The translations under genes were made by a program, and so were the position numbers. The notes under the pieces were generated by a model, which did no database searches, had not been told where the DNA came from, and worked only from the letters and a program-made list of their open reading frames with translations. From an uncultured Hormoscilla sp. (GTDB lineage Bacteria > Cyanobacteriota > Cyanobacteriia > Cyanobacteriales > Desertifilaceae): DNA of 64,000 nt. Of this stretch, positions 1-64,000 are shown piece by piece. How positions within the stretch are numbered: the stretch's first letter is position 1; every line of letters begins with the position of its first letter. The DNA is taken from positions 3,008,001 to 3,072,000 of the forward strand of contig OZ001293.3 in assembly GCA_963921275.4 (NCBI GenBank), in the 5' to 3' direction.

Positions 1-1261
1 GAAACATGCACAACGCCAACCACAAGATATGGCTACTATGGAAGTGCATCGCAATGAGCGCGAGGGGAATAAAACCCACAAGATTACCAGCTATTGTACT
101 ATTCCGCAGCACCTTGGATTCCGTCAAACCTAACCAATAGCCTCGCAGAATATTAAAGAGGGAATTAAACACTGTAAACGGCACCAGCCAGATTAAGTAA
201 ACTCCCATCCCATCGAGAATCTCAAGGTGATCTGTGAGTAAGCCAAACAGTGAATGGGGGAATAAAATAAAAGGGCAAATTGCCCCTAACCCAAGACAAA
301 TGCTTGTTGCTCCAGATATCCGCAGTAGCCAAGGAAGTTTTTGGGTTAAGTTTCTACCCTGAAAGTTACCAGCTAGGGTTTCTGTCGCACAGGATAGTCC
401 ATCAGTCAGCAGGCTTGCAATTAGCATGACTTGAAATAATAGGGAGTTAATGGCCACAACTTCTGTCCCTAAAGAAGCACTTAAGTCAGTAAAGATAATT
501 AAAGTCAACTGACTTGCCACTATGCGCAAAGTAATATCTCCATTAAGTTGGAGCATGGTTTTAATTTTTTCTCGCTCGAAGGTTTGACTCGCAATAGTCC
601 ATAACTGAGGCAATAAACCTGAGAATACAATGTAACCCAGCCCACCCAGAAGCATTAAATATTGGCTAATCGCAGTGGCAGCACCCACACCCGTACTCGC
701 CCAGTGCAAATGAAAGAGAAAAAAATAGTCCAATATAATATTACTGACACAATTGATTGCAAAAAGAATCAAAACCTCAATGCTTTTCCCTCGCCCTAGT
801 AACCATCCGAGCAAGCTAAAGTTTAGCAAAACAGCTGGCGCTCCTAAAATTCTGGCGAAGAAGTAATCGCTCCCGGCCATTTTTACTTCCGAGGTGGTAT
901 GAAGCAGCGCAAAGCCTAAATATTGTAGTGGATATTGTAGTAAAATCAGCAGAAAACCCAATATCAGTGCGATCGATGAACTCCGCAATAAAAGTAGCAA
1001 AACTTCTGCTCGATCTGCGCGACCCTCAGCCTGTGCTGTAGGTCCAGTCGTTCCCATCCGTAGAAACCCACAAGTTGCATAAATGAAATTCAAAATTACA
1101 CTGGCAACGGCAACGCCAGCAAGATAACTAATGTCTCTGAGATGTCCCAAAAAAGCAGTGTCTACCAATCCCGCGATCGGCACCGCCATACCGGATAAAA
1201 TATTTAAAATTGACAGCTTGAAAAAACGGGATAGCGAATTTTCAGGTATATCCTCAGTCAT
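1..1261 (-). CDS. MATE family efflux transporter (DinF-like); 3' end lies outside the window
   Basis: Manual translation from ATG at 1261: MTEDIPENSLSRFFKLSILNILSGMAVPIAGLVDTAFLGHL...FLRMGTTG. Multi-TM hydrophobic; no stop in the segments read, and the frame runs off the window edge. Confidence 0.85.
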   Translation of the reverse strand, partial: MTEDIPENSLSRFFKLSILNILSGMAVPIAGLVDTAFLGHLRDISYLAGVAVASVILNFIYATCGFLRMGTTGPTAQAEGRADRAEVLLLLLRSSSIALILGFLLILLQYPLQYLGFALLHTTSEVKMAGSDYFFARILGAPAVLLNFSLLGWLLGRGKSIEVLILFAINCVSNIILDYFFLFHLHWASTGVGAATAISQYLMLLGGLGYIVFSGLLPQLWTIASQTFEREKIKTMLQLNGDITLRIVASQLTLIIFTDLSASLGTEVVAINSLLFQVMLIASLLTDGLSCATETLAGNFQGRNLTQKLPWLLRISGATSICLGLGAICPFILFPHSLFGLLTDHLEILDGMGVYLIWLVPFTVFNSLFNILRGYWLGLTESKVLRNSTIAGNLVGFIPLALIAMHFHSSHILWLALCMF

Positions 1262-1326
1262 TGAATCTCTCCTAACTTCTAGTTAAAACCATTCCCAATT
1301 TTCTATCCAGCTTGACGCTAATAGCC

Positions 1327-2333
1327 CTAGAGATATTTAATTTGAGTGAGTTGAAAGGAATTTAAGAGTTCTAAAACAAACTCAATGCAATCGAACAATA
1401 TTTCATGGTGTTTTTCTCCCAAAATAACTAGGTTTCTGTTTTGGGGATAAGCCCAACGTTCCATATGGGCAATACTGAATCCTGCCTGTTTTTGCTCTTC
1501 TAACGGTACTTTTCTCAGGGCATCCCATAACACAATACTAGGCTTCTCTAGAGCAGTCGCAATGTGAGATGGTCCGGTATCGAAACCAATATAGATGTCG
1601 CTAGCCCAGATCAAAGCGAGCATCTGGCGAACGGTTGTTTTGGGAGCAAACACGGGCAAGGGCTTCCGATGGAATTTGTTATGACCAATCTGGAGGAAAC
1701 TAACTTGCTGTTTGAGTGTTTCAACCAACAGTAACCATTTATCCAGATACCAGGGAGATTCAGGCAGACTGGAAGATGTGCCATAGGGACATAAACAGAT
1801 GACAAGACGCTTGAGATCCCTGAGCGATCGCAATCCCCACTGCATTTCCTCAAACGAAAGAAACAGAGAACCGCGCAACTGCCGAGGACGGAGATTGTAG
1901 GGAGCGCAGAGATTGATAATTTCATGTCGGGATTGGCAGAAGTTATCGAACTCAGGATTAATGGCGTTCATAATAGCTGGATCTAGCTTATTGGCATCAA
2001 TAATTTCCTCAACATAAGGATTGTTTTGCCAAATGATAGTATTCCAATCCTCTCCTGGGTCGTCTGGCTCCTTAGGGTTCTTGATAATGTCAGAAGCGCA
2101 GAGGATTTTGACCGGACTCCCTTTTTGTAAAGCAAATTCTTCAACCAAGCGAGTGTAACAAACCAAACTGCCGAGAGCCAACCAAACCGGCCTCAATCTG
2201 CCTTTTTTGGTCTCGACCTCTATCGACTGCATCGGTTTAATCGCGATTCCTTCGGCTTTGTTGTCGGCCAAGGGTGGCAGGCCGAGCAACTCGGGAATTG
2301 TCGAATCGAAGCCGATGGGGTAGGGGGGGACTG
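1327..2333 (-). CDS. Glycosyltransferase family 9 (heptosyltransferase-like); 5' end disrupted or uncertain
   Basis: NNPYVEEI and IGFDTGPSHIATALEKPSIVLW motifs. The first ~24 codons of the tracked ORF fall inside the MITE at 2334-2489. Confidence 0.7.
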
Positions 2334-2489
2334 GGGAGCATCTCAATTTTGCCACTATATAAATTGTCCCCTTCGTAACGCAGTGCCGATTCTTGGGCGG
2401 TTTCAAACTCTATTATCGCCCAAGCGATTCTCCTACGGAGACGCTTTCGCGATCGGCACTGCGTTACAAGGCAAAACTGAGATGCTCCC
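2334..2489. mobile_element. 156-bp MITE, TIR GGGAGCATCTCA/TGAGATGCTCCC
   Basis: 12-bp terminal inverted repeats flanked by the 8-bp direct repeat GGGGACTG (2326-2333, 2490-2497). The same TIR motif recurs near 42045. Confidence 0.75.
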
Positions 2490-2630
2490 GGGGACTGCCC
2501 CTACAAATACTGGAACTGTTTAAACGGATTTGATATCAAAACTCAAAACTTAAAACTCTACCATTCCAAATTTTAAATTTTAAATTACCTATTTTAAATT
2601 ATCCATTCCAAATTTTAAATTTTAAATTAC

Positions 2631-4496
2631 CTATTTTCCATTCCCCATACTGGCGATAAGCACGGAAATTCCCGATCGCATCTTGATTTGTTGCCTGAAG
2701 CGCAAGCCCACCGAGCGCAATAAATCCTGAAATTGGGGCAGAGTTCGCTCGCAACCGCCGGTTATTACTAGCATATTTAAGTCCAGCAAACCGCAGTCAG
2801 GCACGCTAGGTTCCAGGACTCTTTCTAGGATGTAGAGCCGACCCTTTGGGGTCAGGGCTTGTTTGGCTCGTTGCAGAATTATTTTTGCTTGCGGGTCTGA
2901 CCAGTCGTGCAGTACCCGAGCTAGGATGACAGCATCGGCCAGGGTTGACCAAGATGCAAACAAATCTGCTCCCACAATTTGCACCCGCGTAGCAAGATTT
3001 TCTGGGACGCGGACATTGGCGATCGCCTCCGGTCTGTCTAGCAAAATTCCAGTCGAGCGAGGCGAGGCTTGCAAAACCATCCAGAGCAATTCTCCCGTAC
3101 CGCCTCCGGCATCCAGGACTGTTGCGCGATCGGACCGCGGACGGTCCGAAAAATCGGAAAAGTCGATTGCTTCCGTAATAGCAGAGTAATCGTGGTGGGC
3201 ATAAGTTAATAGAGCTTGGTGATAGGTTTTTAATTTCTCTGGCTCTTGCCCGTACCAATCAAAGAACGGCAGGCCAAACTGGGTATCGAATGCGGGTTTG
3301 CCCTCGCGCAGAGCAGCCGCTAAGCTCGCCCACGCTGCATAATGTTCGCTCCCCCAAAGCACTGCTGCAGATGCCATTGATAAGGGATGATTTGTCGCTA
3401 GCAAGGCACCGCGATCGCTCGTTTGCCAGAAATTCGCGCCCCTTGGAGAAACCCTGGGAAAAACCAAGCCCAATTCGTGGAGCGCTCGCAGCAGTCGCTC
3501 CCCCATCCCCGAAGCAAGTCCCAGTTTTTGTTCCATTGCCGAGCTAGTAGCTGGGAGAGCATCGAATACGCCCAATTTTACCGCAGCAAAAATTGTCTGC
3601 GATCGCCAATATCCCACCATATCTGCCGATAGCTCTTGGAGCGCGTCTCCTTCTGGCGAAGTAATTTCTAGCGAGGGTGGCGAGGGTGGCGAGGTAATTT
3701 CTGGCGAGGTAATTTCTGGCGAGGGTGGCGAAGTAATTTCTGGCGAGCGTGGCGAGGGTGGCGAGGTAATTTCTGGCGAGCGCAGTTGCACTATTGTTTT
3801 TCCCGCCTCATCGATAACCAGCAATGCTCCGTCAAAGTCTTCTACGCGAGCCTGCCCGTTATAGAACGGTTCTACGGCGGCAAACCGTCGTCCATAAGCG
3901 GATTCTCCTTGGAGATTGATATGATGCCAGCCGCGATCGTCGCGAGCCCGTGCAAATCCTTTATGAAATACATCCAAATCCCGGAAGCATCGCTGATGTT
4001 GCGGCCGACCGTCTAAAGTAATATGCGCGTGCAGCCCATCTTCTCGTTGAACGACTGCTATTCCTTCTCGGTAATCTCCTACATATCGATAGCCAATATT
4101 TCCAGATTCGTAAGCCTTAGTGCCATCGGGTCGGATGTGGAAATATTGGCCGTCCCAGGTGCGAACTGCAGAGCGTCCTTCCTGAAAATTGCCGCACCAA
4201 TCATAGCGATCTGGGTAGAGGGGTTGGCCATTTTCTAGAATGTGAAACCAACCTCCAAGCGAACAAACGGCGGCACGTCTTTCGTAAAATCCAAAAGTCC
4301 TGAGATAGTGGTTTGAATAAGCGGGAGACCCATCCGCTAAAATATGATAGGCTCCCGACGAGTCTCTAACTGGCGCTAGACCCGGAGCGTGAAACTTGAG
4401 AACTTCTTCAAAGCGAGCCGAGTAAGCAGGGCGACCTTGGAAAAGGTGATGCGATCGCTCTGGTGATATTGTGAATTCTTGCCAGGGTTGTTTCAT
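2631..4496 (-). CDS. WG-repeat-like N-terminal domain fused to a SAM-dependent O-methyltransferase
   Basis: Repeated F(H/Y)EG.A.V....W.HI...G units, an ITSPPSPE linker, then a dimerisation region and VLDAGGGTG / LARVLHDW motifs. Confidence 0.8.
   Translation of the reverse strand: MKQPWQEFTISPERSHHLFQGRPAYSARFEEVLKFHAPGLAPVRDSSGAYHILADGSPAYSNHYLRTFGFYERRAAVCSLGGWFHILENGQPLYPDRYDWCGNFQEGRSAVRTWDGQYFHIRPDGTKAYESGNIGYRYVGDYREGIAVVQREDGLHAHITLDGRPQHQRCFRDLDVFHKGFARARDDRGWHHINLQGESAYGRRFAAVEPFYNGQARVEDFDGALLVIDEAGKTIVQLRSPEITSPPSPRSPEITSPPSPEITSPEITSPPSPPSLEITSPEGDALQELSADMVGYWRSQTIFAAVKLGVFDALPATSSAMEQKLGLASGMGERLLRALHELGLVFPRVSPRGANFWQTSDRGALLATNHPLSMASAAVLWGSEHYAAWASLAAALREGKPAFDTQFGLPFFDWYGQEPEKLKTYHQALLTYAHHDYSAITEAIDFSDFSDRPRSDRATVLDAGGGTGELLWMVLQASPRSTGILLDRPEAIANVRVPENLATRVQIVGADLFASWSTLADAVILARVLHDWSDPQAKIILQRAKQALTPKGRLYILERVLEPSVPDCGLLDLNMLVITGGCERTLPQFQDLLRSVGLRFRQQIKMRSGISVLIASMGNGK
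3654..3781. repeat. Coding minisatellite (GGCGAGGGT / GGCGAGGTAATTTCT units) encoding a Ser/Pro-rich linker
   Basis: Direct tandem units translate to SPEITSPPSP repeats. Confidence 0.85.
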
Positions 4497-4499
4497 TTT

Positions 4500-4586
4500 G
4501 GGGAATTGGTAATTGGGCATTGGGCATTTGGAATGGGGAATTGGGCATTGGGCATGGGAAATTCCCTATTCCCTATTCCCCATTCC
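4500..4586. repeat. Heptamer STRR tract (TTGGGCA/TTCCCTA type)
   Basis: 7-bp tandem units typical of filamentous cyanobacteria. Confidence 0.75.
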
Positions 4587-7056
4587 GCATATTACAACCT
4601 TGACACAGAGAGTGATTTTGATAGGTCGAGCAAAGCTGTTGGTATGCTTGGCTCTGCCAGATTTGCCAAATACTCTGGGAGTTGAGGTTGCCAAATTCCC
4701 CCAGAGTGCGGCGCAGGGCATCTGGGGCGCAGCAGGGGTTGAATCGTCCTTCGGCGCTAACCCAAGCTTCCCGACCTAGAAAGGGACAAACCGCATCGGG
4801 AGCGATTTCTTGAGGCTCGTTCGGGTCAAGGGCAAAGATGTTTTCTAAAAGTACCCGTTCTCCATTGGGCTTGCGGTATCGTTCGGCGGCTGTTTGGGCA
4901 GCAGCAACTGCTTGATTCCAGCGCGCGATCGCCTCCGTACTGCGTCGCATAGATAAGGACTTAATCTCGTCAAAATGCGCCCAGAGGTGGTGTCCTTCAC
5001 TCGGTCAACCCCCAAGGAAGCCGCCAGCTTGACAATTTCCGCCAGTTCCTCCAGGTTTGTTTCTAGAAAAGTTAGTTGGAAAGTTACCCGACACCAATTG
5101 CCCCCAGACTCGGCATGGCGATCGCGCACGGTAATAAACTCTTTGACATTCTCTAGCACCCGCTCCCATCGCGTCCCCAGTATAATCGATTCTTGAGTTT
5201 CTTTACTCGCTCCGTTCCAAGATATTTTCACGTCCGAGGTCACGGGCACAATTTTTTCCGCCCACGCTTTGGCTCCGCGTCTGGGAAAAGTGCCATTGGT
5301 AGTTAGGTTTAGCTTCACCCCGTATTTTTGGCACAGGTCGAGAATCTCCTCAAAATGCTGGTACAGCAGCGGTTCTCCCATTGTCGAAGGGATAATTTCT
5401 CGCAACGGCGTTCCCGCCGACTCCGCCATAATTTTGCGGATTAGCTCGATATCCATGCGCCGGCGAGGTTTCCCAGCCGCTCGCCGCTGTTGCTGTAACG
5501 AGCTGTAGGGGGAATGTTCCTCGCACATAATGCAGTGCAAGTTACAGTCATCGGGATTCGTATCGAACGTAATCCGCCACGGCCCGGGTTTGTTGGCTGT
5601 TCCTGTAAGGGTTGTATTTTTGTCAGTTATGCCCAATCCGGTTTCATAAGAACCTAATTTTTCTAGTTCGCCCAAGCGGGCGCACTCTACCGCAACGGGC
5701 AAGGCGTTTCCGCCAATAGGGTGACGGCTTACCCGCGTATCCACCGGATTTGATATCGCTCGGGCATCAATCGCTCGGCCATAGAGTTGCTCGATTTCTA
5801 GAACGCGATCGCTAATACTGGGAACGTTCCCATCCGCAGACTGTAAATAACCGCGCATTCCCAGTTTCCGAGCCAATTGAGGATCGTCTGCCAAGCGCTG
5901 CATTTGCGCGGCTAAAGATAACGGGTCGCGGTGGTTAAAGAGCAGCCCATTAATAGAGTCCCGGACGTATTCTGCCATGCCCCCATAATTGGCGGCGATA
6001 ACTGGCACGCGGACTTGCAAGGCTTCGTGAATAACCAAAGGCGAGTTTTCCCCCCAGATAGACGGCACGACAATAGCGTCGCATTTGTTAAAAACTGCAG
6101 GGACAATATCTGAGTTTTGGTATTCTCCCATCCATTCGATGCGCTTTTGTACCTCGAAAGGCAGCTCTTTCTCTAGAGCCATAAGTGCTTTGGTTTCCAT
6201 CCGGTGCCGCCCCCAAATTCTCAGGCGAGGATTGCCCCCGAGCTGTCCGAAAGCTTGGATTAAATGGTGTACGCCTTTGGCGGGGATGTGAGTGCCGATA
6301 TAACCAAAGGTGAAAGGTTCCCCAGCCAGCCGGCGACGATTTGCTAGGCGATCGCGGTCAAAGCCATAGTCCAAATAAACCAGTTTTTCCGGTTCCAGAC
6401 CAAATTCCGAGCGGAATCTTTCTAAAAGATATCGGGAAGGAGCAATAAATAAACTTACTGCCTCGCAGATTTCGCGTATATGCGCCATGCGCCGGCTTAC
6501 CCAGTCCGTCCAGTAGGCGATATCGGTTTCTGCTTCCGCCGGAGCGCCGCTAAAATACCTGCAGTAGCATCGTTCGGCGCATTTTCGGTCTGCTTGGCCG
6601 TCGCAAAGCGCCCAAACGTCCCTTGGTTTTTCTGGAGAGAGTTGAATAAATTGACCCCGAGGACACATCAGCCAAAAGTCATGCAACGTGAAAACCATTG
6701 GCACTTGGCGCTGCTTGGCTTCTAGCACTATTGAAGTGGAAAGGTGATTGAGGTGATGGATATGGACGATATCCGGTTGGATGCGATCGAGCAGCGCCCC
6801 AAAGTAGCGATCTACATTCTGGGTCGCGGTAGCGATCGCGCCCTCTCGCTAAGTTAATCGAGTAGAGTTTTACCCGCTCGTCCCTTGAATCGGTCTTTTC
6901 ACAGGTCGTATAGTCTGGGAGAAACGTATTTTCTTGTCGAGTCAGTACGTCAACTTCGTGTCTATCGGCCAAGGCCCGCGCCAATCCTTGGACTGAGACT
7001 TCCGAGCCCGCGTTGTAGTCGGGGGGATATCCGTGGATGACCAGTAGGATTTTCAT
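4573..7056 (-). pseudogene. GT4 glycosyltransferase fused to a radical SAM/SPASM domain; two frameshifts (~6820 and ~4995)
   Basis: MKILLVIHGYPP start, TLHDFW and PSIWGENSPLVIHEA (GT4), CNLHCIMC (rSAM), and CPF...PCC...CQGC (SPASM) spread over three overlapping ORFs. Confidence 0.8.
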
Positions 7057-7093
7057 CTGAAATCTCTCTTGCTTCGCCATTGTCTGCCAATTA

Positions 7094-7198
7094 TATAGCA
7101 GGGAACGGGGAACAGGGAACGGGAAACAAGAAAAGTCCGTTCTTGTCTGGGGCAAGACAATTATTCGCGAGTCCGCGCCCTACCTGGCAACTGCTATA
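7094..7198. mobile_element. 105-bp MITE-like repeat (TATAGCAG...CTGCTATA), copy 1
   Basis: Short TIRs; near-identical to 8323-8427. Confidence 0.7.
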
Positions 7199-7323
7199 TC
7201 AAATCCGGTTAAATACTTAGACAAAAGATTTGGAACCTCCCGTAGGACAGGCTTCCGAGAAGTCCCAACAAGCGTATACGGACAGGCGTCCCGCCTGTCC
7301 TACGGGAAGCTCGATTCGTATTA

Positions 7324-8306
7324 ACGTGAGTTCGACGAAACTAGAAAATGGCAGGAGGTAGTGCTGGTAAGCCTTTGACCTCCAGAACGAGGCGAGGTTT
7401 TTTATCGGCGTCGGTGTAGGCCACCAAGCCAGCCAGCAGGTTGACCAAGAAGTTGAAGACACTCCGGTGGCGAGAATGCTCGATTTGACAGATGTTCTTG
7501 AGTTGGTCGTTGACCGATTCAATGACGGCCCGCTTCCGGAGCTGGATTTTATCGCTCGTTTTCATCAAGCGATTTTTCATATTTCGCTTCGATTTAGCAA
7601 TTTGAGACCTTGTTCGTATAATTTCTCGAATAGGTCTCTCAAGACATATCCCCGGTCTCCAAACAGTTTTCCAAACAAGTCTTGAGCCATCTCTGGTACA
7701 GGTTTACGGTCGTCAGTGTTGGCTGGCGTGAGCTTGAAGGCTAGTAACTCTCCGCGCTCGTTGATAATCAAATGCAATTTAAATCCGAAATGCCAGCCAG
7801 TTGAGCTTTTCCCCCAGTGGACTAGCCCTTTGAACACCTTATGGTTATGAGCACGACGAGGGTGACAAACTTCTATGGGTGTAGAATCAACAAAGGAAAT
7901 GCCTGTAACTTCTCCTTTTCGAGTATGAAGAAAACAACTTCATAGCATTAGACACCACGGCATCAATTCCACAAAGCGATTATAGCTGACCAAGACAGGG
8001 TGTAAAACTCTTTGAACGTACGGAAGCCCGAGCCATGAAAAGCGATGGCAATCGTCATAATTTCTGAGAGGCTCATGCGCGAACGACAGCATCGTTCCCC
8101 AGGCATGGAGGGCAGTTGCGGTTGTTCTTCCCAGTGGCGCACCGTTCCGGAAAAATCGAACATTTGGCAGAAGTCGTCTAGTTCACAGAAGATGCGGGTG
8201 ACATCCAGGCGCGATACAATTTGACTCATGGTGGGTTCAGACTGGGGTGGAATGGTTCAAACCCAGTCTCCGCCTTTTTTTTTTGTCCAGTCCGTCGAAC
8301 TCACGT
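7324..8306 (-). mobile_element. IS982-family insertion sequence with fragmented transposase
   Basis: TIR ACGTGAGTTCGACG and 8-bp TSD TCGTATTA on both sides. Fragments 7963-8229, 7577-7837 and 7341-7580 carry GWHFGFKLH, GDRGY and IESVNDQLK. Confidence 0.9.
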
Positions 8307-8322
8307 TCGTATTATGGGCGAT

Positions 8323-8427
8323 TATAGCAGAGAACAGGGAACAGGGAACGGGGAACAAGAAAAGCCCGTTGTTGTCTGGGGCAAGACAATTATTCGCGAG
8401 TCCGCGCCCTACCTGGCAACTGCTATA
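8323..8427. mobile_element. 105-bp MITE-like repeat, copy 2
   Basis: Near-identical to 7094-7198. Confidence 0.7.
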
Positions 8428-8440
8428 AACGGATTTGATA

Positions 8441-8860
8441 TTACTCCGCGTCAGGAATCGCATCGGGTAATTCATATTCCAAATATCGCAAACGGGGAAA
8501 AAAGTAAGCTACGGATGTCATTAAAATAGTCAAGGCTCCCATGCAAATGAAGAGTAAGCCGATGCCACGACCGGGGCCAGTACCGATCGCCCAACCAATA
8601 CTTCTCGCAACAATACTATCTTGATTCATTAATGGTTCAAAGATGCGATCGGCTAGAGGGCCCGCCGCAAGATAAGAGAGAGGAAGCGTCGCCAAAACCA
8701 CCGATTTGCGAAAGGCAAAAACGCGCCCTTGGACTTCCGGTGCGACCTTGCGCTGGTAGATGGCTTGAATGCTACCGTTAACGACGGGAACGGCCAAGAG
8801 CAAAGAAAAATTGGCAACAGCCAGTAGGATCGCACTCGGGCGAAGACCTGTAACCAGAAC
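8441..8860 (-). pseudogene. MFS transporter C-terminal fragment
   Basis: VLVTGLRPS...QRKVAPEVQGRVFA...GPLADRIFEP...GPGRGIGLLF. It begins in frame directly after the NRPS stop and lacks the N-terminal half. Confidence 0.75.
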
Positions 8861-11800
8861 CTACAGACCAATGGGGGTGAGGGTTAAGCCGGGGAACTCC
8901 CCATAAGTGGGGGCCAGTTCTAGAGCAAACATCACTTGAAATAGGGGACTGTAACTGGGGGAACGTTCCGGTTGCACAGCCTCTACTACTTTGTCAAAGG
9001 GAATATCCTGATGGCTGTAAGCATCCAGAGCCACCTGCCGCACCCGAGCGAGCAAATCTTGGAAACTGGCATTGCCTTCGATAGAGTTCGCAGCACCAAA
9101 GTATTTACAAAGAAGCCGATGAGGGATTCGGTCTGATGATTGCGGTTGGCAACGGGAATGCCGATAGGGATATCATCCTGAGAACTGTAGCGCGATAGCA
9201 GGACCGCAAAAGCCCCTAGCAAAGTCATAAACAAAGTGCTTTGGTTGGCCTGGGCCAAGGTTCGCAACTCTTGGGAGAGCGAGGCATCCAGTTGAAAAGG
9301 AACCCGTCCCCCTCGAAAGGTCTGTACTGCCGGACGGGGGCGATCGGTGGGTAAGTTGATGGGGGAGGAAATATCTGCAAGCTGCTGTTTCCAATAGTTG
9401 AGTTGAGTTTCGAGAAGGGATCCTGTTAGCCACTGACGCTGCCACACCGCATAATCGGGGTACTGAATCGGCAGGTCTGGAAGGGGAGAAGGTTGCTCGT
9501 TCGCAAAGGCAGCATAGAGAGTCGAGAGTTCCTGGAACAGCAGTTCCATTGACCAGCCATCCGAAACAATGTGGTGCAGGGTGAGGAAAAAGGCGTAGTT
9601 TTCTGGAGACCATTGCCAGAGGGAAACTCGCATGGGCTCGTCTCGTTCGAGGTCAAAGGGAGTTTGGGCTTCCGCCGTAGCTCGTTCTTGGAGAAACCGC
9701 TGGCGTTCTAATGGGCTATTTTCTATAGTTTGCAGGTTTAATTGAAATTTCTTTACCGGAGCGATCTCTTGGTGAGGAATGCCGTTAACTATTTGAATGC
9801 GAGTTCGCAGAATAGCATGACGGCAAATAATTTCTTGCAGTCCTCGCTCCAGGGCTGCTACATCCAGAAGCCCGGTAATTTCTAGGGCAACGGTAACATT
9901 ATAGGTGGCGTTGGGCGCTTCTTCGAGCCGATTGAGAAACCAAAGGCGAGTTTGGGCAAAGGAGAGGGGAAGGGGTTGCCCTACCGTTCCGGAAAAATCG
10001 GAGGCTGCCGGAATAATATCCGCTTTGGTCGTTTGTTCGCTATTGGCAATCAGAGCAGCAAAATCAGCTACTGTGGGAGATTCAAATAGGCTTCTGACGG
10101 GTAAGTCAACGGCAAATTTTTCTCGCAGTCGAGAGATTACTTTAATTACCAGCAGCGAATGACCTCCCAAAGCAAAAAAGTTATCGTGAATTCCGACTCG
10201 CTCTCGCGCCAAAACTTCGGTTATAATCTTGGCAATAACGGTTTCGGTGGGGGTGCGGGGGGGAACCAACTCGGTTTCCCGCTCTGCTTCGACATCGGGA
10301 AGGGGTAAAGCGCGGCGATCGATTTTGCCATTGGCAGTGAGGGAAAACTCGTCGAGCCAAACGATAGTATTTGGTCGCAGATAATCTGGGAGTTTTTGTT
10401 GCAGAAATTGGTTTAATTCTCCATATTCCCCATTTTCCATTCCCGTCGCATAAGCCACTAACGATTTATCTCCGAGACTATTTTCATGCACTATAACGAG
10501 TGCTTGCTTCACACCGGGATGTTGGCTCAGGACTGCTTCAATTTCCCCAGGCTCGATGCGAAAGCCTCTGATTTTAACTTGGCGATCGCTCCGTCCTAAA
10601 AACTCAATATTGCCATCGGGTAAATAGCGAACTAAGTCTCCGGTTTTGTAGAGGCGATCGCCCTCAACGAAAGGACTGGGTATAAACCGTTACCCATTCA
10701 ATTTGGGACGATTGAGATAGCCTCTGGCCACGCCATCGCCCCCGACGTAGAGTTCTCCTGCCACGCCAATAGGAACCGGCTGCTGTTGGGAGTCTAAAAT
10801 GTAGGCTCGGGTATTGGCAATGGGGCGACCGATGGGAATTGATTCTTTAATTCTCCCAGACCCAAAAAAAGAAGCATCAATTGGGTAACAACAGGTAAAA
10901 GTTGTATTTTCCGTCGGACCGTAACCATTTATAAGCTGACAGCGAGGTAACCCTTGGCGGCACGTCTCTACATGAGTTACCGACAACACATCTCCCCCTG
11001 CCATCAACAAACGCAAAGATTGCAAATCCTCCAACCCTTCATCGATCATTAAATGAAACAATCCGGCAGTCAGCCACAGAATCGTCACCTGATGTTGCCG
11101 CAGAATTTCCCCCAAAGCAGTTAACGACGGTTGCCGTTCGGGGCAGAGAACTAAACGGGCACCATTGAGCAAACTGCCCCAAATTTCCAAGGTCGCTGCA
11201 TCAAAAGAAACCGATGCTAGCTGGAGAAAAACATCATCGGGTTTGAATGAAGCATAATTGGTATTCTTGACGAGCCGCACGATATTCCGGTGAGCGACCG
11301 TAACTCCTTTCGATCGTCCGGTGGAGCCAGAAGTGTACATGACATACGCTAGAGAAGTTGCGGTAGTTGACGCGATCGCATTTTCTGTCGAGTAGCTGGC
11401 TATTTTCCCTTCAGCGGCATCTAAATCGATACAACTGGCAACCCCTGGGAAAAACTTGCTTTTATCCTTCTCAGTCAATATCGTTTCTAGCTGGGCATCT
11501 TCAACCATGAGAGCCAAACGATCGCTTGGATAAGTCGGATCTAGAGGCAGGTGTGATCCACCAGCTTTGAGAATTGCTAAAAGGGCGATGATTAGGTTGG
11601 GCGATCGCTCCAGACAAACTCCCACCAAACTCTCTACCCCAACCCCCACAGCTTGCAAGTAACGAGCGAGTCGATTGGCTTGTTCGTTCAACTCTGAATA
11701 TGTCAGGGTTTGCTCTCCAAATACGAGGGCGATCGCATCGGGAGTATTTTCGACTTGAGTTTCAAAAAGATGGTGAACGCAGGCATGGCGCGGGTAATCC

Positions 11801-14800
11801 GTTTCCGTTTGATTCCACTCAATCAATAATTGCTCTCGCTCCCATGGGCTCAAAAGAGGGAATTGAGCGATCGCCATTTCCGGATTTTCCGCGATCGCCC
11901 CCACCAGTCTCAGGAAGTGACCCGCCATCCGCTCCATGGTTGCCGCCGCAAACAAGTTAGCATTGTATTCTAAAGTCCCGACGAGACCCTCGTTATTTTC
12001 TCTGAGAGATAAGGTCAGGTCAAAAGTAGCTCCCGCCGTCGGCTTAAGAAAATCGAGCCGCTCCGTTTCCAGCTCTGGGAAGGTCAGAGTCTCCTGGGTG
12101 ACGTTTTGCAAGAGAAACATCACCTGAAAGACGGGGTTATAGTTCGGGTGACGCTGGATTTGTAGCGCTTCTACCAGGCGATCGAAAGGAACGTCGGCAT
12201 GGGCATGGGCATCTAAAGCTGTTTGCTGGACGCGATCGAGGAGAGTTAAAAAAGTTGGATTATCCGGCAGTTGAATTCGCAACGCCAAGGTACTGACAAA
12301 AAAGCCGATGAGTCCTTCGGTAATAGCCGGATTGCGGTTGGCAATCCCGGTGCCGATGACTATATCCTCCTGGTTGCTATAGCGAGAGAGCAAAACTGCC
12401 AAAGCCGTTAGGAGGGTAACAAAGAGAGTTGTTTGCGATTGGGAGCGCAGCGTTCGCTGGCTCAATGCCTTCAGCTTTTCGGTGGTTTCGCCATCGATTT
12501 TCACGGAGACGATACCGCTTTGAAAGCCTGCGTCGGCATTATTGCTGCGAGGAAAATCCGTCTGCAAATCCAAAAGTGGCGGTGCGCCGGCAAGTTGCGA
12601 TCGCCAGTAATCCAGTTGCTCTTCCACAACCTCCCCAGCCAAATATTGATGCTGCCAATGGGTATAATCCCCATATTGAACCGGCAGCGGAGGTAAAGGA
12701 GAAGCAGAATCTTGACGAAATGCCGTGTAGAGAACTGATAACTCTTTCAAGAAAACCTGTATCGACCAGTCATCGCTGATGATATGGTGCATTGTTATCA
12801 ACAGGTGATGCTCGCGATCGCTCAAACGAATCAGCACGATTTTTAACAAAGGAGGTCGAGTCAAATCGAAGACCCAACCCTGTACTTCCCTCCTAATTTC
12901 TTCGACTTTAGCACTGCGTTCTGTGGCTGGTAAGTCTTGTAAGTCTGAAATCTCCAGTGAAAATGGCACCCCGGGGGCGATCGCCTGGACGGTAACGCCA
13001 TCAACTACGTCAAAACTCGTTCGCAGAATTTCGTGCCGTTCTATAATAGCTTCAATTGCCCTTTCCAAACAACCGACATCAATTTTTCCCGTCAAACGAA
13101 ACCCGCGAAAGAGGTTGTAAATGGCCTTGTTGGTTTCTAGGCGATCGAGGAACCAGAGGCGCTGTTGTGCCAGGGAAAGGGGTATTTTAGTTTCCCGAAG
13201 AGTTGGCGTCGGGACTAAAGGAGGTAAAGATGTTTCTGTTTTCGCCGACTCTAGGTGTTTGGCAAGTTGGGCGATCGTCGGGGCAGCAAAAATAGTTTTT
13301 AGAGAGAGTTCGCTTTTAAATTTCTCGGAAATACGGGCTAAAACTCGGCTGGCATGAAGGGAATTTCCTCCCAAATCAAAAAAGTTATTTTCAACACCGA
13401 CCGCTTGCAGGTTCAGCACTTCAGACCAAATTTGCACCAATCTTTCTTCCGTAGCATTTCTGGGAGGGACGATATCCAGGTCTGAAGTAGATAAAATCTG
13501 GGGTTTGGAAAGCGATCGCCGATCGATTTTACCCGTCGCCGTTAAGGGCAGAAACTCCAACCAAAGGAAGTAAGCCGGGATTGCGTAATCGGGCAACCGA
13601 GCAGCCATTGCCTCCTTTAACTCCTTTGCTGTCGGTTTGTTTTCGGAATTAACAGCAGTGAGGTAAGCGACGAGGAGGCGATCGCCCACTACCCCACCCA
13701 CATCTGCCTGGGCCGCTACAACTGCCTCTCGAACGGACTCTAAGCTCAATAACGCTCCTTCTACTTCACTGGTTTCCACCCGATAGCCTCGGATTTTGAC
13801 CTGAAAATCTTTACGGCCTAGGTGCAGCAAACAGCCATCCGGTAATAACCGACCCAAATCACCTGTTTTGAAATAGCGGCGATCGCTATCTGAGAGAAAC
13901 ACTTGCTCCGTTAGTTCTGGTTGACACCAGTAACCCAAGGCCACTTGCCGAGAACTAACCACAATTTCTCCAACTTCTCCGGCGGGAACCTCCTGCCCGG
14001 ACTCATCCCAAAGCCAAACTTCCGTTCCCTCAACCCCATATCCCGCAGGCACCGTACTCCCCGTCAGCACCGTATGTTTTGTTATCGGAAATTGTCGCAC
14101 CGGACTAATCTCCGTGCCCCCCAGGTTCACCATTAAGGTACATCCAGAGGAAAAATGTTCCTGGAACAGTTCTGCATCCTGTCGGTAAACTGTTTCACTA
14201 CCTATTTGGATGAGTCGCAACTTGGGAAAATGCCCTTGTCCCTTTAACGTGGCAGCGAAGTGACGAAACAAGGTGGCCACCGCGAACATCACGGTAATCT
14301 CATTATCCTGCAACCACCGACCCAACTGGTGTAAACCAATTTCCTTCACATCTAGGGGCAGTAATGCGGCGCCATTCAACAAGGCGCAGTAAATATCTCG
14401 CACTGCACCACCGAAGGCCCCTGAGTACAACAGTGAAAAGCGATCCTGTTCGGTCATCGCCCCGCTGTTGGTATAGTTCCTGTATAGATTTAGGACATAC
14501 CGATGATTTTGCATCACCCCCTTGGGTCGTCCTGAGGAACCGGAGGTGTAAAGAATATAGGCCAAGTCATCAGGTTCTGATTTAATCTCCAGGTTCTCTT
14601 CTGATATTCCTCGTTCTCGGGTATCAAGCCACAAAACATCTCGGCCCGAAACCACCTGCTCGATATCTAAACCCTGTTGCTGGTGACCCCCGCTCAATAT
14701 CAGTTCTGCTCGTGCATCTTCCAGGATATTCTTGAGGCGAGACCCCGGCCAAGATACATCTAACGGCACGTAAAACTTTCCGGCCTTGAGTACCCCCAAC

Positions 14801-15057
14801 ATGGACGCAATCATTTCTGGTCCGGTTTCAAATAGGAGGGCGATCGGCTCTGCCCCAACACCCCGTTTTTCTATAATAGCTCTTGCTATCCGATTGGCCC
14901 AACCATTCAATTTCTTATAGGTTATGCAGCTATATTTGGTTTTTATTGCTACGCGATCTCCGTAGCAAATCACCTGCTCTTGAAACCTCTGGGTAATCGA
15001 TTGGTTAATAATATTCACACCAATGTTTTTAATTTTCGTTGATGCTGAGGCTATCAT
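8861..15057 (-). pseudogene. Non-ribosomal peptide synthetase A-T-C-A-T-C; frameshifts near 10690 and 9075, 3' truncated
   Basis: YTSGSSGRPKG, FFDLGGNSL, HHIISDDWS, YTSGSTGRSKG, NGYGPTE, FFALGGHSL and HHIVSDGWS across ORFs 10690-15057, 8986-10512 and 8861-9055. Confidence 0.9.
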
Positions 15058-15151
15058 TCTCTCACCATCTCCTCATCATTATATCTGCAAATAATTAGAG
15101 CGTAAAATTAATATATAGACCTTCCCCCTCATGCTCAATACACCGCATTTA

Positions 15152-16129
15152 CTATTTTCCATTTAATAACGCTTCCTCCCGATCCCTAATCCACCTAAAT
15201 GCAGATCTTACCGGATTTATGACCTTTACCTGGGTTAACCAACCCCCTACTGCATTTATTTTACTTTTCTCTTGCAACCAATCCAGCAGTATAGGCACCT
15301 CTGTACAACCGGCGATCGCACAATCTATATCCCCAATCTCTGTTTGTATAGTGCTGTTACATTTATCTCTCAACAAGTTCAATAATTCTTCTCCTTTCCT
15401 ACAGGCATATTCTTTGTCAAAAGCTTTGACCCCCTGGTAAATTGCACTCATCAGAATTTCTTGCTCTCCCTCTGATAATTCTTTACACTTTATCCCCCGT
15501 TTTTCCAGAGGAGCGGAGTACACCCTGCCCATTCTTGTTGCACTGGTTCCTAATAGTAAGGGCTTATTGAGTTTCCTCTTTTCCATCTCCGCCATCACCG
15601 CCTCCACCATGGAAATATATTCTAACGAAGAAGCTACCTTTGGATAGCGTTTTTGCAAATCTGCTTTCACCATGGGCAAATAGTAATGAACTGCATTACA
15701 CATCAATATTATCATAATCTTTGCTGGCTTGCTCTGCAAATATTCTTTTGCCTGGACGATCGCCTCCGATACTCCTTCTACCAGGTATCTCTGGATCGGT
15801 AAACCATGAATCATCCGGTTTGGTTCCAGCATCACCGTCATCCGACTGGGTATCGAGCAAGCTTGATAGAGGACAACTTCCCGCCTAGTTCCAAAGTATT
15901 CACAGACTAAATCGAAACCTACTGCTCCTGCCAGCGGCCCCATTCCTCCTATGAGAATAATAGGGGGGCCATACGCTGCCGGGGGTTGGAAATACAAAAC
16001 CTCGACGGGATGGTCTCGATCCTCTGCACATTTTCCCCTCCCAGCTTGGTATTGTGAAGTTGCTCTCAAGCCCTTGATGTAGTCAGCAACAGCAGCACGG
16101 ACCTGAGATAACTCTGAAAATTTTTTCAA
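15152..16129 (-). CDS. Aspartate/glutamate racemase family protein
   Basis: IGGMGPLAG, MCNAVH and AGCTEVP two-cysteine motifs. Confidence 0.85.
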   Translation of the reverse strand: MKKFSELSQVRAAVADYIKGLRATSQYQAGRGKCAEDRDHPVEVLYFQPPAAYGPPIILIGGMGPLAGAVGFDLVCEYFGTRREVVLYQACSIPSRMTVMLEPNRMIHGLPIQRYLVEGVSEAIVQAKEYLQSKPAKIMIILMCNAVHYYLPMVKADLQKRYPKVASSLEYISMVEAVMAEMEKRKLNKPLLLGTSATRMGRVYSAPLEKRGIKCKELSEGEQEILMSAIYQGVKAFDKEYACRKGEELLNLLRDKCNSTIQTEIGDIDCAIAGCTEVPILLDWLQEKSKINAVGGWLTQVKVINPVRSAFRWIRDREEALLNGK

Positions 16130-16138
16130 GAAGCTACT

Positions 16139-17005
16139 TCAGCGAACCGCTGTGAATAAGGAATTTGTTGCTGCTGCATTTTTCTCCTGTTCCATTGCTG
16201 CCGTTAGAGACTCCATTACCTTCCCTACCCGATTTAAGTATTCCTCAAATATCTGCCTTACTTGTTGATAATCTATCTGGCTTTCCGTTGCCGCACAATA
16301 AGCATTTAGCGCCTTGGCCACTACTAAAAAGTGATCTACTTCCGTTTCCTCCGCCACATGGACATAAATATATTGCAATGCCTTTTCTCGATCTGAACCC
16401 GTGAGGTTATAGTGGCGATCGACGTATTCTGAAAAAGCTGAAAGGGCTATACTGTACTCAGCATGGTTGTATATTTCCGAGAACATATTGGTCAACAGTC
16501 CGGTCTTAATATCGGACACCACCATCTTCTGATAAATCCATCCTCCAAACTCTCGCGCTTCGGGAATACAGTATTTCTCTAATGACCAAGGGTAATCTCC
16601 CAGTAACGCCCTTGCCAAATCATTGAAAAGCTGAGCATGGGTTTCGCCACCATAATCTAACCCTAAATCTTCGTAGCTTGTTTCCGCATTATGGGCACTC
16701 GCTAACATCAATTGCCCATGACTCACTGACTCGGGACTGACATTCATCGCCAGCCTCTGTAGCCGACAAGATAATCCATATATCGCTAGCATCTTCAGAT
16801 GGGTTGCTTTCCAACTATTCAGGAACTGAGCTAATTGTTCTGAAGACCAACTGCATTCCGGCAGTAAACTAAAGCATCTCTCTATTTTATCTATTGAACT
16901 TTGCCCTGAGACTATACTCTCCTTCAATGCCTGGCTTAACTTTCGATTCCAAACCAAATCAGCCAGTTCACTTATATACTCATTTATTGTCTTTCTTCCC
17001 ATCAC
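16139..17005 (-). CDS. Putative heme-oxygenase-like (TenA/PqqC fold) diiron oxidase
   Basis: Helical protein with spaced acidic/His ligands: SYEDLG...ETHAQLF, FSEIYN, YVHVAEETEVDHF. Confidence 0.55.
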   Translation of the reverse strand: MMGRKTINEYISELADLVWNRKLSQALKESIVSGQSSIDKIERCFSLLPECSWSSEQLAQFLNSWKATHLKMLAIYGLSCRLQRLAMNVSPESVSHGQLMLASAHNAETSYEDLGLDYGGETHAQLFNDLARALLGDYPWSLEKYCIPEAREFGGWIYQKMVVSDIKTGLLTNMFSEIYNHAEYSIALSAFSEYVDRHYNLTGSDREKALQYIYVHVAEETEVDHFLVVAKALNAYCAATESQIDYQQVRQIFEEYLNRVGKVMESLTAAMEQEKNAAATNSLFTAVR

Positions 17006-17051
17006 TACTCTCCTCCTTACTTGTTTTTTTTCTGTACCGTCCCGAAGTAAT

Positions 17052-18133
17052 TTTAGAAGCCAACTCTTTCTTTGTCAAGATTCTCGCTGCTTTTTTTCCT
17101 ATCTTCGGGGATCTCTCCCTTCTTGCCCCTACTCCTGCCGGCGTACTCCCGGCTAGGGCACTGTCTCCCGGATGAGGGCGAGGGCACCCAAAAGGCAGAT
17201 ATTTCCCTGTTTTGGGGGTCCCTCAGAGTACCATGCGGTCACAGCAGTTCCCCTAGCTCTAGGCCCGATGCAGTGGCCTCGCGACCCTCGATCGGGGGGG
17301 CGGCTACGATGTCCTCCAGGCATCGAAGTGCGTCTTCCAGACATCAAGATCCCAGGAGACATCGAGATCCCCCGAGACATCTAGCTGGACCGGGGACATC
17401 GAGCGCGCTTTAGACATCGAAGCCAAAGCGATCGCCCCTTAACGATAGATATATTTGATCGTGGAATAACTCAGTCATGCCCCTCTGTGACTGAGTTATT
17501 TTCTGGAGTGACTGAGTTATTTCTTGGGGTAATTGTTCAGTTCCTAAAGTAACTATTCAGTTCCTGGAGTAACTGGGTCATGCCACCGAGTACGAGAGTC
17601 ATGCCCTGGCGGCACAAAGCTTTGCTTTGACTTGAAACAATGTTACCAAGCGCGATCCGAGTCACTCTCAGGCTGGAAAAAGTCTCTCCAAGGCCGGAGT
17701 CAAATCCGTTCGCGCAGCGTGGCGCAGCCATGGCCAGAGTGAATATTCAGGCTGGACTGAGTGAGGACAAAACAAAATTCAGCTAGGTCATCACTCACAG
17801 ATGTTGTGAAGTGGTTATTTTGCTCTAACTGGATGGGTGCGGTCACAAGTAGTTGATAGCCGCATTGATGATGCATGTAATATAGCCCGCGCAGGCGGGC
17901 TTTGTTCCTGTAGTCGGGCTATGCACGGGTTCCCCAGAAGGCAGATATTTCCCTGTTTTGGGGGTTTTCTGTTGATTTTTTCAGGTTCCGAAACCCTGGG
18001 GTCCCGTCGCTTCTTAGAAGCCCGCAACTTCTTTGTCAAGCTTCTAATTGCTAGATCTTTGTCCTATCTTCGGGGATATCTCCCTTCTTGCCCCTACTCC
18101 TGCTGGCGTACTCCCTGCCAGGGCACTGTCTCC
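17052..18133. repeat. Degenerate repeat-rich intergenic region
   Basis: Diverged ~120-bp direct repeat (17052-17168 vs ~18014-18133). AAGGCAGATATTTCCCTGTTTTGGGG at 17192 and 17938; ~18-bp GACATC units at 17330-17420; GTGACTGAGTTATTT repeats at ~17490-17525. Confidence 0.6.
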
Positions 18134-18339
18134 GGAAGCCTGGCGATCGCTACTCCCTTCCTGAATATTTCCATTTCTCTACGTTTTGTAAATTCGTAAC
18201 TTTACTTAACTGGCTCTTCTGGGTTTATAGTGGTAAATGTATTTTCTTATATATTTTTGCGAGATCGAAAAGGCTAAAACCCTTGATTTTGCGTAATCAT
18301 AAGTTTTGCTTATCACCCAAAACCCAGGAGACCCACTTA

Positions 18340-18493
18340 ACTTAAGTTGCTACCTACAGAACCTCAGCACCCACATTCGCCAAAATTCGCGCCTCTTGCC
18401 TTGTAATTTACCTCAAAATGGCATTTTTCTAGATTAATTTGGCAAAAATTGCTGTCTTCCAGGTCAAAAATTTTATCTTGTTGCAACTTGGGT
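18340..18493. mobile_element. 154-bp MITE with IS982-type TIRs, copy 1
   Basis: Ends ACTTAAGTTGCTACCTA...GCAACTTGGGT; same length as, and homologous to, 48863-49016 and 54930-55083. Confidence 0.8.
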
Positions 18494-18562
18494 TTACTTA
18501 TCTTTGGAATTGAACTGCAATCGCCAAAGCCTTCTGGTGGGCAGTGCCCACCCTACAGATTA

Positions 18563-18775
18563 TCATTGATTTTGCAACCACTCGTACCATTCACTCAATC
18601 CTTTTCCAGTAATGGCAGAAACTTGGAATATGCGTATGTTATGATTGACTTGGCGGGCGTATTCCAAGCAGCGTTGGACATCGAATTGCACGTAGGGTAG
18701 TAAGTCAATTTTGGTGAGAATCATGACGTCGCTGGCCCGGAACATGTGGGGATATTTAATGGGTTTGTCCTCGCT
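18563..18775 (-). pseudogene. hypB: Hydrogenase nickel-incorporation GTPase HypB, C-terminal fragment only
   Basis: [11 protein letters not shown]...[14 protein letters not shown]...FQVSAITGKGL. No upstream part; abuts a palindrome at 18788-18836. Confidence 0.85.
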
Positions 18776-18917
18776 TTCGCGCCTGGGAAGCACGCTTCGT
18801 GCTTACGGAGAACGACGGGAAGCACGAAGCGTGCTTGCTGCGAACGCGGACTTGGCAGTAGGGCCAGAAGATCTTAGAATAAATCCCATATGTCCCATCA
18901 TCTGTCCAGGATCTCTG

Positions 18918-21641
18918 ATGACTTCGACCATTCTGCTTAGCAAATACGACCCCTCTAACACCGAAGCCAAATGGCAACAATATTGGCAAGACTATCAGGT
19001 CTTTCAAGCTGACCCCGCAAAAGGCGGCGAACCTTACTGTGTCGTTATCCCGCCCCCTAATGTCACGGGCAGTCTCCATATGGGTCACGCTTTTGAAAGT
19101 GCCCTCATCGATACTTTGGTCCGCTACCACCGGATGCGGGGACGCAATACTCTCTGGTTGCCCGGAACTGACCACGCTAGCATCGCGGTCCAAACAATTC
19201 TGGAAAGACAATTACAAGCTGAAGGCAAAACTCGCTACGATCTGGGCCGCGATCGCTTTCTGGAACGGGCCTGGCAGTGGAAAGCTGAGTCCGGAGGGAC
19301 GATCGTCAACCAGCTGCGACGCCTGGGGGTGTCGGTGGATTGGTCTCGGGAACGCTTTACTATGGATGCAGGCTTATCAAAAGCGGTATTAGCAGCATTC
19401 GTCCAATTATACGAACAAGGACTGATTTATCGCGGCAACTACATGGTCAACTGGTGCCCAGCTTCCCAGTCGGCGGTGTCTGACCTGGAGGTGGAAAGTA
19501 AGGAGGTAAATGGGCATCTGTGGCATTTTCGCTATCCTCTCACAGATGGTAGCGGCTATGTGGAGGTGGCAACCACCCGACCGGAAACTATGTTGGGGGA
19601 TACGGCGGTGGCAGTTAATCCCCAAGACGAACGCTATCAGCATTTAATCGGCAAAACAGTCACTTTGCCAATTATGAACCGGGAAATTCCGATTATTGGC
19701 GATGAATTGGTCGATCGGGAGTTCGGGACGGGTTGCGTGAAGGTGACTCCCGCCCACGATCCGAATGACTTTGATATGGGTCAGCGCCACCAGTTGCCCT
19801 TCATCAATATTATGAATAAGGATGGCAGCTTGAATGAAAATGCGGGACAGTTTCAGGGACAAGACCGCTTTGTCGCCCGCAAAAATGTGGTGGAAAAGCT
19901 GCGATCCGAAGGTTTCTTGGTCGAGGTTGAAGATTATACCCATACTGTCCCCTATAGCGATCGGGGCAAGGTACCGATCGAACCTCTCCTCTCTACCCAG
20001 TGGTTCGTGAAAATTCGCCCGATCGCAGATAAAACTCTGGAATTCTTGGACGCACAAAATTCCCCTCGGTTTGTCCCCGATCGCTGGACGAAGGTCTATC
20101 GGGATTGGCTAATAAAATTGAAAGACTGGTGCATCTCCCGCCAACTGTGGTGGGGACATCAAATTCCGGCCTGGTATGCGGTGAGTGAAACTGGGGGCGA
20201 AATAACTGATACTACCCCCTTCTTTGTGGCAGGCGATCGGGAAGCAGCGGCAGCAAAAGCGAAAGCAGAGTTTGGCGAAGACGTGCAGTTGAAACAGGAT
20301 CCAGACGTGTTAGATACCTGGTTTTCTTCGGGACTATGGCCATTTTCGACAATGGGCTGGCCGAAAAAAGACCATCCTGACTTAGACTTTTACTATCCGA
20401 CGACAACCTTGGTAACGGGTTTTGATATCATCTTCTTCTGGGTAGCCCGGATGACGATGATGGCAGGACATTTTACGGGCCAGATGCCCTTTAAGGATGT
20501 CTATATTCACGGGTTGGTCAGGGATGAGAACAACAAAAAAATGTCCAAGTCAGCGGGGAACGGTATAGATCCGCTGCTGCTGATTGAGAAATACGGTACA
20601 GATGCCCTGCATTACACTTTGATTAAGGAAGTGGCAGGTGCAGGTCAAGATATCCGCTTGGAATATAACCGCAAGACTGATGAGTCAGCATCTGTGGAAG
20701 CATCCCGCAATTTTGCCAATAAGTTGTGGAATGCGGCCCGGTTTGTGATGATGAACCTGGATGGGAAAACTCCAGAAACATTGGGTTCTCGTAAAATGGA
20801 GGCCCTAGAACTTTGCGATCGCTGGATTTTGTCTCGGTTCAATCAAGTGGTGCAGCAGACGGGGGACTACATAGATAACTATGGTTTGGGAGAAGCGGCG
20901 AAGGGACTCTATGAGTTCATCTGGGGGGACTTCTGCGATTGGTACATTGAATTGGTAAAATCGCGGCTGCGTCAAGATGGGGAACCAAGTTCCCGGGTGG
21001 TGGCCCAGCAAACTTTGGCCTGCGTATTAGAAGGGATCCTGAAACTGCTGCATCCCTTTATGCCCCATATTACCGAGGAAATTTGGCAGACTCTCACTCA
21101 AGCAGAGGCAGGGAAAAGTTTGGCGATCGCACTTTATCCCCAGGCCCAGACAAGTATAATAGATGGCTTGCTGGAAGAAGATTTCGATCTGATAATTGAC
21201 ACGATCCGCACGATCCGGAATTTGCGGGCGGAGGCGGATGTTAAACCCGGAGTGCAGGTGGACGTTATCTTGCAGAGTGAAAGCGTCAGGGAACGAAAAA
21301 TACTGGAGGCCGGGGAAACTTATCTGCGAGAGATTGGTAAGGTGGAGAAATTAACCATTACCGAGACTGTGGCGGAAGTTGGGCAGATTATAGCAGGGGT
21401 GACGGGGACAGTGCAAGTGCTAATTCCCTTGGCAGGTGTAGTGGATGTGGAGGCCCTGCGTGCTAAGTTACAGAAGGATTTGGCTAAGATAGAAGCAGAA
21501 ATCAAATCTCTGTCTGGCCGTCTGAATAATCCGGGTTTTGTTAACAAAGCCCCAGCAGAAGTGGTAGAAGGGGCTCGGATGAGTCTGGCAGAGTCGGAAA
21601 AACAAGCCGAAATTTTGCGCGATCGCCTGAGTCATCTGTGA
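18918..21641 (+). CDS. valS: Valine--tRNA ligase
   Basis: [29 protein letters not shown] and C-terminal coiled coil. Start set at [12 protein letters not shown]. Confidence 0.97.
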
Positions 21642-22662
21642 AGCCCCCCAGCCTAAAGACTGGGGCTACACTTCCCTTCGCCCGCCTGCGGGGGCTAGAT
21701 GACAAGCATTTCGTTGTTCTCTAGACAGACAATGAACGAAGGGACAAAAGAGACGGAAATCCTATATCTAGCCCAACTCCAAAAGCAGTCTGGCCAAGCT
21801 GGACTGCGGTTGCTAGCAGCTTATTCCCATAAGTTAATCGCGGTTGTTCTCCCCCTCGCAATGACAAATAAAATCCTTCTTATAGTGAGATGCGCCCGAT
21901 CGCTACGGGTGCATCCCGTTTTTGCTTCGCTATTACTATATCCGTCATCTCCGTCATTTTTGTCATCTACACGCTACGCTAAAAATGAGATGTACCGGCA
22001 CCGGTTTAGTTGAGGCACGAAACCCAACCTACGAACTTACTTGACCTTGTTTCTGGCGCTGGCGCAAAAAATCAGCAAACTCTTCAAGTTGTCCCAGACG
22101 TTCTTCTGAAAGTTCATCTAAAATAGCTGCTAGTCTGGCCCGAACCCCAACAGTTTCACTAGCTGGTTTAACCAGGGATATTGGTCAGGATAAACAGTTT
22201 CAATGCCTATATTTTCTACAAAAGAGTCTGGATCGTCTCTATGACTCTCAATGAAATTTCCTTGCTGATCGTATTTTACCCAGTTGCCAAACATTTCTAG
22301 GCGTTGCACAATCACGGGATGATGGGTCTCTTTGCATAAGTCTTAAACGTATACTATAAGCCACTTTTAGTTATGTGCAAACAATGGCATCATCCCCAAA
22401 ATGTGCAACGCCCATTTCCAATTCGTAAGCTTCACCATTCTTATAAACTTCGACGCTCGTTCCTATCGTTCCTGAACTAGCTATCCCACCTTCAGTTAAT
22501 TCTATATCTTGGGTTAATTTAACAGTAGCAAAGAGGTGAAATTAATTCATTGTCAAACCTCCTATCCTTCTGTGCTAAGAAATAGAGTTTCTGCGAGAAA
22601 CCTGGTCTCTGGGTTTTGTAACCTATGTACTCGCCTTGTCCTCGATATCGCCAGATAGCCTT

Positions 22663-23519
22663 TCACAAAAACTCCAGTACCCTTTGGAGATAAATATCAG
22701 CCGACTCCAACATCGGAAAATGAGCCGTATTGGGAATCATCGCAAATTCTACTAAATCATTCAACTCAGCCGCCTTTTTCCCCATCATAGCTGGAATAAT
22801 CTTATCGTACTCACCAGCAATCAACAGACAGGGCACAGATAAATTAGCAAATTCCCCTGGCATAATTTCCGCTGCATGCTTACTTATAGAAGTATATATC
22901 GTACCCAATGCTGCGTCGTAATCTGCCAACAGAAAATCTTCCAAAAAAGCCCGACTTTGGGCAGTGGGAATGGTACGATACAGAAATCTGGCCATAAACA
23001 TCTTATCCATCAGGGGAATCTGCGTCAGCCACTTGGGGCGAAACTTCACTACATACCCGCCAAAGCGATGAAAAGCCGTAAATGACTTTTCGTCGTATTC
23101 AAAAATCCCACTACAGGTAAAAATAGCCTTTTCTACCAATTCCGGGTAGCGATTGATAAACAGCACCGCCACTGACGCCCCCATGGAATGGGCATTAATA
23201 TACACCCGTTCCAGCTGCAAAGCATCTAGCAATGCTGCTAAATCTTCTGCATATTCTTCCATTTCGTAGCCAATTTCCACCGGTTGTTCCGGCAGTCGGC
23301 TTCTGCCAAACCCCCGCATATCATATAGCAGACAATCAAATTTATCCCCGATCGCGCAGCGTGCGCGCAGCGCAATCGCCCTTGCCGTCGATTCCCAGTA
23401 CCGGTCCGAACCCGCCCAGCCGTGGACAAACACCATCACCGGCTTACTTGACGCCGCCGAATCCCCTTTCACCCATTCATAATAATGTTCTACGCCACGA
23501 ACCTTTATCTTTACCATCA
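22663..23519 (-). CDS. Alpha/beta fold hydrolase
   Basis: VHGWAGS, YDMRGFGRS, AHSMG nucleophile elbow, AHFPMLE. Confidence 0.9.
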
Positions 23520-23589
23520 TCCTATAAAACAATCGAGGGTGAAATCCTGTAGACTTCACCCTTCACTATATCCTCTATCCCGGACAAAG

Positions 23590-24930
23590 TTAAGCAGAAG
23601 CTGGCTTCGGCAGAGAAGAAGGATGTAACAGCAACTCAGCAGTCGATCGCTTCTCAACCATTTCCTTAGTGATGGCGCAGCGAGTCACATCCTTGCGGGA
23701 TGGCAACTCGTACATCACCTCCAGCATCAGTTCTTCCACGATACTCCGCAGGGCCCTCGCTCCCGTCTTGCGCCGGTATGCTTCTTTGGCGATCGCCTTT
23801 ATCGCCTCCGGTCGGAACTCCAGCTGAACATTATCCATCCAGAGCAGTTTCTGGTATTGTTTAACCAGAGCATTTTTCGGTTCCGTCAAGATTGCCATCA
23901 GGGCCTCTTCATCCAGAGGTTCCACAACTGCCGCCACTGGTATTCTGCCAATGAACTCTGGAATCATGCCAAACTTCACCAGATCGTCTGGTTCCATATG
24001 TTTCAGTACCTCAGCTGTCCGTTGTTCCTTTCGAGGCGTATTTTCTCCAGGCTGAATAAACCCGATCGACTTTTTCCCCGTCCGTTGGGAGACCACCTTA
24101 TCCAGGCCCACAAACGCACCGCCACAAATAAACAGGACATTACCCGTATCGATCTGAATGCAATCTTGGTAGGGATGCTTCCGTCCCCCTTGGGGAGGCA
24201 CATTTGCTACAGTTCCCTCCAACATTTTCAGCAAAGCTTGCTGAACACCTTCACCCGATACATCCCTCGTGATTGAGGGATTTTCGCTCTTACGGGCAAT
24301 CTTGTCAATTTCATCTATATAAATGATTCCCCGCTGAGCTTCTTCTACATCAAACTCTGCCACTTGCAGGAGACGCAGCAAGATATTTTCCACATCCTCA
24401 CCGACATACCCCGCTTCCGTCAGTGTCGTCGCATCTGCCACTGCGAAGGGTACATCCAGCATTTTTGCCAGAGTTTGAGCCAACAGCGTTTTTCCACAGC
24501 CCGTCGGCCCGATCAGCAGGATATTCGACTTTTGCAATTCTACAGCATCATCCTTATTAGAACCTTTGCCGTCGTTTTTCGCCTGGATAAAGCTGAGACG
24601 CTTGTAATGGTTATATACCGCCACCGAGAGTACCTTTTTCGCCTCCTCTTGACCTATTACATGGTCGTCGAGGTACTTTTTAATCTCTTTCGGCTTAGGA
24701 ATTTGATGCAACGATACATTTGCTGTACTTTTCCGCCGCTTTGGCGCCGGTTTTTCTCGCCGCTGTCCTGCTGTCGAACTTGAATCAAACAGTTCCTCGT
24801 CTAAAATCTCGTTACACAGTTCCACGCACTCATCGCAAATATATACTCCCGGCCCAGCTATCAATTTGCGCACTTGCTCCTGAGACTTTCCACAAAAGGA
24901 ACATTTTAGATGGGAATCATACTTTGACAT
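23590..24930 (-). CDS. clpX: ATP-dependent Clp protease ATP-binding subunit ClpX
   Basis: CSFCGK zinc finger, [27 protein letters not shown]. Confidence 0.98.
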
Positions 24931-24940
24931 ACTCTGCCTC

Positions 24941-25624
24941 TCATTTCACTACTGCGATCGGTTTGACCTTGGTGGGGCTGGAGATTACGCGATCTATGAT
25001 ACCATAATTTTTGGCTTCCTCTGCCGACATAAAGAAGTCGCGTTCCGTATCTGCTGCTATTTTTTCCAGGGGTTGACCCGTGTGTTCCGCTAGCAATTCA
25101 TTCAGAGTTTGCTTATGATAGAGAATTTCTCGGGCTTGAATTTCTATGTCAACCGCTTGTCCTTGAGCCCCACCTAATGGCTGGTGAATCATGATCCGGG
25201 AATTCGGCAAAGACATGCGCTTGCCTGGGCCCCCCGCCGTCAGCAGAAAGGCGCCCATACTCGCAGCTAAACCATAACATATGGTCACCACATCTGGGCG
25301 AATTTGTTGCATCGTGTCATATATTGCCATCCCAGCCGTCACCGACCCTCCCGGGGAGTTGATGTATAGCTGGATGTCTTTTTCTGGGTCTTCTGCTTCC
25401 AGGAACAGCAATTGGGCCACTAGCGAGTCGGCTACATTATCGTTCACCTGCGTTCCCAAAAAGACAATCCGCTCGCGCAATAGCCGCGAGTAGATATCAA
25501 AGGCCCTTTCTCCTCTACCGGACTGTTCGACTACCATCGGGATGACACCCAAGGTCTTCACAGAGTAGGCATCAAAGCTGCTCTTGCTTTCGGGCGAGTA
25601 ATTTTTGGTTTGAGATACAAGCAT
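24941..25624 (-). CDS. clpP: ATP-dependent Clp protease proteolytic subunit
   Basis: [35 protein letters not shown]. Confidence 0.97.
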
Positions 25625-25632
25625 AAAGCCGT

Positions 25633-25675
25633 CAGTTGTCAGTTATCAGTTGTCAGTTGTCAGTTGTCAGTTGCC
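25633..25675. repeat. Heptamer STRR (TCAGTTG)n
   Basis: About six tandem 7-mers between tig and clpP. Confidence 0.75.
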
Positions 25676-25789
25676 TAGTCTGTCTTTGCCTGTTCTGGTC
25701 AGCTAATACCATTCTCTCTGTAGACCATTATGACCTAATCTACTGGAGTTGGGGGGGAAATCTTACTCTTGGGACTCGAATGGGCCGAT

Positions 25790-27301
25790 CTACTCGATAG
25801 GTGCTTCGGGCCCTGTTTGAGGGATTTCCTCTGCTGGTGCTGGATCTACTAGTGCTGTCTCCTCGCGAACCCCTACGGTCCGCGGACGGCCCGAAAAATC
25901 GGACTCCGACTGGCCGATCGCCTCTTGGGAGTCTGGATCTGCTGGTGGTTGTAGGGTTCCTTCTGGGACCAGTTCTATCGTGCTATGTTCTTCTACCCAA
26001 CCGAGGACTTTTTCTCGCACCAGGTCTATTCCGACCGCCTCTCTTAGTTTTTCTTGGTCAAATATCTCCTTCTCCTGATGGGAGTATTGAGCCAATATCT
26101 CTGTCATTTTCGCCTCTATGGCTTCTGGGGAGACAAAAATGGATTCCCGTTTGGCTATTTCTGTTACTGCTAGGTTGCGTTTAATCCGTTCGATCGCCTC
26201 TGGCTGTGAGTTCTGGCGCATGGAAGCGACCATTTCTTTTGTCAAGATCTTTTGCAAGTCCACCCCTTGCCTAGCCAGATCGTATACTGTCTGAGTCACC
26301 ATTTCGTCAATCTCAGAGGATATCGTACTTGCAGGAATTTCCACTTCCAGCTGCTCTACCAGCGCCTCCATGAGAGCTTGGGACTTATTAGCTGCTGTTT
26401 GACGTTCGGCCCGCTCTTTATATTTGCTTTCCAGATCGGCTCGCAATTCGGCTAGGGTTTCAAACTCACTAACTTCTGCGGCGAGTTCATCGTCTAATTC
26501 TGGCAACTCTTGTTCTTTAATCTCCTTGAGGGTAATGCTGAACACCGCTGGAATACCCCTCAAGTCCTTTTGGGGATAGTCTTCTGGGAACTGGAGCGGT
26601 ACTTCTTTAGTTTCCCCCAGCTGCATCCCGACAATGCCCTCCACAAATCCAGGGATAAACCCTTCCGTTTTCAGTTCCAGTTCAAACTCGGAGGCTTTGG
26701 CTCCGGGAATCTCTGTTTCCCCTTCTTGCCCTTCTTGCCCTTCAAAAGACGATGTCCTCGCCATCCGCCCGGCAAAATCGATCACCGTTATGTCACCCAT
26801 CTGGGCTGGACGGTCTTCTACTGGTATCAGAGTCGCTTGCTTGTGACGTTGCTCTTCCAATATTTCATCTACTGTGACGGGGTCGTACTTTACTTCCTCT
26901 ACTTTTATGGTTAAGCCTGTGTACTGTTCGATTTGAATTTCTGGCGGTATGTCAACCGCCACATTGAATGTCAGCGGTTGTCCTGGCTGATACTGGCTGA
27001 CTAATGCCTCGAACTCTGATACCAACTGGGGTTTGTCCAAAGCCTCTATCTTCTCTTGGGCGATCGCCTCTGATGCCACTTCTTCGATCAGCTTTTCTAG
27101 GGCCACTGCTTTCAGATTCTGGGAGCCCAACCGCTGGATCAACACTTGACGCGGCACTTTTCCTTTCCGAAACCCAGGAATGTTTACCTTCCGCCTGTAC
27201 TCTGCCAGCACCTGCTCGTAAGCCTGCTTGGACCTTTCCGGTGTTATTTCTATTTCCAGACCCATCTGGCTGTTTGGACGCTTTTCCTGGGTTACTTTCA
27301 T
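25790..27301 (-). CDS. tig: Trigger factor
   Basis: IPGFRKGKVP signature, FKBP domain, tig-clpP-clpX synteny. Confidence 0.96.
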   Translation of the reverse strand: MKVTQEKRPNSQMGLEIEITPERSKQAYEQVLAEYRRKVNIPGFRKGKVPRQVLIQRLGSQNLKAVALEKLIEEVASEAIAQEKIEALDKPQLVSEFEALVSQYQPGQPLTFNVAVDIPPEIQIEQYTGLTIKVEEVKYDPVTVDEILEEQRHKQATLIPVEDRPAQMGDITVIDFAGRMARTSSFEGQEGQEGETEIPGAKASEFELELKTEGFIPGFVEGIVGMQLGETKEVPLQFPEDYPQKDLRGIPAVFSITLKEIKEQELPELDDELAAEVSEFETLAELRADLESKYKERAERQTAANKSQALMEALVEQLEVEIPASTISSEIDEMVTQTVYDLARQGVDLQKILTKEMVASMRQNSQPEAIERIKRNLAVTEIAKRESIFVSPEAIEAKMTEILAQYSHQEKEIFDQEKLREAVGIDLVREKVLGWVEEHSTIELVPEGTLQPPADPDSQEAIGQSESDFSGRPRTVGVREETALVDPAPAEEIPQTGPEAPIE

Positions 27302-27661
27302 TTGTTCTTGACCAATATTTCCTACTTGTTCGCAGTCGGCCCGATCGCCCTAGCCTACCAGCAGCGCCATAGACGCCTGCCGGTTGTGGCGCTGCTGCAT
27401 GCAGTTGCCGATCGACATTGCTTTCCTATCATACAGTTCCTGTCCGTGATTGGGGCGGATACATCAGCCCGATAACTTTCAAGACCCTAAAACCCAGGCT
27501 GCCAGGCTAACTCAGGCCCTTTGCGCCATCGGAGCGATCCCAGTCAGGTGTTAACTTGCTATTAGTTAGATTAAGATAGATTACATCCGAGACCTGCTAG
27601 AATCGGAAAGCTTATAGTTCGTTCATATTTTCTATTTTCGCCTTGTGCTCAAACTTAATAC

Positions 27662-28738
27662 TTGTCTGTAGAAGGAGGGGCTTTGTCTATATATTACCGA
27701 GTAGCAATTTTAGGAGCGACGGGTGCAGTGGGCACCGAGTTAGTGGAATTATTGGCATCGCGAAAATTTCCCCTTGCCGATCTGAAGCTGCTAGCTTCCC
27801 CGAGGAGTGCCGGTCGTAAAATGAGGTTTCAGGACAGGGAAATAGAAGTGGAGGCGGTAGGAGAGGGGTGTTTTGATGATGTGGATTTGGTGCTAGCCTC
27901 AGCAGGAGGTGCGATTTCGAGAACTTGGGCGCACAAAGCAGTAGCAGCTGGGGCCGTGGTGGTGGATAACTCGAGTGCTTTCCGTATGGATCCGCAAGTA
28001 CCATTGGTAATTCCAGAAATTAACCCCCAAGCAGCGGCAAAACATCAGGGGATTATTGCCAACCCCAACTGCTCGACGATTTTGATGGCTGTTGCGGTCT
28101 GGCCTTTGCATCAGGTCCAACCGGTGGAGCGCTTGGTGGTGGCGACCTACCAATCGGCTAGTGGTGCCGGTGCGCGGGCGATGCAAGAGGTGAAAACTCA
28201 GGCCCAAGCGATCTTAAATGGTGAAGAACCCCAGGCTTCGGCGTTTCCCTATCCCTTGGCTTTTAATTTGTTTCTGCATAACTCGAAGTTGAACGATCGG
28301 GGGTATTGTGAGGAAGAAATGAAAATGGTGAATGAGACGCGGAAGATTTTTGGGGCACCGGAGATGAGAATAGCAGCAACTTGCGTGCGGGTGCCCGTAC
28401 TCCGGGCCCATTCGGAAGCAGTGAATCTGGAATTTTCCCAGCCTTTTGATGTACAAGCGGCGCGGGAAATTATTAAAGCAGCACCAGGGGTGCGTCTGGT
28501 AGAAGATTGGCAAGCAAACTATTTCCCGATGCCGATGGAGGCGACGGGTAAAGATGATGTATTGGTCGGTCGGATTCGTCAAGATATTTCTCATCCCTGT
28601 GGGTTGGATATGTGGCTGAGTGGCGACCAAATTCGGAAGGGGGCAGCTTTGAATGCCGTGCAAATTGCGGAGTTGTTGGTGGAACAGAATCTGCTAGGTA
28701 GTCCGAAAATGCTGGCAAGGACTGCCTTTGAGAGTTAA
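27662..28738 (+). CDS. asd: Aspartate-semialdehyde dehydrogenase (start uncertain)
   Basis: GATGAVG, DNSSAFRM, NPNCST, QSASGAG, RKGAALNAVQ. Confidence 0.96.
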   Translation: MSVEGGALSIYYRVAILGATGAVGTELVELLASRKFPLADLKLLASPRSAGRKMRFQDREIEVEAVGEGCFDDVDLVLASAGGAISRTWAHKAVAAGAVVVDNSSAFRMDPQVPLVIPEINPQAAAKHQGIIANPNCSTILMAVAVWPLHQVQPVERLVVATYQSASGAGARAMQEVKTQAQAILNGEEPQASAFPYPLAFNLFLHNSKLNDRGYCEEEMKMVNETRKIFGAPEMRIAATCVRVPVLRAHSEAVNLEFSQPFDVQAAREIIKAAPGVRLVEDWQANYFPMPMEATGKDDVLVGRIRQDISHPCGLDMWLSGDQIRKGAALNAVQIAELLVEQNLLGSPKMLARTAFES

Positions 28739-28754
28739 CAATGAGGAGTGAATT

Positions 28755-29639
28755 GTGAGAGATTTTGGACGAGTGATCGCTGCGATGGTGACGCCTTTCG
28801 CAGCAGATGGCAAGGTAGATTACGCTGTTGCTGAAAAGCTGGCATCCTGGTTAGTGGAAAACGGAACAGATAGTTTGGTGGTTTGCGGTACGACGGGTGA
28901 GTCTCCAACTTTAAGTTGGGATGAGGAGTACGAGTTGTTTCAGGTGGTGCAGCGCACAGTGGCGGGGAAGGCGTTGGTAATCGCTGGTACGGGCTCGAAT
29001 TCGACCTCGGAGGCGATCGCGGCTACCGAAAAAGCTGCTAAGCTAGGATTAGATGGTTCTTTGCAGGTGGTGCCTTATTACAATAAGCCGCCTCAAGAGG
29101 GGCTTTATCAGCATTTTCGGGCGATCGCAGATAGTTGCCCTTCCTTGCCGATGATGCTCTACAATATACCCGGTCGGACTGGGACGAATATGCAACCAGA
29201 GACGATCGCGCGTCTGGCGGAAATAGATAATATCGTGGCAATCAAGGAGTCGAGTGGGAATCTCGATCGGGTCAGTCAGATCAGAAGTATGACTGGGCCA
29301 GAATTTGAGATCTACTCAGGGGATGATTCTCTGACTTTGCCCATGTTAGCTGTGGGCGGGAAAGGGGTGGTCAGTGTTGCTGCTCATTTGGTGGGAAATC
29401 AGCTACAAGAGATGATTAAAGCCTTTGGGGCGGGTCAGACCCAAAAGGCGACTGAAATCCATCTGCAACTTTTCCCTTTATTCAAAGCTTTGTTTACCAC
29501 TACGAACCCTATTCCCGTTAAGGCAGCACTCAAACTGCAAGGTTGGGAGGTGGGTTCGACTCGTCTTCCCCTTGGAGACCCGCCGGAACATGTCAATCAA
29601 ACCCTAAAAAATGTTATAACTGAACTAAATTTACTCTAA
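28755..29639 (+). CDS. dapA: 4-hydroxy-tetrahydrodipicolinate synthase
   Basis: [22 protein letters not shown]. Confidence 0.97.
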
Positions 29640-29925
29640 GCAGGTTTTGAGTACAACTTAGTAGTTTGAATTGTCAGTGGTAGGTAGTCAGTTGAAAGTA
29701 GTCAGTTGAAAGTAGCCCAATAACAACAAAAACTAACAACATACTGACAGGCGAGACGCCTGTACTACGAACTGACAACTAACAACATACTGACAGGCGT
29801 CTCGCCTGTCATACGAACTAACAACTAACAACCAACCATTGTCGTGGGTTAGTCATTAGTCATCAGCAAAGGACTAATGACGCCGACGCCTAATGACTAA
29901 ACATAAATGAATGTAGAGGTAGTTT

Positions 29926-31728
29926 ATGACTAAAAACGGATCGAAACCAAAACTAAAAATTATTCCCCTAGGAGGATTACACGAAATCGGCAAAAATACC
30001 TGCGTTTTTGAGTTTAATGAGGAAATTATGCTGCTGGACGCAGGACTGGGTTTCCCGACTGAGGGAATGCATGGGGTTAATATTGTTTTGCCCGATATCA
30101 GCTATCTGCGAGAAAATCGTCACCGCATTCAGGGGATGATCGTTACTCACGGTCATGAAGATCATATAGGGGGTATTCCCTATCACCTACGAGAGTTTGA
30201 TATTCCAGTGATTTACGGTCCCCGCTTGGCAATGGCTTTGCTGGAGTATAAACTGGCAGAGGCGGGATTGGCCGATCGCACGGAGTTGAGAACGGTAGGA
30301 CCGCGGGACATGGTTCGGATTGGTAAGTATTTTTTGGTGGAGTTTATTCGCAATACTCACTCGATGGCGGATAGCTTTACGGTGGCGATACATACCCCTA
30401 TTGGCATGGTGATTCATACGGGAGATTTTAAGATCGATCATACGCCAGTAGATGGGGAACGTTTTGATTTTCATAGATTGGCGGAACATGGCGAACAGGG
30501 CGTTCTCTGTTTGATGAGTGATTCGACTAACTCGGAAGTATCGGGTTTCACTCCTTCGGAAAATTCTGTTTATCCTAATCTGGATCGGGTGATTTCTCAA
30601 GCGCCAGGACGGGTGCTGGTAACGACGTTTGCTTCTTCGGTGCATCGGATTAATATAATTTTGCAGCTGGCCCAGAAGAATAACCGGTTGGTGTCGATCC
30701 TGGGACGATCAATGCTGAATGTGATTGCCCACGCACGCAATCTGGGTTATATCAAGTGCCCGGAGAGTTTACTGCAACCTTTACATGCTATACGCAGTCT
30801 GCCCGACGATCAAATATTGATTCTGACTACGGGTTCTCAAGGGGAACCTCTGTCGGCCATGACTCGGATCGCGAATAAATCTCACCGACAAATTAAAATC
30901 CGTAAGGGGGATACGGTGGTATTCTCGGCGAACCCGATCCCGGGAAATACAATTTCGGTGGTGAACACGATTGATAAATTGATGAAGCTGGGTGCTAATG
31001 TGGTATATGGGCGAGATCAGGGGATTCATGTTTCTGGTCACGGCTGTCAGGAAGATCAAAAGTTGATGCTGGGTCTGACTCGCCCTAAGTTTTTCTTGCC
31101 AGTTCACGGCGAACACCGCATGCTGATTAAACATGCCCAAATTGCTCAAAGTCTGGGCATTCCCCAGGAAAATATGGTCATAGTTGATAATGGAGATGTG
31201 GTAGAATTGTCGGCAGATTCTATCCGCATCGCTAGTAAGGTCTCTTCTGGCATTGTCTTGGTGGATAATGCGGGACTGTTCCACGATCGCCTGCTGAAGG
31301 AACGCCAGCAACTGGCAGAAGATGGGGTGGTCACGATCGCTGCTACGATCGGTTGGGATGGTAAGTTAGTCGCTCAGCCTCAGTTACATCTGCGAGGTGT
31401 GGTCACTGGCCTGGAAAGTACGCATTTACAAGCTTCCGTGACTCAGTTTATGGAAACTATCTTGCGCGCTCGCTTTTCGGAGTTCTCTTATAGCTTCGAG
31501 AATGGGGAAGTTGAAGTTGACTGGGAAAAACTCCAAGCTCAGTTAGAGACGACATTGGGTAAGCTTGTGCGACGCTTGCTGCAAAGTAAGCCTATGCTGG
31601 TCTTGTTACTCCAAAAACTAGATTTTCCTGATGTCCCCTCAACTCTCCCCACTGTTGCGGAAGGTACTGACAGTCCAGTTAAGTCTCGACGCACTCGTAT
31701 CCGTCCTACTGCTAAAGTCGCTTCTTAG
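29926..31728 (+). CDS. rnj: Ribonuclease J
   Basis: PLGGLHEIGKN, HGHEDHIG, HVSGH, PVHGE; asd-dapA-rnj synteny. Confidence 0.96.
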   Translation: MTKNGSKPKLKIIPLGGLHEIGKNTCVFEFNEEIMLLDAGLGFPTEGMHGVNIVLPDISYLRENRHRIQGMIVTHGHEDHIGGIPYHLREFDIPVIYGPRLAMALLEYKLAEAGLADRTELRTVGPRDMVRIGKYFLVEFIRNTHSMADSFTVAIHTPIGMVIHTGDFKIDHTPVDGERFDFHRLAEHGEQGVLCLMSDSTNSEVSGFTPSENSVYPNLDRVISQAPGRVLVTTFASSVHRINIILQLAQKNNRLVSILGRSMLNVIAHARNLGYIKCPESLLQPLHAIRSLPDDQILILTTGSQGEPLSAMTRIANKSHRQIKIRKGDTVVFSANPIPGNTISVVNTIDKLMKLGANVVYGRDQGIHVSGHGCQEDQKLMLGLTRPKFFLPVHGEHRMLIKHAQIAQSLGIPQENMVIVDNGDVVELSADSIRIASKVSSGIVLVDNAGLFHDRLLKERQQLAEDGVVTIAATIGWDGKLVAQPQLHLRGVVTGLESTHLQASVTQFMETILRARFSEFSYSFENGEVEVDWEKLQAQLETTLGKLVRRLLQSKPMLVLLLQKLDFPDVPSTLPTVAEGTDSPVKSRRTRIRPTAKVAS

Positions 31729-31837
31729 ATGGTAATGCGTAGGACGGGCGGAACGAGGTTCTGCGTAGGGCGGGCGTCTCGCCTGCCCTACGCTCCGGAA
31801 GATGAGATTAAAATCAAGCTAGGTAGAGGATAAAATA

Positions 31838-31980
31838 ATGTCAGACGATCGGCGAATAGCGACAGCATTACTGCTGCTGAGGCTGAGTGTATTTCTAGTC
31901 ATGTTGGTTTGGACGCTAATTAAATTCGTGCAGCCGGAAAGAGCAGCTATAATATTTGAGAAGATCGTTCGGCCAGATTA
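31838..31980 (+). pseudogene. Short membrane-protein (DoxX-like) N-terminal fragment
   Basis: MSDDRRIATALLLLRLSVFLVMLVWTL..., truncated just before the transposase remnant. Confidence 0.35.
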
Positions 31981-31989
31981 ACCTATGGC

Positions 31990-32770
31990 TAAGACTATTA
32001 GTGGAACGGGGTTGTCTATTACTTCGGCATCAAGCAGGGAACTATCTAGTTATCTGAGTTCTTGCCTCGAACAGCTGGGTTAAGAGGCGATACACTAAGG
32101 CACCAACAAGGCCCAAACCGCTATTGACACCTTTGAACAGCACATTCCCTCCTTTGTTGAAGGCATTCATGCTTGGTGGCCCTGAGGAAAGCCCCTGAGG
32201 GCCAAAACCGATGATCTTGAGTTACAACAGTGGGTGCTGGAACTGTTGTTACCCTGGGCCTCTTGGCATCAACAAGCAGGCAAAAATCAACAAAAAGAGC
32301 TCAAACTGGCCTATCAGGCGGCTGCCTCCCTGGCCTCAGATCCCTTGGAAGCCTACCCTCTGACTCAAGAACTGTCCTGTCAGGCGGCTGCCTCCCTGGC
32401 CTCAGATCCCTTGGAAGCCTACCCTCTGACTCAAGAACTGTCCTGTGATGCACGTCCCTCTGTGGGTGGAGTGGGCAAACTGGATAGTTCTTAAATATGG
32501 AAGGACGCAATGGCTATTTGTCTGGTCTCCATCATTCCTCTCGCGGCTTTTCGGGCTCAAAGCTTAGCGGTACTCACTGTCATTTACAATTTTGACATCA
32601 GGCGAGCGGATGGTATTACAGCAGCGCCACAACTCTTTGGATACTATGCACGAGAATCTATTTGAGTGGGTTGTAGACCATATGGGTGAGATCCCCCTGC
32701 CACGACAGTCATCAAAAACACAATCGCCCAATCCCTTACCCCGACTTACTGTCCCGGCTTAAGTTGATAG
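31990..32770 (+). pseudogene. Degraded transposase-like gene (DUF6399-like) with an internal 66-bp tandem duplication
   Basis: Broken frames give EGRNGYLS...LTVIYNFDIRRADGITAA..LF..WVVDHMGEIPLPR. Exact duplication with period 66 at 32314 and 32380. Confidence 0.55.
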
Positions 32771-32836
32771 CCACGCTCTAGACAATTTTCTCAGCATGGT
32801 ATACAATATAAAAAGAGTAGATTAGGAGCAGTCCCA

Positions 32837-33658
32837 ATGCCCTCTCCATTTCCCGGAATGAACCCCTATCTGGAAAACCCCCGCTTTTGGCATCAAATCC
32901 ATAAATGGTTAACGATATTGATTGCAGAAATCATGAATCAGAAAATCTGCCCCAAATATTTGGTATCTGTTGAGGAGCGAGTGTATCAAACAACTGAAGA
33001 TGGTGATGGCACGTTGCTCGTAGGAATTCCTGATAATGTAGTGATAGGACAAAGTAGAGTCAATATTGTCCCCCCCTTAACCGGAGCTGTTGCGGTCGCT
33101 GCCCCCTCTACCCAGCCAGTTCAGATTAACTTGCCAATGCCAGAAATAGTTAAGGAATGGTATCTGGAAGTGCGAGAAGTGGGGACAGATGAAGTCATTA
33201 CCGTGATTGAAATCCTCTCGCCGAAAAACAAACAAGCGGGAGAAGGAAGGAAAAGCTACATGCAAAAACGCGAAAAGATCCTGGGGAGTTCAACCCATTT
33301 GATCGAAATTGATTTATTGCGCCAGGGCAAACCCATGCTCATGTTAAACCAGGATCTGAAGACTCACTACCGCATTGTGGTGAGCCGCAGCCAGACCCGC
33401 CCTAGGGCAGACCTCTATGCTTTTAATTTGCAGCAAGAAATACCATCTATTCCTTTGCCCTTGCAAAAAGAAGATGAAGAACCGCTAATTCCACTCCAAT
33501 CATTATTACATACTCTGTACGATCGGGGCAGATACGATTTGAGAGTCGATTATCAAAAAAAGCCGATACCTGCTTTATCAACTGAAGATGATACCTGGGC
33601 AAATCAACTATTGTCTACATTAGGATTGCATAAAAATAACCCTTCTGACAATCCCTAA
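32837..33658 (+). CDS. DUF4058 family protein
   Basis: MPSPFPGMNPYLE start, IEILSPKNK, HLIEIDLLRQG. Confidence 0.85.
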   Translation: MPSPFPGMNPYLENPRFWHQIHKWLTILIAEIMNQKICPKYLVSVEERVYQTTEDGDGTLLVGIPDNVVIGQSRVNIVPPLTGAVAVAAPSTQPVQINLPMPEIVKEWYLEVREVGTDEVITVIEILSPKNKQAGEGRKSYMQKREKILGSSTHLIEIDLLRQGKPMLMLNQDLKTHYRIVVSRSQTRPRADLYAFNLQQEIPSIPLPLQKEDEEPLIPLQSLLHTLYDRGRYDLRVDYQKKPIPALSTEDDTWANQLLSTLGLHKNNPSDNP

Positions 33659-33707
33659 GCATAAACTGGAGAATTTATGGTATAATCAACAAGGGAGTAA
33701 TAAAACA

Positions 33708-34076
33708 ATGATTCTGAACATAGTAGGCGACAAATTGCAGATAGAGTGGGAATGGTACGAGCAATTATGGGGAGCAAACCTGGAGAAAACCTGGGAAATT
33801 CCCCTAAGTCATATCCAAGGAGTGACTACAGAGGAACCAGCCAGCAGTTGGACTGAAATCCGCGCTCCGGGAACTTTCTTTCCCGGTATAATCAAGGCGG
33901 GAACCTATTACAGCAATCGCGGTAAGGAGTTCTGGTACGTGACGAAGGATCGGGATTACTTGGTATTGTCACTCCAGGAGGAGTCTTTCAAGAAAATTAT
34001 CCTGATTTTGGAGCAAAATGAATATTGGCGATCGCGCCTCGTGGAAACCCTATCTGAGACTACCGAGTGCAGCTAA
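33708..34076 (+). CDS. Conserved hypothetical protein
   Basis: Clean 122-aa ORF with upstream GGAG; IRAPGTFFPGIIKAGTYY motif. Confidence 0.65.
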   Translation: MILNIVGDKLQIEWEWYEQLWGANLEKTWEIPLSHIQGVTTEEPASSWTEIRAPGTFFPGIIKAGTYYSNRGKEFWYVTKDRDYLVLSLQEESFKKIILILEQNEYWRSRLVETLSETTECS

Positions 34077-34123
34077 ATTGCTAATTGGTGAAGTGTTGCT
34101 GACAACTATCATTCTCCGTACAT

Positions 34124-34354
34124 TTACCACATAGTATTGAGGTCTTCTTTGAAGTCAGCAACATCGTAATGAACGCAGATGTCACGACTGGCAAGTAAAT
34201 GTTGAAATTGGATTAAATGCATTCCCAGTATACGACTTGCTTTGCCTATACTTAATTGATTTTGTCGGAATAGCATCAGCACAATTTCCTGCATGAACTC
34301 ATTTTCCGACATGAGTGCAGATTGGAGGATTTCATCTGAGATGACTAGGCTCAT
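34124..34354 (-). CDS. UPF0175 family protein
   Basis: LSIGKASRILGM...FQHLLASRDI..HYD. Confidence 0.75.
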   Translation of the reverse strand: MSLVISDEILQSALMSENEFMQEIVLMLFRQNQLSIGKASRILGMHLIQFQHLLASRDICVHYDVADFKEDLNTMW

Positions 34355-34424
34355 TTTTCTCCTGTAGTCCTTCGAGTCTACTTTAATCTTATAAGAGATT
34401 GCTTTCTAATCCCTTAGCCTCTTG

Positions 34425-34548
34425 GGAATTGCGATTGGGGAGCTGTGAGTGTATTATAATGTAGAAGAGGATCCCAAACCTCGCGTCGAGATCATCGCGA
34501 TCGGGGTTAAGGAACGCAACCAGGTAAGAATTGGCAATAAGGTAGTCT
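34425..34548 (+). pseudogene. RelE/ParE-type toxin C-terminal remnant
   Basis: Broken frame LRLG..VYYNVEEDPKPRVEIIAIGVKERN directly upstream of an antitoxin-like ORF. Confidence 0.45.
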
Positions 34549-34806
34549 ATGAAAACACTTGAACTTACCCAAGCGACAGCAACACTGGTAGATTACTTGC
34601 AAAATATGGGTCCGGAAACCCATATACTCAGCATTGACGGTCAACCGGTAGCTGCTTTGATGCCACTGGAAAATCTTGGTATGGAGACAATCAGTCTCAG
34701 CACGAACCCTGAGTTTTTAGGTATTTTAGCAGAATCAAGGGCAAGTTTGAAAGCAGAAGGAGGAATTCCCCTAGCAGAAGTAAAGCGGCGCTTATATCTG
34801 GCTTAA
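34549..34806 (+). CDS. Putative type II antitoxin (Phd/YefM-like)
   Basis: 85 aa; LELTQATATL...DGQPVAALMP...GIPLAEVKRRL. Confidence 0.55.
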   Translation: MKTLELTQATATLVDYLQNMGPETHILSIDGQPVAALMPLENLGMETISLSTNPEFLGILAESRASLKAEGGIPLAEVKRRLYLA

Positions 34807-34884
34807 ATAAGGTGCGATCGCGCGGCAAATTAATGCAAGCAATCTAGCCCGCGCAGGCGGGCTTCGTTCATGTAGCCGGACCTT

Positions 34885-36337
34885 TTAGGGTTCGGGCGGC
34901 TGTAGCTTGTTAACGATCGGATTTCCCAGGATAATAATCAGCGCCGAAAGAGCGACGATCGGGACAACTGGAAGAAAACCAAAGGTCAAGCTTGGCGGAA
35001 GCAGACCCAATTGAAAGCCCAGCAGAACCAGTTCTCCCGCTACAATGGAGATGATACAACTCAGGGGGTGAATGTTTTTGCCATATAAGGCAGCAATTAC
35101 CGTCGGGAATAGTACCGATAATCCCGTAAAGGCTTGGGTGGCGAAGCCCAAGATTGAAGCTGGCGGTTTGTAGGCGAGGATCAAACCAATGATGGCTGCT
35201 AAAACAATCAGCACTCGGCCTACAAGGGTTTGTTCTTTGAGGGAAGCATTTTTCCGGAAGTAAGAGATGTAAATATCCCGCGTCAGCATTGAACTGATCG
35301 CCAACAACTGGGAATCCATTGTTGACATAAATGCTGCCAAGGCCCCCCACCATCACAAAGGAACTCAGCCATATGGGAGCATATTTTTCCAGCATCATGG
35401 GCAAAATTTGATCGGCCTCTTTTCCTACCAGATCCGGAAAAGCTATATGCCCCCACATCCCAATCATCACCGGGCAAATAAATAAGATTGTGACAATTGG
35501 ATATAATACTGTAGAAACTTTTAGGGAATTGGCATTTTTAGCTGCATAAAACCGCATGAACATTTGCGGTAACATCATCAGGGCCAAGTTCCAGAGAATA
35601 ATATAGCTAAACAACTTTTTCGGAGTGAAAAAGTTATCTACCCCCTGTCGAGAGAAAAGTTCTGGGGAAATCTCGTAGACATTGCTGTTAGCTGTAGCAA
35701 AACCTCCAAGGCCATGGGCGATCGCTACCAGGGCGGCGATCATGAGTACAAACATTAACACTCCTTGCCAGATATCGGTTAAAGCGACGCTTTTCATCCC
35801 GCCCACGCAGACATAGAAAACAATAATCAATGTCAAAAGCGTCGCCCCCAAAAAGTAGGGAATTTGTCCGTTAGTCAAGGTTGATAGCAGATACCCTGCC
35901 CCGATCGGCTGTAAAGTTAAATAAGGCAGGGTAAAAATTACCATCACCGCCATCACCAGCAATTTCAGGGCTTTGCTATGAAAGCAAACATCAATCAATT
36001 CTGGGGGAGTTATTAATCCTTTTTTCTTGCCATACTGCCAGACTTTGTAGCCGATATAATAGAAACCCAGTGCTGCTAAGCCCGTGTCAAAGGCCATCAT
36101 CGGGTAATAACTCAGGCCGATGCGATAGCCAGATCCGGCAAATCCCAGAAAAAAGAAGGCGCTGAAATTGGTGGCACTCAGGGTGAAAAAAAGGACGATC
36201 GGGTTAATTTTGCGATCGGCTAGGAAATATCCTTCAACGGTATTCTGTTCCTTTTGATAACCCGCCAGTCCTACCCACAGCGTCCCTAACAAATATATGG
36301 CGATCGCCAGATAGGGCATCAGGTACTCTATTGACAT
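34885..36337 (-). pseudogene. Sodium:solute symporter family protein; frameshift near 35340
   Basis: YFLADR, GGMKSVALTD, PQMFMRFYAA, then AAFMSTMDSQLL in another frame. Confidence 0.85.
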
Positions 36338-36549
36338 CAGTCGTTCTCCTCCGTCTTCCAAAATTGCAGCGTAAATATCAGCATAGCAAGAGTCAGGACA
36401 ATTTGCAAGCCGACCAAATATAAGAACCAGGTGGGCAGATTTAAGAATGACAAGGAAATGTCTTGTCCCCCAGACCAAGAATTAAGGGAAAGAAGCCCGA
36501 TCGCCGTAAAGCAGAAAAACCAGAATGATGAAGATTGAAAAACTTTCAT
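36337..36549 (-). CDS. Small two-TM membrane protein (DUF3311-like SSS partner)
   Basis: Two hydrophobic segments; the stop overlaps the symporter start. Confidence 0.55.
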   Translation of the reverse strand: MKVFQSSSFWFFCFTAIGLLSLNSWSGGQDISLSFLNLPTWFLYLVGLQIVLTLAMLIFTLQFWKTEEND

Positions 36550-36591
36550 AATGATATCCAAAGGAGGAGGTGGGCGGTGCCTACGCAGATA

Positions 36592-38961
36592 TTACCATTG
36601 GGGCATTTTGGCAAGCAAGGCGCTAGCAGCGATGCTATCGGTAGGCTTAGAAAAGAAATAGCCCTGGCCATATTCGCATTTTAATTCTCTCAGCTGACTT
36701 AGCTGTTGTGCTACTTCCACTCCTTCGGCGACAATATCCATACCTAAGTTGTGGGCCAGAGAAACGATCGTTCGCACGATCTCGGCGTTCTCCCGATCGA
36801 GGTGCATGGGACCCACAAAGGACTTGTCAATCTTTAAGGTATGTATTGGCAATTTGTGTAGGCGACTCAGAGAAGAGTAGCCCGTACCAAAGTCATCAAT
36901 ACTCAGTCCTATTCCCAAGGATTTTATCTTTTCCAAGGTGCCGATTATCAATTCATCATTTTCCACGATCGCGCTTTCAGTGATTTCCAGCCTCAGGCTG
37001 TGCCGATTGCACTTGGTCTGGCGCAATATCTGATTCAACCGCCAGATCAAATCTGCTTGATAAAACTGCTTTGTGGAAAGATTCATACTCATAGTTAATG
37101 GCGTCGAAAAGCGCTGTTGCCAATGGGCCAACTGCGTGCAAGCTTCTCGCAATACCCACCAACTCAAAGGAATAATCAACCCCGTCTCCTCTGCTATGGG
37201 GATAAACTGGGCTGGAGAAATTAAACCCCGACTGGGATGCTGCCAGCGTACTAGAGCCTCGAAGCCTGTAATTTGACCCGTCTTTAGGGACACAATGGGC
37301 TGATAATGAAGTAGTAATTGCTGCTGCTCAATTGCCTGTCGCAAGTCGTTCTCTAGGCGCAGGCGTGAGACACAGACATCGTGCATCTTTTGGTCGAACA
37401 CTACGGCCTTTGCGCCACCCTCTGCCTTGGCACGATACATGGCAATATCGGCATTCCGCAGCAATTTTTGTGACAGTTCTGAGTACATCTTTCCGGATAA
37501 ATCCAGGTTCCATCCAGATTGGGACATCTCGGACGAGACACCCAGAACTATACCAATGCTAGCAGTGGTGAATACTTCCTGCCCCTCAATCCGTAGGGGA
37601 ACGCTCAATTCCTTCTGGATTAATTCCGCTACCTCGATCGCCATCTCTTGATTGGCATTCTCTAGCAGGATCGCAAACTCATCTCCTCCTACTCGGGCCA
37701 CCATATCTTCTGGGTTGAGATAGAAATTCAAGCGCTTGGCAATGGCAATCAGCAGTTGGTCCCCTGCCAAGTGTCCCAGACTGTCATTAATCAGTTTGAA
37801 GCGATCCAGGTCCAAAAACAGCAGCGCTAGCTGATATCCTGGTTCCTGTTGGAGTCGCGTAGCTGCTGCCCACAGCTGTTTCCTCAACAATTCTCGGTTG
37901 GCCAACCCTGTCAGTCCATCGTGAAATGCTTGATAATATAATTGATCCTCTGCTTTCTTGCGATCGGTTATGTCCCGCTGAATGGCCAGATAGTGAGTTA
38001 CCTCCCCCTTACTATCGTAAATTGGCTCTATGTGCCACCCGTTGTAAAATGCTGTCCCATCTTTGCGGTAGTTGATCGTTTCTCCATAGAACACTCGTCC
38101 TGCTGATAAATCTTGCCGCAGTCTATCCAACACTTTCGGGTCTGTCTCTGGGCCTTGCAGCATCCGGGGCGTCTTCCCGATCGCCTCTTGAGCAGTATAG
38201 CCCGTCATCCGGGTGAAGGCGGGATTGACGAATACAATTTCGGGACCGGGTGACTTGAGGTTAGTGTTTGTAATCAGGATCGAATCTTGAGCATTGTGAA
38301 CTGCTGAGGCCAATAGTCGCAGTTCTTCCTGGGAACGGTGCTGCTCGATCGCCTGGGACAGGATCTTGGCGATCGCCTCCAGGAATTGTAGGTCATAATC
38401 GGTAAATTTTTGCCTTTGTCTGCTGCAAGCTAATAATACCCCAAAAGGCTGTGGCTGTTCCGTCCTGGGAATCACCACCCCCGCACAACTGACGAACCCT
38501 TGACTTAGCAATTCTTGCTCTGCTGCACCGGGCATCTGCCACAAGTCTGAGATCGCCACTGGCTTGTTCAACTGAAGAATATAGTCGGCCATCTGAGCTT
38601 CTCCAGATCCCAAAGGTAACAGACAAAAATCATATTCTTTTTCTTTCTCTGTAGCAGTTTCTCTTTCCCTTCCTACTATATTTGGATATTTCCGGCCTAC
38701 ACTGCTACGTACTTCCCACAGCTGAGAGTCCCGTTCTAGCACCTTTACCAAAGATACCTTTAGGGTCTCCATCACCATATCTGCCCCTTCCGACAGCAGC
38801 GTTGCCAGGGGTATTCTACTCAATGCCCGCCCTGATAGCTGTGCGATCGCTGTCTGTCTCACTAGCTGTCCTTGCAGAGACCCGATCGCCCTTTCGTCCG
38901 ACTGTAGCACCCCGTCACAGCCCGTTCTCTGTGTTTCTCTCTCGAGCGTCTCTTTTGTCAA
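36592..38961 (-). CDS. GAF-PAS-GGDEF-EAL c-di-GMP enzyme
   Basis: PAS (NPAFTRMTGY, NYRKDG), GGDEF, FEALVRW and DDFGTGYSSL motifs. Confidence 0.93.
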   Translation of the reverse strand: MTKETLERETQRTGCDGVLQSDERAIGSLQGQLVRQTAIAQLSGRALSRIPLATLLSEGADMVMETLKVSLVKVLERDSQLWEVRSSVGRKYPNIVGRERETATEKEKEYDFCLLPLGSGEAQMADYILQLNKPVAISDLWQMPGAAEQELLSQGFVSCAGVVIPRTEQPQPFGVLLACSRQRQKFTDYDLQFLEAIAKILSQAIEQHRSQEELRLLASAVHNAQDSILITNTNLKSPGPEIVFVNPAFTRMTGYTAQEAIGKTPRMLQGPETDPKVLDRLRQDLSAGRVFYGETINYRKDGTAFYNGWHIEPIYDSKGEVTHYLAIQRDITDRKKAEDQLYYQAFHDGLTGLANRELLRKQLWAAATRLQQEPGYQLALLFLDLDRFKLINDSLGHLAGDQLLIAIAKRLNFYLNPEDMVARVGGDEFAILLENANQEMAIEVAELIQKELSVPLRIEGQEVFTTASIGIVLGVSSEMSQSGWNLDLSGKMYSELSQKLLRNADIAMYRAKAEGGAKAVVFDQKMHDVCVSRLRLENDLRQAIEQQQLLLHYQPIVSLKTGQITGFEALVRWQHPSRGLISPAQFIPIAEETGLIIPLSWWVLREACTQLAHWQQRFSTPLTMSMNLSTKQFYQADLIWRLNQILRQTKCNRHSLRLEITESAIVENDELIIGTLEKIKSLGIGLSIDDFGTGYSSLSRLHKLPIHTLKIDKSFVGPMHLDRENAEIVRTIVSLAHNLGMDIVAEGVEVAQQLSQLRELKCEYGQGYFFSKPTDSIAASALLAKMPQW

Positions 38962-39209
38962 TTATTCTGCCTTACCAGGCTTGATGCCTGTCCTCACATT
39001 CCAGAATTCTTAAGATAATCTCAAGACTATGTTACTAAATGTAAAGCTACATGACAATCATCTGCTCATCTCCTCTGGGAGTTCTATGGACAGCTTTAAG
39101 TATATATACTGATTAGAAGGTATGAACCCACCGTTCCGGAAAAATCGGAGATGACTCTAAAAAGTGGTGCTAAGATTTAAGTTAACTGGCATCTATATAA
39201 AATCGAGTC

Positions 39210-39590
39210 GTGAATTCAATAACTCAAAGGGAACGGGATTTTTCTCCCAGCAGCAAAGCACCACATCCCAAAGCTGATGCCGAACATTCTGTATTGGTTT
39301 GTCAGTACCGGTCTTGTAAAAAAAACGGTTCGGCAGCAGTGCTAGCAAAGTTTAAGTCTTTGGCAATAGAGGGAGTGGATGTGGCCGAGAGTGGCTGCCA
39401 GGGACAATGTAGCACGGGCCCAACGGTGCGGGTGCTGCCTACCGTTCCGGAAAAATCGGAAACCTGGTATTGCCGAGTTCGGCCCCAAGACGTGCCAGAG
39501 GTGATAGAACAGCATTTACTCAATGGTAAACCCGTAGCCAGACTGCTGCATCCGAGATTTCATCTCTATGCTCAGTATTACAGTCCTTAG
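39210..39590 (+). CDS. Thioredoxin-like (2Fe-2S) ferredoxin
   Basis: VCQYRSC...[11 protein letters not shown]...WY..V. Confidence 0.85.
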
Positions 39591-40417
39591 AGGACAAACT
39601 GGAGCAGCATGGAGGCTACCGATCCGATCGCATTCATAAAGCGCTGGCGTTTGGCTGCCCGGCGACTTTCTGCGATCGCTTCTTCGGTCTTGGCGACCAA
39701 CTCCTGGGAAATTTCGTAGCCCTGAGTATTCTGTTGAAGTTCAAACAGTTCGCTAGCTTTCTGCCAATCTGCTATGGCGTTGGGGGCATCTCCTAACTGG
39801 AGGCGACTAATGCCCCGACCTAGGTATGCTGGCGCAAATTCGGGATTGAGATCTAATGCTTGCTCGTAATTGGCGATCGCGCTTCTATGGTCTCCCAGCT
39901 GCACGTCTGCCACAGCCAATTTATAATGGTCTTCAGGCTGGAGGATACCCCTGGGAAGGGCAATTGTGCCGCGCCAAATCGCCCCCTCTAAAACAGCATC
40001 CTGTAAAATTGCATTTCCGAGAAAGGCATGACCGAGGTTGGCACCTGCGAGGTTAGCACCTGTAAAATTGGCATTGGCCAGGTTAGCGCGACTGAGGTTG
40101 GCACCCATGAGGTTAGCACCGCTGAGGTTGGCACCGCTAAGGTTGGCGTTAAAGAGAACTGCACCCGACAGGTCGGCATTGCTTAGGTTGGCACGGCTGA
40201 GATTTGCCCGATCCAGATTAGCTCCTGACAGGTCGGCACCAGCCAGATCGGCTTTGCGCAAGTTTGCCAAGTACAAACCTGCATTCGATAGGTCGCATCC
40301 GGGACAGGTTTTTGTACCTAGCAACTGGGTGAGTTCAACGAGATTTTCGGCGGCCACGGGGGCTGATAAGGCTATACTTGTCAACAATGTCGCCGCTGCT
40401 ATCATTTTCCTTTTCAT
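39587..40417 (-). CDS. Pentapeptide-repeat plus TPR protein with signal peptide
   Basis: A(D/N)LxG repeats followed by TPR helices. Confidence 0.9.
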
Positions 40418-40855
40418 GAAATCTATACGCTAGTGTTGGGATCTTCTGATATCTTGCACTATTTTTTGAACTCTCTTCGCAGGAGGCCCGCCGGGGGTTT
40501 TAACCCACGCTATCAAAAGGGAGCGCTAATCGCACTACCCGGGGGATAGCGCCGTCTAATAGCTAAAGTCGGTTAAAACCGACTATAACATTTATAAAAA
40601 ATAATACCAATTTATTAAAGTTGTGATAGAGAAAAAACCTACCATCTCGTTCCCAGGTTCTACCTGGGAACGGTCTTCTGAGGCTCCCGCCTCCGATTTT
40701 TCCGGAACGGTGCGAATCCGTGCTACCGTAAAGTATATCATATCTTAAAAAAATGGTAGAATGCTACAAATGATCCTATGTAAGTCTTTTCCAGGGTGGC
40801 TTTCCCGTCGCGTTTTTTTTAATGGTATTACCATGATCCATGATCCACGATCCAT

Positions 40856-41776
40856 TTGCCAACTGTGACAGGTTTTCTCAACTTAAATAAACCAGCGGGT
40901 TTAACTTCTCATGACTGTGTCGCCCGGGTGCGGCGGTTGCTGCGCCTCAAGCGGGTGGGACATGCTGGCACTTTAGACCCGGCGGCCACTGGGGTTTTGC
41001 CGATCGCCCTCTCTAAGGCGACGCGACTATTACAGTTTCTCCCTCAAGATAAGGCTTATCATGCCACTATTCGCCTGGGAGTTACTACTACTACTGATGA
41101 TACCCAAGGGGAGGTTATTTCCTCTCAGGCCGCAGACCATGTAACCCTCGATACTGTGCGATCGGCCCTGGAGCAATTTCAGGGTAAGATTCAGCAGGTG
41201 CCTCCCAATTATAGCGCTATTCAGGTCCAGGGGAAACGCCTTTATGAAATGGCCCGGAGTGGCGAAAAGATTCAGGTTCAGGCCCGTTCTGTGGAGGTTT
41301 ATAATATAGATGTTTTGACTTGGCGCCCTGGGGATTTTCCCGAACTGGATCTGGCGATCGCCTGCGGTCCGGGCACCTATATTCGGGCGATCGCCCGGGA
41401 CTTGGGTGCTGCTTTGCTGGTTGGTGGCACCCTCGCTGCACTCGCTCGCACTCATAGCAGTGGCTTCAGTTTATCAGATAGCTTGACCTTTGAGGAGTTT
41501 GAATCTCAGCTGCAACAGCAGATCTTTACCCCCATATCCCCCGATGTCGCCCTGGCACAACTTGGGGCGATCGAACTCCGGGCCGACCGTCGCTGGTGTA
41601 ATGGTCAACGTTTAAGGGTAAAAAATGCAGCAGAAATTTATAATATATCTGATGCAGATGGCGATAAAATAGTGAGAGTAAAACATGAGGATGGACGTTT
41701 GTTGGGCATTGGCAAGCTGGGCAATGAAGATGATAATATCCTGTTAATTCCTCAAGTTGTGATTGAGCAGTTGTAA
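40856..41776 (+). CDS. truB: tRNA pseudouridine(55) synthase
   Basis: [30 protein letters not shown]. Confidence 0.96.
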
Positions 41777-42702
41777 AACTACCACGCCCTCACCCGTTCC
41801 CAGGCGGAGCTGTGGGAACGAGGGGGCCGTGTCTCCTGGGTAGTGCGACTACATCGTATTCGCACTGATTAATGTGCTCTGCTCGCGCACTGCGCGGAGC
41901 ACATTAATCGCACATCGCGGAGACATCGATGGCTAGATTACAAAATTTAGATGCTCCTGCTCAGACCTCTTCTTTTTGTTCAATCTATAACTCCTGTTTA
42001 AGTTATTCTATAGTTTGAGGCTGAATTTTTCCTGAATTTGATTCGGGAGCATCTCAATGCATGTATTTGCGAAGATAAAATTGCTAATTGCGAAGGTAAA
42101 ATTGCTAATTGCGAATAGTCGGGCAATTCTCAATTTGGGTCTCCTGGGTTTTGGGTGATAAGTAAAGCTTGGCACTGGAGAGCGTCTAGTTAAATAGAAG
42201 CCCGAATGCCCGACACAGTCAGGGTTTGATCCGATGGGTTAAAAATACGTCAAGCCTTTGACTGGCAAGGGATTGAGCTAATGCATATTAATCGGGCGCT
42301 CATCAGTGCCTAATAGACAAAATGGAGGTTGGGTTTGAGGCACGGATACGGTTGGCGAATGTGCTACCAAGCATCTTACATTGAGTATTACTAATCGCCC
42401 AAGTAAAGATTTCTCGTTCTTGTAGCACGCTCTTATTCGTCTTTCGAGATGGATTTCGCCAACAGGATCGAGGCACGAAACCCAACCCAACTCGTAGCAT
42501 CAGCAGTAGGGTGTTTAGCGATCGCCTTAACTAAGTCGCGCTTATACGCTTGCTCGCCTGCTATGCTATGATAGTTTAGTACTAATCTAGTATTAGCGTC
42601 GTAGGCGATCAGTACCAGGCCTGTACCAGTGCTTTGGCATTGGGTAGAGATGTCCCGCCGCGCTGTGGCATGCTGGTAATATATTTTCGCCGTGCTGAAC
42701 TA

Positions 42703-43597
42703 GGGCGTGTCATCAGTTAGATTAACGATATGGGTCCCCACCAAAAATATATAACAAGATGATTGAGTTGACAACCAGGATATATTGGTGTGATCTAAGA
42801 GGGTAAAGGTTAGAGCAGGAGAATTTGAGAAATGCGTCGCTATGCTTTAAGAGATGACCAGTGGGAGAGAATCAGGGACCTATTGCCAGGTCGGGAGGGT
42901 TATGTGGGGGGGACAGCTAAGGATAACCGCTTATTTGTCTATGCTGTCTTGTATCGATATAGAGCTGGGATACCTTGGCGGGACTTACCCGAGCGATTTG
43001 GGGACTTGAGGGTAATTCATACGCGCCATAGTAGGTGGTCAAAATCCGGGGTATGGGAAAGAGTATTCAAGGTACTTGCGTCCGATGCCGATAACGAATA
43101 TGCGATGATTGATGCCACGATATAAAGGGCTCATCAACATAGTGCAGGTGCTCAAAAAAAAGATTGCGACCAAGCCATCGGACGCCGTAAAGGGGGTTTG
43201 AGTACCAAAATTCACGCGACCTGTGACGCATTGGGGAACCCAACGGGTTTTCATTTAACAGCCGGTCAAGCTCACGATTTGGAAGGGGCTGATGTGTTAC
43301 TTGATAATATTAAGGCTGATGCGTTACTCGCAGACAAAGCTTCTGATGCTGACGAACGGGTTTTGAAACGTCTTGAAGCCCAGCAATGCGAACCTGTGAT
43401 TCCGCCTAAATCCAATCGAAAAGAACAACGCCGTTATGACAAATATCTATACAAAGCACGTCATTTGATTGAGAATTTTTTTGCCAAACTCAAGCAATAT
43501 CGAGCCATTGCCACCCGTTACGATAAGAGGGCTCAGAATTTCTTGGGTGCTATCTACCTGGCTGCTACTGTTGTTTGGCTTAACTGATGACACGCCC
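42703..43597 (+). mobile_element. IS5-family insertion sequence (two-ORF type), probably inactive
   Basis: TIR GGGCGTGTCATCAGTTA at both ends in a CTAG/TA context. orfA has WRDLPERFG; orfB has ADKA and RHLIENFFAKLKQYRAIATRYDK. A-run slippery site at ~43154-43161, but a premature TAA at 43123 (DATI*RAHQH). Confidence 0.9.
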
Positions 43598-43754
43598 TAG
43601 CATAATTATACCATAATCGCTCATAATTGCCAGTCAAACTTGTCTAAACCGGGCTTCTGGGATTATGCTAGTTAACAAAATTTAACATACTGGACAAAAG
43701 GGAAAGAGTTAGAATAGCAGCAGACTTCCATTAGGTGAGATCCAGGAGTGTGAT

Positions 43755-44060
43755 TATGAATAGCAAATATAAATCATTGATGGCGGTACTAGCAGCAGGA
43801 GTGCTGGCAGTAATAGAGGTTTAGCACGCAGTAGATGGCGAGACTACTCCGGGGAGATCGCAGATGCAAATAAGGCGATATAAATTAAGCTAGACTATGC
43901 CGAAGCTTACCTATTACGTGGGGGGATATATGATTCATTAAAAGATCCACAAAAAGCGCTCGAAGATATACAGAAAGCTGCTATTCCGCGATCAAGGGAA
44001 GATGGCTGGCTGCCAACTAGCACAATAATTCCTCAGAGAGGTTCAGCAGCAGTGAAACAG
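43755..44060 (+). pseudogene. Degraded TPR protein
   Basis: Broken frame ..IADANKAI*IKLDYAEAYLLRG.IYDSLKDPQKALEDIQKAA. Confidence 0.45.
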
Positions 44061-44182
44061 GGACTGACTCCTGGGACGCCACGCGACAGAGGAAGAAGCA
44101 CGATCAGCTGCGGTAACTCAAACAGATCGAGCCAGGAATTTGATACCCTAGCAAAAATACTCTTGGGAATGGGACAATCAAG

Positions 44183-45346
44183 GTGGACATTCAAATTGGG
44201 CGGGGCAAAACGGCTCGTAGAGCTTACGGAATCGATGAAATAGCCTTAGTGCCAGGAACTCGGACCTTAGATCCGAAGTTGGCAGACACCAGCTGGCGCA
44301 TCGGTGGCATCAAGCGAGAAATTCCCATCATCGCCAGTGCGATGGATAGTGTAGTAGATGTGAAGATGGCAGTCTCCCTATCTCAGTTGGGGGCATTAGG
44401 CGTGCTGAACTTAGAAGGAATTTATACTCGCTACCCCGATCCAGCACCAGTGCTAGACAAGATCGCTTCTGTAGGAAAAACAGAGTTTGTCTCCCTGATG
44501 CAGCAGCTATATGCTGAACCAATTCAACCAGAACTAATACGAGCGCGGATTGGAGAAATTAAAAGTCAGCATGGAATAGCAGCAGTCAGTGCGACTCCAG
44601 TAGGAGCGAGCAAATATGGCTCAATAGTAGCAGAGGCGGGTGCAAATCTATTCTTCGTGCAAGCAACGGTAGTCTCAACGACCCACCTGTCGCCGGAGTC
44701 AGTTACACCCCTAGACTTGGTCAAACTTTGTCAGGAAATGCCAGTACCAGTGATTGTGGGCAACTGCGTCACCTATGAAGTCGCCCTGAATTTGATGAAA
44801 GCAGATGCAGCAGCGGTGCTGATCGGTATAGGGCCTGGTGCAACCTGTACCTCTCGCGGCGTACTGGGTGTGGGAGTCCCCCAAGCAACGGCGATCGCCG
44901 ACTGTGCTGCGGCCCGGGATAGCTATTACCAGGAAACCAGCAACTACATCCCAGTAATTGCCGATGGCGGATTAATTACCGGAGGTGACATCTGCAAATG
45001 CATAGCCTGCGGTGCTGACGGCGTCATGATCGGTTCACCCCTAGCCAGAGCCAAAGAAGCCCCCGGACGGGGTTATCATTGGGGCATGGCCACTCCCAGT
45101 CCCGTTTTACCTCGGGGCACGCGCATTAGCGTCGGCGCAACCGGTACCTTAGCAGAAATCCTCACTGGTCCAGCAAGACTGGATGACGGCACCCATAACC
45201 TCTTGGGGGCCTTAAAAACTAGCATGGGCACAGTGGGAGCGAAGAATATCAAAGAAATGCAGCAAGTAGAGGTAGTGATCGCACCCTCCTTGCTGACCGA
45301 AGGAAAAGTCTATCAAAAAGCCCAGCAGCTAGGCATGGGTAAATAG
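44183..45346 (+). CDS. guaB3: GuaB3-family IMP dehydrogenase-related protein
   Basis: [30 protein letters not shown]. Confidence 0.9.
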
Positions 45347-45411
45347 ACTTACCGGCTGACCAGATTGACAGAATCGGGGGCAAAACTAAATCCGTAGTCT
45401 AACATGGAGAT

Positions 45412-45484
45412 AGCGGAGACGCATGTTTCCGTTCACTCCTCACACCACACTCCGTCTGAACTGCGGTTCGGGCGGTTCTTTCTT
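45412..45484 (+). ncRNA. yfr1: Yfr1 small RNA
   Basis: ACTCCTCACAC (45435-45445) between two hairpins ending in a U-tract, at the guaB-trxA position known for Yfr1. Confidence 0.9.
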
Positions 45485-45918
45485 TTCTAGGGGCGATCGG
45501 CTGCTTTCAGGGATCGGTGCTGATATAAACAAACCACTTTGCTAAAATATGCTAAAGTGGAAACATGACGATGGATAGAGGAGTCCCGCTCCAGCTATCG
45601 GCAGTCAAACTCCCACCGAATATATCATCTCTTTGTCTGGGGCAATAGATTGCGACTGCCCCCAACAAGGGGATAATGGTTGTGGAATCTACCGGTGACG
45701 GGAGAAGCCGGTTGGGGGCCTGATGTGCGATCGGGCCAGTAACCCTAGATGCCGCAAGCGCAAACAAAAGTCAAGAGTGCCATCAGACTCTTGACTTTTC
45801 CCGGTCGCACAGGTTAGAGTGAGAAAAAGCCTATTCTTAGGTTTTCACCAAGCCCCTTCGATCCAGGGAAATGTCAAGATAAACCTTATAAGTGCAAGAT
45901 AGGAAAGGATTGCCAGAA

Positions 45919-46257
45919 ATGTCAGCAACCACACAAGTTACAGACGGAAACTTTCAGGAAGAGGTACTAGACAGTGGAATTCCCGTTTTAGTAGATTTTT
46001 GGGCTCCTTGGTGCGGACCATGTCGGATGGTGTCACCTGTGGTAGATGAAATAGCAGAGCAGTACGACGGAAAGGTGAAGGTCGTTAAAGTTAATACAGA
46101 CGAGAATGCCAACATCGCTACCCAGTATGGGATCCGCAGTATTCCCACACTCATGATCTTTAAGGGTGGTCAACGAGTGGATATGGTAGTAGGTGCTGTG
46201 CCCAAGAGTACGCTGGCGGATACTTTGGAAAAGCATCTTAAAAAAGATGAGGAGTAG
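45919..46257 (+). CDS. trxA: Thioredoxin (m-type)
   Basis: [16 protein letters not shown]. Confidence 0.95.
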
Positions 46258-46399
46258 CTACCATCAGTTTGGTCGGGAAAGAGTGCTTCTAACTCGCCCA
46301 GTTGCGTAAGCGCCTTGAAGCTATACAGCGCATTCGAGGCGATTTTCGGCTCGGAACTGTCACAGAGTAAAATCATCATCTAATTCTCAGGAACTGGCA

Positions 46400-46600
46400 T
46401 CTCTCCAGGCGGATGTGGCCCAATTAATTAACTAGCTGCCTTCCTTACAGCATGGCAAATGGATCCAGCGGGCCCTAGTCACACTGGTGCAGATGGCTGG
46501 ATCCGAAATAGACCGGTTGGATTGGAAAATCCTGACAGCATCCATGCAAGAGCAGTGACTAAGTGCGCCGAAACTTACGCATCTCTCATATTCAGGCCAA
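46400..46600 (+). pseudogene. LOG-family protein N-terminal remnant
   Basis: ..EIDRLDWKILTASMQE.. in a broken frame; a matching C-terminal part lies at 48489-48863. Confidence 0.45.
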
Positions 46601-46699
46601 ATTTCAGTACGAGAGTCAGGAGATATAGGTAGCGAAAGTAATCTATTATTTCCGTGTTTATGCTAGACAAGGCGGGCACTTGAAGGGAGTAGAGTTTCA

Positions 46700-47240
46700 A
46701 AGTATGAAACTAACTAAACTAATGAGGTCAAGTAGAAGAGGAGCATAACTGCAGGGAAAGGAAAATCACGTCGTACCGGACGTCAAGAAAGCAGTGCCGC
46801 TTCCTCAAAAAAGAAATTGCGCATATTACTCTGGAGCAAACTGCCAACTACAACTGTCAGCTATAGGAGAGTCTCAAATTATTCCCAACGTAACGCTCTT
46901 GAGCGACAACTTGCACACCCTGTGTTTCTACTATGCAACAGCGGAGTTCATTTAAAAAATTGTCGAACGGCTTAATTTTAGACGGCGACAATTTTGAGCC
47001 ATTCCGGAACGAATTGTTATCCAGGATATCCAGCGGATTGTCATTACCCACACCAGATAACTCTACTGGTTCAGATGAGAACTGGTTGAGCACTTATGTC
47101 AACACAATGGGGTCTTCATCTTGGTTCTCAACTCGTGCGGTCTCAGTCCAAAGCATGAGCAAGTACCGGATATGCTGTCCATCGGAAGTTGCTTCAGTTA
47201 AGGGCTATACGGCACAGAGCAGTATCGAAAAGAAGAAATC
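46700..47240 (+). pseudogene. tnpA: IS607-family serine recombinase TnpA, degraded
   Basis: Broken frames: VSYRRVSNYSQRNALERQL...LNFRRRQF...IQRIVITH, directly upstream of TnpB. Confidence 0.65.
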
Positions 47241-47241
47241 C

Positions 47242-48375
47242 ATGAGCTACGGAAAGAATCCGTTTAAGCGCAGCAAAAATATTACGCCGAACAGCGTTCT
47301 CAAAATTCCGTTGTTTCCAGAACCAGAATTGCATAAGATTTGGAAAAAATGGCTAGCAGTATACCGTTGGGTTTACAACCAGTGTGTGGAATTCTATAAC
47401 AATGGACGAGCGCTGTCAGAGAGGCAATCTTTAGACCAGTACATACAGCAGTTGCAAAATTTGCCCGAAAACGACTGGACTAAGTGCCTCGGTAATACTA
47501 GGCAAGAAGCTGTTTGTGAAGCTCAAAATGCCAGTCGTCAATCACGCCAAGCTAATGGCGGCAAGTGTTTCCTGAGTTTCCGCTCTTGTAAAAACAAGTC
47601 CCAGGCTATCCAGTTCAAGAACAGTGCATACAAAAATGGAACGTGGTTCCGCTCGGAGATTAGGAACTTACAATTCGCAATTGCTAAAGGCTACGAGTTA
47701 CCAGCTAACTGTGTATACGGAACTGAGTTACTCTATCAAAGAGGACAGTGGTTTGCTTGCTTTCCGCAATACATCCGGGAGGTAACGACAGGCTCTGATC
47801 GCGTAATTGCTCTAGACCCAGGTAACCGTACTTTCCTAACTGGCTACGATGGAGAGAACATCTTAGAGATTGGCAGGGAAGACATCGGGCGGCTGACGAG
47901 GCTCTGCCTGCACCTCGACAAACTCGTTGGAAGAAAGATGAAAGCCACGGGTAAAGTAAACAAGCGGTTTCGGTACAAGTTGAGCAAAGCAATTGATCGG
48001 CAGAGGTCTCAGATTCGAGCGCTGGTGGATGACCTACATCGGAAGGCTGCTAGCCTGCTTGTCAACAGTTACAAACTGATATTTTTACCCACTTACAAAA
48101 CTTCTCAAATGGTTGTTAAAGCCAACCGCAAGATTAATCGGAAGTCGGTTAGAAATATGTTGACTTGGGCTATGAGCAGATTTGCCTCTCATCTGGAGCA
48201 AGCAGCTAAGAGAAAAGGAGTGCTGGTCGTCCGCTGTAACGAGGCTTATACTAGCAAAACTTGCCCCAAATGTGGTCACATCCACAAGCAACTTGGTGGC
48301 TCCAAAGTTCACAAATGTCAGGCTTGCGGTCATAAAGCACCGCGAGATTGGGTAGGCGCTCTCAACATAATTTGA
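47242..48375 (+). CDS. tnpB: IS607-associated TnpB RNA-guided nuclease with rearranged (Fanzor-like) RuvC
   Basis: RWVYN, IALDPG, IFLPTY, NEAYTSKTCPKCG...CQACG...RDWVGALNI. Confidence 0.88.
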   Translation: MSYGKNPFKRSKNITPNSVLKIPLFPEPELHKIWKKWLAVYRWVYNQCVEFYNNGRALSERQSLDQYIQQLQNLPENDWTKCLGNTRQEAVCEAQNASRQSRQANGGKCFLSFRSCKNKSQAIQFKNSAYKNGTWFRSEIRNLQFAIAKGYELPANCVYGTELLYQRGQWFACFPQYIREVTTGSDRVIALDPGNRTFLTGYDGENILEIGREDIGRLTRLCLHLDKLVGRKMKATGKVNKRFRYKLSKAIDRQRSQIRALVDDLHRKAASLLVNSYKLIFLPTYKTSQMVVKANRKINRKSVRNMLTWAMSRFASHLEQAAKRKGVLVVRCNEAYTSKTCPKCGHIHKQLGGSKVHKCQACGHKAPRDWVGALNII

Positions 48376-48488
48376 GAGCTTTGCAGGCTGTCTCCTTCGA
48401 TGTTAGAGATGGCGTTATCACCATTTCTGATGCCGATGTTGTACTTGCACAGGGCGTTTATTAGCTTTGTGAGGGTTAAAGACAGCAC

Positions 48489-48863
48489 ATGGACCCTGAT
48501 GAGGATTTAAGTTTGTATAAGATTACAGATAAATTGGATGTCGCCTGTGAGACAATCAGCCATTTTTACCGGGTCTTTCACTCCAGCCGCTACGTGAAAG
48601 AAAAATTAGTCATCCGGCTGAAAGAAGAACTAAAAGATGTCGATATTGAGCAGTTAAATGCTGAGTTTAGCGACATCCTCGTATCCGGAGCCATAGAAAA
48701 GACTAAAGCCTTACCAGCAGAATCTCAAGACGATACCATTGATTTACCCCGCCTGGTTTTACATTTTAATCAGCGAAATTTTGGACGCTTATACCATCTG
48801 ATTGCTAAGATAAATCAGATGGGAGTTCCCTCACCGGCATTGGAGCATCCAGAAAAAAAATAA
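48489..48863 (+). pseudogene. LOG-family protein C-terminal remnant
   Basis: DLSLYKITD...FYRVFHSSRYV..LVIRL...LNAEFSDIL...LPRLVLHF. Confidence 0.6.
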
Positions 48864-49016
48864 CTCAAGTTGCTACCTATAAAAATTTCTACGTCCGAAA
48901 CAGCCATTTTTTGCAAATTTATCCACAAAAATGCCATTTTGGGGTAATTTACAAGGTAATATCGGATCATATAGGTTGATTTTGACGTTGATTTTCTATC
49001 TTGTTGCAACTTAGGT
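48863..49016. mobile_element. 154-bp MITE with IS982-type TIRs, copy 2
   Basis: ACTCAAGTTGCTACCTAT...GCAACTTAGGT; near-TSD AAAAAATA/TAAAAATA. Confidence 0.8.
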
Positions 49017-49213
49017 TAAAAATAATTTTGCACAACTACTTACCTAATCTATCTGAGAAACGCTATATTTCAGATACATCAGTAGACCATTGCCGAAACT
49101 AGGGTTCGTAGTTGCGCACATAGCGCCTATATGCTCTGCGGTTGGCGCTAAAGCGCAACAACTTCCCTTAGATTACAGGTATTACCAGGATTTGATATCA
49201 CTGGTCACTGACA

Positions 49214-50896
49214 CTAGGGATGGATATGACCATTGGGCAAGATGGCACCTTTAATATGAGCACCTTCAAGGTCAGCACCCCGGAGGTAGGCATCTTCGAG
49301 GTTAGCACCCTGGAGACGAGCACCCCATAAGTGAGCACGCCGCAGGTCTGCACCCTTAAGATCGGCATTGCTGAGATTAGCCCGCTTGAGATCGGCACCC
49401 CGCAAGTCGGCACCAGAGAGGTCCGCATTCCCTAGCTGGGCACGCCCTAGTTTAGCACCCTCCAGATGGGCCCCCTCCAAGTTGGCACGCCATAATTTGG
49501 CATCTCCTAAGTATGCTTCCTTCAGGTAGGCATCTTCTAGGTAGGCATCTGGGAGTTTAGCATGCCCGATGTAAGCACCCCGGAGGTCAGCATTTCCCAG
49601 ATCGGCACCTTGGAGGTTAGCATTTCCCAGATTGGCACCTGTAAGATAGGCCGATCCCAGGTCAGCACCCTGCAGGTTGGCGCCAGCAAGGTCAGCGCCT
49701 CGCAGATTAGCGCCTCGTAGATTAGCTCCAGCGAGGTTGGCACCCGCTAGTTTCATACCCCGGAGATTAGCACCTCTGAGATCGCAGTTGGTACATTGAC
49801 GATTATCCAGCAACCGGTGATGGATATTTTTAGAAGTTGTCAGATGCCTGTGATGTTGTTGGATGTTGTGATGATGCAGCGCTGTTTCATATAAAGCAGG
49901 TTCGTTTCGCAACAGGATCGGAGCTCGACCCATAAGAGATAAACTACCCAGGGTGGCTAGTGCGACCACAGCTGCTCCGGTAGAGAATTGAAGGCTGTTG
50001 ACTAGCATGCCTCGGGAAGTGCTTAGGCCGACAACATCAATAGGTCGCAGTGCTTTTAGGGCAATTGCGGCATTGGCAAAGCGATGTTTGGGGTTAGGTG
50101 CCGTCATTTTTTCTAGCCAGCGGATAAACTGACGATTTACCCTTGGCACCAAATGCTTGAAGTTGAGGCGAAAAGACCCATCAACTAAATTGCCGATTTC
50201 CGTTGATTTCGTGTTAGTCAGCAAGCAGATCATGGTCGCACCCAGACTGTAAAGGTCCGATGCTGCCGTCAGCTGGCGATTAAACAGCTTTTCTGGAGGC
50301 ATAAATCCTAAAGTGCCTTTGACAGCGCTGCTAGCGGCCACTTCCGATTTTTCCGGAACGGTGCCTCCATTGCGGGCAAAGCCAAAATCTACCAGGTAAA
50401 CCTTGAGGTTTTGCCAACGATCGACCAGGATATTTTCAGGTTTAATATCTTGATGGATGATGGGAGGGTTCAGTGATTGTAAGTAAATCAGCACTTCTAA
50501 GATAGCACAGCCAATCTGCTTAATTTCCTGGGGGGTCCAGGGGTAAGGTTCGGCTAAAGAGGGTGCCTGTTTGTATTCCTGCACCATACAGAAGCCCGTT
50601 GGGGTGGCGAAAGAATCCAGATAGCAGGGGATGCTGGGATGATTGAGTTGTTGCAGTACCCGAATTTCCTGCTCATAGGCGTCGTAGTCTGACCAGCTGG
50701 AGGCTGCCTGAGCAAAATTGAACTGTTTAATCACCACGGCTTCAGCACGGGAGCATCTCCGGGCCAGTGCTTGTGGGGTCTCTGGCGAAATGGGACTTCT
50801 ACTCGCCAGGTAAGTAACGCGACCACAGGTGCGATTTTGCCCCAGTTCCCGTTCGACTTGATAGTTGTGGCTGGAGAAATCTGGTAAGTTATTCAT
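49214..50896 (-). CDS. Ser/Thr protein kinase with TM segment and pentapeptide repeats
   Basis: VVIKQF, IHQDIKPENIL, DFG, GTLGFMPPE; C-terminal ANLxG repeats. Confidence 0.9.
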   Translation of the reverse strand: MNNLPDFSSHNYQVERELGQNRTCGRVTYLASRSPISPETPQALARRCSRAEAVVIKQFNFAQAASSWSDYDAYEQEIRVLQQLNHPSIPCYLDSFATPTGFCMVQEYKQAPSLAEPYPWTPQEIKQIGCAILEVLIYLQSLNPPIIHQDIKPENILVDRWQNLKVYLVDFGFARNGGTVPEKSEVAASSAVKGTLGFMPPEKLFNRQLTAASDLYSLGATMICLLTNTKSTEIGNLVDGSFRLNFKHLVPRVNRQFIRWLEKMTAPNPKHRFANAAIALKALRPIDVVGLSTSRGMLVNSLQFSTGAAVVALATLGSLSLMGRAPILLRNEPALYETALHHHNIQQHHRHLTTSKNIHHRLLDNRQCTNCDLRGANLRGMKLAGANLAGANLRGANLRGADLAGANLQGADLGSAYLTGANLGNANLQGADLGNADLRGAYIGHAKLPDAYLEDAYLKEAYLGDAKLWRANLEGAHLEGAKLGRAQLGNADLSGADLRGADLKRANLSNADLKGADLRRAHLWGARLQGANLEDAYLRGADLEGAHIKGAILPNGHIHP

Positions 50897-51180
50897 AGGC
50901 CGATGGATGCTGGTTGCGATTAGGCTTATTTACCATTTTGCCAGGAAAATCCCGATCTGGCACCAAAAATTTTCTTGGTTTAGCGCCAGGGGTGATGCTG
51001 GGGCTAAACCAAGCGTATTTTTCCTGCCTGAGCGGAGTAATTCAACAAACCTATGTCAAGTTTTGTTAACAACCGCCACATACATCTTCCAGAAAGACGT
51101 TCATTTATGTTTACACTTCTTAACATAGACCTGTTTATTTTCACCTGTCTACTTAGGGCGAACAGAGAAAAATCGCTCTA

Positions 51181-53395
51181 CTATAGCCAAAACTGCCGAT
51201 CGCCCTCCAGCATGCCGGTGGGATTTATACCGTGTAACCGCAGATAAGCCATGCGATCGGATCCATAGAGTGGCATGGGCAAGCGTGGCGATTTTAACGC
51301 GCCATGATGCAACAATGTCAGTTTCAGGGTAGCTTCTACTACAGTTTCGATCGATACTTGGTGTCCTTGTTCATGCACCGTCAAACGCAGGGGACGCGCC
51401 AAACCAACATTAGCAGAAACCTCAGTCGTTATGACAATAGCTTCCCGATCGGATAAGCGAAGTGCCAATCCCTTTTTTGGTGCAGTCACTACTTTCTGGT
51501 TCAGATTGTACAGTCGAGGAACGTAAGACTTTCTGCACTCCACTAAAATAAACTTCGAGTCAATTGCCTTTGCCCATTCCAATAAATTATCAACTTCATT
51601 GCCACAAAAACGTCCGTCCCGGTAGATCAGAACAGTTTTGCGTTGCAGTTGAGATGCAGGTAGCAAGGTGTTCAAAAGCTGTGCTGGAATTTCTTCTCCT
51701 TCAATTATCGCATCTTCCAGATGGTAGCGAATGAACTCTCCTCGCCGTCCATAAACACGAATGCTTGCACAGGCATTTTGACTTCCGGATACGTTCTTTT
51801 TGGCAACTCGGGAAATATCCAAGCCAACGAAATAATCCGCGACCTCTAAAGGTTCAGCTAGAATGAAAGGCAAGTTCCCCAGTTTTGCCAGAACCCCTGG
51901 AATCACCTGATTGAGAACGTAGTTGGTTTGCACCTTCAAGGTTTCCTCATAAATCACTTGGCTCAATCCCGCGTCGAAGCAACCGCGAGTATACCCAATA
52001 ATATAGACTGCCGTCCTCTTCCCGATCGGAGTGGCGATCGCTCTCGGGCAAAAAGGTAAAAACAATGTCAGGGGTCGGCACAAGCAATTCATCAAGCGCT
52101 TTTTCAACTTCCGCTTTTGCCTTTGCAGCACTCAACTCCTTGACTGACAACTGCTTCGTATTAATAATTTTGCTCTCAAAATCATAGCGTTTTAGCTGTT
52201 CTTGAACTTTCTTGAGAAATGGAGTTAGCTTGCGATCGCATAATTTCAGAGCTGCAATACGGATTTGTTGCTGATTATCTCGGTATTCATCGTGACGGCG
52301 ATAAACACCTCCTGTAGACAAACCATTGAGAATTTTACCTGAGGCGCGAGTAACCTTTTTCCCGAAAAGAAGTGGGGTTTGCTCCAGGGGAGTCGATGGT
52401 TGCCAGAATAAAGATGGGGAATCTTTGCTGTTGATACTACGCTGTAGCTCAAATCCATAGGCTGCTAGAGCAGGATTCGCTATTTTCTTGGAGGAGTCAA
52501 CCAATAGTTGTTGCCGCTGTTCATGGGAAATTTTAGTTTTCTCGATCAATTTTCCATATTCCACCTCAAAACTCGCAGCTGTTTCAGAGGTAATGCAAGG
52601 ACGTAAAGCCGCCATCGCATAGTAATACGGCTTCCCATTCTTGCCAAATTGTACCCCCACCAAGGGTTGATTGTCAGGCGCATCTCGCAGTGCTTGTTTG
52701 CTGACTGCACCTGTCGCCTTTTCGATTAATTTTTCCCGGTGTTCTCCAATTTTGCCGACAATAGCGCCAATAGTACCGCTACCTCCAGATTCAATGTTTT
52801 GAACTTTCAAACCAATTAAAAGTTCTTGAGGATTTTGCCGGAAGGGATGATTATTGTAGAAATCAGCCAAGTTCCCCTTATAGAGGATACTGCTGCGAAC
52901 CGTTATAGTTACAGCAGGCCGTAATTTACCGTCGAGTTCGATGGTTTCTGACCAAATATCAACCTCGCGCCTGACTTCAACTCCTTTGTCAGAGAAAACC
53001 ACAGGTTGCTCGAATTTTGTTTCCCTTAAGACTTGAACGGCCAGTTGAGCTATAATTAAAGGAGTTTCCTTTGGCTCGCGCACCCCTTGAAATGACCAGT
53101 AGCGATCGCCAATCTCATCTTTTAAATCTTCTTGGATATTTTCGAGTGCCTTTTTCAATTCAGCTTTGTCTGGCATAGTACTACCTGGTTTGGCTAAAAT
53201 CCAAAAATATGATTTTTCCCAGATAGCAACTATATCGGGAAACTGGCGACTAAACCGGAAAGCTAAGCGGTTTCCCTCCTGCCGTTCCACTTCAGGTGTC
53301 AGTCGAAAACAGATTAAATTCGGCTGCGAGATAGTTAAGGGGAAAATCTCGCTCAAAAAGATGGGAGATGTCTGAACTTGAACTTGAGTAGTCAT
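51181..53395 (-). CDS. ago: Long prokaryotic Argonaute (~740 aa when joined), DEDD tetrad; frameshift near 51965
   Basis: ORF 51947-53395 covers the N to MID region. ORF 51181-52131 carries SQVI, GVLAKLG and the PIWI motifs [37 protein letters not shown]. Confidence 0.9.
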
Positions 53396-54206
53396 GCGGA
53401 AACCTCAGAAACAGAAAATTTACAAATGGAATTAAAGGCACAGTAGCGACAAGCAAAACCGGGGTTTGGTGGAAAAACGTTTGCGAAGCAAGCAGAGTTT
53501 TGTCGGTAACGTCTCAAATCTTGCTGATGCTGTTTGGCTATTTGTGTCAACTCGCTCTGAATGGCTCGCAGTTGGGCATTTGTCGCCTTAATATCCTCAG
53601 ACGCTTTACCGGTTTCCAAGTTATAGAAAGAGGCGATCGCTGGTTGTTGCGGATAGAGATAGCGGGCGGCTAGCAGGTAAACAAATGCCTGTCGGCGGTC
53701 AAAATCTGATTTACCCGTCTTGAAGTCTAAAATATGCAGCGTGCCGTCAGGCTCAGTAAAAATACAGTCGATCGCCGCAAAGAGGTTAAAGAAATAGTTC
53801 CCTTCCCGGATTAAAATAGGTGTGGGATATCCCTCATCACCTCGACGATGTTCTTCCCAAGGAGAATAGGATTTTCACGGTACTTTTTGAGGATGGCAGT
53901 CACTCGCGCCTGAACTGTAGCTGACTCTTGAGACAATTGCAAAATCTCTGCCACTTGCTCGACAGCATCTTTTCTGTACAAGATCGGGGAGTTCTGATGA
54001 AACTCGTAAACCCCCTTTTGGGCGAGAATGCCAATCCGCTGAGCTGTGTTGTCTTGCTCCAAGAGCGCTTTAACTTGGGGTTCTTTCTTGCGAGCCTTAG
54101 TGAAACCCCGCTTCATATCACAGTGCCAGTATTCCTGTCCTACTGGTGGAGAAAACAAAGACCAGAGATTATAACTGGCAAATTGCCAAATTTTATTTTC
54201 GATCAT
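53392..54206 (-). CDS. Cas4-like PD-(D/E)XK nuclease (Argonaute-associated, ACE1-like); frameshift near 53845
   Basis: N-terminal HCDMK; second frame AAIDCIF...HILDFKTG...RRQAFVY...[10 protein letters not shown] (1+3 Cys Fe-S staple). The stop overlaps the ago start (ATGA). Confidence 0.85.
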
Positions 54207-54291
54207 ATATCACATCTCACTTTTTTTGTCAACCAATTCTGCTGAACAGCTGAACAGACGCTCCAGCATGAAAAGGAGAGGGTTTCGGTCT

Positions 54292-54906
54292 CATAGGGCC
54301 AAGTATGAGCTGCCCTGGCCGAGGTAGCAAACCACCGGCGTTACGTTGACTGATTTAGCCAACCAACGACGATGCTAACTTATGTTGACTAATATCGTCA
54401 ACTCAGAGGATGAAAACCTTGCCATAGGGCCAAGTACAAGCTGCCCTTGCCGGGGTAGCCACCGATTTAGTTGACTAATTTAGCCAACCCGCTTCGATGC
54501 TAACTTATGTTGACTAATATCGTCAATCCAGAGGATGAAAACCTTGCCATAGGGGTTAAGCACAAGCAGCCCTGGCTGAGGTAGCCACCGGTTTAGTTAA
54601 CTAATTTAGCCAACCCGCTTCGATGCTAACTTATGTTGACTAATATCGTCAACCCAGAGGATGAAAACCTTGCCATAGGGGTTAAGCACAAGCAGCCCTG
54701 GCCGAGGTAGCCACCGGTTTAGTTGACTAATTTAGCCAACTCGCTCCGATACTAACTTAGGTTGACTAATATCGTCAACCTAGAGGATGAAAACCTTGCC
54801 ATAGGGCCAAGCACAAGCAGCCCTGGCCGAGGTAGCCACCGGTTTAGTTGACTAATTTAGCCAACTCGCTCCGATGCTAACTCATATTGACTAATATCGT
54901 CAACCC
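54292..54906. repeat. Tandem array of five ~125-bp units upstream of the nuclease-ago operon
   Basis: Unit starts (CATAGGG) at 54292, 54423, 54548, 54674 and 54800; highly similar, with no unique spacers. Confidence 0.95.
54345..54904. promoter_or_regulatory. Ten 19-bp palindromic operator-like sites GTTGAC-N7-G(T/C)CAAC
   Basis: Type A GTTGACTAATTTAGCCAAC at 54345, 54470, 54596, 54722, 54847. Type B GTTGACTAATATCGTCAAC at 54384, 54509, 54635, 54761, 54886. A few copies differ by one base; the A-to-B offset is always 39 bp. Confidence 0.7.
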
Positions 54907-54916
54907 TTAGTATGAT
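54887..54916 (+). promoter_or_regulatory. Putative sigma70 promoter of the XRE-peptidase operon
   Basis: TTGACT-N18-TATGAT, with the -35 inside the last palindrome. Confidence 0.55.
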
Positions 54917-54929
54917 TAGTAAGTAAGTA

Positions 54930-55083
54930 ACCTAGGTTGCTACCTATAGAACCTCAAAACCTTGCATTAGCCAAAATTGGCAAAAATTGCCTTGTGATTT
55001 ACCCTAAAATGGCATTTTTGCGGAGAAATTCACCAAAAATGGCTGTTTGGGACGTAGAAATTTTTATAGGTAGCAACTTGAGT
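54930..55083. mobile_element. 154-bp MITE with IS982-type TIRs, copy 3
   Basis: ACCTAGGTTGCTACCTAT...ATAGGTAGCAACTTGAGT. Confidence 0.8.
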
Positions 55084-55112
55084 TAATGATTTAAGTAAGT
55101 AGGGAAAAAACC

Positions 55113-55478
55113 GTGAATCAGACGTTTGGCAAGGTTATTCGTCAAGCCCGCAGGGACAAGGGATACAGCCAGCGCGAGCTAGCCAAGTTGATAGGGGTGA
55201 ATTATACCTACCTATCCAAGCTAGAGAACGACCACGCTGGGTATCCTCCTAGCGAGGAGGTCATTGAGTGCTTAGGGCGTCATCTAGAATTGGACGAAGT
55301 CGAGCTAAAATACTTAGCTGGCAGGATTGCGCCGGAAGACGAGGAAGTTTTTAAGGAACTTGTCAAGAAGTATAAACAGATGCCTGCTTTGCTCCGCCGC
55401 ATGCGGGACAATCCTGATTTTGTCCAAAAATTACTTCAGGAAGTAACCCAAGTAGAAAAGGAGGAGGAGCCGTTTTGA
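55113..55478 (+). CDS. XRE-family HTH transcriptional regulator
   Basis: IRQARRDKGYSQRELAKLIGVNYTYLSKLEND. Confidence 0.92.
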   Translation: MNQTFGKVIRQARRDKGYSQRELAKLIGVNYTYLSKLENDHAGYPPSEEVIECLGRHLELDEVELKYLAGRIAPEDEEVFKELVKKYKQMPALLRRMRDNPDFVQKLLQEVTQVEKEEEPF

Positions 55479-56119
55479 ATGTAATCAAGCCCTATCGCTT
55501 CATTCCCAAGCAGGAAATTGAGCGTCAGGCTAACAACCTTCTCAAGCAAATGGAGGCGACGCCAAATTTGGCACCCAAATGGCCTTTTGATGCTACTCGC
55601 GTGGCTGACTTTTTGGATCTAGGTGTTGTCTGGGACACAATAGAGCCTGATGAGGAAGGGCCAATTGCAGCTATGATTCTGCCGCTTCAAAGTGAAATTG
55701 TAATAAATGAAAATATTTCAGCAATACATGGAGGCTTTGGCGAATCAACATTAGCCCATGAAATTGGACATTGGGAACTTCATATTGACCATAACGCGGT
55801 TGGTAAGTTTTTATATCGCAGAACGGATGGGATCGAAAAAACTATTATCGCGCCGTTTTTATGTCGTAGCGATACCATTCAGAAAGGGATTGAATGGCAA
55901 GCTCAGTATTTTGCTAGTTGTTTACTGATGCCTCTTGATAAGTTAGAAGAAGTGCGCATAGGGCGCGTTCTAACGAAATGGTCTCACCTTTACGCTATAA
56001 AAGATGAGCTTGGTATCACTATATCTAATCTGACAAACCGTTTGCAAGATATTGATTGGATTCACATTCCCAAAAATTCTAAGCAAATTTATCTGGGAAA
56101 AGCTGCGCCTGGTCGGTAA
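55475..56119 (+). CDS. ImmA/IrrE-family metallo-endopeptidase
   Basis: TLAHEIGH (HExxH) and EWQAQYFASCLLMP; the start overlaps the XRE stop. Confidence 0.9.
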   Translation: MNVIKPYRFIPKQEIERQANNLLKQMEATPNLAPKWPFDATRVADFLDLGVVWDTIEPDEEGPIAAMILPLQSEIVINENISAIHGGFGESTLAHEIGHWELHIDHNAVGKFLYRRTDGIEKTIIAPFLCRSDTIQKGIEWQAQYFASCLLMPLDKLEEVRIGRVLTKWSHLYAIKDELGITISNLTNRLQDIDWIHIPKNSKQIYLGKAAPGR

Positions 56120-56153
56120 CAGGGGCGATCGCGGCGATCGCCCCCCGATCGTA

Positions 56154-57680
56154 CTAATCAGTCTTAGCTATCACCCAATTTACCAGAGTCCGGACCGGGA
56201 AACCCGTAGCGCCAACGCCATTGTAGCCATTTTCCTTATCTGTCCAAACCGGTCCAGCGATGTCTAAATGTACCCAAGGAGTCTCCTTAACAAATTGCTT
56301 CAAAAACAGGGTTGCTGTAATGGAACCACCGGGACGCGGACCAGTATTTTTCATATCAGCAACCACGGACTTCATGCCTTCAAAATACTTCTCCTCCATT
56401 GGCATGTGCCAGAACTTTTCCCCGGAAATTTCAGCAGCTTTACTCAGCTCTTGTGCTAAAGTCTCGTCTGTACTCCACATCCCGCCAATATCATTGCCCA
56501 AAGCCACCACACAGGCACCTGTCAGGGTCGCCAGATCTACTATAGCATCAACGCCCAACTTTTCGGCAAACACCAAAGCATCTGCTAGAGTTAGACGCCC
56601 TTCCGCATCAGTGTTGTTAACTTCGATCGTCTTGCCATTAGAAGCTTTAAGAATGTCACCTGGGTGCATCCCATGACCACTAATCATATTCTCAGTCGCC
56701 GCTGAAATGAAGTGAACCTCCACATCTGGTTTCAGCTGACCAATAGCTTTTGCTGCACCGAGGGTAGCCCCAGCACCACCCATGTCCGTCTTCATCATTT
56801 CAATGCCGCTACCGCCAACTTTAATGTTATAACCGCCAGAGTCAAATGTCAGACCTTTGCCCACAATTGCTAACTTGCAGCGGGGCGTATCTTTAGGCTT
56901 ATAGGTGAGGTGGATAAACTTCGGGGGCAGATCCGAAGCCTTCGCTACACCCAAAAACGCACCCATCCCCAACTTTTCACAATCTTCTCGTTCCAAGATT
57001 TCTACATCCATGCCATAGGCTTGGGCCAGGTCTTGGGCCGTTTGGGCTAAAGTTATCGGCGTTACCTCATTTGCCGGTGCTGCCACCAATTGCCGTGCCA
57101 GAAACACCCCAGAACAGATAATCTGCCCACGGGATATGGCCTCTTGCTGACCGGCAAGCCCGAGCAAATCTATTTGCTCTAATTTGCTCGGTTTATCTTC
57201 CGGTTCTGACTTAAAACGGTTATCCTGGTATAAAGCCAACTCTATACCTTCTACTATTGCCTGAGTGGTGGCCTCTGGGTCATCATTCCACACTGGCAGG
57301 CTCATCCCCAAGGTTTTACACCGTTCCTTTTCCGCCCAGGTGGCCCCAGTAGCAGCAACACGACGCCAGGCATCCAATTTTCCTTCGATGTGCTCGGGGT
57401 CGTGCGAGTAGCGCGCCCCGAGCACATCGGAGTCGGGTTTACCCATACCCACCAGCATAATTTTCCGGACTCCGTCGCGCACACCCGTGCGGGTGCAAGC
57501 GCTGGTGCCTTCTTTACCCTTAAATTCCGTCTCCTGCAACAGTTCGCTGATGGTCCCGTTCAGCCGCTCGTCCATCTGCCGGAGATCGCCTGTCAAATCA
57601 ACGGCATCCTCAAAAAAACCAATTACCAGGGCGTCCCCAGTGCAGTTAAGCCGTGGCGTGTCAATTGCTCTATATTCCAT
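56154..57680 (-). CDS. pepA: Leucyl aminopeptidase
   Basis: [31 protein letters not shown]. Confidence 0.96.
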
Positions 57681-58095
57681 CTGTTTATCTGTATCTCTTT
57701 CGATCGTTTGCCCTGGGATCTAGCCAGTCCCAATTGTAGATCGTCTATTAGAGAGGATAAGACAGCTAATGACAAAAGTTAAGTCGGCAGCGGGTGTGGT
57801 CATGCATTTGTTGGCAACGGAATGTTTGCTCTCCGTATCAACGGGTTTTGACCACACCCGTCGGCAGCAGCTGTCAGAAACCAAACTCAAGAGCGGCAAT
57901 TAGGGCCAATTGGCTGCTCGTGGCTGAGTTGATGAGTAAAAGTATGGCTCGAAAAATCCATATAGTTGTAATCTAACAGCTTAGCTTTCGTCAAGAGGAA
58001 AGAGCAAAAATCAGACCTGATATCCCAGAGGTTGAACTTTATCAGCTCTGTTAGAGTCTCAAGGGGATCGAAGTAGACCTTCTGTGTGAAGAGCC

Positions 58096-60339
58096 ATGTT
58101 TAAGGAGAAGCGACAGAGAAATAATCAAGTTTCTTGGGCGGCTTGTGCCGGTATTGGCGTATTGTTGATGGGAGTAACCCTACACAAAACGCCAGTAGTA
58201 GATGGACTACGCCAAAGGCTGGCTCAATGGTCGGCATCGGCTGAGCAGTCGCGGCAGTTGCAGCTGACACCCATTGGGGAAAATTCGGTAATAGGTCTGT
58301 TGGTGCAACTGGCACCCAGGGACAGGGAGCAGAAACTGCAAGCGCTAGCCCAAGAGACAGGCTCTCATGAGAGCTTACGCGCTCGTTATTTGCTGGCATC
58401 AGACCTGATAGAGCAGCAGCAGGGCCAACAGGCGCTCGCCCTGCTAGAAAAACTAGAGCGGGACTACCCAGTTTTAGGCTCTCACATCGCTCTCAAACGC
58501 GCCCAAGCTTACGAGGTAATGGGCGATCGCCTGAGTGCGATATCGGCCTGGAAAGATTTGCGGCGTCGGTACTCCCAAGACCCAGTAGCAGCGGAAGCAC
58601 TGTTGGCCCTGGGCTCTACAGATCCGAAATACTGGGAAAAAGCGATCGCACAATTTCCAGCCCATCCAGGGACAGTGGAAATGGCCTACCGAAGACTCTC
58701 TCAAGAGGATACCGACCAACTGCCGCTGTTGCTGCTATTGGCAAAACATGCCCATTACAGACAGGATTATACAGAGCTACTCAATCAGCTAGTGAGCAAA
58801 TATAAGGAGCAGCTGACCGCCGCAGATTGGGAGGCGATCGCCTTTGGTTACTGGGAAAAAGAAGCCTACGGAGAAGCCGGTGTAGCCTATAGGAAAGCCC
58901 CAGCAACGCCAGTAAATCGTTACCGTGCGGGTAGGGGGCTGCAACTGGGAGGGAAAAAACACTCAGCGATCAGAGCATATAAACAACTAATAGAAGAGTT
59001 TCCCGACGCTAAAATAACCGCCCGAGGCATGCTGCACCTCTCAAGACTCTCGGAGCCGAAATATGCCCTAAACTATCTGGAAAAAGTGCAGACACAGTTC
59101 CCTGACTTCGCAGCAGAGGCTCTATTAGAGAAATCAAAAGTTCTCAATAGTCTGGGAAGTGCTAAAGCAGCTTTTGTGGCCCGGGAATCGCTCCTGACTC
59201 AATATAGCAATTCCGACGAGGCAGCTCAGCTGCGATGGAGACTGGCACAAAAGCGAGCACAAGGTGGAGAGTTGACGGAAGCGTGGGAATGGGCCCAGCA
59301 GCTGACGGCGGAAAACCCTGATAGTCCCCTGGCCGCAAAAGCAGCCTTTTGGGTGGGGAAATGGGCTTCACTTCTGGGGCGGACCGACGATGCCCAGCAG
59401 TCCTTTGCTTATGTAATAATGCGCTACCCAGAGTCTTATTATGCTTGGCGCTCGGCGGTGTTATTGGGCTGGGATGTGGGGGACTTTAAGACTATGCGTA
59501 AGCTCAAACCCCAATTATATCGGCTCCCAGTCCGATCGGTATTGCTGGCAGGCTCAGACACCCTCAAAGAACTCTATCACTTAGGTCAAGACACCGATGC
59601 TTGGAAACTATGGCAGGTGGAATTTACTAATCGCTCTAGCCGCACCGTAGCAGAACAGTTTACAGATGGGCTCATACGTTTAGCGATCGAAGATCACCTG
59701 GAAGGCATTTTTATGATTAATAGCCTCAGTTGGCGGGACGAACCGGCAGACCGCGAACAGGTAAAGATGCTCAAGCAACAACTGGCTTATTGGCATGCCC
59801 TCTATCCCTTTCCCTATCTAGAGCAGATATTATCCTGGTCAGAAAAATACCATCTCAATCCCCTCTTGGTGGTCGGTTTAATCCGTCAAGAATCGCGATT
59901 TATGGAAAAGATCGAGTCCCCTGTTGGTGCCACTGGCTTAATGCAGGTGATGCCAGAGACCGGAGCATGGATTGCCGATCAAATCAATCTGACTGACTAC
60001 AAATTAAACAAGGCCAATGACAATATTCAACTGGGCACCTGGTATCTGGATTTCACTCACTGGCAATATCAAAATAACTCCATGTTAGCAGTTGCTAGCT
60101 ACAACGCGGGAACGACTAATGTGGACAGATGGATAGAAAGATTTGGTTTGCGCGACCCAGACCGTTTTGTCGAGTTCATCCCCTTTGGCGAAACCAAAGG
60201 CTATGTTAAATCGGTATTTGGTAACTACTGGAACTACGCCAGACTTTACGACCCCATGATTTCCCAGCAGCTAGCCCAGCTGCAATCAGCAGTGGCAGCC
60301 TCTACCATTCCGGAAAAATCGGATGAGTCAGGAGACTAA
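58096..60339 (+). CDS. Soluble lytic transglycosylase with TPR repeats
   Basis: IRQESRF, GATGLMQVMP, ASYNAG, ETKGYV. Confidence 0.92.
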   Translation: MFKEKRQRNNQVSWAACAGIGVLLMGVTLHKTPVVDGLRQRLAQWSASAEQSRQLQLTPIGENSVIGLLVQLAPRDREQKLQALAQETGSHESLRARYLLASDLIEQQQGQQALALLEKLERDYPVLGSHIALKRAQAYEVMGDRLSAISAWKDLRRRYSQDPVAAEALLALGSTDPKYWEKAIAQFPAHPGTVEMAYRRLSQEDTDQLPLLLLLAKHAHYRQDYTELLNQLVSKYKEQLTAADWEAIAFGYWEKEAYGEAGVAYRKAPATPVNRYRAGRGLQLGGKKHSAIRAYKQLIEEFPDAKITARGMLHLSRLSEPKYALNYLEKVQTQFPDFAAEALLEKSKVLNSLGSAKAAFVARESLLTQYSNSDEAAQLRWRLAQKRAQGGELTEAWEWAQQLTAENPDSPLAAKAAFWVGKWASLLGRTDDAQQSFAYVIMRYPESYYAWRSAVLLGWDVGDFKTMRKLKPQLYRLPVRSVLLAGSDTLKELYHLGQDTDAWKLWQVEFTNRSSRTVAEQFTDGLIRLAIEDHLEGIFMINSLSWRDEPADREQVKMLKQQLAYWHALYPFPYLEQILSWSEKYHLNPLLVVGLIRQESRFMEKIESPVGATGLMQVMPETGAWIADQINLTDYKLNKANDNIQLGTWYLDFTHWQYQNNSMLAVASYNAGTTNVDRWIERFGLRDPDRFVEFIPFGETKGYVKSVFGNYWNYARLYDPMISQQLAQLQSAVAASTIPEKSDESGD

Positions 60340-60489
60340 AGGAGAGAAGGTGAAAAATAGTTATAGGAAATCAAGGGATGATGCTTTAATGGAAGAGAAG
60401 GCGGTGTAGCACTCCCAATGGGATGATAGGAAGACTATCTTCCCTGTCATCCTAGGAGATCAGGGCGAGATAGTGGTGAATAACTAGTT

Positions 60490-62352
60490 ATGAATGATAG
60501 AAAGGCCCGCAAACAAGCGGAAAAAACTCTCCAGGATCTTTTCCAACAAAAGATGTTGCTGTCGATGATGCATTCTTGCATCCACTCTCAGGAAAAAATG
60601 CAGGAAATTCTCAGCATAACTGTTCGGAAAGTCCGGGAGTTCCTCAAGGCAGATAGAGTCATGATCTACAGATGGAATCACCGAAAAAGCGGGTTTGTGG
60701 TGATAGTGTCAGCCAGCACAACAGCTAGGGAAAGTATGTTAGGATTGCAGGTAGATGAGAGATTAATACCAGCAGCAGAGGTGCAGGAATACCAGGAAGG
60801 AAAAATCAAGGCGATCGCGGATATATATAGGGCAGGGTTGCAAGAGTCTCAAGTTCAGTTACTCTCGGATTTTCAGGTAGTGGCAAAGGTGGGCGTGCCC
60901 CTGCGGGTGGGAAATGCGTTGTGGGGTTTGTTAATGGTACATCAGTGCAATGGCCCCAGAAAATGGCAGCCCTTGGAAATAGATGCCCTGGAACAATTGG
61001 CAACACAGGTGGCGATCGCCATTCAGCAATCGGAACTTTACCAACAGGTTCAAAACCTGAACAGCGCTCTAGAAAACCAGGTACGGGAACGCACGGCCCA
61101 ACTGGAACAAGCACTGAACTTTGAGGCGATGCTCAAACGCATCACGGATAAGGTCCGCGATAGTCTGGATGAAACCCAGATTTGGCAAGCAGCAGTGCGG
61201 GAAGTAACTGAAGTTCTGGGCATCCGAGGTTGTAATGCAGCTCTGTACGACCAAGAAAAAGAAACATCCATTATCAGTGCAGCCTATAGTAAAAGTCCTA
61301 TGGTTAATCAAGAGCGGGTCGGACGAGTTGCTGCGCTGAAGAAATTCCCGGAAATCTACCAGCAGCAGCTCTTGCAGGGTCAGTATTTTCAGTTTTGTTC
61401 TTTGCTCCCTAACCCAGACAGGGGTAGGGTGGCAATGCTCGCTTGCCCCATTTTTGATAACCAAGGTGTTTTGGGCGATCTCTGGCTGATCAATCATGCA
61501 GATTATGTATTTAGTGAGTTGCAGATTCGCTTGGTGCAGCAGGTCGCCAATCAATGCGCGATCGCCCTCCACCAAGCGAGACTCTACCAAGCTGCCCAAA
61601 CACAGGTAGAAGAACTACAAAAGCTCAGTCGCCTCAAGGATGAGTTCGTCAGCACGGTGCAACATGAATTACGGACGCCGATGACCAACATGACCATGGC
61701 GATTAAAATGTTGACGATCGGTCTGCGTCAGGCGGGAGTTTTGCCCGCACCAGGGACAGAAGCTCCAGAGGGTAAGCCTTCAAAGGTGGCTCATTATTGG
61801 AAGATTATCCAAGATGAATGTAAACGAGAAATTAGTTTGATTAACGATCTGCTAGATTTGCAGCGACTGGAGAATCAATCACAACCTATAGCGTCCGAAG
61901 CCATAGAATTCCAGTCCTGGCTCCGAACCCTGGTAAAACCGTTTATCGATCGGGCCAGCAGCCGTCAACAAGTCCTAGAGGTAGATCTGGACGACCAACT
62001 GCCTCCTGTAATCTCCGATCCGGCTATTCTGGAAGGGGTAATACGCGAGTTGCTCAATAATGCTTGCAAATATACTCCACCCGGAGAACGCATTCTACTT
62101 TCTGCACGCAGTCACCAGGATAAAATTATTCTCAGAGTGACTAATTATGGGGTGGTCATTCCTGCCAATGAACTGCCACGCATTTTTGATAAGTTCTACC
62201 GCGTCCCCAGTACTGACCCCTGGAAGCAGGGCGGCACTGGCTTAGGCTTAGCTTTAGTTCAGAAACGTGTTGGTCACTTAGGTGGGATGATCGAGGTGGA
62301 AAGTGGAGAGGGTAAAACCTGCTTTATGATTGAGTTGCCCATTAAAATTTGA
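60490..62352 (+). CDS. GAF-GAF sensor histidine kinase
   Basis: Two GAF domains, HELRTP, ELLNNACKY, GGTGLGL. Confidence 0.92.
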   Translation: MNDRKARKQAEKTLQDLFQQKMLLSMMHSCIHSQEKMQEILSITVRKVREFLKADRVMIYRWNHRKSGFVVIVSASTTARESMLGLQVDERLIPAAEVQEYQEGKIKAIADIYRAGLQESQVQLLSDFQVVAKVGVPLRVGNALWGLLMVHQCNGPRKWQPLEIDALEQLATQVAIAIQQSELYQQVQNLNSALENQVRERTAQLEQALNFEAMLKRITDKVRDSLDETQIWQAAVREVTEVLGIRGCNAALYDQEKETSIISAAYSKSPMVNQERVGRVAALKKFPEIYQQQLLQGQYFQFCSLLPNPDRGRVAMLACPIFDNQGVLGDLWLINHADYVFSELQIRLVQQVANQCAIALHQARLYQAAQTQVEELQKLSRLKDEFVSTVQHELRTPMTNMTMAIKMLTIGLRQAGVLPAPGTEAPEGKPSKVAHYWKIIQDECKREISLINDLLDLQRLENQSQPIASEAIEFQSWLRTLVKPFIDRASSRQQVLEVDLDDQLPPVISDPAILEGVIRELLNNACKYTPPGERILLSARSHQDKIILRVTNYGVVIPANELPRIFDKFYRVPSTDPWKQGGTGLGLALVQKRVGHLGGMIEVESGEGKTCFMIELPIKI

Positions 62353-62373
62353 CAGTCTGTTAAATTAATATTA

Positions 62374-63385
62374 ACTCAAGTTGCGACCTATAAAAATTGG
62401 ATACAAAAAGCTATGATAAAGAGAATTATTTTCAACTCTAATCCCTTAGATGTAACAGCATGAATTGACTTGGGAAACAAATTGGTGATTCGACTAAAAC
62501 AGGTTTCAACTTGTTTTCTTGTTACTTTTTGTATATATTCAAAACAAGAAGATTCTTTTCTTTTTGAGTTCTTTTTTCGCAAAGGTTTTAACATTATACT
62601 TGACGACTCTTTTAGTAAATCCTCTAATTGATAATCATTATAAGCTTTATCTCCATAAACTATTGAATTTGATGGTAAGTCAAAGCCAAAAGATTGCAAA
62701 ACTTTAACATTATTATAACTACCAGGATCTAGATAAAATTCTATTGGCTTTCCATTTTTGTTTACCAACATATGAACTCTTAATCCATAAAAATAACGTT
62801 TTTTACTGGCAATATACCCTCGATATTCTTCCTTGTTATAAATTTGGCATCTATCAATCCTAATATTATCACATACTGGCACCGGGAAACTATCAAGAAT
62901 ATATTCTTGACCCGGATTGAGCTCTTTAAATGTTTGAGCTATAACTTGGAAGAAAAACATCCAAATTGGTTCCTCAATATTGTGTAATCGACGATTGAAC
63001 CTACTTTTACTTAACAGATTTTTTATATACTTGTGTTGGACCATAAATTGACAAGAGCGATCGTGGTGTCCTCCGAAAAAATATGCAGCAACTAATCCGA
63101 CTGTCATCACTTCGGCATTGTTCATTTTTACTTGTGGATCTTCTTTTATATTTAACGCTTTTAGTAGCTCGTCACAAAGAACAAAAATTGTTGTAATCAT
63201 ATCTTCCATCATCTACATCCCCCAGCAATTAACTATTATTTTAGTACATTATAACCTATAAACAGCCAACCCGCCGTCTAGCACAAAAAAAATATAATTT
63301 TGTATCAAAAGCTACGAAATATCCCAAATATCTGTAAAGTCTAAGTGGGTAATTCATATTTTTTTTAATAGGTCGCAACTTAGGT
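62374..63385 (-). mobile_element. IS982-family insertion sequence with intact transposase ORF (62388-63212)
   Basis: TIR AC(TC/CT)AAGTTGCGACCTAT and 8-bp TSD TAATATTA; DSFPV, YGDKAY, RKQVET. The empty site is visible in the duplicate at 63826-63840. Confidence 0.93.
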
Positions 63386-63394
63386 TAATATTAA

Positions 63395-63559
63395 CTGGAC
63401 AGTGCGAAGTTCTTTGGATAACGGCTTGTCATAAGCGGGTTTGGGTCTGATCGACCGACCATGGGCAATAAGCGGGTCACTACTGGCTGTAAGCTACTCC
63501 CAGCAAGGGTTTCAGCTTTTAGACTAGGTCTTTTTTCAGGAGAACTTCGCACTCTCCAG
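63395..63559. mobile_element. 165-bp MITE, TIR CTGGA(C/G)AGTGCGAAGTTCT, copy 1
   Basis: 19-bp TIR flanked by TAATATTAA on both sides. Confidence 0.8.
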
Positions 63560-63566
63560 TAATATT

Positions 63567-63622
63567 AAGTAATTTTATGGTTTATTGTGCTCGTGTTATC
63601 ATAATAAACCATAAAATTACTT
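63567..63622. other. Perfect 20-bp-stem inverted repeat (possible terminator)
   Basis: AAGTAATTTTATGGTTTATT...AATAAACCATAAAATTACTT. Confidence 0.5.
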
Positions 63623-63834
63623 GCTAAATCGGTTAATTACATGCAAATTTTGAGGCGAAAGATAAGGCAAAAAGCAATGTTGAGCAAATTTTTTGAAAAA
63701 AGTATGTATAATCAAGGCTAAGTATAAATTAATTAACCTCGATACCATATTCCGCACCACAAGTGGAGAGGGTAAAACCTGCTTTATGATCGAGTTGCCC
63801 ATTAAAATTTGACAGTCTGTTAAATTAATATTAA

Positions 63835-63999
63835 CTGGACAGTGCGAAGTTCTTTGGATAACGGCTTGTCATAAGCGGGTTTGGGTCCGATCGACCGACC
63901 ATGGGCAATAAGCGGGCCACTACTGGCTGTAAGCTACTCCCAGCAAGGGTTTCAGCTTTTAGACTAGGTCTTTTTTCAGGAGAACTTCGCACTCTCCAG
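63835..63999. mobile_element. 165-bp MITE, copy 2 (within a local duplication)
   Basis: Near-identical to 63395-63559. Confidence 0.8.
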
Positions 64000-64000
64000 T

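Follow-up and report, generated by a model that had tools for sequence, protein, structure and literature searches.

Results

Organisation of the locus

The DNA analysed here is a stretch of 64,000 nucleotides (the window) from an uncultured Hormoscilla sp. It contains, on the minus strand, an operon in which a Cas4-family nuclease, ACE1, is encoded directly upstream of a long-A Argonaute (pAgo) and, diverging from it on the plus strand, an operon encoding an XRE-family repressor and a zinc peptidase. The region between the two operons is largely taken up by an array of five tandem units (Table 1), delimited at 54292-54906 by Tandem Repeats Finder (period 126, 4.9 copies, 90% matches, score 934).

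Table 1. Features of the array and the flanking operons, in window coordinates
Feature	Position	Strand	Remarks
Long-A pAgo, APACE1 clade	51181..53395	-	broken by 2-bp deletion near 51963
ACE1 (Cas4-family PD-(D/E)XK nuclease)	53392..54206	-	broken by 10-bp deletion near 53843
Unit 5 (gene-proximal)	54268..54402	-	operator B 54384-54402; -10 TAGCAT; operator A 54345-54363; leader runs on to ACE1
Unit 4	54403..54527	-	operator B 54509-54527; -10 TAGCAT; operator A 54470-54488; leader
Unit 3	54528..54653	-	operator B 54635-54653; -10 TAGCAT; operator A 54596-54614 (one arm change); leader
Unit 2	54654..54779	-	operator B 54761-54779; -10 TAGTAT; operator A 54722-54740; leader
Unit 1 (XRE-proximal)	54780..54904	-	operator B 54886-54904 with -35 TTGACG; -10 TAGCAT ending 54874; operator A 54847-54865; ~67-nt leader
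Predicted promoter of XRE-peptidase operon	54887..54916	+	TTGACT-18-TATGAT; only at right end of array
~158-bp dispersed MITE-like element	54928..55086	.	inserted in XRE leader with 10-bp direct repeat; joint 54919/55092; outside array
XRE-family HTH repressor, 121 aa, intact	55113..55478	+	Pfam HTH_3/HTH_31; PADLOC capH, E 1.2e-9
M78/IrrE-like Zn peptidase, 214 aa	55475..56119	+	HEIGH motif intact; Pfam Peptidase_M78; PADLOC capP, E 3.7e-14

Each unit contains two 19-bp palindromes, A and B, with B starting 39 bp past A, and the starts of successive A palindromes lie 125, 126, 126 and 125 bp apart. Palindrome A is imperfect, reading GTTGGC/GTCAAC on the minus strand, and the third A reads GTTAAC. 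A consensus scan located TTGACG-18-TAG(C/T)AT on the minus strand at exactly five sites, one per unit and facing ACE1-pAgo, with the -35 hexamer inside palindrome B; in all, six promoter-like sites were found compared with 1.5 +/- 1.2 in shuffles. With the consensus matched in 5/5 units, each repeated unit holds a complete putative promoter, and spacing alone would place the transcription start (+1) at palindrome A. The last operator B supplies, with its opposite half, the plus-strand -35 box of the predicted XRE promoter (at 54887), such that a single palindrome spans both divergent -35 boxes, and the same divergent-promoter geometry is present at related single-unit loci. The gene-proximal unit is 79-81% identical to the other four, which are 90-95% identical among themselves. 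A preliminary description of this DNA had noted the five tandem ~125-bp units, the paired 19-bp palindromes, the promoter-like sequence directed towards the nuclease and Argonaute genes and the greater divergence of the gene-proximal unit, all of which we found to hold, and we likewise reject a CRISPR array because the repeats lack unique spacers. No terminator-like site was found inside the array and an Rfam scan of 53500-55600 gave no match at E<=1.

We rejected an assembly artefact, since short-read contigs cross the unit junctions and arrays are present in two genomes of the same genus. The contigs, from runs X1 and X4 (possibly the source sample), cross the junctions with identical letters, although none covers the full array. 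A MITE or other dispersed repeat was rejected for the unit because it is confined to one locus: a search of the 7.0-Mb genome for a second copy gave only one chance 21-bp match, and no operator pair is present at any other genomic site. Non-coding tandem arrays of period 60-250 number 27 in this genome. As side observations, a 480-aa ORF with a Cas12f1-like/TnpB C-terminal domain is present at window positions 46933-48375, and contig C3 of G000 (31,420 bp) has a G+C content of 17.6%, as against 42-49% in the other contigs, and is probably foreign to the genome.

The ~158-bp element beside the array does belong to a dispersed family: about 30 long copies and numerous short fragments of its ends are spread over the genome, and other window copies lie at 48861-49020 and 18338-18494. 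It is missing from this site in two relatives. Here it separates the predicted XRE promoter from the XRE start and may alter the level of the repressor. We rejected as unlikely a composite transposon with the inverted copies at 48861-49020 and 54928-55086 as its ends, given the ~30 copies of the element and the absence of the right-hand copy in relatives that retain the locus.

ACE1 and pAgo are frameshifted

An intact relative's ACE1 matches PADLOC Aga_Cas4-like_Nuc (E 8e-145), the two pieces of the broken pAgo match PADLOC pAgo_II (E 2e-204 and 5e-153) and the N-terminal part of a relative's pAgo matches CtAgo (PDB 9IAD, E 5e-156), which is the only solved relative of this pAgo at E<=1e-5. 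By the PADLOC and CtAgo matches this is the same two-gene operon as APACE1, the cyanobacterial system of long-A pAgo and ACE1 (PMC12094033). Unlike the described system, both genes are frameshifted in this genome, by a 10-bp and a 2-bp deletion called relative to two relatives, and the locus thus lacks the intact reading frames of an active APACE1. The preliminary description had correctly positioned the array before a Cas4-like nuclease-Argonaute operon but had overlooked both frameshifts. Contigs of X1 and X4 match the window letters over 3,400 bp, deletions included, and X5 and X6 carry the missing bases. The pAgo gene is interrupted in 4/4 same-genus assemblies that have it, by different lesions, that of G002 (a +1 in an A-run) being possibly a read error. 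Between species, dN/dS is 0.13-0.30 for ACE1 and about 0.5 for pAgo, which suggests past purifying selection on ACE1 and weaker selection on pAgo.

Other APACE1 loci differ in their first genes. In many operons a conserved ORF of ~70 aa lies immediately upstream of ACE1 (L041:3736-3957 and 21 other loci); it has no above-threshold Pfam match, is missing from this genome and is possibly a third component of the APACE1 system. In another subset (L037:3354-3989, L005, L143, L144 and L169) an MMADHC-like gene (PF10229) opens the ACE1-pAgo operon. A second, distant PIWI-like match (34% to the C-terminal part of pAgo) was observed at G000:C1:2991693-2992535 (L309) and is also present in G001, G003 and G004.

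The divergent XRE-peptidase pair resembles CapH/CapP

The locus combines an HTH repressor and an HExxH zinc peptidase divergent from a defence operon, and the XRE protein is predicted to bind the palindromes of the array. The HEIGH motif is invariant across 22 peptidase sequences, and a profile of these has CapP (7T5T) as its only solved relative at E<=0.01. The structural model of the peptidase (pLDDT 89.5) consists of the peptidase and helical domain only, and its best structural matches are CapP (Foldseek E 2.7e-6) and IrrE (3.4e-5), with TM values to 7T5T of 0.53/0.42. CapP, as described, has 291 aa with a C-terminal GAF domain as the last of three, whereas the 214-aa peptidase leaves no room for a GAF and none appears in the model. 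Since the single-stranded DNA groove of CapP involves the GAF, the signal that activates this peptidase is uncertain.

Related pairs occur elsewhere. A paralogous XRE-peptidase pair is present at G000:C1:918255-918578 (L028), where the palindromes have an 8-bp spacer, and paralogous XRE loci, which precede a different operon, in many cases carry three or four sites spaced ~37 bp apart. Several Nostocales APACE1 loci (L044, L047, L050 and L054) have a longer XRE leader, and most of them have two tandem peptidase genes.

The palindrome accompanies XRE and not Argonaute

Among 80 ACE-like loci from named genomes, pAgo is present in 28, and 24 of these 28 have a divergent XRE gene, nearly always followed next by the peptidase. 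We pooled four surveys and dropped seven loci with <400 bp upstream and 20 duplicates; of the distinct loci that remained, 89 have XRE and ACE together and 94 have XRE with no ACE gene within 1.4 kb. A site of the TTGA-N8/9-TCAA type lies <=200 bp from the XRE start at 77/89 of the former and 90/94 of the latter (about 2 expected by shuffling in each case), that is, before 167/183 XRE genes whatever their cargo, counts that are to be read knowing that the pattern was written after the loci had been seen and that the loci are kin. By comparison, sites <=400 bp from an ACE gene without XRE are at chance level (1/4 ACE-pAgo loci and 3/50 solo ACE loci, with 2.0 expected). This contrast shows that the palindrome travels with XRE and not with Argonaute.

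A single-copy version of the unit geometry, with two N9 palindromes ~95 and ~55 bp before the XRE start and a -10-like hexamer between them, is present at L037, L038, L125, L127, L141, L143 and L150, and near-identical single cassettes occur in other genera (for example L037, L125, L141 and L143). The array unit is therefore the normal bidirectional promoter, palindrome B holding both -35 boxes, or in other words the ordinary promoter/operator between an APACE1 operon and a divergent pair of XRE and HExxH peptidase. These comparisons of sequence show that XRE-peptidase and ACE1-pAgo are usually separated by just one cassette, whose palindromes overlap two predicted sigma70-type promoters of opposite direction. 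When 401 genomes of the phylum, many of them non-photosynthetic or picocyanobacterial, were searched with an exact-arm tandem-operator pattern, only the genome under study was returned. Viral collections yielded 0 operator pairs, one weak XRE match and 15 matches to a 17-mer that we take as chance.

The cassette was multiplied within one genus

Array DNA was found in only 3/14 genomes of the family, with five units in the genome under study, three in G002 and eight in G003. Close ACE1 relatives among named records are Hormoscilla sp., a genus of sponge symbionts (PMC6520454); in one of these, L036, both xre and the array are gone. A single clade (97/99) unites the gene-proximal units of the three genomes, which share 88-94% identity with one another and 72-85% with the other units. 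These orthologous end units imply that the first duplication is older than the species split, and an ancestor of three species of the genus thus multiplied the cassette together with ~67 nt of leader.

Outside the genus an operator-containing repeat is absent from 85/86 XRE+ACE loci, and none was found among the 94 XRE loci without ACE. The sole outside case, L214 (G514, from another family), is an independent duplication with two 152-bp units before an intact 737-aa pAgo. Its repeated leader is the start of an MMADHC-like gene, of which only the start survives, and is unrelated to the leader of the array; what was duplicated is therefore the promoter and operators plus whatever follows. A 135-bp duplication in the corresponding leader was also observed in a Prochloron record, L055 (1515-1813), the operator not being included. 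The array is thus not a general component of pAgo systems. The preliminary description had proposed to look for copy-number variation, which is borne out by the three, five and eight units, and had reasoned that single units at homologous loci would point to strain-specific slippage or an assembly artefact, and genome-wide dispersal of the unit to a MITE. Most homologous loci outside the genus do lack the repeat, yet strain specificity, an artefact and a MITE are all rejected for the array.

Operators are conserved and the leader hairpin is not

By parsimony on a tree of the 16 units, the operator arms underwent 6 changes in 24 columns, compared with 99 in the 81 other columns (binomial p 2e-6), a rate of change roughly one-fifth of that at other positions; when only the 10 strictly internal units are counted, the figures are 3/24 and 55/81 (p 3e-4). 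As controls, 442 and 798 out of 100,000 randomly drawn sets of four hexamers were equally conserved, as were 1 and 0 out of 124 shifted masks. The mismatch in palindrome A is retained in 16/16 units and was never corrected, which argues for recognition by a protein as opposed to self-repair of the palindrome. Within the six columns of the -10 hexamer there was one substitution (p 0.007, 0.03 and 0.09 for three unit sets), and the hexamer is kept in 14/16 units, being deleted wholly or partly in 2/8 units of G003, in which operator A is also partly lost in 2/8. Significance is overstated by these p-values, as the units are kin, were delimited by cutting at operator B and may have been homogenised by gene conversion. 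The substitution patterns nonetheless show the operators to be selectively constrained, with the predicted -10 more weakly conserved in the extra copies.

The ~55-nt imperfect hairpin of the preliminary description folds as drawn in four units of this array, but weakly (z -0.2 to -2.3); the gene-proximal unit has a deletion of the 3' AGGT arm. Across units z ranges from +1.0 to -4.8 with a median of about -0.8, the majority of values being close to -1 or weaker and three units lying above 0, and two units lack the 5' arm. Paired positions underwent 32 changes in 36 columns and unpaired positions 20 in 19 (p 0.32; 0.32-0.57 over tests), and RNAalifold, which kept only four pairs of the drawn hairpin, found 0/21 pairs to be compensatory. 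In the drawn hairpin 85% of cells pair and two pairs are changed on both sides, a result equalled by 3/500 shuffles in a control that ignores kinship; one of the two, from U-G to C-G, was scored against a tie, so that a single compensatory change across the 16 units is clean. Covariation supporting a conserved secondary structure, for which the earlier description had suggested a check, was thus not found, nor was any leader of similar fold or sequence at the other APACE1 loci. A leader frame of 15-17 codons is present in 9/13 non-proximal units and disrupted in the other 4. The idea that the leader is a remnant of the usual first genes (the small ORF or the MMADHC-like gene) was rejected, there being no significant profile match (best E 0.34). 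Because the operator arms are conserved while the stems change as fast as the loops, we infer that the array works as DNA and is not a small-RNA array.

Discussion

To our knowledge, little is known of how pAgos are regulated in their native hosts. The most probable reading of the array, to which we assign a probability of roughly 0.6, is that one lineage amplified the operon's normal promoter/operator cassette in tandem and that the resulting array acts as DNA. This agrees with one of the two proposals made from the sequence in the preliminary description, that of stacked, repressor-gated promoters, in that the palindromes are both a family-wide feature of XRE loci and the best-conserved part of internal units. 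By analogy with CapH/CapP, ImmR/ImmA and DdrO/IrrE, XRE dimers would occupy each palindrome; this would block the -35 box (at B) and the start region (at A) in all copies and would also repress the XRE gene itself. A DNA-damage or infection signal would then activate the peptidase, XRE would be cleaved, and all copies could fire and read through into ACE1-pAgo, giving a higher induced output with a basal state that would still be silent. Given that the output genes are frameshifted here, the array is now either a relic or still held silent by the intact XRE.

Stacking may or may not bring an adaptive gain. Long retention, conservation of the -10 hexamers, the separate duplication before an intact pAgo and the purifying selection of the past speak for a gain; the 27 non-coding arrays, the breakage of pAgo in 4/4 same-genus assemblies and the attenuation of tandem promoters speak against it, as synthetic tandem promoters can attenuate instead of adding (PMC11339919). 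The strongest rival, which we consider unlikely but worth weighing, is that the array is a neutral by-product, brought about without any gain by slippage or unequal recombination in a genome prone to repeats, the operators being kept only to silence additional live promoters while the locus decays. The abundance of other arrays in the genome fits this account, as do the broken state of the system in all four same-genus assemblies that have it (with array and xre deleted in one), the occurrence of such a repeat at only 1/86 other XRE-ACE loci, the internal deletions in units of G003 and the fact that the two palindromes are themselves near-direct repeats. However, the array has survived at least two speciations and the gene lesions differ in each lineage, which means that it coexisted with an intact operon; the -10 hexamers are conserved although loss of the promoter would silence a copy equally easily; and the dN/dS values of both genes between species also weigh against neutrality.

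A third account, in our view improbable, treats the ten sites as an operator reservoir or looping platform that mainly titrates or oligomerises XRE, thereby sharpening the switch or tightening gene-proximal repression, with little transcription from the upstream copies. The operators are better conserved than the promoters, some units of G003 have operators yet no -10, paralogous XRE loci carry several regularly spaced sites and CapH is reported to form tetramers (10.1101/2022.04.27.489752). A global titration role by this consensus is nevertheless unlikely, as the operator pair is confined to the array locus, and 14/16 units retain the -10 hexamer. Least probable of all, and very doubtful, is the other proposal of the preliminary description, an array of separately transcribed structured small RNAs acting with pAgo or ACE1, each de-repressed unit yielding a short hairpin RNA (or leader peptide message) that feeds or tunes pAgo-ACE1: although every unit has its own predicted promoter, several units have the bulged hairpin as their MFE fold (one at z -4.8) and a short U-run follows the stem in internal units, the folds are generally weak, the stems are no more conserved than the loops, the 5' arm is lost in two units, the leader of L214 is unrelated, neither Rfam nor other APACE1 loci provide a counterpart and APACE1 pAgos are described as using DNA guides (PMC12094033).

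With CapH/CapP (10.1101/2022.04.27.489752; 10.64898/2026.05.16.725639), DdrO/IrrE and ImmR/ImmA the locus shares an HTH repressor and an HExxH zinc peptidase placed opposite a defence operon with a common promoter region. CapH has been shown on one 22-bp site upstream of the -35 box, whereas here a palindrome pair lies over both -35 boxes and the promoter is multiplied; and the cargo is an Argonaute, unlike that of the CapH/CapP systems as described. Argonaute is unmentioned in the text of either CapH/CapP paper, whose supplementary tables of associated operons may bear on the point, and the main text of PMC12094033 mentions no XRE, IrrE, peptidase, helix-turn-helix, transcriptional regulator, native promoter or array, although the schematics in its Fig. 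1C-D or Fig. S1 could show a regulator. A search that reached little of the subscription literature found no paper linking CapH, CapP and Argonaute. It seems that this repressor has not previously been tied to Argonaute.

Among known element types, the array is closest to the promoter tandem repeats of M. tuberculosis (dop, lpdA and cysG), in which a whole promoter is repeated head to tail with a copy number that varies between lineages and for which tuning of expression has been proposed (PMC12817950). Head-to-tail repetition of complete promoters (predicted ones in the present case) and lineage-variable copy number are common to both, but the M. tuberculosis units, as described, are short (~57 bp in dop) and fast-varying, whereas the units here are 125 bp long, 5-20% divergent, older than the species split and provided with two repressor sites each. 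The array is thus a genus-level elaboration of a known element type, and the system to which it belongs is in decay in these genomes. CRISPR arrays and the RNA arrays of type III toxin-antitoxin systems likewise place non-coding repeats immediately before a nuclease gene. In contrast to these, the units of the present array have no unique spacers, no conserved RNA structure and no Rfam match, and each has its own predicted promoter and operators.

The ten operator copies under selection provide a natural footprint, outlining the operator as GTTGAC-N7-GTCAAC together with the -35/N18/-10 geometry, and the array is a natural setting in which to ask whether repressible promoters, when stacked, add to or interfere with one another. 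More generally, from their gene order and upstream sites many APACE1 systems seem to be controlled by a CapH/CapP-like pair with a predictable operator. The divergent XRE gene at 24/28 ACE1-pAgo loci and at 89 loci overall predicts that the Argonaute immunity of cyanobacteria is inducible, probably by DNA damage or infection, and the defined operator site makes the native regulation of pAgo directly testable.
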